Shown here in pieces: positions 1-64,000 of a stretch of 64,000 nucleotides of DNA. Position numbers and translations under genes: made by a program. Source of the DNA: Octopus sinensis (Eukaryota); assembly GCF_006345805.1 (NCBI RefSeq), contig NC_043006.1:78678001-78742000 (forward strand). The letters run 5' to 3'. Position 1 is the stretch's first letter, and every line of letters starts with the position of its first letter. The notes beneath the pieces are model-generated. The model was not told where the DNA came from, ran no database searches, and saw only the letters and a list, made by a program, of their open reading frames with translations.

Positions 1-326
1 AAAGTTTAGCACCGATATTAAATTGGAAACTATTAATTAAAAGTAAATCCCCGGTGGAAAGAATACAAAACATCCTTCCTATGTTCTATTTAAAGTTAAT
101 TTTTGGTTCATAGAACTCGTACCTGCGTTTTTAGGGAAGTCCAGCACATTGCTCAACTATGATATGCACTTCAGAAGTGCACGTAGTAGCTGATAGATAG
201 AGCTGATTATTGTTAGACGGGGTTAAAATAACATGCACTTTATGCATAAATTTGTATGTGTGTGTTTAGAACAAAAGCAAAGATCACAGCAGTATTTCAA
301 AATTTCATTATCTATATAAGTTCTAA

Positions 327-725
327 GGCGGTGAGATGGCAGAATCGTTAGCACGCCGAGTGAAACGGTTAGCGGTATTTCGTCTGCCGTTACGTTCTGA
401 GTTCAAGTTCCGCCGAGGTCGACTTTGCCTTTCATTCTTTCGGTGTCGATAAATTAAGTACCAGTTACGCACTGGGGTCGATGTAATCGACTTAATCCGT
501 TTGTCTGTCCTTGTTTGTCCCCTCTGTGTTTAGCCCCTTGTGGATAGTAAAGAAATAGGTATTTCATCAGTGTTTACGTTCTGAGTGCAAATTCCGCCGA
601 GGTCAACTTTGCCTTTCATCCTTTCGAGGTCGATTAAATAAGTACCAGTTACGCACTGGGGTCGATATAATCGACTAGGCCCCTTCTCCCAAAATTTTCA
701 AGGCCATGTGCCTAGAGTAGAAATA
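327..725 (+). mobile_element. tRNA-derived SINE family B (Meta-domain-like), dimer: head + body/tail X + body/tail Y
   Basis: Head GGCGGTGAGATGGCAGAATCGTTAGC at 327. Body contains GCCTTTCATCCTTTCG(G/A)GGTCGAT..AAGTACCAG, resembling the MetaSINE central domain. Second body starts at 558 after AAAGAAATA (184-bp period). Confidence 0.85.
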
Positions 726-754
726 ATCATCTATGTATTTTGTATATAAGTTTG

Positions 755-1120
755 ACTGTGTGGTAAGAAGCTTACTTCCCAACCACATGGTTCTGCGTTC
801 AGTCCCACTGGGTGACAACTTAGGCAAGTCTCTTCTACTTTATCCTTGGACCGACCAAAGCTTTGTGAGTGGATTAGGTAAAAGGAAACTGAAAGAAACC
901 TGTCGCATATATTATATACATATATCAAAATGTGTGTCATTGTATCTGTGCTTGTCCCCCTCCACTGCTTGACAACCGGTGTTGATGGGTTTACGTCCCC
1001 GTAACTTAGTGGTTCGGAAAAAGCACCCGGTAGAATAAGTACTAGGCATAAAAAATTAAGTCTTAGGGTCGATTTACTCGACTAAAACCCTTCAAGAGTT
1101 TTAGTCATGTCCCAGCATGC
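755..1120 (+). mobile_element. tRNA-derived SINE family A (internal microsatellite), degenerate
   Basis: CTGTGTGGTAAGAAGCTT...GTTCAGTCCCACTG head, GGCAAGT core motif, tail GTCCCCGTAACTTAGTGGTTCGG...GGTCGATTT; matches other copies in the window. Confidence 0.8.
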
Positions 1121-1159
1121 CCCAGGATGTCTATAGTCAAATACCTGAAAGGAGTAAAA

Positions 1160-1840
1160 GATATAAGTTATGTGTGTGTGAATGTGTGTGTGTGTATGTA
1201 TGTATGTATTTGTGCATGTATGTATGTGTGTATGTGTGTATATATATATATGTACATATGTGTATGTGTGTATGTGCGTATGTAGGTATGTATGTATGTG
1301 TGTGTGTATGTATGTGTATATGTTGGTATGTATGTATACATACATGTATGTATGTATGTATGTATGTATGTATGTATGTATGTATGTATGTATGTATGTA
1401 TGTGTGTGTGTATGAGTATATGTATGTATGAATGTATGTAGGTATGAATATATTTATGAATGTATGTATATATCTATGTATGAATGTATATATCTATGTA
1501 TGAATGTATGTATGTATATATGCATTCATGTATGTATGAATGTATGTATGTATGTTTGGATCGATGGATGGATGGATGTATGCATGTATGTATATATGAA
1601 TATATGTATGTACGAATGTATGTATGTATAAATATATATGTATGTGCGAATGTATGTATGTATGTATGTATGTATGCTTCCATGTATGTATGTATGTATG
1701 TATGTATGTATGTATGTATGTATATATGTATGTATGTATGTATGCATCCATGTATGTATGTATGTATGTATGTATGTATGTATGTATGTATGTATGTGTG
1801 TATGTATGTATGTATGTATGTATGTATGTATGTATGTATA
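1160..1840. repeat. Compound (TG)n/(TATG)n microsatellite
   Basis: Directly visible; source of the VCMY/HTYI pseudo-ORFs. Confidence 0.95.
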
Positions 1841-1875
1841 AGTGTGAGCGAGATAAACACTTCCTTAGATTTTAC

Positions 1876-2004
1876 CTTCATGAAATAGCGCATGGCTTGC
1901 AATCTATCGAGCATATCTTTTTGAGTGACCACTTCTGCAACAACCATATTCCTCATTTGTTCTGAGAACGTCATCCATATTACCAAACTGTTATTTGCAT
2001 ACAT
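1876..2004 (-). CDS. Internal exon of a RasGEF-domain gene (MYANNSLVIWMTFSEQMRNMVVAEVVTQKDMLDRLQAMRYFMK)
   Basis: Acceptor ttctcttttatgtgtag, donor AAG|gtaaaa, 129 nt, phase 0-0. Peptide resembles the CDC25 pattern FN..s.wVa.eIl......Ra..i..fIk. Confidence 0.8.
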
Positions 2005-2060
2005 CTACACATAAAAGAGAAATGCAAAGCATCACGGTGATGGCCGGCACCAGAGAGAGT

Positions 2061-2130
<70 letters not shown>

Positions 2131-2159
2131 TACGCTTCAGCTAAGTCTTTTCGTAATTT

Positions 2160-2345
2160 CACATATTGCTGAAATAATTAGATTCATGGAACGTCTGGTT
2201 ATACGCTTTTAATATTTTGTTATCTATGAGATGTGTATCATTTCTTCAAAACTAGTCAAATTGTATGCTGATTGAATATTTAAGTTACCTAATCGATGGG
2301 CAAAGGTCATTAATAATAATGGAAATTACTTCATTGAATAACATT
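2160..2345 (+). mobile_element. Mariner transposase C-terminal relic
   Basis: Translates ...KLPNRWAKVINNNGNYFIE*, a typical mariner C-terminus. Confidence 0.7.
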
Positions 2346-2409
2346 TATTGAAAGGTCAATTATTTATATCTCTTTTTGCATATTAAAAAAGGCTCAGAAC
2401 ATTCCGGAC

Positions 2410-2468
<59 letters not shown>

Positions 2469-2584
2469 CGCCGCATATATATACATGCATACATATATGC
2501 ATGCATACATACATACATACATACATACATACATGCATACAACATACATGCATACATACATGCATACATACATACATACATACA

Positions 2585-2616
<32 letters not shown>

Positions 2617-2871
2617 GATGTGTATGTATGAATTACTATTGCCCTTCAATCCACTGAATAAAGTCAACCGTAATGTTCGAACCTTTCGTTTGATTTTGTA
2701 ATACTTTCATTTCATGATTGACAAACTTATCAGATTCTACTCTTCAAAGAAAGGAGAGTATTGAATATTTCTAGGGTCTTTGTGCCACAAAATACATAAA
2801 CACATGCGTTTCTATGTCTATGTTTCAATTTGTCCATCTATCAGTATGTCTTTCTTTTTCTTTTCTTTTTT

Positions 2872-3266
2872 ATTTTTACTTGTTTCAGTCATTTGACTGC
2901 GGCCATGCTGGAGCACCGCCTTTAGTCGACCAAATCGACCCCGGAACTTATTCTTTGTAAGCCCAGTACTTATTCGTCGGTCTCTTTTGCCGAACCACTA
3001 AGTGACGGGGACGTAAACACACCAGCATCGGTTGTCAAGCAATGCTAGGGGTACAAACAGACACACAAACACACACACACATACATATATATACATATAT
3101 ACGACAGGCTTCTTTCAGTTTCCGTCTACCAAATCCACTCACAAGGCATTGGTCGGCCCGGGGCTATAGCAGAAGACACTTGCCCAAGATGCCACGCAGT
3201 GGGACTGAACCCGGAACCATGTGGTTGGTTAGCAAGCTACTTACCACACAGCCACTTCTGCGCCTA
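2872..3266 (-). mobile_element. SINE family A, near full length
   Basis: Reverse complement starts ATAGGCGCAGAAGTGGCTGTGTGGTAAG, has an internal TA/CA tract, and ends ...CAAATGACTGAAACAAGTAAAA. Confidence 0.9.
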
Positions 3267-3446
3267 TATGTATGTATTTATATTCATACACACGAGCATC
3301 TATACATGAAATTGTTAATATTTTCGTGTCAGATATTTAAGTGAATGTTATCGCCATTTTGTGACTTAATCTCTACAATTTCTATTCATATAATACCGGA
3401 CAAGTTTTGCAGTTAGTATAGCGATGCAAAAACCGCTGAATCTTAC

Positions 3447-3579
3447 CTCTGAAATACATTGTGAGTTTATACTTTGTATATCATCTATCCTTACTTTCAA
3501 CAGAAGTATCTTATTTATGTAAGTCAATTCACATGCTAAATGTTCTGCCTCGATATTTGATAATCGCTTTGTCATTACC
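3447..3579 (-). CDS. Internal exon of a RasGEF-domain gene (VMTKRLSNIEAEHLACELTYINKILLLKVRIDDIQSINSQCISE)
   Basis: Acceptor tatttcatttctag, donor GAG|gtaaga, phase 2 to 0. AEHLACELT resembles the RasGEF first helix (eelAeqLT..d..lf..I.p.El). Confidence 0.8.
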
Positions 3580-3892
3580 CTAGAAATGAAATAATAGATA
3601 CAATAACCATGCAATACGCCAAAGAGCTTATTAATAAAACAGTTGCGGGCGCAATTTATCGCGTTGAGAAGGGAGATAACTCTTTCTTAAATAACAAAAT
3701 AACATTAATAAATCAGTTAGAAAATTACTGAGAAATACCTTTAAACAAAGTAACAACACGTATTTTTTGTTTTGTTTTATTTTTTTCTATTACGCAAATC
3801 TCTGACAGTAATGCACCCGTGATATGCTTCCTCATTTCTGGCATTATAAAATGATATTAGGTGTAATTAAATATGAAATCATAGTTATTCAC

Positions 3893-4058
3893 ATAGGTGC
3901 AGGCGTGGCTCTGTGGTAAGAAGCTTGCTCCCCAACCACATGGGTCCGGGTTCAGTCCCACTGCGTGGCATCTTGGGCAAGTGTCTTCTGCTATAGCCCC
4001 GGGCCGACCAAAGCCTTGTGAGTAGATTTGGTAGACGGAAACTGAAAGAAGCCTGTCG

Positions 4059-4090
<32 letters not shown>

Positions 4091-4228
4091 TTAACCATCC
4101 TCTCACACCGTCTCCGATGAAGGGATATAATTAACAAATATCCTGGAAACAGCTGTAAGACCTTCTATCTATAAATGTTCTAATATCAACACCCACCTTG
4201 GTTTTTTATCTCATTACGCAAAAAATTG

Positions 4229-4265
<37 letters not shown>

Positions 4266-4490
4266 TGTATGTATGTTTATATATGAATGTATGTATATAT
4301 ATATATATGAATGTATGTATGTATTGGTGTGTGTGTGTTTGCCCAACCCCCACCACCATCGCTTGATAACCAATGTTGGTTTATTTACGTCCCTGGCTCG
4401 GCAAAATATTTGATTTGATTTGTTCGACTAAAGGCGGTGCTCCAGCATTGTCGCAGTCAAATGACTGAAACAAATAAAAGAATAAGAGAG
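3893..4490 (+). mobile_element. SINE family A interrupted by a hammerhead-bearing fragment and TA repeats
   Basis: Head at ~3893-4060 and tail at ~4330-4490, with unrelated sequence between. Confidence 0.75.
4110..4161 (+). ncRNA. Degenerate type I hammerhead-like motif
   Basis: GTCT-CCGATGA-AGGGATAT..ATATCCTG-GAAA-CAGCTG-TA-AGAC: stem I GTCT/AGAC, palindromic stem III, core U4>C. Confidence 0.6.
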
Positions 4491-4649
4491 AGGGTCACAC
4501 TGGCATTCATCATATCCTTCTTTGTTCATGCTATAATCGGCAAATATCGTACAGGAACTATTAAACTACAGCTTTGAACATGCCATGTATTTTTGATATT
4601 TTGCTGAATCTTATTAATTTGCTTTACGTTGCCATTCTCTAACTTCTCC

Positions 4650-4975
4650 TCCTACCAATCCAGACATTCTGTCGTTTACGACGACGAGTGTTTCAGCTGA
4701 TCTGATCTGATCAATGGAACAGCCTTCTCGTGAAATTAACGTACACGTGGCTGAGCCTCTCCACACATACGCGTACCTTTAACATAGTTCTCAGGGAAAT
4801 TCAGCATGACACAGAATGTTACACGGTTGGCCCTTTTTGAATTACAGGTACAACTCGCTTTTGCCAGGTGAGTGGACTGGAGTAAACGGAAATAGAATGT
4901 CTTGCTCAAGGACACAACACACCGACAGGAATCGAACTCACAATCGCAAGATCGTGAACCGAATACCCAACCACT
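4650..4975 (-). mobile_element. SINE family C (tRNA-like head), degenerate
   Basis: Shares ACGACGA..AGCTGATC..GGAACAGC..CTCGTGAAATTAACGT tail with copies at 20221 and 55836. Confidence 0.75.
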
Positions 4976-5024
4976 CATTCCACTACCTTATAAATATGAA
5001 TCTTTAATTACTCTTTTACTCCTT

Positions 5025-5526
<502 letters not shown>

Positions 5527-6551
5527 AGTTTATAGAAAAGCTAACATGTATTTCGGAAACTCGAACGCAAGAAGCTTTTGACAAGTCGAGGCTATGACCA
5601 CGTAGCTCAGTTGCGATACACAGTTGAAATAACTTCGATTTCCTTTTTGTAACAAATGCCCTTGGAGAAACAATGTCTATCACAGCCACTACCATGTTGA
5701 GACATAAGCTAAATAATCTCCAGCTTATGACTTAGAAAATGGAACGGTGGTTTAAAAAATTCAAAGGCATAAACGTTTCTAATATCTGTTAGATCATTTA
5801 GTGTAATTTTCTTATAAGAGACCTCCAGCTATTTTATAGCTTAGGGATTCACTAAATTTAAATCTTGGTCACGAATTATAAATCTGATCACAATAAATCA
5901 AAATGGAGTCAAAATAATCTTATATCTGGGCGGTCTCATTGCACGACAGATAAGGTGTCATTGCATAACAGATAAGCTGTCGGTAAATAAGCACAATATA
6001 CACTGATTCAGTTCTTAATTAGTGGATAAAATTTCACCTCACTTGCATTATTTCCCTGACAAAACTATAATATATATACCTACATCATGATTTAACCATT
6101 ACAAAATATTATATAATCCCTACGAAGCCTAATGAATAGAAACAATACGATCAGTCGCAACTCAGGCTACAAATTTTACACCAGAAGGCCTAGTCAAAAG
6201 AAACTAATAGAATAATAAATAACAAAAGTTTTAAAAACGAAGAAAAAATAGAAGAAAATTACCGCGGTCTTTTAGTGCTAAGTAATTTGGTAGGTAATTT
6301 CAATGAATATATTGACATTCTTTCAGCAAGGTCCACTTTGTTTCTTTTTTCTGAAATATAATAAATTCTTTTGTTAAACTTGGGACTTGTAACCACTACA
6401 ATATGTAACGGCGGGAAGTCAACATGTTGTCCTGAGACTGACCTAAGAATTTTTATTTTTAGATATAATTGAGTTACTTAGATGTACCTGTGTTATTCGC
6501 TTCGGCTGTTTCCATAAGTATGTGAGTAGCTTAGTTATATTATCTCGTAAG

Positions 6552-6610
6552 CTCAACTGATGAAGAACAAACCCTTATGTGGTTAATTCCGAAATTGATT
6601 CAATATTGAG
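6552..6610 (+). ncRNA. Type I hammerhead ribozyme motif
   Basis: CTCAA-CTGATGA-AGAA..AACC..GGTT..TTCC-GAAA-TTGATTCAA-TA-TTGAG: 5-bp stem I, intact core, stem III ATTG/CAAT, AUA cleavage triplet. Confidence 0.7.
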
Positions 6611-6939
6611 ATAATGAAATTTAAACGTTCCAATGGTTAGTTGCCCGAATTTCAGTTCAATTTTCTGTAGCAAGTGGATTAAATGTGGAATATCAGTATG
6701 TTGGCTTTCGAATAATCTTCTTTAGCCCTTGCTTATAAGATATTTATAATTTTTAACCGTAAAGGTTCTTTTAATATACTGCCACACTTCCTGATGGAAT
6801 TCTTTTCTGTAGAGAAAAGAACTTCATCTTTTTTAATAGTACATATATATATATATATATATATATCACGTGACCGACCAGGCTATCAGATGTTGCTAGA
6901 CATCGCTGATCACAATGCGCTTCGCATTCCATTAGCCTT

Positions 6940-7129
6940 CAAACGACGCCACCCCGCTAGCAGAAGAGTGAGAGAAAATTGCGGCGAAAGAGTACAACGG
7001 GGATCGCCACCACCCACTGCCGGAGAATCGTGGAGCCTTAGGTGATTTCGCTCAATAAACACTCACAACGCCCGGTCTGGGAATCGAAACCGCGAGTCCG
7101 CTGCCCTAACCACTGGACCATTGTGCCTC

Positions 7130-7130
<1 letters not shown>
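6940..7130 (-). mobile_element. SINE family C 5' part
   Basis: Reverse complement GGAGGCACAATGGTCCAGTGGTTAGGGCAGCGGACTCGCGGTTTCGATTCC tRNA-like head. Confidence 0.75.
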
Positions 7131-7990
<860 letters not shown>

Positions 7991-8244
7991 CATATACTTA
8001 TGCATGTAAACATACAACGAAAATGTGTTGCCGATATTTACGGTACGTAGAGAAACAAAATATGCGTAATTTCATCTGCAAGTATGGGAGACAACTCTGT
8101 TTCGCTTTTGAAGGCCAGAATGGGGTAAGGGAAATAAGTACAAATTAAAATAGACCGTCGCCAATGAGCAGAATATTAAAAAAACTTATGTTAGTAAGTT
8201 TGTTTAGTTAATGCTCTTTTAATACTCTCTTGAGTGCTTTCCAG

Positions 8245-8470
8245 CCACTTGTGGGTAGTAAAGAAATAGGTATTTCGCCCGCCGTTACGTTCTAAGATCA
8301 AATTCCGCCGAGGTCGACTTTGCTTTTTATCCTTTTGCGGTCGATTAAAAGTACCAGTTACGCACTGGGGTCGATGTAATTGACATAATCCCTTTGTCCT
8401 TGGCTGTCCCTTCTATGTTTAGCCCCTTGTAGGCAATAAAGAAATAATAAGACACTGCCTATTCCCAGTG
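8245..8470 (+). mobile_element. SINE family B, tail-body unit
   Basis: GTGGGTAGTAAAGAAATA|GGTATTTCG junction at 8269, then a body and tail X. Confidence 0.8.
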
Positions 8471-8679
8471 TGATTGGTCTAGCCCAGGAGTCCTCAACGA
8501 CTCTTTTATCTATGGACCCCTTATTGCTTACAAGATTTTGTTAATATCTTGTAAAGAAGAAGATGGTACCTAACAAAGGTACAAGAAAGCCCCAGCTTTT
8601 CCAGTTTACCCTCAAAACCAAATGCATTAATTATTATTGTTTTAAATGTGAATTTATTATCTTAGTTTAGATTTTCACC

Positions 8680-9028
8680 CTAGGTTCTCAACCAGTTTTT
8701 ATCTATGGACCCCTTTGATTATTATTTTATTCTGGTGGGCCCCCATAGACATTCGATGTTCAAAGACTAAGTTTATAGAAACTTCTTTCAAAATTCCTAT
8801 TATGTTTTTCACATATTAACTTGTGTAGGTCGAACAATGTAAAATGTTAGAAAAGAAACCTAGTTGTTTCTTGCAATAAATACCAATACATGCATCGATC
8901 CCAAAATATTTTCAGGGGCCTTTAAAATATTATTGTTGATACCCAAGTTACTATTTTGTTGCATGAACCCCCAATAATCTTACATGGACCCTCTGGAGCC
9001 ATGTGGGCCCCCGTTTTGACAATACCGC
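8680..9028. mobile_element. hAT/Charlie-like MITE, degenerate
   Basis: Starts TAGGTTCTCAACC; internal sequence similar to 61847-62192. Confidence 0.55.
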
Positions 9029-9919
9029 CAAATTCGAATTATTGAACCTTTAATTTACACATCAACAGTGAGGAATTATCCGGGGTTTTTTTGTGTGTGT
9101 GTGTCTGTGTGATTATCTTATAATTGTTTCAGTCATTGAACTGGGTTCATGCTGGGACATTGCGTTGAGGGGTTTTAGCCGAACAAACTAACCCTAGGTT
9201 TTATTTTTTAAGTTTGGTACTTGATCTATTGGTATTTTCTTTTACTTTTTTTTTGCCGAACCACTACGTTATAGGGACTTAAACAAACCAATACCGTTAG
9301 TCAAGTGGTGGAAGGGGAACCAACACGGACATAAAGCCACACTCATATATATACATACATGGATACATACCTACATACATGCATACACATACACATATGA
9401 ATACATAAGCATGGTGGGATTTATTAACTTGAGTAACAAGAGAACCAGCATATAGAAGAAAAGGGCTTTAAGCAATGAATACTTACCAAATTTCCTTACG
9501 TAGTTTAAAACGTCAACAGAATTTGATCTGTTCCTATAAGGCGAAAATCTAGGGTAAAATGAAAAAAAGGAGATGAAGATAGATATTTAAATTATTAAAT
9601 GAATAATATTACTTTGATCGATACAGCGTAAACAGTTACTTAGACATGGTGGTGTAGTTAAGACGCTCACTTCGAAAAAGAAGCCTTGTTTGTTTTTATG
9701 ATTGTAGCAGCCCGACAAATAGAGAGAGGTGAATTAAGTATTAGACTGAAATAAATACTAACACTTAAATATGGTGCCCCAGCATGGCCGTAGTCCAATG
9801 AGTGAAACCAGTAAATGAGTAGAAGAAACATGAAATAGGATCGATTTTTTTAAAAAATATAATCAAACCCACTACAAATTTGTTTTCGTACAAATTTAAG
9901 GTGCTTATCAATAATGATT

Positions 9920-10335
9920 TCAAAATTTGGCACAAGGCCAGCAATTTTTGTGTGGAGTTAAGTCGATTACATCGACCCAGTACTCAACTGGCACTTACTT
10001 TATCGACCCTGAAAGGATGAACGCCAAGTCGACCTCGGTGGAATTTGGGCTCAGAACATAAGGACGGACGAAATGCCGCTTAGCGTTTTGACCGGCGTGC
10101 TAACGATTCTACTAACTCAATGCCTTAAGATACATCTTAATAAAGGCTTCAAGTATTGGCACAAAGCCAGTAATTTCAGAATAAGTAGGAGTTGAGCATC
10201 GATTCAAGTGTTTAACTCCTACTTCGACCCCGAAAAGACAAAAGGTAAATTCGACCTCGGCAGAATTTGAACTCAGAACTGCTGCTAAGCATTTTGCCCG
10301 GTGTGCTAACGATTCTGACAGCTCTCCGCCTCAAG
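9920..10335 (-). mobile_element. Two degenerate SINE family B copies
   Basis: GACCTCGG..GAATTTG..CTCAGAAC and TCGACCC.GAAAG motifs repeated. Confidence 0.7.
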
Positions 10336-10439
10336 GGAAACGTATTAATAATGCCAGAAGTTCTGTATATTTCGAGATCTGATTTCAAGTCTTATTTGCA
10401 GCAGCGGTCATCCTATCTAAATTTCTTAAAAAGAGATCT

Positions 10440-11060
10440 CATGGAAGAAGATGGAGATGGAGGAGGAGGAGGAGGGGGAGGAGGGGAGGGGGAGGAGGAG
10501 GAGGAGGAGGAGGAGGAGGAGGAGAAAAAGAAGGAGGAGGAGAGAAGAAGAAGAAGAAGAAAGAAGAAGAAAGAGAGGGAGGGGAGGGGGGGAGGGAGGG
10601 GGCGGAGGTGGCGGAGAGGGGAGGATGGGGCGGAGAGGGGGGAGGAGGGATGGGAGGGAGGAGAAGAAGAAGAAGAAGAAGAAGAGAGGAGGGGAGGATG
10701 AGGAGAGGATGAGGGGGCTGAGGGGGCTGAGAGGGCGATGGGGAGGAGGGGGAGGGGCTGAGAGGGGAGGAGGGGATGGAGGGAGCTGGGAGGATGAGGA
10801 GTATGAGGAGGAGAGAGGAGGCGAGCAGGAGGGTGGGGTGGAGGGATGGGAGGGAGAAGAAGAAGAACAACAACATCAACAACACCACAAGAACAAGAAG
10901 AACAAGAACAAGAAGAAGAAGGATAACAACAACAACTACAACAACAGCAATTGGTTTCCAGTGTGCTGAATGCCTTTGGTCACTGACCTTTTTGTGCAGG
11001 TTTAACACGGAACTAAACAACAAGGACCGCAACAAAAACGGCATCAACAAGGACAATGGA
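10440..11060 (+). repeat. Long GGA/GAA polypurine low-complexity tract followed by (CAA)/(GAACAA)
   Basis: Directly visible; includes several G4-G7 runs. Confidence 0.9.
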
Positions 11061-11095
11061 CAAGTTATAAAGTGAGAATAAAACCAGCGACTTAC

Positions 11096-11154
11096 TGATT
11101 TGTTTCTTTGGTATAATATTTGTAATCTCGAATTTTCTCTTGAGAAAACCATAG
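11096..11154 (-). CDS. Short internal exon of the RasGEF gene (LWFSQEKIRDYKYYTKETN-Q)
   Basis: Acceptor tttacttgtatag, donor CA|gtaagt, 59 nt. Phase 0 to 2 exactly bridges the exon ending at 14074 and the exon starting at 3579, with no stops. Confidence 0.8.
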
Positions 11155-11466
11155 CTATACAAGTAAATTTATATATATATATACAATTATACACACATAC
11201 ATACATACAAATGTGTGTGTGTATACACACACACACACACACACACACATACTAGCAGACATACCCGGCGTTGCCCGGGTTAAAGAGAATAATGAAATTT
11301 ATAAACCACGTCCAGATTACGCAGGCCTCAACTGCTAGTAGCTGAGATACCAACTTTCTACATTAATAACCCTCCAACCCGTGCCAGTATGGAACATAGA
11401 CGTTAAGTGAAATGTTAAAAGAAAGTTTTCAACTCATATATATTTGTATGTACATACATATGTGTA

Positions 11467-11525
<59 letters not shown>

Positions 11526-11674
11526 ATATATATTCCAGCTTGAGTAAAAAGTTTTCCGGATTTTCACTGTTGATTTTTACAACTTGCATAATCATATTAT
11601 ATCGTTAATTTGACACACCCTTTTGTCTAATCGTTGCTGAGTTGTTTGTTTTTTTTATTTTAAACTAGCAGTAT

Positions 11675-12060
11675 CGCCCGGCGTTGCTCGGGTTTGTAAG
11701 GGAAATAACTATATAAGCATTTTTAGAGTTATAGCCAAAAAATAGCAAAAAAATGCATTAAAAATGGAAAAAAAGTGATGGTAATTTTTTTTTAAATCGT
11801 TGATTCATCGTAGACATTTTTAGAGAGTTACTTCCCTTATATAATAGCGAAAAAAATGCATTAAAATGGAAAAAAATTATGGTAAATTTTTTTTAAATCG
11901 TAGACTCATCGTAGACGCGCGCTAATACCCAGAAGGGCTCGATATGAATCACGACTATAAGATACCCGGTTTTGGTTAAACGGCACCGCAAAATGTGGGA
12001 GTAGTTAGGAATCTAAATCGTAGGAGACAGACACACAACCTTACTTTTATATATAAAGAT
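11675..12060 (+). mobile_element. Non-autonomous Helitron/Helentron-like (HINE/DINE-1-type) element
   Basis: 5' ACTAGCAGTATCGCCCGGCGTTGCTCGGG hairpin; 3' ACAGACACAC..TTTTATATATAAAGAT. Similar 5' ends at ~11250, ~13282, ~41459. Confidence 0.55.
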
Positions 12061-13170
12061 AATTGATAATGAGTGGTGAAAAATTGCAATTAGAGCCAAT
12101 TTTACGCTGTCTGTGAGGAAAAAGACTGAGTGTAAAGATAGCTGCAAAAGAAGTTAATGGTGTGTATGGCCCGGGAACTGTCAAGGAGCGTGTAACACAA
12201 AACTAGTTCTGACGTTTCAAGAAATGTCAGTCTGAATCACGATCAAGAAGAATTTCTGTTGCGTAAGATGAGCCTTATTTGACACGGCTGAACAACAGCC
12301 TAGCACAAGCACTCGCACATTGTCGTCAGAACTTGGTCATTCACAAAGCACGATCAATCAACGCTTCCATAAGATGGGCCTTTTGAACAAAGAACAGGCT
12401 CAACAACCAGACTCAACGACGTGTTCAACGTTTGAACAATGACTAGACTCAATGACCAGACTCAGTGACCAGACTCAACGACGTGTGACCATTTGCAAAC
12501 AACAGCTAGCAAATCCTCGATTTGCTCGGTTTGGCATCGAATTGTAACTGGCATATGAAAGATGGATCTTTCTTTGTGATTCTAATAAAAGAAATCAATG
12601 GTTTCATTGCAACCAGGCTTCAGATTCTATTGTCAAACGAAGGTAGCTTGAACCGAAGGTTATGTTTGGTGGAATTTTGAGGTGTTGCCCTTTGAGCTTG
12701 TCCCAGATGGCCACGCTAACCTATATACTCAACTACTGCAGCGCTACACCGCACGGGTCAATCGAATACATGCACTGTACAGTATGACACTATTCCAACA
12801 CACACTACTACCAGTGGGACTCAATGGGACATAGTGCATCAAGTGCAAACTTGAGGAACATGAGGGGCAGAAAGAACTGCTTCGTCTTGCCAACAGTCCA
12901 AACTTTGCACCATCAGATTACCGCCTTTTCCGAGTTATGGCTCATTTCATGCACGGACTGAGATTTGAGAGTGTGGACGAGGTTGATAAACGGGTGTAGG
13001 AATTGTTTTGCCTCTAATCCAGCAAAGTTGTATAAACGTGAAATGAGTATTTAGCAAAACGATGACAACAGATAATAGAATCTGAGGAGTCGTATTTTGA
13101 CGAAGGAACGCTTTACGTGTGTATTTTGTTTGAGCTATTAAAACTTGAAATGCGAATAGGTCTTTTGCCT
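12061..13170 (+). pseudogene. Decayed mariner transposase
   Basis: Remnants of the N-terminal HTH region, IVTG.EKW-like, APSDY.LF (GCACCATCAGATTACCGCCTTTTC) and RWQQIIESEESYFDE-like C-terminus, with many stops. Confidence 0.75.
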
Positions 13171-13216
13171 TTAATTGGTATGTATGTATGTATGTATGTA
13201 TGTATGTATGTATGTA

Positions 13217-13284
<68 letters not shown>

Positions 13285-13643
13285 AGCTGACGTACCCGGG
13301 AATTCCCGGGAAAGCGGGGCTTATCCTTTGGTTTCCGTTCTCATAATTGTTTCGCTAATCCAATAACAACAATACAAAGTATGTAGCCCTTAAAACGGTT
13401 TTTGTGCATTTATTGAGAATACCGAACTGTCTTACACAGGGTTTTGTTTTTAAGAATTCCCAATAAGTTATGAATCCTCAAACTGTGAAGTCAGTTATGT
13501 AATAACATGAAATTATTATTTAATAACATGAAATTATTATGTAATAACATGAAAAAAGATAAATGCCAAGCGTGGTTTGTGGAATTACTGGTGGAGAAAG
13601 GAGCTAGATGCTAATCTGTAGAGTAAGGTGTAGTTGCTGGAGT

Positions 13644-13978
13644 GAAGGCGCATGGCTCAGTGGTTAAAGCTTACGATCGTGAGGTTGAGGTTGTGAGTTC
13701 GATTCCCGCACCGGACTGCGTGTTATGTTCTTGAGCAAGACACTTTATTTCACGTTGCCCCAGTTGACTCAGCTGTAGAAATGAGTTGCGACGTCACTGG
13801 TGCTAAGCTGTATCGGCCCCTTTGCTTTTGCCTTGGACAACATCAGTGGCATGGAGAACTGAGACTGATATGTATGGGCGACTGCTAGTCTTCCATAAAC
13901 AGCCTAACCCGGATTTGTGCCTCGGAGAGTAACTTTCTAGGTGTAATCCCATGGTCATTCATGACCGAAGGGGGTCAC
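13644..13978 (+). mobile_element. SINE family C-related
   Basis: GAAGGCGCATGGCTCAGTGGTTAAAGC..GTGAGTTCGATTCCC head; CTTGAGCAAGACACTTTATTTCACG core motif. Confidence 0.75.
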
Positions 13979-14073
13979 CCTCCTCTTACCCCCAGTTGCT
14001 GGAATAAACAGTGGGACCATGTTAAGGGTGCAGAAAACTGAACGGAATAAAATTAATATGAACAGGTATTTAC

Positions 14074-15459
14074 CTTTTTAATATCCTTTTTATAACCTTG
14101 CACTAGCATGATCTTTCTACTCAAGGCCAACAGGGTGTTATCGTTGATTTCGTCGACAAATTCATCGTAGGAACATTGAATGCAAAGATTCAAGTTTTCG
14201 TTGTCACTGCCTATAAATGTAAAAGAAGATGATTTTGTTATACTAGGTACCATTTCAACAATATTTCTTGACACTGGAGCACATTTGTGAATTTCTGGGC
14301 AGGAGGCCCACTTACGCAACAGAGAATTGCGAGTCGCTTCGTGTGACGTATTCCAAAAAGCGCCAACAAAATATTGCGGCTTTTTATCGGTAAACGTTGC
14401 AGAGTACCTTTCATCCTCTCGCAGTTCAAATAGGTATTGAATATCTGTTAATAAATCAATATCTGGTTGGTCTTCTGAGTCACCGAAATAGACGTTATTA
14501 TTTCCGTCTGTGTTTACACCTGAATCTTTAGAATGGATAGTGGTTAATAAAGATTTATCCGAACATGTGTGTTTAATGTTTGGTGCGTCTTGATCTTTTA
14601 AGTTTATTATATCAACGAGCTTATTCCAGTATATCAGGTTTTTGTCTTTTTCACTAAAATTACACATTTCGAATATTCTGAAAGTGTTGTTTTTTATAAA
14701 AACACCTATTCTTCGAAAAGAATGGCTTATTATAAAAATTGTGATATTTTGTAAAGGAATTTGTTCTTGCAGTGTCAAGTAATTCAAAGTCTGCGATGCT
14801 GTAAGAAAAAACTCGTCTGTGAGACCAAGGTACAACTGATTAATTCCTATACCTTTGAGATTAAGTTCGACGAAAAAATATTCAAATATAATATTTTGAT
14901 CAATATGATGACGAGAGAAAAGCGCTCCCGGTGCTGTTTCCGAGCAAGTAATACGAGTTGAAAGTTCAACAGATTTGCCAACCAAGGGTTTCACCTTACG
15001 GACGGAAAGGTATCTTATAACAGTGACTAGATCTCGCCAGGTATAATGTGGAGACTTTGATTTATTGACACACAATTGAAATACTCTTAATCCACCATTT
15101 CTAAAATGTATACAAAATCTTCGTGTCTCTTCGTCAAAGATATCCAGGCAAACATGCGATAGTGGAATAGTTTCTGCTTTAGTACGACCTTCTATGGAAT
15201 AAGATATAATTGTTAATTGCTCGTGTTCTATCTTCACTTGGAGTTGATAACCTAAGACCTTCCCCGATTTTATTTCCGAGAATATGCCTTGAAACGAAAG
15301 TCTGCTTGGTGAAGAACTTCTTAAACGAGTGAACAATTCCTTTTCAGAATGTGAAGTTCTTGCCATTATGAAAACGTTTCGAAAATTAAATGGCATGCCA
15401 TGGTAAAAACAAACAAAACCCAATGTGTCATAGAAAGGAATATTTGTGTAAAACGTCAT
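14074..15459 (-). CDS. Large 5' coding exon (462 aa) of a PH-like x2 / RasGEF gene
   Basis: Non-repetitive 468-aa ORF with donor AAG|gtaaat at 14073, 6 codons before the ORF stop; internal duplicated module ending in W-containing helices. Confidence 0.85.
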
Positions 15460-15744
15460 AGAAACAGTCTCTAGTCACAAAAGATAAATAAGAGTCACTT
15501 TGTGATAATGTTCTCATTCGCTTACTTTTATTTCAAATCATTCCATCATGCTTTGGAATTGTTTAGTTTTAATTTTTGTTTAAATCGAACGGATAAATGA
15601 AGCAGTAGCACGTGATAAATGATTGCAATTTTTTCTTGATTAAATCATGAATTGTATAACAGTACTTGAGCAGTAAGATCTTTCCAGAAAACTTTGTGTA
15701 AAAATTAATAAGACACACATTAATCATAAGTCTTTTAGTCTTTT

Positions 15745-15958
15745 ACATATTTCAGTCATTTGACTGCGGCCATGCTGGAGCACCGCCTTTTTAGTCGAAC
15801 ACTTCGACCCTAGGACTTATTCTTTGTAAGCCTAGTACTTACTCTATCGGTCTCTTTTGCCGAACCGCTAAGTTACGGGGACGTAAACACACCGACATCG
15901 GCTGTCAACCGATAGTGGGGGGACAAACACAGACACACACACACACACAGAGACACAG

Positions 15959-16023
<65 letters not shown>

Positions 16024-16190
16024 CATACGACGAGCTTCTTTCAGTTTTCGTCTACCAAATCCACTCACAAGGTTTTGGTCGGCCCGAAGCTACAGTAGAA
16101 GACACTTGCCCGAGGTGACATGCAGTGGAACTGAACCTGAAACCATGTGGTTGAGAAGCAAGTTTCTTACCACACAACCACGCCTGCGCC
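15745..16190 (-). mobile_element. SINE family A
   Basis: Same consensus as 2872-3266. Confidence 0.9.
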
Positions 16191-16368
16191 TATTAGAGCA
16201 ATAATAGGAAATTTAAGTCAGCAAGGGAGCTCCCTGCATAGTTGATAGATATGCTAGAAATATCAGATAAGTCTCTCTCTTTCTCGATTCACACCTTACT
16301 GTCTTGAAAAGAAAAACAAACAAACAAAAAAGAAACCTGTATTGGATAATGTTAAAATACAGACAATA

Positions 16369-16777
16369 TACGAGGGTGAGTCAAAATGTAATGCCATTTT
16401 GTTTAGGACAGGTATAATTAGCAACACAGGAACATGTATCATGCATCAAAATGAAACTGGTCCTCTGTGGATCATATCCCCACTTCTCAACATAGTCACC
16501 GTTTCTTTCAATAGCAATGTTCCACCTTCGAATGAAAGCATGTATCCCTGCCCCGTCAAATTCTGTTGACTGTTCTTTGAGCCACTTCTTCACTACAGTT
16601 TTCACTTCCACATCACTGGAATAATTTAGCGCCTTCAGACTATCATTTCTTCGGCCCCATGAAAGAGGGTTTGAGAGGCAAACATTTTTCCAGTGACGAG
16701 GAAGTGAAAACTGTAGTGAAGAAGTGGCTCAAAGAACAGTCAACAGAATTTTACAAGGCAGGGATACATGCTCTTGC
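16369..16777. mobile_element. Rearranged mariner relic: 3' end on minus, fragment on plus
   Basis: TA+CGAGGGTGAGTCAAAA TIR-like end. Minus strand EVKTVVKKWLKEQSTEF..RRWNIAIERNGDYVEK; plus strand LAPSDYHFFGPMKEGLRGKHFSSDEEVKTVVKKW. Confidence 0.8.
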
Positions 16778-17086
16778 ATCTATGAATCTACAAGTATTTT
16801 CTTCCCTGTCTTTACAATTATGTCTGGTCGATTAGCTTTGATTGTTAGGCTCGATTAGCCTCAGTGTTGACAGGAAATTCCAAGAAGATGATGACATTTT
16901 GTCTTCAAACACTGACTCAGGATGGTGTTCATACCATTTAGCAGGAGTATCGATTTTGTAGTGTTAACATATTTTCCGGGGGAAATATTGTCCTACGCAA
17001 TCGTAGCGACTTCTACATTCGTTTCGTGCTAGCACAGGACTACTCGAAACGTGATAGTCCGTTGTTTTATCAAATGTGTTGCAGAA

Positions 17087-17135
<49 letters not shown>

Positions 17136-17686
17136 GAGTGAGAGAGCAGTGCATGCCATCAAAGTGATGGGGTAAAATATACGAAGCCCAGTATACCCAT
17201 CATGACTACCCGTCTGATAAGGGTACACTAGGCACATGCATCACTGCCATATGTGCGCGACATGGTGATCTCATATCAAGATAAACAGCGCATGACCTTG
17301 TAGGTGGGGCCCATTTAGAATTTTCTTCAGGTTGAGTTGCCCATACCGCTCAAAAGGTCCCAGAATAAGGGTTGTTTAAGGATGTTGAAACAACCACCCA
17401 TGTTTCCAGAGGTGAATTATTCAAACCCCAAAGAATCCCTCTTAACACATGGCTATGATACTCCCCCACTACTTCTGCTCGTGATCAGAGATGCACATAT
17501 CATCAGCCACTAAGGGACATACTCAAGTGGTTAAGGTCAAACAACTGACAAGCAAATCTGTGGTATTGAGCAGAATATTTGCTGTAGCCCATCTTTTATA
17601 CGAAGACAAAACAATGTACATGATAACACTTCCAATCAGTTAAGATCAGAAGCCATGAGAACCACTGCCTGGTACTGCATCAGGGC

Positions 17687-17689
<3 letters not shown>
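17136..17689 (-). mobile_element. Non-coding ~555-bp repeat inserted in (TAA)n (family D)
   Basis: Flanked by (ATT)n on both sides; homologous copies at 30872-31087 and 56939-57439 share the 3' end. Confidence 0.8.
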
Positions 17690-17748
<59 letters not shown>

Positions 17749-18689
17749 TGCCACTGAAAGGATGAAAGGCAAGGCTGACTTTGGTAAGATTTGAACTCGG
17801 AGCGCAGAGAGCCAGGACAAAATACGTAAAGCATTTTGCCTCTCGCTTTATTGAATCTGACACCGGCTCCAATCGAACATAACCCACTGATTGATATTGA
17901 GTGAAGGAGAACTGTACTGACACCCACCAGAGCGACTTTTAACTGCTTTTAGGTGGTAGCAGTACATCGATCTCTGACCCAGTTGAACAGAACCACTTGG
18001 TTCTTGGAGATCTTTAATAGAATTCATTCTGTTTTAAACATGAGGACCAGGTCCCTAGACTTGAACAAAACTCGATACTATATTTCCAACCACCATCAGT
18101 TTAAAGACACTGCGAAAGGTCATAGCTTCAATCCCTAACTTTTCTAACTGAATCATGATAATTTTCTTTTTGGTTTGTAAATGTAGCATTGTTCTACACG
18201 GTGTCATACTTGACTCTACATGTCGATTACTGAAGTCAAGGATTCAAATATTTGCGATGTACTTAGCCATTTACATTATCTGTGATATTCTACGATATAT
18301 CACAAATATTTTTGATACATCTCATTCAGACATTCGTATGTGAAATTTAAAAAAAATTACCCCATTCCTTTCGTATCGGCGTGGAGGTGCATAGTTTAGT
18401 AGTTAAGGGTGCTAAACTCATGAACTTGATATTGCAGTTTCGATTCCTGAACTGGGTAATGCGTTATATTCTTGAGCAAAACACTCCATTTCACGCTGCT
18501 CGAGTCCACTCAGTTGGCGAAAATGAATAATCCTGCGACAGACCGCAGTCCTGTCAAAGGGGTTGAATGTATACGCCACAGAATCTGGGAAACTGGTCTT
18601 ATGGGCTTATATGCGCGGAAGGACCTTTCATCCATTTTTAATGATGTATTGCTGGTAATCTTTACACCCTATACGAATGTCTATATTGA

Positions 18690-19080
18690 ATATGAGCAAA
18701 ACTACCCCCGTCCAATGGACGGTGCTGAGTTGTCACATATTTAAATTTTTTGGTCTCTTAAATATACTGCATTTTGTGGCATTATTTCAAGCCAGCCGGG
18801 TTTTTTTGCGCAAATTGCGCGTGCATTTTTCTCGCGTACGCGTAGTATCGATCGCAACAGCTGATGTACTTGCGCGTGTAAATGCACGTTCCCACGACTT
18901 TATCGATCGCATTCTCACCTGGAATCGATTTTTGTAGTTTTTTTCAAGACTTATACACGCCCTGATACATTCGGTATCTATATATCGAATTTGAGCGCAA
19001 TCGGATGGAGGATGCTCAAGATCCTAGAAGACACACACACAGACAGACAGAACGGATTTTATATAATTATATATATAGTC
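18690..19080 (+). mobile_element. HINE-like non-autonomous element, CpG-rich interior
   Basis: Subterminal hairpin CCGTCC-AAT-GGACGG; 3' ACAGACAGACAGAACGGATTTTATATAATTATATATATAG. Confidence 0.45.
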
Positions 19081-19409
19081 CGCTGAAAAATTCGTATACA
19101 CACTTAAAGAGAGGAAAAACCTGTATAAATATTTTTATTCAGCGTTATTCGATAAAACAACGAGAGAAGAATCTATATTTATGGAGAAATATATACAAGT
19201 TAAATATTTATGCACATTTTTCCTTTCCTGAAGTGTGTATACTTTTTTGGGGGGCGGGGGGGGGGACTTTGTGATGTCAGATTCGCTCCCATTGCTTCAC
19301 TTCCCCACTTCTAGTTAGCAAAACGGATACAATCATCCGCCATATTTATTTGTGTGTGTGTGTGTGATGCACGTATGCATATACGTTTGTGAGCTTATTT
19401 ATGTAAGTA

Positions 19410-19995
19410 AATATTCTTTTCTACTCTAGGCACAAGACCCGAAATTTTGGTGGGGTGATGCTGATCGATTAGATCAACCCCAGTACGCATCTGATACTTA
19501 AGTTATCGACCTCGAAAGGATGGAAGGCAAAGTCGACCTCAGCGTAATTTGCACTCAGAACGTAAACACTGATGAAATACCTATTTCTTTACTACCCACA
19601 AGGGCTAAACACAGAAGGGACAAACAAGGACAGACAAACGGATTAAGTTGATTATATCGGCCCCTGTGCGTAGCTGGTACTTATTTAATCGACCCTGAAA
19701 GGATGAAAGGCAAAGTCGACCTCAGCGGAATTTGAACTCAGAATGTAAAGGAAGACGAAATACCTATTTCTTTACTACCCACAAGGGGCTAAACACAGAC
19801 AGGACAAACAAGGACAGACAAACGGACTAAGTCGATGACATCGACTCCAGTGCGTAACTGGTACTTAATTTATCGACACCGAAAGGATGAAAGGCAAAGT
19901 CAACCTTGGCGGAATTTGAACTCAGAACGTACCGGCAGACGAACTACGGCTACGCATTTCGCCCAGTATGCTAACGTTTCTGCCAGCTCGCCGCC
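19410..19995 (-). mobile_element. SINE family B trimer (head + 2 x tail X + tail Y)
   Basis: Junctions AAAGAAATA|GGTATTTC at 19764 and 19581 (183-bp period). Confidence 0.85.
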
Positions 19996-20220
19996 TTTAA
20001 AGAAAGACAAAGTCAACCTCGGTGGAATTTGAACTCAGAACGTAAAGGAAGACCTGCGTGCTAACGATTCATTAAATAATGAATAACAAATGGTTCAAGG
20101 GAGAGAATTCTATTCTACTAACATAGTTGTCGAACTTCTCGTTATGTGCAATTAACATATAAATAAACCGTTGAAATATAATTTACTGAGGCACTCGTCT
20201 ATGAGAGTTGTTAATTTTTA

Positions 20221-20601
20221 GGAGCACTCCGTCGGTTACGACGATGAGGGTCCCAGCTGATACGATCAACGGAACAGCTTGCTCGTGGAATTAACGTGTA
20301 AGTGGCTGAGCACTCCACAGACACGTGTACCCTTAACGTAGTTCTCGAGGAGATTCAGCGTGACACAGAGTGTGACAAGGCTGGCCCCTTTGAAATACAG
20401 GTACAACAGAAACAGGAAGAAAGAGTGAGAGAAAGTTGTGGTGAAAGAGTACAGCAGGGATCACCACCATCCCCTGCAGGAGCCTTGTGAAGCTTTAGGT
20501 GTTTTCGCTCAATAAACACTCACAATGCCCGGTCTGGGAATCGAAACCGCGATCCTACGACCGCGAGTCCGCTGGCCTAACCACTGGGCCATTGCGCCTC
20601 C
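20221..20601 (-). mobile_element. SINE family C, full length, tRNA-Arg(TCG)-like head
   Basis: Reverse complement GGAGGCGCAATGGCCCAGTGGTTAGG..GGACTCGCGGTC..GGTTTCGATTCCC (A and B boxes). Confidence 0.85.
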
Positions 20602-21208
20602 ACTCGAGAGTTGTTAATACAGCACATCAAAAAGAGATGCTATCAATGGACGATATCATTACCTTTCAATGATGTGTTGATGTGTTTACATTTAAATATC
20701 CATGATACATTGCTGGCTGTTTCAAGCATCTTTGGTTTTCGTTTGATTAGCATATACATGGCCGAATCTCTAGCAGATCGGCAAAAATATTTAGCCGTAT
20801 TTCTTTTCGATCCTTACGTTCTAAGTTCAAATCCCACCGAACTCAACATTAACTTTCGTGTGTTTGGAGTCGATAAGATAGAGTAACAGTCAAGTACCGA
20901 GGTCGACTCAATCGAGTAACCACCACCTGATAAAAATACTAGCCTCGTGCTGAATTTTGAAAAAAAAAAATGATATGATAATAATTACAAATATAACGAA
21001 AGTTTACTACCAGCCAAACATCACACTTAGATTTCCCCCCCCCCTTTTTTTTTCTTTTTTCGCAAATAAAACAGAATTACCTTCCTTGCTTGAATCAACT
21101 AGGAGAAATAAATAGAAAAAATTGTGTGCGGATGTATGCGTGAGTTTTGTATAATTGTGTATGTGTCTGCATGATTTTAATTGCATGTATGCCTTTGGAT
21201 TTACATTG

Positions 21209-21352
<144 letters not shown>

Positions 21353-21367
21353 GTATATATATGTATA

Positions 21368-21448
<81 letters not shown>

Positions 21449-21589
21449 TAGATCAATAAATGGTGGGGTTGTGTTGACCGCACGTGGAGAAATGATAAGT
21501 AAGGAAAAATTTTTTTAAAAATGCAGAATGCTCAAATGAAAGAAAATTTTAATAAAATGAGAAATTGATAAAATATATAAATATATATT

Positions 21590-21630
21590 TATTCAACCGG
21601 TTTTCGTCATTGTATGACTTGTCAAGAATA
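21590..21630 (-). ncRNA. Variant hammerhead motif in the left Penelope arm
   Basis: Reverse complement identical to 27256-27296. Confidence 0.55.
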
Positions 21631-22263
21631 TTTATGTTTTAAGAAGTTTTTTAAAAAATTAGAAAGGGGAAAAAAAGAAAATTGCATTGTTTTTTGTAAA
21701 AGAATAATGATAAAAATGTACAAAAATTAAAAAATAAGTTCTCCGATACATTGTGAGTTCGTTGTGTATCTTGAGTTTTATGGTTGTTTACGAAAAAATT
21801 ACCTTGAGGTGTTAAGATCCAAAGGGATTAAGAGCATGTGTTGTGTTGTGTTGTTAAATTCAGCATGTTTGCAGGACAGGAAGTAGTAGTAATTGTGGTC
21901 CTGGTTCTTCAGTTCCTGTGTTGTGAGTAAGGGGAGACAACTCTTTTGAGTTCTTCAATAAAACCCAAATTATAAAACTATCATTTTAGCTTCATTTGCA
22001 CTATCTTTTTTATATAATTGCTTGTTAACTTAACTTTCAGATTTTAACACTTTATTTATATTATTTTCTAATAATATAAATCTGCATAGACAATTGCATT
22101 TCAAATTGTCATATCATTTATAATAAAAATGATAGTAATAACAACAATAGTAAAAATGATATTTAAAGAATATAAGTTTTAGCTTGAAGTGATGAATGCA
22201 TGGTATCTTTATATATTTGTGTTAGTCCATCCATGAAGAGTGAGGTAGAGAAAGGAAGTTTGA

Positions 22264-23675
22264 TCAACGAGGAGTTTGCATATTAAGTTGTGTTTGGAAT
22301 TTTTCAATAAAGAGATTCTCCTTGTTAATTCTCTCCTGTGTGGTGATCCCGTCTTTACATTGGTAGAAGGGGAATATATAGAATTTGGGGTTTAAGTCTT
22401 TAGCACATGAGTCTAAGTGGTCACTCAGTGGAATTTGTCGGTATTCCGGGAGATTTATTTGTTCTTTATGCACCGTTTACGTAACGGGAGACTCGTTTGT
22501 CCAACATAATTATGTTGGCAACCAGCGCATGTGAGAACGTAGATAAGGTTCTCGGAGGAACAGGAGAAGTTAGTCTTGATTTTAAACTTCGTACCTTGTT
22601 TGAAGGTAAATTCAGAGCCTTCAAGTAGAAAGGGGCAGGTACCACAGTTTGAGCGTGCACATTTTTTTACTGTTGGGGGTGGATGTGGTGTGTGAAGTTT
22701 GGCATTTGTCAAGAGTTTTTTTAAAGATTTGTGTTGCCTTTTGCATTTAAGGATTTTGTGTGTATTTATAATGTTTTTCATTTTTGGGTCTGTTGACAGT
22801 AGACTGAGGTTTTGTATGATTGTGGTGTATGCTTCGATATTTTTGGGGTTGTGGGTGGAAATGTATGGAAGTATTTTGAGGTTGTGTGTGGTGTTAGGTT
22901 GGGTGGTTTTCAGTGTAGTGTTGTCTAGTTCTTTGGCGCGTTTTATTCCATACTCTATAAGGGTGGAGGGATATTGACGTTGTAATAGTGTTTTCTTGAG
23001 GTCTTGAAGGCGTATTTCTCGTGTTTTTGGATCCGAGACAATGGTGCATACCCTTTTAGCTAAATTGAAAGGGATATTTGTCTTGTTGTGTTTTGGGTGG
23101 CATGAACTAAAGAGGAGGTATTGTTGTGAGTCTGTAGGTTTGTGGTAGATGTCTGTTATGATTTGGTTCTTAGGTGTTTTTATAATTAGGAGATCAAGGA
23201 ATGGGAGATGATGTTTGCTTAATTCCATAGTGAATTGGATGTTGGGATGTATGTTGTTTAGTATGGTTTTGAATTCCAGGAGTTTTTCATAAGGTTCTTT
23301 CCATATGATGAAACAATCATCTAAATACCTTTTCCAGTTTTCCATTTGGTAGGTGTGGAAAACCTGTCCAAATTTCTGGCTTGATATTTCATAGAGTGAC
23401 AGTTCGAAGTAACCCATTATGAGGTTCGCAAGGACTGGTGCAGCCTTGGTACCCATCGCAATGCCACATTTTTGACGGTAGTGTATGTCGTCGAAGAGAA
23501 AAAAATTGTTTGTCAGAATGAACTTAAGAGATTCTGTAATAAAAGACTTGTTAATGCGGTCAGGGAATGTCTCTGGGTGTTTTTCTAGCCAGAAGTCAAT
23601 TGCCTCTATACCATACTCATGTGGAATGTTGGTGTAGAGGTTGATGACATCAAAGGATACCAGGAGTGCCTCCAT
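22264..23675 (-). pseudogene. Inverted partial copy of the Penelope RT/GIY-YIG ORF
   Basis: EALLVSFDV..YLDD..CARSNCGTC..LIYVLTCAGCQHNYVGQT; 7-nt deletion near 22470. Confidence 0.9.
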
Positions 23676-24277
23676 TCATAAAAGTACCCACAACACAGAC
23701 TTCCACTGCACCCCATAAACACCATTCCAAACCGCACCTCAAATACACATACTCTCCAAACCCCCTCCTAACAGGACACAACCTCCCCCAACCATATAAA
23801 AAACCTCCCCCCCCCGAAACATCTCAAACAAGACCCACCACAAAACCTGGTTTTCCAATCACTCTAACACCCCTCCCCACCGATTAGAACCTTCAAGAAC
23901 CTCCCATACACTAGAAATTATCCCCCCCTCAAGGCTCCCCTCCCTCACACTAATAACAAACAAGGCATCCTACCCACACCGATACATATAAGACCCACCC
24001 AACGAACCCCCTATAGTCCACCCATCCAACAACCACATTCCTACCACATCTCCTACAGATCTCCAAACCCTCACATCCCACACGAACCCAATCACCACAA
24101 CTACATACCCCCCTACATCCCCCCATACAATCTACCAGACACACACCCACAAACCCATCGCATTTCTCACAAATCCTTACACCATCGCATCCCATACCAA
24201 CACAAATACGACAACTACCTACCCCCCTCCAACCTCCCCACCCAAAAACACTCCTACACATACAACCAGAACTTTAA

Positions 24278-26624
24278 CAAAGAATACACCCCTTACCTCA
24301 ACAGCCATTTTTTAGACAGAGGGGAAAAATACAAACACCACCGCTAACACAGACCCAAAATAAGAAAACAAAAATTATAAACCTCTCCAGCAAAACACTG
24401 ACACCAACCCAAATCAACATCCTAGCAAGAGGTTTGAAATTCACACCCACCCCAAGAACACCCAACCCCCCGGAGGTCAAGGATGACGTTTCTGAATTCT
24501 GCAGAAAACTTCGCCTAACAGAAGCTTTGACAGATATCAACAATGGGGACGATTCATTGATCAGAAATAAAAGCAACTTCCTACCACCAAAAGGGAGAAA
24601 TAAAACACTGGACGATTTCTGTAAACACATCCAGAGTCTCCCCTTTACCCCATGCAAAACCAAGGTAAAATCCAATTTCAGTAAGGAAGAATGGGAAAAC
24701 CTACGTGACATACAACTGGATAAAAACCTCACCATCAAAGAAGCGGACAAAGGGAGTGCTGTGGTCCTTATGGACACGGAATTTTATAAACACCTAGTGT
24801 TCTCCATGCTTAACAATAACATTTTCTATGAGGTTATTAACAACTACAAACAGCAAAAAACAATCAGAAACCTCACCACACTCATACGCCAACACGGTCA
24901 GGGACTCACAGAAAAAGAAAGGGATTATATCACCATTTTCAAATGCAAGCCCAGCCTTTTTTATGGCCTTCCTAAAATCCATAAAAACAAATACATCACC
25001 GAAGCCTGCAAACTCTCCACTGACATCCACATAAACATCAAAGCACCGGAGGACCTAAAACTAAGGCCCATCGTGGCTGGTACCTCCTGTGAAACACACC
25101 GCCTGAGTAACTTCCTAGACATCCTTTTGAAACCTTTCCTTACCCACATCAAAAGTTTCATTAGGGATGATCTGGACATGCTCAAACACCTCCCGAAAAC
25201 AGTTAACGAGGAGGCACTCCTGGTATCCTTTGATGTCATCAACCTCTACACCAACATTCCACATGAGTATGGTATAGAGGCAATTGACTTCTGGCTAGAA
25301 AAACACCCAGAGACATTCCCTGACCGCATTAACAAGTCTTTTATTACAGAATCTCTTAAGTTCATTCTGACAAACAATTTTTTTCTCTTCGACGACATAC
25401 ACTACCGTCAAAAATGTGGCATTGCGATGGGTACCAAGGCTGCACCAGTCCTTGCGAACCTCATAATGGGTTACTTCGAACTGTCACTCTATGAAATATC
25501 AAGCCAGAAATTTGGACATGTTTTCCACACCTACCTAATGGAAAACTGGAAAAGGTATTTAGATGATTGTTTCATCATATGGAAAGAACCTTATGAAAAA
25601 CTCCTGGAATTCAAAACCATACTAAACAACATACATCCCAACATCCAATTCACTATGGAATTAAGCAAACATCATCTCCCATTCCTTGATCTCCTAATTA
25701 TAAAAACACCTAAGAACCAAATCATAACAGACATCTACCACAAACCTACAGACTCACAACAATACCTCCTCTTTAGTTCATGCCACCCAAAACACAACAA
25801 GACAAATATCCCTTTCAATTTAGCTAAAAGGGTATGCACCATTGTCTCGGATCCAAAAACACGAGAAATACGCCTTCAAGACCTCAAGAAAACACTATTA
25901 CAACGTCAATATCCCTCCACCCTTATAGAGTATGGAATAAAACGCGCCAAAGAACTAGACAACACTACACTGAAAACCACCCAACCTAACACCACACACA
26001 ACCTCAAAATACTTCCATACATTTCCACCCACCCCCAAAAATATCGAAGCATACACCACAATCATACAAAACCTCAGTCTACTGTCAACAGACCCAAAAA
26101 TGAAAAACATTATAAATACACACAAAATCCTTAAATGCAAAAGGCAACACAAATCTTTAAAAAAACTCTTGACAAATGCCAAACTTCACACACCACATCC
26201 ACCCCCAACAGTAAAAAAATGTGCACGCACAAACTGTGGTACCTGCCCCTTTCTACTTGAAGGCTCTGAATTTACCTTCAAACAAGGTACGAAGTTTAAA
26301 ATCAAGACTAACTTCTCCTGTTCCTCCGAGAACCTTATCTACGTTCTCACATGCGCTGGTTGCCAACATAATTATGTTGGACAAACGAGTCGCCCGTTAC
26401 GTAAACGAGTAACGGTGCATAAAGAACAAATAAATCTCCCGGAATACCGACAAATTCCACTGAGTGACCACTTAGACTCATGTGCTAAAGACTTAAACCC
26501 CAAATTCTATATATTCCCCTTCTACCAATGTAAAGACGGGATCACCACACAGGAGAGAATTAACAAGGAGAATCCCTTTATTGAAAAATTCCAAACACAA
26601 CTTAATATGCAAACTCCTCGTTGA
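24278..26624 (+). pseudogene. Penelope-like RT + GIY-YIG endonuclease ORF with one frameshift
   Basis: IINLSSKTLTPTQINILARGLKF, KEADKG, LYGLPKIHK, LRPIVA, SFDV..LYTNIP, GIAMGT, RYLDD, FLDL, YHKPT; Cys-rich linker CARTNCGTC (Neptune/Naiad-type); -2 frameshift at ~26030. Confidence 0.92.
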
Positions 26625-27255
26625 TCAAACTTCCTTTCTCTACCTCACTCTTCATGGATGGACTAACACAAATATATAAAGATACCATGCATTCATCACT
26701 TCAAGCTAAAACTTATATTCTTTAAATATCATTTTTACTATTGTTGTTATTACTATCATTTTTATTATAAATGATATGACAATTTGAAATGCAATTGTCT
26801 ATGCAGATTTATATTATTAGAAAATAATATAAATAAAGTGTTAAAATCTGAAAGTTAAGTTAACAAGCAATTATATAAAAAAGATAATGCAAATGAAGCT
26901 AAAATGATAGTTTTATAATTTGGGTTTTATTGAAGAACTCAAAAGAGTTGTCTCCCCTTACTCACAACACAGGAACTGAAGAACCAGGACCACAATTACT
27001 ACTACTTCCTGTCCTGCAAACATGCTGAATTTAACAACACAACACAACACATGCTCTTAATCCCTTTGGATCTTAACACCTCAAGGTAATTTTTTCGTAA
27101 ACAACCATAAAACTCAAGATACACAACGAACTCACAATGTATCGGAGAACTTATTTTTAATTTTTGTACATTTTTATCATTATTCTTTTACAAAAAACAA
27201 TGCAATTTTCTTTTTTTCCCCTTTCTAATTTTTAAAAAACTTCTTAAAACATAAA

Positions 27256-27296
27256 TATTCTTGACAAGTCATACAATGACGAAAACCGGTTGAATA
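27256..27296 (+). ncRNA. Variant minimal hammerhead motif (U3:A8) at the Penelope 3' end
   Basis: TATTC-TTGACAA-GTCAT ACA ATGAC-GAAA(A)CCGGTT-GAATA. Confidence 0.55.
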
Positions 27297-27386
27297 AATA
27301 TATATTTATATATTTTATCAATTTCTCATTTTATTAAAATTTTCTTTCATTTGAGCATTCTGCATTTTTAAAAAAATTTTTCGTTA

Positions 27387-27438
<52 letters not shown>

Positions 27439-27679
27439 TATATACATATATATATATATACATTATATATTATATATTATATATATATATATATGTGTGT
27501 GTATTATATGTGTATATGTGTGTATTATGTAGGTATGTATGTATATATATATTATATATATATTATATATAGCACCAGGTGGTGCTATTAAGTTGGACAT
27601 GGCCTGGGCCAATAATGGCCGAAACCTATCAAAGTATCAAATATCAAAGTATATATATATATTATATATATATATATAA

Positions 27680-28455
<776 letters not shown>

Positions 28456-28514
28456 ACACACAAAATACACACACACACACATACATAATATAATATACAT
28501 ACATACATATATGT

Positions 28515-28725
28515 ATAGCACGCCGGGCGAAATGCGTAGCCGTATTTCGTCTGCCGTTACGTTCTGGGTTCAAATTCCGCCGTGGTCGACTTTGCCTTTC
28601 ATCCTTTCGGGGTCGATGAATTAAGTACCAGTTACGCACTGGGGTCGATATAATCGACTTAATCCGTTTGTCTGTCCTCGTTTGTCCCCTCTGCGTTTAT
28701 CCCCTTGTGGGTAGTAAAGAAATAT
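28515..28725 (+). mobile_element. SINE family B monomer, tail X
   Basis: Partial head + Meta-like body + GTGGGTAGTAAAGAAAT. Confidence 0.85.
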
Positions 28726-29020
28726 ATTTTTATGTATATGACTTTATATGCTCTGTAATGGAACGTTTCTACCATAACTGCCAATTTTTTTTCTTTTCAT
28801 GCGGACATACATTAGTATCATCTATTTATTCACACGCTTTCCTGTTATGTTGGGTCTGAATATCTGAATCATATAACTTACCAGAAGTATTATCTCCCTT
28901 GAACTGTGCCTGATTAAATAAAATATAAAACAATCTAAACTGGAATACATGCTATACAACAGAGGTTCTCAACCCTGTGGTTCGCAAACGTAGTGAAGCT
29001 AAATTTAGAATTTCAAATAC

Positions 29021-29078
<58 letters not shown>

Positions 29079-29080
29079 GT

Positions 29081-29231
<151 letters not shown>

Positions 29232-29322
29232 TTAGCGGTTCGGCAAAAAGGACCGATTGAGTAAGTACTAGGCTTACAAAGAATATATAGATATACATAA
29301 ATACTTATATATACTGAAATAT

Positions 29323-29406
<84 letters not shown>

Positions 29407-29594
29407 GTATGTGTTTGTGTGTGTGTGTTTGCCCCCCCCCCCCCCACACCACCACCACCACCATCGCTTGATAATCGATGGTGGTTTGTTTACTCCCTGT
29501 AACTTTCTGGCTTGCAAAAGAGACCGATAGACTAAGTTCTATTGATTTGTTCGACTAAAGGCTGCAGTCAAATGACTAAAACAAATAAAAAATA

Positions 29595-29726
29595 AAAGAA
29601 TAACTATATAAATATAATCTTGTTCTATATTTAAGAGATGAGGAATAAAATACATTATTTAAATTATTTACATTCGACGGATACTTGTCCTCATCTTGTT
29701 TGTTGTTAACACAATGTTTCGGCTCT
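29595..29726 (-). repeat. Hammerhead-associated short repeat (3' half), homologous to 31990-32095
   Basis: Reverse complement GCCGAAACATTGTGTTAACAACAAACAAGATGAGGACAAG..CTTAAATATAGAACAAGATTATAT. Confidence 0.7.
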
Positions 29727-29826
29727 TTAACCACGACGCCATATGCCCACGGGCACGTAGCGTAATGGTTAAAGAGCGCGAGCTACTAAGCCCCAGATTC
29801 CGAGTTCGATTCTAAGCAGTGACCTG

Positions 29827-29865
<39 letters not shown>

Positions 29866-29866
29866 A

Positions 29867-29917
<51 letters not shown>

Positions 29918-29919
29918 TA

Positions 29920-30743
29920 AACAACTAAAACTAGAACAGCAACGGATCATGATAAAACGATGGCAAGAAAAGCCCCTTCATGCCAAATACTGGACTAAAC
30001 AAAATCCAAAAGAAATAGACAAAGAAAAATACCAGCAATGGTTGAGAAGCTCAGGAGTCAAAGCAGAGACGGAGGGCTTTTTGATTGCCGCACAAGACCA
30101 AAGCCTCCCCACCAGAAATTACTAAAGACATATAATGAAAAGAAACATAACAAGTAACTGCAGAATATGTGAAGATGGACGAGAACCAATAAATCATGTT
30201 ATCTCTGGCTCCCCAGTCCAAGCTAAGAAGGAATATATTCACAGACACGACAGAGTTGGGACCTACATACACTGGAAGCTATGCCAACACTATGGAATAA
30301 CAACAGGAAAAAGATGGTATAGGCACACACCAGAGAAGGTCACAGAAAACGCGAAAGCAACCATACTCTGGGATATGCCAATACACACAGATAGAGATAT
30401 TAAGGCAAATAGGTCAGATATAGTTGTCAGAGATCATGAAGGAAAAAATACTTTCTAATTGATGTATCAATACCAGCACATGGCAACGTGTCTCTAAAAG
30501 AAATGGAGAAACTTTCAAAATACAAGGACGTGGAAATAGAGCTAACTCGAATGTAGAATCTAAAAACAGAAACAAATACATAACAAAAACACCAGACAAT
30601 TGCACTACTAGGCACTGCACACATCCTACGCAGAACACTTTTCATACAATAACCATCAGAGCATCACAACAAATCACAGCACATACCCAGGGTACACGGA
30701 GCTGCGCTCGGTAGTGAAGTGAAAGTACGCAATAAAAATAATA

Positions 30744-30746
<3 letters not shown>
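29920..30746 (+). mobile_element. 5'-truncated R4/Dong-type (RLE) non-LTR retrotransposon in (TAA)n
   Basis: CRIC..ETINH.ISG.P...KEYIHRHDRV zinc finger, ILWD..IHTDR.IKANR.DIV RLE motif; (TAA)n flanks. Confidence 0.85.
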
Positions 30747-30799
<53 letters not shown>

Positions 30800-30807
30800 C
30801 AATATTA

Positions 30808-30858
<51 letters not shown>

Positions 30859-30871
30859 TAATAATAATAAT

Positions 30872-31087
30872 GACCTTTTGAGCGGTATGGGCTACTCAGC
30901 CAGAAGAAAATTCTAAATGGGCCCCACCTATAAGGTTATGCGCTGTTTATCTTGATATGAGATCACCATGTCGCGCACATATGGTTGTGATGCATGTGCC
31001 TAGTGTACACTTATCAGACGGGTAATCATGATGAGTATACTGGGCATCGTATATTTTACCCCAGTGTCACTTTGATGGCATGCACTC
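30872..31087 (+). mobile_element. Family D (TAA)n-targeted repeat, 5'-truncated
   Basis: Reverse complement of ~17136-17360; (AAT)n flanks. Confidence 0.8.
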
Positions 31088-31145
<58 letters not shown>

Positions 31146-31147
<2 letters not shown>

Positions 31148-31865
31148 GCCTCCCCACCAGAAATTACCAAAGACATGTAATGAAAAGAAATATTACAAGT
31201 AACTGCAGAATATGTGGAGATGGACAAGAAACAATAAATCATATTATCTCTAGCTGCCCAGTCCTGGCTAAGAAGGAATATATTCACAGACATGACAGAG
31301 TTGGAACCTACATACATTGGAAGCTATGCCAACATTATGGAATAACAACAGAAAAAGATGGTATAGGCACACACCAGAAAAGGTCACAGAAAACGAGAAA
31401 GCAACCATACTCTGGGATATGCCGATACACACAGAGAGAGAAATTAAGGCCAACAGACCAGATATAGTTGTCAGAGATCATGAAGAAAAAAAAATGCTTT
31501 CTAATTGATGTATCAATACCGGCAGATGACAACGTGTCTCTAAAAGAATGGAGAAACTCTCAAAATACAAAGACCTGGAATAGAGGTAACTAGAATGTGG
31601 AACCTGAAAACAGAAACAATTCCTATCATAGTAGGCGCATTAGGCATGATAAAAAAATATTCAGACAAATACATAACAAAAACACCAGGACTTACAAACA
31701 CATATAACATACAGAAAATTGCACTACTAGGCACTGCACACATCCTACGCAGAACACTTTCCATACAATAACCATCAGAGCATCACAACAAATCACAGCA
31801 CATACCCAAGGTACACAGAGCTGCGCTCGGTAGTGAAGTGAAAGCACGCTATAAAAATAAAACTA

Positions 31866-31868
<3 letters not shown>
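31146..31868 (+). mobile_element. 5'-truncated R4/Dong-type retrotransposon in (TAA)n
   Basis: CRICGDGQETINHIISSCPVLAKKEYIHRHDRV, ANRPDIVVRD; ends AAAATAAAACTACTG-(AAT)n. Confidence 0.88.
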
Positions 31869-31911
<43 letters not shown>

Positions 31912-31956
31912 TCGAAAATACCTTAGGAATGAGAACCCAGGTTCGAAATTTCCACA

Positions 31957-32003
31957 ACACACCTGAAGAAGGCTGGATGGTATATCAGCCGAAACGTTGT
32001 TTT
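31957..32003 (+). ncRNA. Minimal type I hammerhead motif
   Basis: AC-CTGAAGA-A-GGCTG..CAGCC-GAA-ACGT-T-GT; palindromic stem III, weak stem I in this copy. Confidence 0.6.
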
Positions 32004-32576
32004 AACAACAAACAAGATGAGGACAAATATCCGTCGAATGTAAATAATGTACATAATTCCTCATCTCTTAAATATAGAACAAGATTATATTTATATAATT
32101 ATTCTTTTATTTGTTTCAGTCATTTGACTGCGGCCATGCTGGAGCACTGCCTTTAGACGAACAACTCAGGACTTATTTTTTTGTAAGCCTAGTGCTTATT
32201 CAATCGGTCCTTTTTGCCGAACCGCTAAGTTACGGTGATGTAAACACACAAGCATCGGTTGTCAAGCGATGGTGGAGAGATAAACACAAAAACACACATA
32301 CACGCACGCACACTCATACATAATGCATCTATCTATCTATCTATATATATATATATATATATATATTATGTGAAATAGAAAGATGAATAATCTTGTTGTA
32401 GATTAATCAAAAGTTAACCGATACCTTAGTAGCAAAAATCACAGCAGTAAACAGCACGGTTGGAGGTACAAGCATCTGGCGTTGCAACCGTGCGTTGGTG
32501 CGGATAATTGAAATTAAAACATTATTGGTGAATTGAAGAAATGGAGCTGAACGCAGATTGAACAGAAATCGTTTTA

Positions 32577-32666
32577 TTTCATTCTACACGTGTTTCGAAA
32601 GGCACAAATTACCAAAATCCGATTGAATAATGGGACCATATTGTGTCTTTCTCTTCAGGAAGAAAA
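32577..32666 (-). ncRNA. Type I hammerhead ribozyme, canonical core
   Basis: Reverse complement TTTCTTC-CTGAAGA-GAAAGACACAA..TTGTGCCTTTC-GAA-ACACGTGT-A-GAATGAAA: long stem II, palindromic stem III, GUA triplet. Confidence 0.75.
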
Positions 32667-33265
32667 AAGGAAATCCGTTAGAGAAACAAAAACAGAACAG
32701 AGGCGGAGCAAAAACCAAATCGAACTATGCTCCTAAGAGCCCATGGCGAAACTGTTTATCAGTGTATGCTGAGAACCGGTGGCTGAAGAATTCTACAGGT
32801 CAGGCATCGGTCAATCATGTGGGTGAGGGTGTATAGATGTTCTTAGTGACCGAGAATAAAGTTCTGACTATTTAAGGAATATTGGATGTTTTATAAGGGC
32901 GAGAAAAAATCTACTTAGAGACGTGTGTGTGTGTATACTGTTCTATATATGTGTGTGTTGGCGTAGGGGTAGAAAACACTTTTTGTGTACGTGTGTGCGT
33001 TTGATCGTTCGGCTGTCAGTGGCTACTGCCGTGAAAACCGTTGGGTGGCAGAAAGAAAAAAATATATATATATAATGTTTTATGTGTGTGTGTGTTCATC
33101 TGAGCCTGCCTTGTCAAGGAAACCCCCCGCTGTGAAAAAACCAAGCCCCGTTTGTCTTACAGGAGTAATTCCCCTTGCAGTGGATAATCGTAGATATCTT
33201 AAAGGCTATTTATTTGTTCAGAATTTGTTACCAAGGGCTATGGGTGCCAGTATTATTTATAAACG

Positions 33266-33987
33266 CTATTTAAAAGCCAGATAAGTGTAACGCCGCCAAT
33301 GGGGGCATCGAAAAGCCGACTGTAAGAGCCCGTTTACCATCCGGCCTCTGGCAAACAAAATATGGAAGAGTTCGGAGACACAAAGGTTACACTGTCTTCT
33401 GCCCCTATCAAATGGGAGGGCCACCGACAAAATTGACCATTCCAGCCTGTATCTTAAGTTCGTATCCTTCAGTCGCCATATTAGCTTACTGAGTCCCGTG
33501 GTCTGGCGCTTGTTCACGTCCCGAAAAGTTGCGTAATGATTGGAGACACGCAAAGACAATCTTGAGGATGATGCCCCTACATAAGTGAAGACATCTGAGT
33601 CCGTGTAAACCTTGCATTGGTAGACGGCGTTTTTGATCTTGGAGTTCGCCGACGTAAATCTTAATCTGCTAGGATTAGTTTCTGAAATTAGAACTGCGTT
33701 CCTGTCACTATATTCGTTCCGAGACCTGCAGCCGCTTACTACTCTATTTTCCACTACGTCACTATTACCTATAGGAATAACCCTGATTCTCCACTATCTA
33801 TCAGAGTACTGTCATTGCTAGTGCCCGTGGTGCTGCTATTGCGGGAAATGATGCTGGGGTTGCTATTGGGGCTCTCTACCCTACTCCCATTGTTACCGTC
33901 AACCACAACACCCCTATTTATAACTATACCCCTAGTGGGTACTCCCTGGCTGGAGCTGAGATTATGTGTCACTGTACTGGCTCTCAT
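33266..33987 (-). CDS. GIY-YIG endonuclease (Penelope-type) with S/N/G-rich N-terminus; one apparent frameshift near 33770-33790
   Basis: AVYQCKV..YVGASS..LRVSNHYATFR..LSKLIWRLK..EWSIL..CNLCVSE..ILF..VN..CPH; upstream frame MRAST.. has no RT motifs. Confidence 0.75.
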
Positions 33988-35119
33988 ATGTTTTATATGT
34001 GAATTAGTGTAACACGTTAATCCTTCGAATAACCAAATACTATCATTTACTGTGGCTACATCAGTGGAATTGTTACTTGGATGGTGAATATTTCAGCGTA
34101 ACAGCTGTTTCAAATGTTGGCAAAAAAGAAAAAAAAACAGAAATTTGAGGGAAAGTGTACAGAGGATTAGATTGACTCAAATATTTGACTGATATTTTAT
34201 TTTATTGACTCCAGATAGTTGTAAATAAATTTGATCTGAAAATGTAAATAGTTGTACGCGGGGTAATACTGGTTTCAAATTTTGGCACAAGGCCAGCAAT
34301 TTTAGGGGATGGAGCTAATCGACTACATCGACTCAAGTGATCAACTAGTCCTTTCTTTGTTTATCCACTCCGGAAGGATGAAAGGCAAAGTTGACCTCGG
34401 TAGAATTTGGACTCGAATCATAAAGACGGACGAAATGTCGCTAAGCAGTCTCTCCAACGTGCTAACGATTCTGCCAACTCGCCCCTTTTCATTAAGGGTA
34501 ATAATGAACTCTGTACAAGTACCACATCTTTACACCAAATTGAACCAATGGAAGTGCTTCTTGCCTGCACAATCTGCTAGAAATAGCAACCAAATCACTT
34601 TGAAGTAAGACTCCTTCGTTTTAAGAAAGGTCACACTGGATGACATGATCTTGGGGTCTCTGCATATAAAAAAAAATAGACACTAGCTGAGCTGGCCACG
34701 GTTAGAACTCCTTTAAACAAGGGTACGTTTGATCAGGACTGACCTGCAACTAAACAACATATCATCATCGTCATTATCATCATCATCAACAATAAGAACA
34801 ACAACAAGAACAACAACAACAGCAACAACGACTACAACAGCAACATCACCACCACCACTATCAGCAACAGTCGACTTCAACAAGAGAGGGAGGACACGTT
34901 AAGCAGCGTAATCTGTAATGTATAAAAACACGACGGGTAAGCAATGGTTGATTTACTCTTATAGCTAGACGCCATTAGTTCAAGGTAACCTAATTTTAAA
35001 CAACAGCAACAACAACAACAATAGCTTCGATATGACTTAACTATTCAACTAATTACGGATTGCAGTCATACTAACTAGTTTTGTACAATAATACATACAT
35101 GTATTTCTCGGTTCGATCC

Positions 35120-35324
35120 TACTCTTTTACTTGTTTCAGTCATTTGACTGCGGCCATGCTGAAGCACCGCCTTTAGTCGAGCAAGGTGACCCCAGGACTT
35201 ATTCTTTGTAAGCCTAGTACTTATTCTATCGGACTCTTTTGCCGAACCGCTAAGTTACGGGGACGTAAACACACCAGCATCTGTTGTCAAGCGATGTTGG
35301 GGGGACAAACGCAGACACACAAAC

Positions 35325-35364
<40 letters not shown>

Positions 35365-35515
35365 GACGGGCTTCTTTCAGTTTCCGTCTACTAAGGCTTT
35401 GGTCGGCCCGAGGCTATAGTAGAAGACACTTGCCCAAGGTGCCACGCAGTGGGACTGAACCCGGAGCCATGTGGTTGGTAAGCAAGCTACTTAGCACACA
35501 GCCACTCCTGCGCCT
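35120..35515 (-). mobile_element. SINE family A
   Basis: Same consensus as 2872-3266. Confidence 0.9.
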
Positions 35516-35799
35516 GTGCATTATTTTTGCAAGTTTATTCTATAGAAGACTCAAGTTAGTCAATGCTTTATCAGTTGAATTCGACGAATGGAAACTGTCG
35601 GCAATGGCCCAAAAGTAGGTTTACAGTTATCACGTAGACACTTTAAATTTCTTTTAAAACGTTGTATAACATTTAAATTTCTATCTTACAAATTGAAAGG
35701 GTAGCTTGACAAAATTAACTAAATTAGCCTAGAATAATAGTTTCATTTTTTTTATAATTAAGATCTGAGACCCACTTCGGTCACGACACTGACCATGGG

Positions 35800-36105
35800 A
35801 TTGCACCTAGAAAATTACCCTCCCTTGCACAAGTCCGAGCAAGGTTATTTATGGAAGACCAGCAGTCGCCCATGCATACAAGCCTCCCCTCTCCACGCCA
35901 CCAGTGTTATCCAAGGGAAAGGCAACAGCAGATACAGCTTGGTATATGTGACGTCGCAACTCATTTCTACAGCGGAGTGAACTGGAGCAACGTGAAATAA
36001 AGTGTCTTGCTCAAGAACACAACACGCAACACGGTCCGGGATTCGAGCTCACAACCTCACAATCGTAAGCTCGGCGCTCTAACTACTGAGCCATGCGCTT
36101 TCACA
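35800..36105 (-). mobile_element. SINE family C-related
   Basis: Reverse complement of the 13644-type element. Confidence 0.75.
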
Positions 36106-36194
36106 ATTAAGATCTAAACTTAATATATCAATGCGAATGAGATAGTTGAATAACTGCAAACCTACTTTTAGGATACCTTGTATATTTAGGAGCA

Positions 36195-36620
36195 AGCTTG
36201 GCTGTGTAGTGATGAGTTTGCTTACCGACCACATGATTCCGGTTTCAATCTCACGGCGCGGCACCTTGATCAAGCGCCTTCTACTTTAGCCTCTGGCTGA
36301 CAAAAGCCTTGTAAGTGGATTTGTTAGACCGAAACTCAAAGAATCCTCTCGCATCTGTGTGTGTGTGTGTGTGTGTGCGTGCGTGCGAGTGTGCGATCTA
36401 TCTGTGTGTATGTGTGACTTTCTGTCTGTGTTTGTCCGCCACTACCGCTGGACAACCGGTGTTGGCGTGTTTGTGTCGCCCTAACTTAACGGTTCGATAA
36501 AAGGACCGATAAAATAAGTCCCTGACTTTAAAAAGTTATAAGTACTGGGGTCGATTCATTCGACTAAAACTTCTTTAAGCCGATGCCCCATCTTTAGGCG
36601 CCGACTAATTACTGAAACAA
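36195..36620 (+). mobile_element. SINE family A, degenerate
   Basis: Head GGCTGTGTAGTGATGAG.., internal (TG)n, tail ..AAGTACTGGGGTCGATT. Confidence 0.7.
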
Positions 36621-37209
36621 GTCAAAGGTAAAAAGGACCCGGGTTCGATCTCACTGCGTACCATCGGAGACGAGTGTCTTTTATCATAACTTAAAGTTGC
36701 ATCAGGCTTTGCAGGTGAAGTTCAGTATATGGAAACTGTGTGGAATCCCTTTCGGATGAATTGGATTGTGCCTGTGATTCAAAATGTACAACCATGTCAT
36801 ACTTTGCACTTCACTGATTCTGCCCCAGAATTTTTTTAACTGTGCACATGTCTGTGGAATACTCAGATACAGACATGCCAATTCAATTAGCAGTTAATTA
36901 AGCTGATCGAACAATTGGATACTTATCATCGAAAACAACGGAGTTTGATTGATTTTTGTCTTTATGTTCGTCTCTGTCCGTGTCAGTGTTTATCGTTACA
37001 CTTGTTAAATTTAACATTGCTTTTATGTCCTCTTACGTTGCTTACGACAAACAGACAGAAGATAAAATAAGTACCAGAGTAGATATCATCAAATGAATTC
37101 TCGAAAATGGTGCTCTAGTATGGCCGTAGTCTAACACAGTTAACTGCGGATTATCCGGCATCGTTGGGACCTGGAGAGTGCTGAGTTAGTGATTTTTCTG
37201 GATTATCTA

Positions 37210-37440
37210 TTTCTTTACTACCCACAAGGGGCTAAACACAGAGAGGACAAACAAAGACAGACAAACGGATTAAGTCGATTATATCAACCCCAGTGCGTAA
37301 CTGGTACTTAATTTATCGACACCGAAAGGATGAAAGGCAAAGTCGACCTCGGCGGAATTTGAACTCAGAACGTAACGGCAGACGAACTACGGCTACGCAT
37401 TTCGTCCGGCGTGCTAACGTTTCTACCAGTTCGCCGCCTT
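37210..37440 (-). mobile_element. SINE family B monomer, tail X
   Basis: Head + body + GTGGGTAGTAAAGAAATA. Confidence 0.85.
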
Positions 37441-38479
37441 CGATTTTTCTGGATTATCGATTTTCTTCTACTCAAGACACAAGGCTCGAAATTTTAGTGG
37501 AGGGTCCAGACGATTAGATCGATCCCAGTACACAACTAGTACTTAATTTATCGACCCCGAAATTAATTTTTAAAATAACTTAATTTCGATGAACCAAACA
37601 AATTCCTTGTGATAAAAGGGTGCTACAGAATGTACAATATATAGTGATTCCATTAAATCTGAGCAACAATGCTAGTCCCATAATTTTTAAGGTTTATTAC
37701 GACATTCTCTAACCCTTTTGAGCGTGCGCAGTTTTCAATTCTAGCTTCGTACTTTTTAAGGCCACGCTTGTAATATCTTATATATGTACCGTATTTCTCC
37801 TAATGGTGTGGCAGCCTCTAATAAACTTGACACCCAAATGCCGACTAATTGAAATAATGTGATTGTCACAATATCAAAAAATGTACGATAAAATCGATAA
37901 TGAATGTCTCATTTGTTTATCATCATACGGAGAGATACAGAACAGCAGTTAGTATATTATTATAAGTTGTACGATAAAGAAATGTAGTTTGAAAAATATT
38001 AATAATATTAATTTTTACAAATGACTGAACTGATTCATACAAGTTAATCCATTGAGCATTTTATAAGTTTCTGCGGCTTTTTGCCTGGTTTAACACAAAA
38101 CTTTATTTCATTATGAGCTTACTAGTCCCTGACGCGAAAACTAAACTGCTATGGAACGCAGTATTTTTTTTGCCTGTAGGATGCCTTCAAAGTGCTGCTA
38201 CAGCCATTTCTTTCAAATAGAAAAGTTGGCAGGACAGCTTATTAGATGTATAGGGATAATATACTAAAACGTCAATCGTCTAGAAAAGTTGTAAATGCCC
38301 CTCCCCAAAAAGTTTCACACGTTTTAGAATGTTTGTCTGTAATCAGAAAATATTTCCAAAATAACGACACATTCGACTCACTTTCTATTAACAACAATCA
38401 ATATAAAGGTGAGTCACAGCTGTGGCAAGACGTATCAAGTGTCATTAAAATCCAAAATTCAAAGTAACTGTAAACAAGC

Positions 38480-38735
38480 GCAAAGTGAAAGCAGTCGATA
38501 TGCAATTGGCTAAATATAGAAACTTTTACACTCTAAAGAACAATTATTCATCGCTGATAACTATCTTCAGCAATGAATCATTTTGTTATATAGGTGTGAC
38601 ATACAGCTTCAAAATTACTCGCGTTATCGATCATAGGGAGAAACTCTATATTCTTATCGCCCTTAACCCATTCCTAAACAAAAGAACCGAACTAATTTCG
38701 ACTTGCCGACAATAATCAAATTTATCCTCGGTAAT
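38480..38735 (+). pseudogene. Very decayed Penelope-type GIY-YIG C-terminus
   Basis: EKLYIL..LNKRTELISTCR matches the Penelope EN C-terminal pattern. Confidence 0.5.
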
Positions 38736-40782
38736 GTGTAAGCAAAATAAACGAATTTCCTTGTATTTACTATGAAGAGAAATGGCAAATTGGTGAGAGC
38801 ATAACAGTATGTTTAATAAGTTAGTTTCTCAACCACGTGGTTCTAAGTTCAAAGTCTTATATGTGACACTTTGAACCAGCGCCTTCTATCATACTCGCTG
38901 ATTGACACATATCGTCGGAGTAGAATTTGGTAGAAGTGATTTATGTGGAAGTTCATCGCGCGTGCACACGCGCATGTGTGTGTATACGTGTGTGTGCGTG
39001 TGTATATGTGTATGTGTATGTGTGTGTATGTATGTGTGTGAGAGAGATTAACTTTCATCTATGTGTATGAGGGAAGTCTTAGTGTGAAACCGAAATACCA
39101 GTTGCACTTTCTTGTCACCCCACTCAGTCAGAAATGTCGTAAACCAATGATTTGCAAATTCCAACCAGTAACCAACGATGCTGTTGTTCATAAATTGGGT
39201 TCAACAAAAAATATATAAATACTACACCAAAAAACACTGATGTAATAAAAAGTAGTGTTGCAAGCCATTTTCTTCCCTTAATAAGAAAATGATTCTCTCG
39301 TAGTAAATAACACTGTATAAGGAGATTTTTATTTTATTTTAATTTTTTTCACTACTATTCCCTTCAAACTTTGCTTTTCTGACATGGACATCAATATTTT
39401 GAAACTGACACATTTTCCATTAACTTTAAGAGAGATTCAGCGCTGAGTTGCTGAAGCAGAAGTATCATTGAAGCAAATATTCTGCTCAATACCACAGATT
39501 TGCTTGTCAGTTGCTTGACCATAACCACTAGAGCATATCGTTTAGTGGTTGACAGTAAGCTCACCTCTGATCATGAGCAGGAGTAGAGGGGGAGCATTAT
39601 AGCCATGTGTTGGGAGAGATTTTGTGGGGTTTGAATGAATGTAACAAAAGCAAATTTTGAGGGATATTTTAGTTTCATACTTTTTAGGAGTAAGCAAATA
39701 GAAACAACAGTTGTTACTAAGGACAAAAATCTTATTACAGTGTTATTCAACCGCATAAGTCTCCTCACTATGGCGCTGCTACCCTGCTGCTGTATTGTCT
39801 CCTTTCTTGTTGTTTAAACCAGTTCAGTGTTGATCAACCAATACCATCGTCAAAAACATCTAATGTGTGATGTGGCTGACAATATGTGCATCTCTGGTCA
39901 TGATCATGAGCAGGGTAGTCGAGGAACATCATAGCCATGATTGCTTGGGGTTTGGATAAATGTAACAAAAGCAGTTTGAAGGAAGTATTAGCCATTTTCC
40001 CACATTTTCTAGGGATAAACAAATACTAAATAACAATTGCCACCCAGGGTCAAAAATCGTGTCAGTAATGTTATTTCTATGAGATGTGGAAGATTACGTG
40101 GTCAACCACTTGAGTATGTCCATTAGTGGCTGACAATATATGCATCTCTGATCATGAGCAAGAGTAATGGGTGAGCATAGCCATGTGTTGATAGGGAGTT
40201 TTGAGTTTGACTAAATGTAGCAAAAGCGAAGTTTGAAGGAAATAGCCATTTTTCTAGGGAGAAGCAAATAGGAAATAACAGTTGCTACTGAAAGACAAAA
40301 ATTGTGTTACACAGTGTAATAGTTAACTTCGACGATCACGTTATTATTTAAAAACAAAGAAAAACATGCAACCACGACATAGTTATGCCGCTGACAGTGC
40401 CGTCCTCTCAAACTGCTGGTGTGTAACATCATCCCAAAAAGCCAATTGTACGAAGCTGAAGTTTCTTTATGTAATCCGTATTTGCCCTCCATATGAATTA
40501 CCGTAGCAAGGAATCTACAAATTTATTAGTCATGCCATATTGAGCACTTTTATGTAACTCTACCAGAAAAACTAAAGAAAACATTTCAGTGTGTGTGTGT
40601 GTGTATGTGTGTGTGTATGTGTGTGTGCATGTGTGCGAGTGTAGGGATTCTTTTTCTCTTTTTTCAAACGAAAAGAAAAGTATTAAATACATGTCGTAGA
40701 CTACATTTATTTCTTATAAGCTGCTAGTTGCTCACTCCGTCACTATTCATGGTTCCTCGGTTTCCACGCCCATTCAGATGAA

Positions 40783-40815
<33 letters not shown>

Positions 40816-40817
40816 TC

Positions 40818-41359
40818 TAATTTAGGGTATCTAAGAGGTACCAGCACGCTGAAAATAGCAGCCAAATCTTGACTCTAAAACTACATTAAATGTTCATACA
40901 GCACCAGGAGAGAAGACAAAAGGACAAAATGAACTAGCCCAAAAATTACTGGATAATTCCAGATCCCGGATTTCTGACTTTGCATAAGAAATGCTTTGCC
41001 TCCTCGGTGGAATATACGCAGATAGTAACATAATACACATATATATACATATAACATACGAATACTTACATATATACGTATAACATACGAATACTACATA
41101 TATGAATGTAAGTATTCGTATGTTATGTGTACATATATGTGTAATTTATGTTATTATCTGTGTAACATTCTACTGATGAGGCAAAGCATTTCTTATGCAA
41201 AGTCAGAAATCCGGGGATCTGCAATTATCCAATAATTTTTTGCTAGTTCATCTCCTTTTGTCTTCTCTCCTGGTGCTGTATGAACATTTAATGTGGTTTT
41301 AGAGTCAAGTTTCGGCTGCTATTTCCAGCGTGGAGGTATCCCTTAGATACCCTAAATTA
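40818..41359. repeat. ~540-bp foldback with ~270-bp arms, each carrying a hammerhead motif
   Basis: TAATTTAGGGTATCTAAG ... CTTAGATACCCTAAATTA; arms complementary almost to the centre (~41100). Confidence 0.9.
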
Positions 41360-41458
41360 TAATTTTAATAATAATTATTACCTTTGAAGGTTTTTATTCC
41401 CATGCTGGCCACTTGATAAGATCGATAATTAAATTAATGATCTTATCCTTATATATAT

Positions 41459-42480
41459 ACTAGCAGAGATACCCGACGTTGCCCGGTTACAGTCACTTGA
41501 AGAATTAGACTTTTCTGTTATATTTTCTGAATGAACTGGAATATCTATGTTTCGAATTTCATCAAAATTGCAGATAAGGGTTATTTCCCTCTTTACACAC
41601 CCTAAAAAAATTGTAATCGTGCCACATGGAAACCAAAATACGAATGATCACAATAAGCAGTCAGTTACCCTACCCTAGTCGTTACCACACCCAATGTAGG
41701 ATTCCTCACTATCCCGGTGACAGGCACAGCTGTAAGATGCATTATGAATCTATAGCAATTGGAAGGGCGTGACCCAACTGAAATCAAAATTAACAACTGT
41801 GTAACGTGAGGGCTTAGGAGAAATTAAAATGTCACCTCTGGAGTTTGCAAATGACCACTATACTGATACGTAACTGCACAAAATGAATTTAAAATTTATA
41901 AATGTCTTTAAATAACCAGTCACTCATCTGGGAAGGCCTTGTAATCAATGTTTTCATCAGGGGAATATGTGTGACCGAGTGATAATAAAAAGACTGAAAG
42001 GAGGTCTGCAATTAAATAACTTTACTCAACACTTTGCAACTGAATCAGTGGAGACAAAGATGTCACTCGTTTACTTAACAATTTATGCACCACATTGCAG
42101 AAATCAGAATGTAAGTGTATGTCAAAGCAAACTGTTACATTGTTGTACCATTGAATTAGAAATAATGCCCAACTTTTATGCTCGGGTAACCCTACAGCTT
42201 CCAAGAGCACAACTGTATTCGTTTTTGCTTAGATAAAATGACTAAATTGTGGGTGTTAAGTCCCCATGGAGAGGTCTTTCTAACTTTGTAAGAAGATGAA
42301 ATTTTATAAATATTACTTCATTTGTGTCTAATATCTATGGTTAAAATTTCATCAACAGCAAAAATATATGAATTGTCATGGGGGTTATGGCCCTTATGCT
42401 TAGAATATAATTTCCTAATTTCATAAAGATCCATTCAGTACTTTTGACCTAGTTTTGGATCATAAAAGAAATGACTAAAA
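41459..42480 (+). mobile_element. HINE-like / old non-autonomous DNA element
   Basis: 5' ACTAGCAGAGATACCCGACGTTGCCCGG; internal AATTTCATCAA repeats. Right boundary uncertain. Confidence 0.4.
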
Positions 42481-42505
42481 TTTGGGAGTTAAGGCTCCCA
42501 TTAGA

Positions 42506-42562
<57 letters not shown>

Positions 42563-42828
42563 AAGATAAATTGGTAGATACAACTGAGTGGGCAAACAAA
42601 AATATGAGACACAGCCTAGTGCTTTTTTTATGTTGATAAGCCTAGTACTTATTCTATTAATTTGTTCTTGTGAAACCAGTAAGTTTTGTGGATGCAAATA
42701 AATGAACAGCAGTTGGGAAGCAGTGATGAGGGCGAAACACAGACACAAAGACACACACATACACTTACATATATACATATATATACGATTGATTTGTTTC
42801 AGTTCCTGTCTACGAAATCCATATATAT

Positions 42829-45558
42829 TGTTGTTGGCATCCTTTTTGTCTCGGGAGACAATGGAGTTGCGCATAAAATAATCTAGTCCGGCTTTTACAT
42901 TTCATGTCCTAATACATCTCCTGCTGTCACTGTGTAGTCATATCCTGGACAAACACTCCCTCTGGCAGGTGCCGCAAATGTAGCGAAGACTTTGCCTGGC
43001 TGGTTGTAATGTCATACTTTCTTGTTGACGTCTTTTCTTGTCTTTCCATTTCTCCTCTCCCTCTATGTCACTCCTTTGTGTTCCCTCTTTTACGGTACGT
43101 CGCCAATCTCCAAGGTTACTGGCAACTGCTTCCCAGTTGGTCATATTAATGTTGCAGGCATTCATGTCCCTTTTGCAAACATCCTTGTATCGTAAGAACG
43201 GTCTTCCCACAGACCTAGTGCCCCTAGCAAGCTCTCCGTTGAGTATGTCCTTGGGGATTCTGCCATCTTCCATACGGCTAACATGCCGAAGCCATCTCAT
43301 ACGCCTTTGTGTGAGGAGTGTAAACATGCATGGTATTCCTGCTTGCTTGAGGACATCTTTGTTGGGGACATGATTCTGCCATTTGATGCGAAGGATTTTC
43401 CGGAGGCAGCACAGGTGAAAGATATTTAGGCGACGTATGGCGTCGTATGTCGTGTGTATGGCGTCCAAGTCTCACTTCCATACGGTAGAGTGCTAAGTAC
43501 ACATGCCTGGTAAATTTTCATTTTTGTGGTCTTGGTCAGCTTATTGTTTTCCCATGCCAGTTTGGAGAGTTGGGCCATCACAGCAGCTGCCTTGCCAATA
43601 CGTATATTGAGCTCAGAATCAAGGGATAGGTTGTAGGTGACGGTAGAGCCAAGATAGGTAAACTTATCCCCCTCCTGTATTCTGTGGTCTCCAATATGTA
43701 TGTTTGGGATGGTCGATGTAGCCTGACCCATGATGTTGGTCTTCTTGAGGCTGATAAATAAGCCAAAGTTGCCACATTCTTGCTCAAAACAGTTGATGAG
43801 CCTTTGTAGGGCTTCTTCTGTGTGTGACACCAGAGCGGCATCATCAGCAAATAGCATCTCCTTGATCAGGACGCTTCTGATTTTGGTCTTGGCACGCAGA
43901 CGCGAGAGATTGAACAGTTTCCCATCACTTCTACTGTGCAGAAACACTCCATCATCTGATGCCACAAAGGCATGTGACAGCAGCAGCGAGAAGATGCCAA
44001 GTAATGTAGGAGCAAGTACATAACCTTGCTTTACCCCGTTTTTTATTTGGAAGGCGGCTGATGTTGAACCATTGTGCTGTATGGTGCCTTGCATATCATC
44101 ATGGAAAGATGTGATGATCCTCAGCAGCTTTGGTGGACATCCGATTTTTTGGAGCAGGATGAAAAGGCCTTTTCTACTTACCAAGTCAAAGGCCTTTGTC
44201 AGATCAATGAAGGCCATATATAATGGCATTTTCTGCTCTCTGGACTTCTCCTGAAGTTGGCGTATGGAGAATATCATGTCAATAGTTGATCTGCTTCTTC
44301 TAAAGCCTCACTGCGATTCTGGATAAATTCGAGAAGCAAGTAGTTGCAGCCTGGACAGGATAATTCGAGCAGAGGCCTTTCCAACAGTGCTTAGAAGAGA
44401 TATTCCACGGTAATTGTTACAATCACCACGGTCACCTTTGTTTTTGTAAAGCGTAATGATGTTAGCATCCCGCATATCCTGAAGGACTGTACCCTCTTTC
44501 CAGCACTGACACAGAAGCTCATGAATGTGCCGAAGCAGGATGGTGTTTTTGCCGGTTTTGATGATCTCTAATGTGATGCCGTGTTTTCCCGGAGCCTTGT
44601 TACTTGCTAGGGAGTCAATAGCCTTGGTGAGCTCTGCTATAGATGGCAGACTGTCAAGTTCACATATGACTGGCAAGATCTTGACACCCTCGATTACAGC
44701 TTCAGCTACCGTGGTCTCTCGTGAGTAGAGATTCTGGTAGTACTGCACCCATCTATCCATTTGCTTACTTTGGTCCTTGTTGAGATCCCCAATAGTTGAT
44801 TTCAGAGGGGCTGACTTGGTTGCGTATGAACCGATGGCCTTCTTCAAACCGGCATACATCCCACGGGTTTCGCCACTGTCAGCAGCTGATTGGATACCCT
44901 GGCAGATTTCCTGCCAATGCCTATTTGCACAGCGTCTGGCAGTCAGTTGGATTTTATTTCTTGCCTTTCTGAGTTCTTCGAGTGACTTTATAGAAGAATC
45001 ACTCTTGTATTACATCAGAGCTGCACGCTTTGTTTCGATAACTATTTCCAGCTCTGAGAGCCCAGCACTGAACAAAATCTGGGTTTTGCCTTTCTCTCAT
45101 GCCGAAAGTATCTATTGATGTGGTATACAAAGCTTCCCTGATATAATTCCCCCTACTTTCAGCAGAGGTGGTTGGGCAGCTACTGAGGGCAACTTTGATA
45201 GAAACAGCAAAACATTGTCGCAGTGTAGGGTCGGAGCTTCTGGCAATGTTAATGTGTGGTCGGCCCATTTTCTTGGAGCCATGGACTTTTTAGGCAGAAT
45301 CCTCACCCTGCTTCTTATTAGTGAATGATCTGTGTCACAATCCGCGCTGTGGTAACTACGAGTCAGTTGAACAGAATTCAGAAAGGGTTTTCGTGTAATG
45401 ATGAGATCCAGCTGATACCAGTGGTGAGATCTTGGATTTCTCCAAGATGCCTTGTGGGATGTCTTGTTGGCAAAGAATGTGATAGTGATGCACAGGTGAT
45501 GGTATGTGCAAAATTCAAGTAGTCTCTGGCCATTGTCATTCATGTTGCCAATACTAAA
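42829..45558 (-). mobile_element. 5'-truncated RTE-clade (BovB-like) LINE, multiple frameshifts
   Basis: NGQRLLEFC, SWRNPRSHHW.QLDLIITR, NYRGISLLS, AFIDLTKAFD, GVKQG.VLAPTL, MLFADDAAL, RRMRWL.HV.RM.DGRIPK; CAACAA tail; ~75-bp TSD. Confidence 0.92.
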
Positions 45559-45628
45559 ACACATACACTTACATATATACATACATATATATATACGATC
45601 GATTTGTTTCAGTTCCTGTCTGCGAAAT

Positions 45629-45679
<51 letters not shown>

Positions 45680-46162
45680 TACACACACATACATACATAT
45701 ATATTTGGATATTACAAAAGAAGCGAGCAAAAGACGAAGACAGGTGTGTAAACAGCAAACAGGTTTATTAATTTAACGCTCCGGACTTAGGAAAATTTAT
45801 ATAGGGAGTGCTACTAATTTTAAAATTAGATATAGGGGACACAAGAATTCAATTATTCGCCCCTATATAAAATATTACAGACATTTTAGTATGTTGTAAG
45901 CATAAATATTTAGCGTCTTATAATTTTCTTAAACTTTAAAATTAAAGTTTTAGAATATAAAAGCTTTTTGAAAATACGGTCCAATTAGATCCAATGAACA
46001 CTTATGCACAAACCTTTAATCTTAAATTATTTTTTTATAGTAGAGAGTGGAATATTCCTATTGGCTATTATTTGCATGATGAACTAAAGTTAACCTCTCA
46101 ATGAATTTCATTTCTTATTTAAACGTGAAAAATCTGTCGCTTATTCATCCACACCCAAAAAC

Positions 46163-49100
46163 TAAATGTGCGTGGCCTGATGTCGAACTGGAAGCAAGGG
46201 CGCCTCCTAAATGACATCAGGTCACGAGATTTAGATGCTGTTGTTGCCACAGTTAAAGGGGCCAAGAGATCTGCTCCCGCTGTTCGATGGTTATGAGGGA
46301 ATTATCTCTCCGAACCCGTCGTCCGGCGGAAGCGGGGTGTTGGTCCTGTGTAAAAAGAACCAGGTTTCCGAGAAAAAGTTGATTTTTGCAGATCCAGAGG
46401 GTAGGCTGGTCGTCGTTGATTTGACGTTCTGTAGTCGTAAGACAATCAGGCTGGTTGCGATTTACGCAGCCAACGAAAACAAGGGGCAAAGTGATTATTT
46501 CCGGAACCTCGGTAAGTTTCTGAGTACATCGCACCCTTTAGTAATGTTAGGAGACTTCAACACAGTATGCGATGCGCGGGTAGACTGTGAAGGCTCGCGT
46601 ACAGATAGGAAAGGAAATGCTTGCTTCCTGGATCTACTAAGACGTTTTGAGCTGGTAGATCCATATAGACTGGAACATCCGAACGCTCCATTGTGGACAT
46701 GGTCAAGCGGTGGAGGATCTCTCAAGTCATACATAGACAGGATACTAATTAGAAAGGTAGATAGAAACCTAGCTAAGAGTCCACAGCTCCACATGGTCAG
46801 CTACAGTGACCACAAGATGGTCACCTGTAGGCTAGACATAGATAAGACAAATAGAGGTCCTGGTTACTGGAAACTTAATACGTCCCTCTTGGCAATTAAG
46901 GAGTACAGTGACAGGATTAGGTTAATGATTCAGAGGGCCATGACCGGATCCATTATTAACAACAAATGGTTGTATGCCCTCAAGCGAGCAATCCGATACG
47001 AGCCTATTAGGTATAGTATAGATCTTGTAGCTAGAGAGGCTAGAAAGGAATCAACACTAGTCAAGGACTTAGAGGAAGCAATGCGAACTGGCACGGCGGC
47101 TCAGGTGAGGGTCAAGAGGCTGGTTTTGAACCAGCAGCTCGAAGCCAAGCACATGGGTTGCATTGTCAGGGCTAGACAACGTGCAATGGGGAGCGAAGGA
47201 ATCAATGCCGCGTGATGGACCCGAGTGGTGGAAGCTCAACGATGCCACAATTCGATTTCTGACGAACCAACAGGGTAAGTTGATAGACGAGCCCGAGGAG
47301 ATGTGACAAGCTTTTCAGGACCACTTCGCCCAGCTCTTTGGGGGGAGCGGCGGACCGGAGAGGAGGAGGGACCTAACGGACCTCCTCGACGGGCTGCCAC
47401 GCCTCTCGGAGCGGGACGCGAAGTGTAGTGAGGAGCCGATCACACCTGAGGAAGTAATAGAGGCCATGGCTGACTGCGGTGCGGGTAAGGCACCGGGACT
47501 GGATGGTCTACCTTACGAGCTTTACAAGAGTATGCCGGACTTGTTCGGGGACTTACCGGCGAACGTCTACGCGAACTGGCAACAGAATGGGTTTATTCCC
47601 AGGTCTGTGCGTCGGGGAGTGGTGACACTAGTCAGGAAGGACCCGAGCAAGGGGGGTGTCATTGATAATTTTAGGCCCATCACTCTGCTTAACGCAGAGC
47701 TGAAAATTTTGGCCAAAGTGTTATCGAACAGATTGGCGCGTGTCGCGAGTGGACTGATCGGGAACGCACAAACGTGTGCCGTACCGGGCAGGTCCATTCA
47801 GGATAATCTCCATCTCATTAGATACACTATAGAGGGAATTAATAACGATCCCGGCAAGGGACGGGCAGTGATCCATTTAGACCAATCAAAAGCTTTCGAT
47901 AGGGTCGACCATCATTACCTGGTGTCCGTTCTGGCTCAGTTCGGCTTGGGTCTTGGCTTCCTCAGGTGGATCATCGAAATGTACGACAACGTCGACTCGG
48001 TAGTTCGGGTGAACGGCTTTCTTTCTAAGCCGTTCAAAGTCAAACGCTCGGTTCGTCAGGGATGCCCACTCTCCCCGCTTTTGTATGTAGTGGCTCTTGA
48101 GCCGCTGCTGCGAAAACTGAGTGGCATCCCGAAGCAGCCAGGTCGTGGAATGTCGGTTTCGGCGTACGCGGATGACATCACTATCATCGTGACCGAAGTG
48201 GACCTTCTACGTAACGTAGGCAAGGCCATAGAGGTTTACGAGACGGTGACAGGAGCAAAAGTTAATCGCGAAAAGTCAGTTGGCTTGCAGGTCGGCACCT
48301 GGAGAGGCAAGTCGATGCCTCCAGACAGCGTCGTGAGACATTGGACGGAGGGTCCGATTAAGTTGCTCGGGGTTTGGTTTGGACCAGACCTCCAAATAGA
48401 GAAGAACTGGAGCGAGGTATCGAGCAGGGTGGCCGCAGTAGTCAAGACCTGGTCTTGTAGGTGGTTATCCCTGAAAAGTAGGGCGGAGGTAGCCAATGTA
48501 TTTATCGCATCGGTGATCACCTACCGCCTTGCCGTCGTGCCTTGCCCGGTTTCGTGGTTGACCAGGTTGGAAAGACAGCTCTTTCTCTTCTTATGGAAGG
48601 GCTCGAAACCACTTGTGAAATGCTCTATTTGTTGTCAAAAACGTTAAAGGGTGGACTAGGGATGCCGTGGCTAATGATGCGCATAAATGCGCTGAGGCTA
48701 AGGCATCTGTGGCTCCATCTGGATGGTGAACGGGTGTGGTCTCAGCTGGCGAAACAGATGTTTCCCAAGTTCACCAGTTTCGGTGGACAGGAAGACTGGT
48801 ATAATCGCAGATCGAATTTGGGTTTATGGTATACGGAGTGTCGCAAGGCACTCCGCCTATTCCGTCGCTCGGGCAATGCCTGCGGCAGTGGTTCTACCGC
48901 TGTTTTCTATAGAGGGTTTGTAGAGGCCGGTTGCGAATATACGTTAGGGGAGACCCTAGGTTTCGACGATAATCAGCTGGCCAGTCTGTTCCAACGTACA
49001 TTTGAGCCGAGGACTCTGGATAATTTCCAGAAGTCCTTGGCTTGGCAGTGTTACCGAGGAGCCTTACCTGTTCGGGACAAACTCGCAAGGCGTGGTGGCC

Positions 49101-49701
49101 AAGTCAGCCCGACCTGTCCGAGATGTTGGAAAGACAGGGAAACCGTCTTGCACGCGATCGTGCAGTGTTCGGAGGTGACAGATATGTGGGTTTTTGCCGA
49201 ACAACTGTTGTCAAATGGAGGAGGAGTACAGCTATCAGCTGAATCCATTGTAAAAATCAGCCCACCGGATTTCTTAACGAAAGAAGGTAAGAATTGTTTT
49301 CTCTCTGTGGTTTCAACTGCGAAACAGGTAGTGTGGAAGACAAGGATGAAAGGGATGATAACAGGCGACTTCATCTCTGGTTCTAGCCTGGTGGTGTTTT
49401 TTAAATTCCACCTGAAAAGACAAATAGAACTAGAGAGGAGGAGCCTGAGTAAGAAAGTGTTCAATGAAAGGTGGAAAAATGTCGTGAGTAAAAGGTCCCT
49501 CATAAATACGAGATAGGACGTAAAAGAAAAAGAAAAAAACATAAGACCAAGTGTCGCGGCGGGGTTCGTGGGGTTGTATCATTATTCGAAACCGTATAAC
49601 TATCATCCAATTTTTATCGACCCAAAATACATCATAACGTAAAAAATCATTCGTGATTGTTTTGCCCCCCTCTATGTAGCCTTTTATAGGTAATAAAGAA
49701 A
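46163..49701 (+). mobile_element. Tx1-clade (L1 group) LINE, 5'-truncated at the start of ORF2, decayed
   Basis: LNVRGL.., APE motifs, GKAPGLDGLP, DQSKAFDRV, VRQGCPLSP, AYADD, TCPRC..RETV.H; degenerate 19-20 bp TSD. Confidence 0.92.
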
Positions 49702-49767
49702 TTCACCGACACCCAAAAAACGAAGTCGTGCGAGCCGAGCCGAGCCTATATATGCATACATATATAA

Positions 49768-49829
49768 GGCGGTGAGCTGGCAGAAATATAGCACGCCGGG
49801 CGAAATGCTTAGCGGTATTTAGTCTGCCG
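49768..49829 (+). mobile_element. Head of a SINE family B copy split by the Tx1 insertion
   Basis: GGCGGTGAGCTGGCAGAA..GCACGCCGGGCGAAATGCTTAGCGGTATTTAGTCTGCCG, then LINE 5' UTR. Confidence 0.88.
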
Positions 49830-49993
49830 CACATGTGTTCGTGAAGTAAGAATTGCTGTTTCGTGGTGTTAATATTGTTAACAACTGTTGTTTCTTGTTA
49901 AACTGTTGAATAACTTAACTGTTGGAGTTTTCAATTGAAAACACTTAGTGCTTGTGGTAGCACGCGTTGTTCATTCCCCCTTTGGGGGGAAGA

Positions 49994-51523
49994 ATGTCGT
50001 CTAGCATGGAGCCTACCGTTGGAGCAGAAATACTTGTTTCTCCTGTTGAGAGGAGGAAATACATGTCCGGCGAGGAGCCAACTACAGACAAGGAAATAGG
50101 GGTTTCCCCCGCTACAAGAAGGAATAGCAGAGAGGATAATATATTTGATATTTTTGGAGATGTGTCTGAGAGCTCGTCAGAACTTTCAGCAGAAGAGTTT
50201 CCGACTTTGCCAGAGAACAAAGGCATTGTGTCGAAGAGAATAATTGATGTGCCTAGCATCCAGATAGAACCAAAAAATGGAAAAAAAAGTTTTGCGTTGG
50301 CTGCTGGGGGTGGAACCCAGATACTGTCGACGAATAAAAGCGAAATTATGAAATACAGCAAAATGATGGAAATAAATGACAACAGTGTGAAAATTGAACC
50401 TCCGCAAAAGTTATTACAGGAAGAAAAGCAAAAAACAATAATTTTCAAAACATATTGTCTACAAAATAGAAAAATTGAAAGAATGTCAGAAGAGAAAATA
50501 GAAAAGTGCTTAAAGCCAATATTGGGCGACGTAGTATTTCTGAGAAGAGGAAAAAAATTCGGAACGGTGGAAGTAAGGTTCACCAATAAAGAAATAGCAC
50601 ACAAGAACTCAGTGGAAACGTTGAAAACGAACGACGTGGAGTTAATACCCTATTATATGGGGATGAGGACGTCGTCACGAATAAAAATTACAAGGGTCCC
50701 GCCAGAGGTCGAACCTATGTGGTTGTTGGCGGCAGTCCTAATCAAAGAGGTAGAAAAAATTACTCTCCTCCAGGCTACCGCTACGGAAAACCCACGCTGG
50801 GATGGTAAAACAATTAATCTTCTCATTCAAGCGGACCCTAAAATAATTCAAACAATTCCTGAGACAATTGAGGTAGGGGAGGAGAACCTCGTGGTGTTTG
50901 TTGAGGGCCGAAAACCTCGATGTTTTTTATGTGGTCAATTAGGCCACATTCGAAGGAACTGCAAGGAAAATGAAGAAGAGGAGGAAGAGGAGAAAAAAGA
51001 CAAAGAGGAAGAAGATAAAGAAGAAACAGATGAGAAAAAAACAACAAACAAAAGAAAAATACAACCAGCAACCCAGCCGAGAGCGGCGACTACTACAGAA
51101 CAACGACCAAAAAAGACTGCCAGAAGAGAAAAAGAAGAAAAAGGCATAATAGCCGTATACACTAAAGATACTGAGCTCATGAGAGACATTCAACTCATAA
51201 AGACTGTAAAAAAAATTGATAACCTTTCAGAGGAATTTATCAATTACGACATATATGAAGTCTCAAATAAGACTTATAGAATTCTACAAAATAAGTACAG
51301 AAAGACTGTATCTTCATTGAGATTAGATTTTAACAAGTCGATATTTCATGGATTACCAGCTCCGATCCCGCGAGAAAAGGAAAAGGTGGAGATTCCCCCT
51401 CCACCTGATAATTCTGTGTCGGTGGTGAGACGGGACTTTGACAAATCTATTTCCCAAGACCGTCCACCTCCGACCCTGGATAAAAAAAAAGGTGGAGGGT
51501 CCCTCTCCACCGGACAATCCTAA
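49994..51523 (+). CDS. Tx1 ORF1 (nucleic-acid binding, CCHC knuckle)
   Basis: ~509 aa from ATG 49994; CFLCGQLGHIRRNC zinc knuckle; acidic/basic tracts. Confidence 0.88.
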   Translation: MSSSMEPTVGAEILVSPVERRKYMSGEEPTTDKEIGVSPATRRNSREDNIFDIFGDVSESSSELSAEEFPTLPENKGIVSKRIIDVPSIQIEPKNGKKSFALAAGGGTQILSTNKSEIMKYSKMMEINDNSVKIEPPQKLLQEEKQKTIIFKTYCLQNRKIERMSEEKIEKCLKPILGDVVFLRRGKKFGTVEVRFTNKEIAHKNSVETLKTNDVELIPYYMGMRTSSRIKITRVPPEVEPMWLLAAVLIKEVEKITLLQATATENPRWDGKTINLLIQADPKIIQTIPETIEVGEENLVVFVEGRKPRCFLCGQLGHIRRNCKENEEEEEEEKKDKEEEDKEETDEKKTTNKRKIQPATQPRAATTTEQRPKKTARREKEEKGIIAVYTKDTELMRDIQLIKTVKKIDNLSEEFINYDIYEVSNKTYRILQNKYRKTVSSLRLDFNKSIFHGLPAPIPREKEKVEIPPPPDNSVSVVRRDFDKSISQDRPPPTLDKKKGGGSLSTGQS

Positions 51524-51535
51524 TTAAACAGGTAA

Positions 51536-54500
51536 GTGATGGCTATTCACATTGGTTGTTTAAATGTTCATGGCCTGTTGTCAAGCTGGAAGCAAGGACG
51601 CTTTCTGAATGACATCAGGTCGAGAAATTTGGATGTAATTGTTGCAACGGAAACCCGGGTGAAGGGGCCAAGAGATCTGCTCCCCCTCCTGAACGGCTAC
51701 GAGAAATACGTTTCTCCGAGTCGGGCGGGAGGTGGGGATGGGGTGTTGGTCCTACTAAAAAGAAACCGGGTAGCCGAGAAAAAGTTGGTTTTTTCTGACC
51801 CAGAAGGCAGGCTGGTCGTTCTCGACTTGACATTCAGTTGTGGCAAGACAATCAGGCTGGTCGCTATTTATGCACCAAACATTATTGGCCCGCAAACTGA
51901 ATATTTTCGTGGCCTAGGAAAGTTCCTAGCCACGTCGCATTCACTAGTAGTGTTAGGAGACTCTAATACAATATGTGCAGCACACACAGATTGTGTTGGC
52001 TCAAACTCGAACATGAACAGAAAATGTAACACAGGCTTTCGGGATCTGCTAAGTCAATTTCAGCTAGCAGATCCATATAGGTTGGAGCACCCGAACACTC
52101 CACAGTGGACGTGGTCAAATAGTGACGGGTCTACCAGAACATATCTAGATAGGATTTTAATTAGAGAAAAAGATAAGTCCATAGTTGAGTGTCCACAGTT
52201 TTTTCTAGTCAGCTACAGTGACCACAAGATGGTTACCTGTAAACTGACGGTAGATAAGTTGCATAGACAGGGATCTGGCTACTGGAAACTCAATACGTCC
52301 CTTTTGGCGATTGAGGAGTACAGAAAGCGGATCAAGATGTTAATACAGAGGGCATTAACAGGTACCATCATTAATAACAAATGGTGGTACGCCCTAAAAA
52401 GAGCCATCAAATATGAGTCTATTAGGTTTAGCATAAGTTTAGCTAAGAAGGGACGTAAAATAGGAGATGGTCTAGTTAAGGAACTAGAAGAAGCCTGGAG
52501 GACTGGTAATACAGACCAAGCGAGGGTGAAAAGACTGGAGTTAAACCAGCATCTTGAAGCCCACCACATGGGAAGTATTACCAGAGCTAAGTTACGTGCA
52601 ATGGGAAGTGAAGGAATCAAAGCCGCTGGATGGGCCCGAGTGGTGGAAGCTCGGCAAGGAAATAGTTCCTCTATTCGGTCTTTGACGAATCAAAATGGTG
52701 TCTTGATAAACGAACCCGAGAAAATGTGTGAGGTCTTTCGGGAGTACTTCGCCCAGCTGTTCGGGGGTGACGGCGGTCCTGGTGGTGGGAGAGCCCTCGA
52801 GGACTTTCTTACCGGGCTGCCGTGCCTCTCGGGGTCGGATGCGGAGTCTTGCGAAGGGCCAATCACACTTGAGGAGGTGATGGAGGCTTTGGCCGATTGT
52901 AAAGCGGGTAAGTCACCGGGACTTGATGGTCTTCCGTACGAGCTGTATAAATGTATGCCAGACTTGTTCGGGCAACTACTGACTGACGTGTACGCGAACT
53001 GGAAACAGAATGGGTTTATCCCCAGATCTGTGCGCCGGGGAGTAGTGACGTTGGTCAGAAAGGACCCGGACAAGGGGGACGTTCTAGAGAATTTCAGGCC
53101 CATCACTCTGTTAAACGCAGAAGTGAAGATTTTGGCCAAGGTTCTAGCAAAAAGGTTGGCGCGTGTCGCGAATGGTATAGTCGGGGAGGCACAGACATGT
53201 GCCATCCCAGGCAGAACCATTCAGGATACCCTCCATCTTATTCGCTATACCATAGAGAGGTTTGGTAATAAATCTGGCAAAGGTGGGGCATTGGTGCATT
53301 TGGACCAGTCTAAAGCTTTTGATAGGGTTGACCATCGATACCTAGCGACTGTACTTGCGCGGTTTGGCCTGGGCCTTGGCTTCCTCAGGTGGTTTATCGC
53401 TTTGTACCACAACATTGACTCGATAGTTCGGGTGAACGGTTTCCTTTCGAAGCCGTTCTGCATCAGACGCTCGGTTCGTCAAGGATGTCCGCTTTCACCA
53501 CTTTTGTATGTGATGGCTCTCGAGCCATTACTGCAAAGGTTGAGTGGCATCCCGAGAGAACCAGGACTAGAGGAGTTTGTTACGGCTTTCGCGGATGATA
53601 TCACTATCAGTGTAACCACAGTGGTACGCCTACGTGAAGTAGGTAAGACTATTGAGGCTTACGAGGAGGTAGCAGGAGCAAAGATTAACCGGGAAAAGTC
53701 GGTCGGCTTGCAGCTCGGCACCTGGGTTGGCAAGTCGATGCCTTCAGACAGTGTTGTTAGGCGCTGGACGGAGGGACCGGTTAAGTTGCTGGGAGTCTGG
53801 TTTGGACCAGGCCTCCAGATAGAGAAGAACTGGACGGAGGTATTGAGCAGGGTGGCTGCAGTAGTCAAGACTTGGTCTTGGCGGTGGCTATCCCTGAAAG
53901 GGAGGGCGGAAGTGGCCAATGTGTTTATCGCATCGGTCATTACCTACCGCCTGACTGTCGTGCCCTGTCCGGATTCGTGGTTGATCAGGTTGGAGAGACA
54001 GCTCTTTCGCTTTTTGTGGAAGGGCAGGTCGCCACTTGTGAAACGCTCTGTCTGCTGTCAAAAGCCTTTAAATGGAGGTTTAGGGATGCCTTGGTTAATG
54101 ATGCGCAGACATGCGTTGAGGTTGAGGCACCTCTGGATTCTCCTGGATAGTGAACGGGTGTGGTCTCCGCTGGCCAGACAAATGTTCCCTGAGTTCAAGA
54201 GTTTTTGCGAACAGGAAGCCTGGTGTTCTCGTAGACCGAGGTCGAGTGAGTGGCATAAAGAGTGCCGTAAGGCCCTCTTGCTGTTCCGGCGCTCGGGCAA
54301 CGCCAGCGGTGGGGGTTCCACACGGATTTTATATAGTGGGTTGGTAGAGTCTGAATGCGACGATGGCCTGGGGTCGACTCTAGGTCTCGGATTTATTCAA
54401 CTGGACAGCTTGTTTCATCGTACATTCGGGTTGAGAACGTTGGACAACTTCCAAAAGTCCTTAACCTGGCAATGCTACAGAGGTGCCTTGCCCGTTTGGG

Positions 54501-54939
54501 ATAAGCTCGCAAGACATGGTAAACGTCAGTCGCCGACCTGTCCAAGATGCGGTGGGGACAGGGAAACCGTCCCTCACGCTATTGTTCAGTGTCCGGAGAT
54601 AACTGAAATGTGGGCTTATGCTGAACATCTGTTGTCCGGCGAAGGAAGAGTACGGCTGTCGACTGAGTCAATTATAAAAATTGACCCACCGGGAGTTCTA
54701 ACGAACGAAGGTAAGAATTGTTTTCTCACGGTTGTAGCAATAGCAAAAGAGGCTGTATGGAATACTAGATAAAAGGAATTAAGACAGGCAACTTTATCTC
54801 TGGTGACAATTTACGATCCTTTTTTTCTTTTCATTTGAAAAGGAAACTGTGGCTGGAGAAGAGGTGTCTGTCAGAGTGTACGTTCCAAAAGAGATGGAAG
54901 TATGTTGCACGAGTGTTGTGCGTGCAAGGAACCGTGTGA
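51536..54939 (+). CDS. Tx1 ORF2: AP endonuclease + RT + zinc finger; single -1 frameshift at ~54770
   Basis: IGCLNVHGL, ATETR, IYAP, GD.N, YLDRIL, SDH, GYWKLN, QGCPLSP, FADD, TCPRC..ETVPH. Adding one A restores TRIKGIKTGNFISG.., homologous to copy 1, ending at TGA 54939. Confidence 0.92.
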
Positions 54940-55188
54940 ATAGACGAGGAAAAAAAAAAAAAAAGGAAAAATAAAAAGGTACCAGCGGTAGATCGGGGCT
55001 TGTGGGATCGGAGCGTAACTTGATCATCGCTTCATTTGTATTGTTTTTGTACTGTGTATTCCATTCGATTTTTATGTATTGTATTTTATTTTTGATGTCA
55101 CATTTATGTAAAATCATATCGATTCACTGATCCCATCAGTTGTACTGTCCATATCTATGTTTGGCCCCCGGTGGGCAATAAAGAAATT

Positions 55189-55737
55189 GGTATTTCGTCT
55201 GCGTTACGTTGTGAGTTCAAATTCCGCCGAGGTCGACTTTGCCTTTCATCCTTTCGGGGTCGATAAATTAAGTACCAGTTACGCACTGGGGTCGATGTAA
55301 TCGACTTAATACCTATGTCTGTCCTTGTTTGTCTCCTCTGTGTTTAGCCCCTTGTGGGTAATAAAGAAATAGGTATTTCGTCTACCGTTACGTTCTGAGT
55401 TCAAATTCCGCTAAGGTCGACTTTGCCTTTCATCCTTTCGGGGTCGATTAAATAAGTACCAGTTGCGCACTGGGGTCGATATAATCGACTTAATCCGTTT
55501 GTCTGTCCTTGTTCGTCCTCTCTGTGTTTAACCCCTTGTGGGTAGTAAAGAAATAGGTATTTCGTCTGCCGTTACGTTGTGAGTTCAAATTCCGCCGAGG
55601 TCGACTTTGCCTTTCATCCTTTCGAGGTCGATAAATTAAGTACCAATTGCGCACTGGGGTCGATGTGATCGACTTAATCCGTTTGTCTGTCCTTGTTTGT
55701 CCCCTCTGTGTTTAGCCCCTTGTGGGTAATAAGGAAA
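55189..55737 (+). mobile_element. Three tandem headless SINE family B bodies
   Basis: Units start GGTATTTCG at 55189, 55372 and 55556 (183-184 bp). Confidence 0.9.
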
Positions 55738-55835
55738 CATATATATGCATACATATACATATGTATGTGTATAATGTGCGTGTGTGTGTATCTATGCATG
55801 TATATATGATGTGTGAACATAAACATATATCTGTT

Positions 55836-56200
55836 GAGGCGCGATGGCCAAGTGGTTAGCGCAGCGGACTCGCGGTCGTAGGATCGTGGTTTCGATTTCC
55901 AGACCCGGTGTTGTGAGTGTTTGTTGAGTGAAAGCACCTAAAGCTCCACAAGACACCGGCAAGAGTGGGGGGCGAATCCTTCTGTACTCTTTCACCATAA
56001 CTTCTCTCACTCTTTCTTCCTGTTTCTGTTTTACCTGTATTTCAAAGGTCCTGCCTTGTCACACTCTGTGTCACGCTGAATCTCCCCGAGAACTACGTTA
56101 TGAGTACACGTGTCTGTAGAGTGCTCAACCCCTTGCACGTTAATTTCACGACCAGGCTGGGATCAACTGGAACCCTCGTCGTCGTAACCGACGGAGTGCC
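55836..56200 (+). mobile_element. SINE family C
   Basis: GAGGCGCGATGGCCAAGTGGTTAGCGCAGCGGACTCGCGGTCGTAGGATCGTGGTTTCGATT head. Confidence 0.85.
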
Positions 56201-56227
56201 AAGATATACATATATGTATCTACCTCT

Positions 56228-56273
<46 letters not shown>

Positions 56274-56451
56274 ACCTCCTATCATTTTTAACTCTTTATC
56301 ATGCATTCAGTTATTAAAATACTTTTGTTTCTCTGTTCTATGTGTGTGTGTATATATATAGGGAGAATTTACGAAAAAAGACAAAAGCGGAAGACAGGTG
56401 GTGTACAAAACAAACAGATGTATTAGTATAACGCTCAGGAATAGAAAAGGT

Positions 56452-56487
56452 CTTTTACGTTTCGAGCCTACGCTCTTCTACAGAAAG
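56452..56487 (-). ncRNA. Degenerate minimal hammerhead motif
   Basis: Reverse complement CTTT-CTGTAGA-A-GAGC GTAG GCTC-GAA-ACGT-A-AAAG; core A6>U. Confidence 0.55.
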
Positions 56488-56540
56488 GGACACAGAAAAC
56501 AGGAGAGAAACAAGGAGAGAAAAAAGGAGAGAAAATACAA

Positions 56541-56579
<39 letters not shown>

Positions 56580-56938
56580 CACACACTATACTTCCTGTGT
56601 TGCTATTTGTTGTTTGAATGCAACGTATACTGATAATTGTATTGTATTTTACAGAAAGAAAAAGTGTTGCCTCGGTCAGATTTCAGATATCGATCAGAGG
56701 ACATGTATCAGCTTGTCTTTGTCTCTGAACCAATACCGAGATGATTAAATCATCAATCGGGTCTCATACTATTTTCTATATCTTTGTACTGCATTAACAC
56801 CAACTTCGAATCGTTAGGGAAATGTGCTTTACGCAATTGCACGTAACTAGGCAGATAAATCTGCAATATTCCACCATCATCATCATCATCATCACCATTA
56901 TTATTATTATCATTATTATTATTATTATTATTATTATT

Positions 56939-57438
56939 GAGTGAGAGAGCAGTGCATGACATCAAAGTGACACTGGGGTAAAATATACGAAGCCCAGTAT
57001 ACCCATCATGACTACCCGTCTGATAGGGGTACACTAGGCACAAGCATCACAACCATATGTGCGCGATATGGTAATCTCATATTAAGATAAACAGAACATT
57101 ACCTTGCAGGTAGAGCCCAGATAAAATTTTCTTGTAGTCGAGTAACCCATACCGCTCAAAAGGTCCCTGAATAAGGGTTGTTTAAGGATGTTGAACGAAA
57201 CACCCATGTTTCCAGAGGTGAATTATCCAAACCCCAAAGAATTCCTCTCAACACATGGCTATGATGCTACCCCACTACTTCCGCTCGTGATCAGAGATGC
57301 ACATATCATCAGCCATCAAGGGACATGGTCATCTGGTGAAGGTCAAACAACTTACAAGTAAATCTGTGGTATTGAGCAGAATATTTGCTGTAGCCTATCT
57401 TTTATACCAAGACAAAACATTGTACATGATAACACTTC

Positions 57439-57439
<1 letters not shown>
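56939..57439 (-). mobile_element. Family D (TAA)n-targeted repeat
   Basis: Homologous to ~17136-17635; (ATT)n flanks. Confidence 0.82.
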
Positions 57440-57469
<30 letters not shown>

Positions 57470-57472
<3 letters not shown>

Positions 57473-59290
57473 TAGTTTTATTTTTATAGCGTGCTTTCAC
57501 TTCACTACCGAGCGCAGCTCTGTGTGCCTTGGGTATGTGCTGTGATTTGTTGTGATGCTCTGATGGTTATTGTATGGAAAGTGTTCTGCGTAGGATGTGT
57601 GCAGTGCCTAGTAGTGCAATTTTCTGTATGTTATATGTGTTTGTAAGTCCTGGTGTTTTTGTTATGTATTTGTCTGAATATTATTTTATCATGCCTAATG
57701 CACCTACTATGATAGGAATTGTTTCTGTTTTCAGATTCCACATTCTAGTTACCTCTATTTCCAGGTCTTTGTATTTTGAGAGTTTCTCCATTTCTTTTAG
57801 AGACACGTTGTCATCTGCCGGTATTGATACATCAATTAGAAAGCATTTTTTTTCTTCATGATCTCTGACAACTATATCTGATCTGTTGGCCTTAATTTCT
57901 CTATCTGTGTGTATCGGCATATCCCAGAGTATGGTTGCTTTCTCGTTTTCTGTGACCTTTTCTGGTGTGTGCCTATACCATCTTTTTTCTGTTGTTATTC
58001 CATAATGTTGGCATAGCTTCCAATGTATGTAGGTTCCAACTCTGTCATATCTGTGAATATATTCCTTCTTAGCCAGGACTGGGCAGCTAGAGATAATATG
58101 ATTTATTGTTTCTTGTCCATCTCCACATATTCTGCAGTTACTTGTAATATTTCTTTTCATTACATGTTTTTGGTAATTTCTGGTGGGGAGGCTTTGGTCT
58201 TGTGCTGCAGTTAAAAATCCCTCTGTTTCTGCTTTGAGTCCTGAGCTTCTCAACCATTGCTGGGATTTTTCTTTGTCTATTTCTTTTGCGTTTAGTTTAG
58301 TCCAGTATTTACCATGAAGGGGCTTTTCTTGCCATCGTTTTATCATGGTTCGTTGCTGTTCTATTTTTAGTTTGGATTTCATTTGTTTTATAGCTTTTGT
58401 TGTTTCTTCATCTTCTTCTTCTTCTTCTTCATGTTTATTAGGTGGTATGATTTCTTGTTTGTATTTGTCAGCTTCCTTAAATACTGAGAACAGTTTTTTG
58501 TTTTGCTCGTGTTTTGCCGCTATCTGGATCAGTTTTCCTTCCTTCTGAAGTAGGTATTTTTGCAGTCCTATGGTGGTTATTTTATAGTAGTTTTCCAGCT
58601 GTATAAGGCCTCTACCACCTCTTATATATAGTCTTTCTATGTCAGATTTTGGGTGATGCATCCTAGATCCTGTCATTATTTTTCTTGTTTTCCTATCTAT
58701 TTTGGTCGGTTCATTTCGTGTCCAGTTAAGGATATTGTAGCTGTAACTTATAACTGGGACAGCTAAAGTGTTGATACCTATTATCTTGTTTTTAGCATTG
58801 AGCTCTGTGTTTAGTATTGATCTAACTCGTCTATAATATTCTTTTTATTTTCTCTTTCATTTGTGTGTGTTGTGTCTTATCTAGTTCATGGATTCCTAAG
58901 TATTTGTAAGTTTGGCTTTGGTCTAATTCTTTTATTTCATTGGTTTTATCTAGTGTGATGTTGTTACTCTTAACTAGTTTTCCTCTTTTCATGGTTACTT
59001 TGGCGCATTTTTCTAATCCAAATTTCATATCTATTTCTTTGGTAAATCCACGAACTGTCTTTAATAGTGTTTCCAGCTGTTTGTCAGTTGCAGCGTATAG
59101 TTTTAGGTCATCCATATATAAAAGGTGGCTGATCGTTTTGCCGTAACATTTATATCCGCATCCAGTTCTATTTAGTATATCAGATAGAGGTGACAGTGCC
59201 AAGCAGAAAAGGAGTGGAGAGAGCGTGTCTCCCTGGAATATTCCTCTTCTAATGGGGATGTCTTTGGTTTTCATGAGTCCCTCTTTTGTT
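57470..59290 (-). mobile_element. R4/Dong-type retrotransposon, 5'-truncated (RT + RLE)
   Basis: RRGIFQGDTLSPLLF, SHLLYMDDLKLY, YKYLG; then AAQDQSL, CRICG, KCFLIDVSIP, EKLSKYKDL; (TAA)n flanks. Confidence 0.9.
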
Positions 59291-59376
59291 TTGTTTTGTT
59301 TTATTATTATTATTATCATTATCATTGTTATTGTTGTTGTTGTTGTTGTTGTTATTATTATTATTATTATTATTAA

Positions 59377-59407
<31 letters not shown>

Positions 59408-59506
59408 TTTTTATTATTATTATTAATTATTTTTTTTATTATTATTATTAATATTTTTTTATTTATTATTATTATTATTATTTTTTTTATTATTTATTAT
59501 TAATTA

Positions 59507-59541
<35 letters not shown>

Positions 59542-59543
59542 TA

Positions 59544-59581
<38 letters not shown>

Positions 59582-59959
59582 GCAGCAAGCTGGCAGAATC
59601 GTTAATATCGCTGGCCGAAATGCTAAGCGGCATTTCTTCTGCCGCTACGTTCTGAGTTCAAATTATGCCGAGGTCGACTTTACCTTTCATCTTTTCGGGG
59701 TCGCTGAAATAAGTACCAGTTTTAAGGCCTTACACCTACAGTAGAAATAATAATTATTATCGTTAAAGCGGCGATCTGGCAGAATCGCTAGCACGCCGGA
59801 CAAAATGCAGAGCGGCATTTCGTCCGTCCTTATGTTCTGAATTCAAATTCCACCGAGGTTGTCTTTGCCTTTCATCTTTTCTTACCATCTGAAGACAGGG
59901 GTGTTGTAATCGACTTACCCCAACTTTCTGTCCTTTTGCCAAATTTTGAAATGTGTATG

Positions 59960-61565
59960 AACTGTGGTTTGTTTTGGTGCTGTTATTTTCAATGTTGTGA
60001 AAGTGCGTTGCGTTGGAGGTTTGCGGTGCGTTGTAGTGTTATTTTCTGTATGTTATATATATTCGCAAATTCTGGTGCTTTGGTTATGTATTTGTCTACA
60101 TGTTTTGTTAATCATACTAATGCACCCGTTATAGGGATTGTTTCTGTTCTTACGCTCCACATTCAGGTTATCTCTATTTCCAGATCTTTGTATTTTGAGT
60201 TTTTCCGTTTCTTGTAGAGATGCATTGTCATCTCTTGGGATTGATACATCGATTAAATGACATTTTTTTTCTTAAGGATTTCTATCAACTATATCCGGTG
60301 TTTTAGCCTTGATTTCTCTATCTCTGTGTTGGTATATCCAAAGTTTTATTGCTTTGTCATTTTCTGAAACCTTTTCTGGTGTATGCCTATACTATCTTTT
60401 TTTTTTTTCTTTTAACATTCTATAGTATTCGCATATCTTCCAGTGTATATAGGTCCCAACTCTGTCATGTCTGTAGTTATATTCCTTCTTAGCCAGGACT
60501 GGGCAGCCAGAGACAATATGATTTATTGTTTCTTCTCCATCACCACATATTCTGCAGTTGTATTTTTCTTCATTATGTGTTTCTGGTTGGGAGGCTTTGA
60601 TCTTGTGCTGCAATTAAAAACCCTTCGGTCTCTGCCTTGAGTCCTAAGCTTCTCAACCACTGTTGGGATTTTACTTTGTCTATTTCTTTTCTGCTTATCT
60701 TATCCCAGTATTTTCCATAAAAGGGCTTTTCTTGCCATCGTTTTATCATGATCCGTTGCTGTTCAAGTTTTAGTTTGGATTTCAGTTGTTTTACAGCTTT
60801 TATTGTTTGCTCGTTTGCTTCATGGTTTTCAGACACTATGACTTTTTTTCTTGTATTTTTCGGCCTCCTTAAAGACAGAAAACAGTTTTTTGTTTCTCGA
60901 GTTTTGTGGCTATTTGCACCAGTTCTTCTTGCTTTTGAATTAGGTATTTCTGTAATCCTACGATGGTTATTTTTATAGTAGATTTCTAGTTGTATAAGGC
61001 GTCTACTATCTGCAATTCGTTAAATATATATAACCTTTCTATGTCTGATTTTGGGTGGTGAATCCTAATTCCGTCATTATGTTTCTAGTTTTCCTGTCTA
61101 GTTAATTTAGTACCCAAGTAATAATATTGTAACTGTAACTTATAACTGGAACATCTAAAGTGTTGATGCCTACTACCTTGTTTTTTGCATTGAGCTCTGT
61201 TTTAATTATTAATCTAACTCGTCTAGAGTATTCCTTCCTTTCCTCCTCTTTCACTTGTGTGTGTTGTACCGTATCTAGTTCATTGATTCCTAAGTATTTG
61301 TATGTCTGGCTTTGGTCTAATTCTCTTTTCTTTTCTTTATCTAGTGTGATATTTTTACCCTTAACTAGTTTTCCTCTTTTCAAGGTTGCTTTGGCATATT
61401 TCATAAGCTGAATTTCATATCTATTTATTTGCTAAATTCATGCATTATCTGTAGTAATGTTTCCAGTTGATTATCATTTGCAGTATACGGTTTTAGGTCA
61501 CCCATATACAAGACATGGCTGATTGTTTTGCCGTACCAGTTATATCCACAGCGAACTGGTAGAAC
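59960..61565 (-). mobile_element. Older R4/Dong-type copy
   Basis: YKYLGINE, AAQDQSL, CRICGDGEETINHIVSGCP motifs with many lesions. Confidence 0.85.
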
Positions 61566-61846
61566 TGATTGGAAAAGTTGACATCAGAACATATAAAACT
61601 TTTCTTTTGATCATTTCGGAATCAATAGAAGAAAGTGCAAATTAAACATTAAGAATTAATATTATCGACTTCCCCCGTTGACATTTAGCAAAAATGTTAA
61701 ATCATAATAATTATTTTTAATTTTCGATAGGGTTAACCCTCAATATGTGGCAGCTGTATCTTGCTTCGATCCCGTTTTCAGTTGTTGGATCGCTGCAGTG
61801 TACTGCAACACCTTGGCGGTGGTCAGAGAAAAATGACGGTCTATCG

Positions 61847-62192
61847 CAAGGTTTCTCAACCATTTCTTTTTATCTGTGGACCCCTTTGAATATTATTTTA
61901 TTCTGGTGGACCCTCGTAGCCATTCGATGTTTAAAATGTAGTTTCAACTACTTCAAAATTCCTATCTTGTTTTTTTATGCATTAACTTGTGTCGGACGAA
62001 CTGTGTAAAATATCAAAGGAAAAAACCTAGCTGTTTCTTACAAGAAACATCTCAATAAATATATCTAATGCAAAATTTTTCAGGGACCCTTAAAATACTA
62101 TCAGGAATCCCCAATTTACTGTTTTTGTGAGGATACCCATATATTTTATATGGAACCTCAGGGGTCGTATGGATCCCGGTTGAGAACTACTG
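61847..62192. mobile_element. hAT/Charlie-like MITE
   Basis: TIR-like ends CAAGGTTTCTCAACC ... GGTTGAGAACTACTG. Confidence 0.65.
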
Positions 62193-62199
62193 GTTTATC

Positions 62200-62800
62200 G
62201 GAAGCGTTCGGTTTGTTCCGTCAGGGCTTCCTCCTCTCGTTCCATAGGTACGCGCAGGCACTCGAGCCATTGTTGCGGGGGTAAGAGTTATCGAGGTGCA
62301 CTTCACGTGAAGAGGATGTCGGAGACTGGTTTCATCAACTGCAGACGAAGTCATTATAAGAGTGTCGGGCAGTAGATACATCGAGATAATGGGCGCTGCT
62401 CTGAGAGAATACGAAGTTGTAACAGGAGTAAAAATTAACCAGAGAAAGACAGTGGAGGAAAACTGCCTACCCTTCCTTTAACCGTGAAGGGCAGGCAATT
62501 CATTTCTGTTTAGTGGGTATGGCAAAAGAGGTTGGGCAGTGGACGAGGCTGAAAAGACTGAGGATAAACTCTTTCATTCTAAGCTAAGCTGTCATGGACC
62601 TTTTCAAATCCCACTTGGAAAGCAAAATAAGGTTGGAGAGAGTGGCATTTCCCCACCCCAGTAAATTTGTTGAAAGGTAGGCCCGAGTAAATGATTCTAC
62701 ACAAAGCTGACACCTGTAGCATGAGATTAGATGGAGAAGGGTGCCTGTCAATGGTATCCTAGGCAACTGGAGTTTGTGAGATTCCTTGGTTGCTCCAAGG
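62200..62800 (+). pseudogene. Decayed Tx1-like RT fragment
   Basis: SVR.VRQG, ALEPLLR, ADEV.I, YEVVTGVKINQ remnants. Confidence 0.65.
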
Positions 62801-63129
62801 AGGTACACCATCCACTTGGGGAATTTTTGTTGTTAATTATTAGTTTTTATTGAGACACGGGTTTATGTAAACGCTCATTCTCCTTCATGCTTGTGTAGAC
62901 CTAAACGTTTTCACTTTGGGCAAAATGCTTAGCGATATTTCGTCTGTCTTCACGTTCTGAGTTCAAATTCCGCCGAGTTCGATTTTGCCTCTCATCCTTT
63001 CGGGGTCAACAGAATAAGTATCAGTTGAACACTGGGGTCGATATAATCAACTCGTCCTCTCGCTCCAACTTTCAGGCCTTGTGCCTTTAGTAGAACGGCT
63101 AATAATTATTATTACTGCTTACTTGATTT

Positions 63130-63780
63130 CAAGCAATAGTGTGCAACTCTTCGGCGGGCCGTGGCTCCACTGTTCGAGACGAGTGGGTGCCGGATTGCAG
63201 TGCCTGCGCCGATGACCTCCTGCTAATCTCGGCAGCGGCGTCAGAGGGTTGCGAAAGGACGATACAATCACTTAAGCAAGGGAAGTCATATCTGGCTGCC
63301 GAGGAATAAGTCGCCTGGTTTAGATAGTTTTTCCCAACGAGCTTTAGACCAATATCCCTGACTTCTTCGGCAACCTGTTAACAGATGATACCGCAACTGG
63401 CAACATGATAGGAAAATCCCTAGTCATTTGAACCGAAGAGTGGAGGCACTTCTGAGAAAGTACCAGAAGAAGGTGGGCCACATTTGTAATGCAAAGAATT
63501 TATCGTCTGATTGCCGGTGTCCTTAAAGCAGCTGGTTTCGGACCCATTTTCAGCCGAAGGATAGCTGTAATGTAGCATATCTGCTCTGTGATCAGAGCAA
63601 ATGACCACAAACTGGAATCGTTCAGTATCTTGCGCTCGGTTCGCCAGAGCTACCCACTCACGCCTCTTGTATGTACTGACTTTAGAGTCACAACTGCAAA
63701 AACTAGAGACGTTGAGGATCATCCCATGCTTAGTGGTATGTGAAAGAGTTGTATTGGCACATGTGAAACACGTTACTCTA
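63130..63780. pseudogene. Decayed and partly inverted Tx1-like fragments
   Basis: Plus strand LFGG and NKSPGLDS; minus strand CSDHRA resembling the EN SDH motif. Confidence 0.45.
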
Positions 63781-64000
63781 ATGGTATCGAGTTAATCTGC
63801 ACAACTTTAAGGGGAGGTGACAGGAGCGAAAATTAACTGAAGAAGTCTGTGGGAAGTCAGCTCGGCAGCTTCGGTCTTATTCTGATCTCCTCTGTGTTAT
63901 ATAACTTTCATCGTTGTTTCTGAAGTGAGGAGAAAGGATTCCCTCGGTAAATATACATTATTGTACATTAATTACCATTGGTATTCAGAATTGTTTCTGA

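Follow-up and report, generated by a model that had tools for sequence, protein, structure and literature searches.

In the genome of Octopus sinensis (assembly GCF_006345805.1), a stretch of 64,000 nucleotides of contig NC_043006.1 (positions 78678001-78742000 of the contig, forward strand; hereafter the window) contains several copies of a 233-bp SINE, a full-length LINE that lies inside one of these copies, and arrays of about 184-bp units. The SINE, called A here, has a tRNA-like head (about positions 1-95), a core, and a tail ending ..GTGGGTAGTAAAGAAATA. In the arrays, the tail ..AAAGAAATA of one unit is joined to an internal position of the SINE head, position 50 (GGTATTTC), of the next unit. 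A sequence-only reading of the window proposed that each array has a single head and that the LINE 3' end joins the same position. It further proposed that a Tx1 endonuclease nicks the SINE head, that SINE RNA is reverse transcribed there, and that the cDNA anneals to a ~16-nt overhang, so that each event adds exactly one headless body. In this study, we aimed to test this observation and its interpretation in the window and across the 2.72-Gb genome (13,516 contigs). The features of the window are listed in Table 1.

Table 1. Features of the window (positions from the first nucleotide of the window; headless units begin at SINE position 50).
Position	Strand	Feature
325-557	+	Complete SINE A, unit 1 of a two-unit array
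558-725	+	Headless B2-type unit; the whole array 325-725 is flanked by the direct repeat TATATAAGTT
740-850		Other tRNA-like sequence, probably the head of an unrelated SINE family
8243-8268	+	3' tail (..CTTGTGGGTAGTAAAGAAATA) of another element that shares the tail, joined to SINE position 50
8269-8446	+	Headless SINE A unit (positions 50-233)
9958-10126, 34319-34487, 62923-63052		Sister SINE families
19417-19581	-	Unit 3: headless unit of sister family B2, core 50-168 as in A but a different tail (..GTGCCTAGAGTAGAAAAGAATA), tail end approximate (~19417); likely founder of the array
19465-19947		Period-184 tandem array (TRF)
19582-19764	-	Unit 2: headless SINE A, positions 50-233, starting GGTATTTCG directly after the tail of unit 1
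19765-19997	-	Unit 1: complete 233-bp SINE A (tail ..GTGGGTAGTAAAGAAATA), C50-type head (GCGTAGC/CGTAGTTCG)
19999-20068	-	SINE fragment (head remnant plus about positions 58-112) directly upstream of unit 1
49650-49703		3' end of a further element with the same tail type, joined to non-SINE DNA
49747-49764	+	5' copy of the founder SINE's target-site duplication, TATATATGCATACATATA
49766-49829	+	SINE head positions 1-65, split from its body by the LINE
49814-49829	+	Last 16 nt of this head (GGTATTTAGTCTGCCG), 5' copy of the LINE's target-site duplication
49830-55188	+	Full-length LINE, 5,359 bp, 3' end ..GGTGGGCAATAAAGAAATT
49961-51523	+	LINE ORF1, open (zf-CCHC)
51536-54772	+	LINE ORF2, open (APE-type endonuclease, RT, zf-RVT)
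55154-55737		Period-184 tandem array (TRF)
55189-55371	+	SINE positions 50-233 directly after the LINE; the first 15 nt (GGTATTTCGTCTGCG) are the 3' copy of the target-site duplication
55372-55555	+	Headless SINE A unit of a different subfamily (GATTAAATAAG) from its neighbours (GATAAATTAAG)
55556-55737	+	Last headless SINE A unit
55740-55757	+	3' copy of the founder's target-site duplication, TATATATGCATACATATA
55838-55900		Other tRNA-like sequence, probably the head of an unrelated SINE family

Materials and methods

The tail-position 50 junction was searched in the window and compared with the number expected from shuffled sequence. Tandem repeats were identified with TRF, and unit boundaries were determined by BLAST with the 233-bp SINE. 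Genome-wide counts and listings were obtained with exact patterns in 35-nt listings, with the reversed 17-mer as a control for the junction; where a listing showed 100 places, proportions refer to those 100. Unit structure and divergence were analyzed in a 264-kb sample, consisting of the window and 20 loci of 10 kb centred on junctions (L001-L020). Thus, 200 kb of this sample was chosen because it holds a junction. Six further loci of 3 kb were also retrieved. Array lengths were counted on the first 13 Mb of contig 1 (C1; other contigs are numbered likewise). LINE proteins were searched against Pfam and compared with solved structures. The window was also searched with ARAGORN and Rfam. Full-text literature searches were carried out for descriptions of such arrays and of LINEs that target a SINE head.

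Results

The junction is exact and recurs genome-wide

The observation of the sequence-only reading was confirmed. The 17-mer formed by AAAGAAATA and GGTATTTC was found with the first G of GGTATTTC at 558, 8269, 55372, and 55556 on the plus strand and at 19581 and 19764 on the minus strand, all exact. It was also found at 55189 with one mismatch (AAAGAAATT, the LINE tail). That is 7 matches against 0.04 expected. BLAST showed that each downstream unit starts at SINE position 50. One correction is needed: at 8269, the upstream partner is only the ~26-nt 3' tail of another element, not a SINE body. This tail and the element 3' end at 49650-49703 have a hairpin with a compensatory change (CCU/AGG) and probably represent other subfamilies of the same LINE group.

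Genome-wide, the exact 17-mer occurred 23,988 + 23,985 times (47,973 in total), whereas the reversed control gave 0 + 2. Exact SINE A tails numbered 64,302. Of an unselected list of 100 of these tails on C1, 53 were joined to position 50, 2 to position 18, none to any other SINE position, and 45 to non-SINE DNA. Hence, of 55 tails followed by SINE sequence, 53 joined at position 50, and the junction positions are not scattered; scattered positions had been named beforehand as a pattern that would count against the model. The junction to position 18 is a second recurrent one, in which a complete tail is followed by AGAAACGTTAGC. It was also seen at L008:4976/4977, L007 ~4725, and L015 ~4827, with no target-site duplication and no obvious similarity to the main site.

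A single head per array holds for most arrays. In our reading of the 264-kb sample, 17 of 24 arrays start with a complete head on unique flank, 3 start with a LINE or other element 3' end, and a few are 5'-truncated or keep a head remnant. Of 75 arrays on the first 13 Mb of C1, 63 had one exact junction, 9 had two, 1 had three, and 2 had eight.

The SINE head reads like a tRNA (GGCGG...TGGCAGAA...GAGTTCAAATTCCGCC), although ARAGORN and Rfam reported nothing in the window. ARAGORN also did not call the other tRNA-like sequences of the window (for example GGCGCGATGGCCAAGTGGTTAGCGCAGCGG...GGTTTCGATTTCC).

The LINE inserts almost only at one nucleotide of the SINE head

Pfam found Exo_endo_phos at residues 23-230, RVT_1 at 514-755, and zf-RVT at 974-1026 of ORF2, and zf-CCHC in the separate ORF1. 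The best solved relative of ORF2 was human L1 ORF2p (E = 3e-64 over residues 6-868), whereas R2 scored 1e-20 over the RT only. The element is thus closer to L1-type than to R2-type enzymes. Placement in the Tx1 clade rests on hints only: one homologue is named 'Transposon TX1 149 kDa protein', and an O. vulgaris annotation lists L1-Tx1 elements averaging about 5.4 kb (421 insertions, 2.29 Mb; PMC13282606).

Genome-wide, there were 108 full-length LINE 5' ends. Of the 100 listed, 99 were preceded by (G/C)GTATTTCGTCTG(C/T)CG, that is, they followed SINE positions 50-65. There were 165 3' ends of this subfamily, and about 86 of the 100 listed were followed by SINE position 50. Pairing of the ends by coordinates gave 59 LINEs of about 5.35 kb. 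The position-50 variant was C on both sides in 38 and G on both sides in 21, with none discordant. Chance concordance would be about 0.54 per pair; therefore, both copies come from one target, and this is a true 16-bp target-site duplication.

Seven upstream heads were complete, sat on unique, unrelated flanks, and differed by 15% pairwise, whereas the adjoining 1.5 kb of LINE differed by only 2.6%. The LINE therefore entered old SINEs. The downstream arrays also differed between copies. On these grounds, the ideas that the LINE carries the SINE head as its own 5' part or moves as a SINE-LINE-SINE composite were rejected. The idea that the 184-bp unit is part of the LINE 3' UTR was likewise rejected, because the sequence after the LINE is the target and its C/G variant matches the 5' copy.

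The base before the site was C (head context) in 96 of 99 listed LINEs and A (an internal tail-position 50 junction) in 2, yet junction sites (48,484) are about as common as heads (55,264). Recognition therefore needs the upstream head sequence as well. The 5' copy of the 16-mer carried recurrent variants that the matching 3' copy lacked: A57 in 6 LINEs, including the window copy, and AG58-59 in 5. Part of this leader may travel with the LINE RNA, which would suggest co-transcription from the head and a homology-guided 5' join for the LINE as well.

Array units are mostly independent copies

SINE A and the LINE align over about 85 nt at the 3' end, the last ~20 nt are nearly identical, and both have a small hairpin before AATAAAGAAAT. 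In the 264-kb sample, 45 A units were compared. Pairwise distance was 0.103 within arrays (n = 23) against 0.118 between arrays (n = 967; p = 0.064), and shared derived variants were 1.8 against 1.4. Units within an array are thus about as diverged as random copies. Neighbouring units often differed in subfamily markers, for example the three units after the window LINE. Only L007 units 1 and 2 were near-identical (1.1%).

At least three sister SINE families share the head and core of A but have other tails: B1 ends ..GTAGAAAGGATTATTATT(ATT)n, B2 ends ..GTGCCTAGAGTAGAAAAGAATA, and C ends ..GCCAAAATTTGAAACC. They occur throughout L001-L020, presumably have different LINE partners, and all are used as targets. 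The last unit of many arrays belongs to one of these families. B2 units lay 10.7% from their own consensus, against 7.1 +/- 0.9% for A units treated the same way, and are therefore older residents. Units with the B2-like signature also occurred with their own head (1,126 against 2,600 after a tail). The idea that B2 exists only as the second half of an A+B2 composite was rejected on these two grounds. A gradient with unit 1 youngest was only a trend (9 of 12 arrays by our count).

Whole arrays are flanked by a single direct repeat, as in the window for the LINE-bearing array and for 325-725, and similarly in L016, L020, L009, and L006. Everything between the repeats was therefore added inside one founder. 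Solo copies had duplications of 14-17 bp, and that of one array was about 20 bp. The non-SINE flanks of A tails began with TATAT (16 of 47), GGTA (11 of 47), or GATA (3 of 47), and the duplications of solo copies start at these motifs.

Duplicated heads are almost absent

Rare unresolved insertions exist. In L020, a full SINE sits at an internal junction, preceded by GGTATTTCGCGTGCTG plus 3 nt. In L017, a resident head 1-70 lies upstream of a new SINE. Their expected mirror product, the junction of position 65 to position 1 (..GTCTGCCG to AAGGCGGCG), occurred only 37 times exactly and 45 times with 0-4 nt of filler allowed, against 47,973 tail-position 50 junctions. Some of these form head-only tandem arrays of period 65 (C1:195358956-195359245; C18:40399010-40399169; C6130:31535-31811; C3430:1378-2207). 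The C3430 array repeats the same 2-nt filler 11 times, which points to local duplication. The SINE fragment at 19999-20068 shares GTCTTCCTTTAC with unit 2 of its array. It was considered as a long (50-112) duplication of unit 2, but it is otherwise no closer to unit 2 than to other copies; it may be a remnant of a resident head or an unrelated neighbour.

A crossover fixed at the 16-nt overhang is not supported as the general rule

Strict annealing to the 16-nt overhang predicts that unit 1 keeps the resident's head and positions 50-65, so that units 1 and 2 agree at position 50. Two head types exist: 34,221 exact G50 heads (ATGCTTAGC/GGTATTTC) and 21,043 exact C50 heads (ATGCGTAGC/CGTATTTC). 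However, tail-C50 junctions numbered only 511. In the first 13 Mb of C1, 5 of 59 C50 heads (GCGTAGC/CGTATTTC) were followed one unit later by a G50 junction, and the window array at 19997 is another example. Positions 50-65 were no more alike between neighbouring units (0.110) than positions 66-233 (0.112), although the power of this comparison is low. The incoming element therefore often keeps its own head. Conversely, L011 and L012 share resident-type sequence well beyond position 65, which points to conversion or variable second-strand breaks.

The junction is also a palindrome, GAAATA-GG-TATTTC (window 549-565 and every other junction), in which the last 6 nt of the tail are the reverse complement of target positions 52-57. 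The tail is therefore identical, not complementary, to the primer strand, and no priming role could be derived.

Local duplication enlarges some arrays

Long arrays with 8 or more junctions occur at C1:8970276-8971801, C1:12138973-12140264, and C1:42138192-42138757. Where the sequence was listed (the first and the last of these), they show repeated rare variants or higher-order structure, with a higher-order pattern at C1:8970276-8971801. C1:7400076-7400476 has three units with the same rare variant, and several arrays repeat an identical 27-mer. The long arrays are satellite-like amplification on top of the insertion process, and unequal crossing-over or slippage is real in a minority of arrays, mainly long ones. 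Two sampled arrays (L005 and L013) start with a 5'-truncated unit and have no resident head upstream, which whole-array retrotransposition or deletion would explain more simply.

Discussion

The interpretation offered by the sequence-only reading is partly supported. The analysis shows that a site-specific non-LTR retrotransposon of the L1/Tx1 group targets the tRNA-like head of a group of SINE families: the bottom strand is opened between head positions 49 and 50 and the top strand 16 nt downstream (65/66), so that the LINE sits between head 1-65 and body 50-233 with a 16-bp duplication. What happens to the SINE is inferred from the anatomy of arrays in one genome. In this view, SINE A carries the LINE's 3' end and is copied by the same or a closely related enzyme at the same nick. 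Because its cDNA is homologous to the resident SINE, the 5' side would be joined through that homology. Each event would add one 184-bp step, in which the resident becomes a headless unit (50-233) and one head remains at the 5' end. The surviving head may come from the incomer or the resident, and the crossover point varies, which fits a full-length cDNA annealed to the resident head as a heteroduplex that is then repaired or segregated. This intermediate is also an inference, and a join fixed at the 16-nt overhang is not supported as the general rule. The LINE copied here ends AAATT and is young, whereas most SINE junctions are older; hence, the actual mobilizer may be an earlier relative. 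Arrays should grow mainly at the head end, because LINEs almost never use internal junctions. Off target, the same machinery would insert at ^GGTAT, ^GATA, and TA-rich sites with 14-20-bp duplications, and such insertions would found new arrays; the enzyme would thus have a short core preference (^GGTAT), of which the SINE head is the favoured extended version. With these reservations, serial, homology-resolved insertion is the best-supported origin of most junctions, and we hold it with fairly high confidence.

Three other explanations were considered, all unlikely for most arrays. The first is that dimeric or trimeric SINEs (A+B2, A+A+B2, and so on) arose once or a few times and were amplified as whole transcripts. 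A+B2 is the commonest architecture in the sample, this model also predicts one direct repeat around whole arrays, L005 and L013 begin with a truncated unit, and the units contain no TTTT stop, so read-through transcripts are plausible from the sequence. However, architectures are very diverse, with 1 to at least 8 junctions per array, terminal units of type A, B1, B2, or C, and LINE or other elements upstream. B2 units are more diverged (18.6% pairwise, with indels) than A units (12.4%), B2-like units also occur with their own head, no position-specific diagnostic variants were seen, and the LINEs with true target-site duplications prove repeated cutting at this nucleotide. The second is template jumping, in which the RT runs to the 5' end of a processed, headless SINE RNA (5' end at position 50) and jumps to the 3' end of another. 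It would give exact junctions, one head at the 5' end, units from different source genes, and 5'-truncated arrays without a head. However, the same nucleotide is a DNA nick site with a 16-bp duplication for 59 of 59 paired LINEs, unresolved SINE insertions keep a 16-nt target duplicate, and terminal units are older than upstream units. An RNA-level process also does not predict that C50-type elements are heads 21,043 times but headless units only 511 times, and upstream partners are A-tailed even when the last unit has a B1 or C tail served by other LINEs. Finally, unequal crossing-over or slippage after a rare first dimer would account for the near-identical units of L007, the long arrays (two of 75 arrays have 8 junctions, far more than a simple one-step process predicts), and the C3430 filler, but most arrays are dimers whose units are as diverged as random copies and belong to different subfamilies or families, and this process cannot create the junction or explain LINE ends at the same nucleotide; it remains valid for the long arrays only.

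Target specificity, including for other transposons, is a feature of the Tx1 clade. In crocodilians, Tx1-Mar LINEs and the SINE that they mobilize, SINEU-3, share one specific target in another repeat, with a 16-bp duplication, and tandem SINE insertions arise by sequential insertion at the duplicated site (Kojima 2015, PMC4494074). The present case works in the same way. In crocodilians, however, the target is an unrelated Mariner DNA transposon, and each tandem copy is complete and separated by a target-site duplication. Here, the target lies inside the SINE's own head, about 99.9% of events leave no duplicated head, units are headless, and the scale is far larger (about 48,000 exact junctions and about half of the SINE's tails); L020 is an example of the rare complete form. 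Xenopus Tx1L in Tx1D, and Keno, Mutsu, Kibi, and Koshi, are also APE-endonuclease LINEs of the L1/Tx1 group that insert at one defined sequence in a multicopy target, but their targets are DNA transposons, snRNA or 5S genes, or microsatellites (summarised in PMC4494074). In R2 and R1 of rDNA, 5' junctions are helped by co-transcribed target sequence (Eickbush 2000 and Fujimoto 2004, cited in PMC4494074). In both cases, the 5' junctions are precise and appear to be guided by homology to the target, and the 5' copies of the 16-mer here carry LINE-lineage variants that their 3' copies lack. However, R2 uses a restriction-like endonuclease and an rRNA gene target, and co-transcription is only inferred here. 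SINE-derived satellites and dimeric or trimeric SINEs, such as the tRNA dimers cited in PMC4758252, also place SINE sequence in tandem units, but arise by fusion in a master copy or by unequal crossing-over, whereas most junctions here appear to be made anew by targeted retrotransposition. No description of these arrays, of a LINE that targets a SINE head, or of a target in a tRNA-derived SINE head that is also the LINE's own dependant was found in the full-text literature, with Repbase notes and subscription papers outside the reach of the search.

The broadest reading, which we consider more likely than not, is a LINE whose endonuclease is specific for the promoter head of its own SINE dependant. 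LINE insertions would split the SINE's A and B boxes, and SINE insertions at the same nick would be resolved through self-homology into head-capped arrays. Retrotransposition itself, rather than unequal crossing-over, would then seed a 184-bp satellite and account for about half of the copies of a major octopus SINE. This raises the question of whether a LINE that disrupts its parasite's promoter is exploiting a safe landing pad or restraining the SINE. The specificity of this APE-type LINE depends on sequence on both sides of the nick, since internal junctions that keep only the downstream half are used about 40-fold less often, which bears on how such enzymes read DNA and on interest in site-specific retroelements as integration tools. 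The contrast between the two elements at one site isolates the role of homology in 5' end joining: the LINE, which has no homology to the head, always keeps the 16-bp duplication, whereas the homologous SINE almost never keeps a second head. Homology-guided resolution is the simplest reading, and the near-total absence of duplicated heads would give a natural read-out of such joining in target-primed reverse transcription. The finding gives a concrete, testable route from SINE to tandem array and satellite seed, with tens of thousands of natural events in the genome. It also changes how octopus SINE counts, ages, and 'tandem repeats' should be read, because more than half of these SINE units are array members rather than independent loci.
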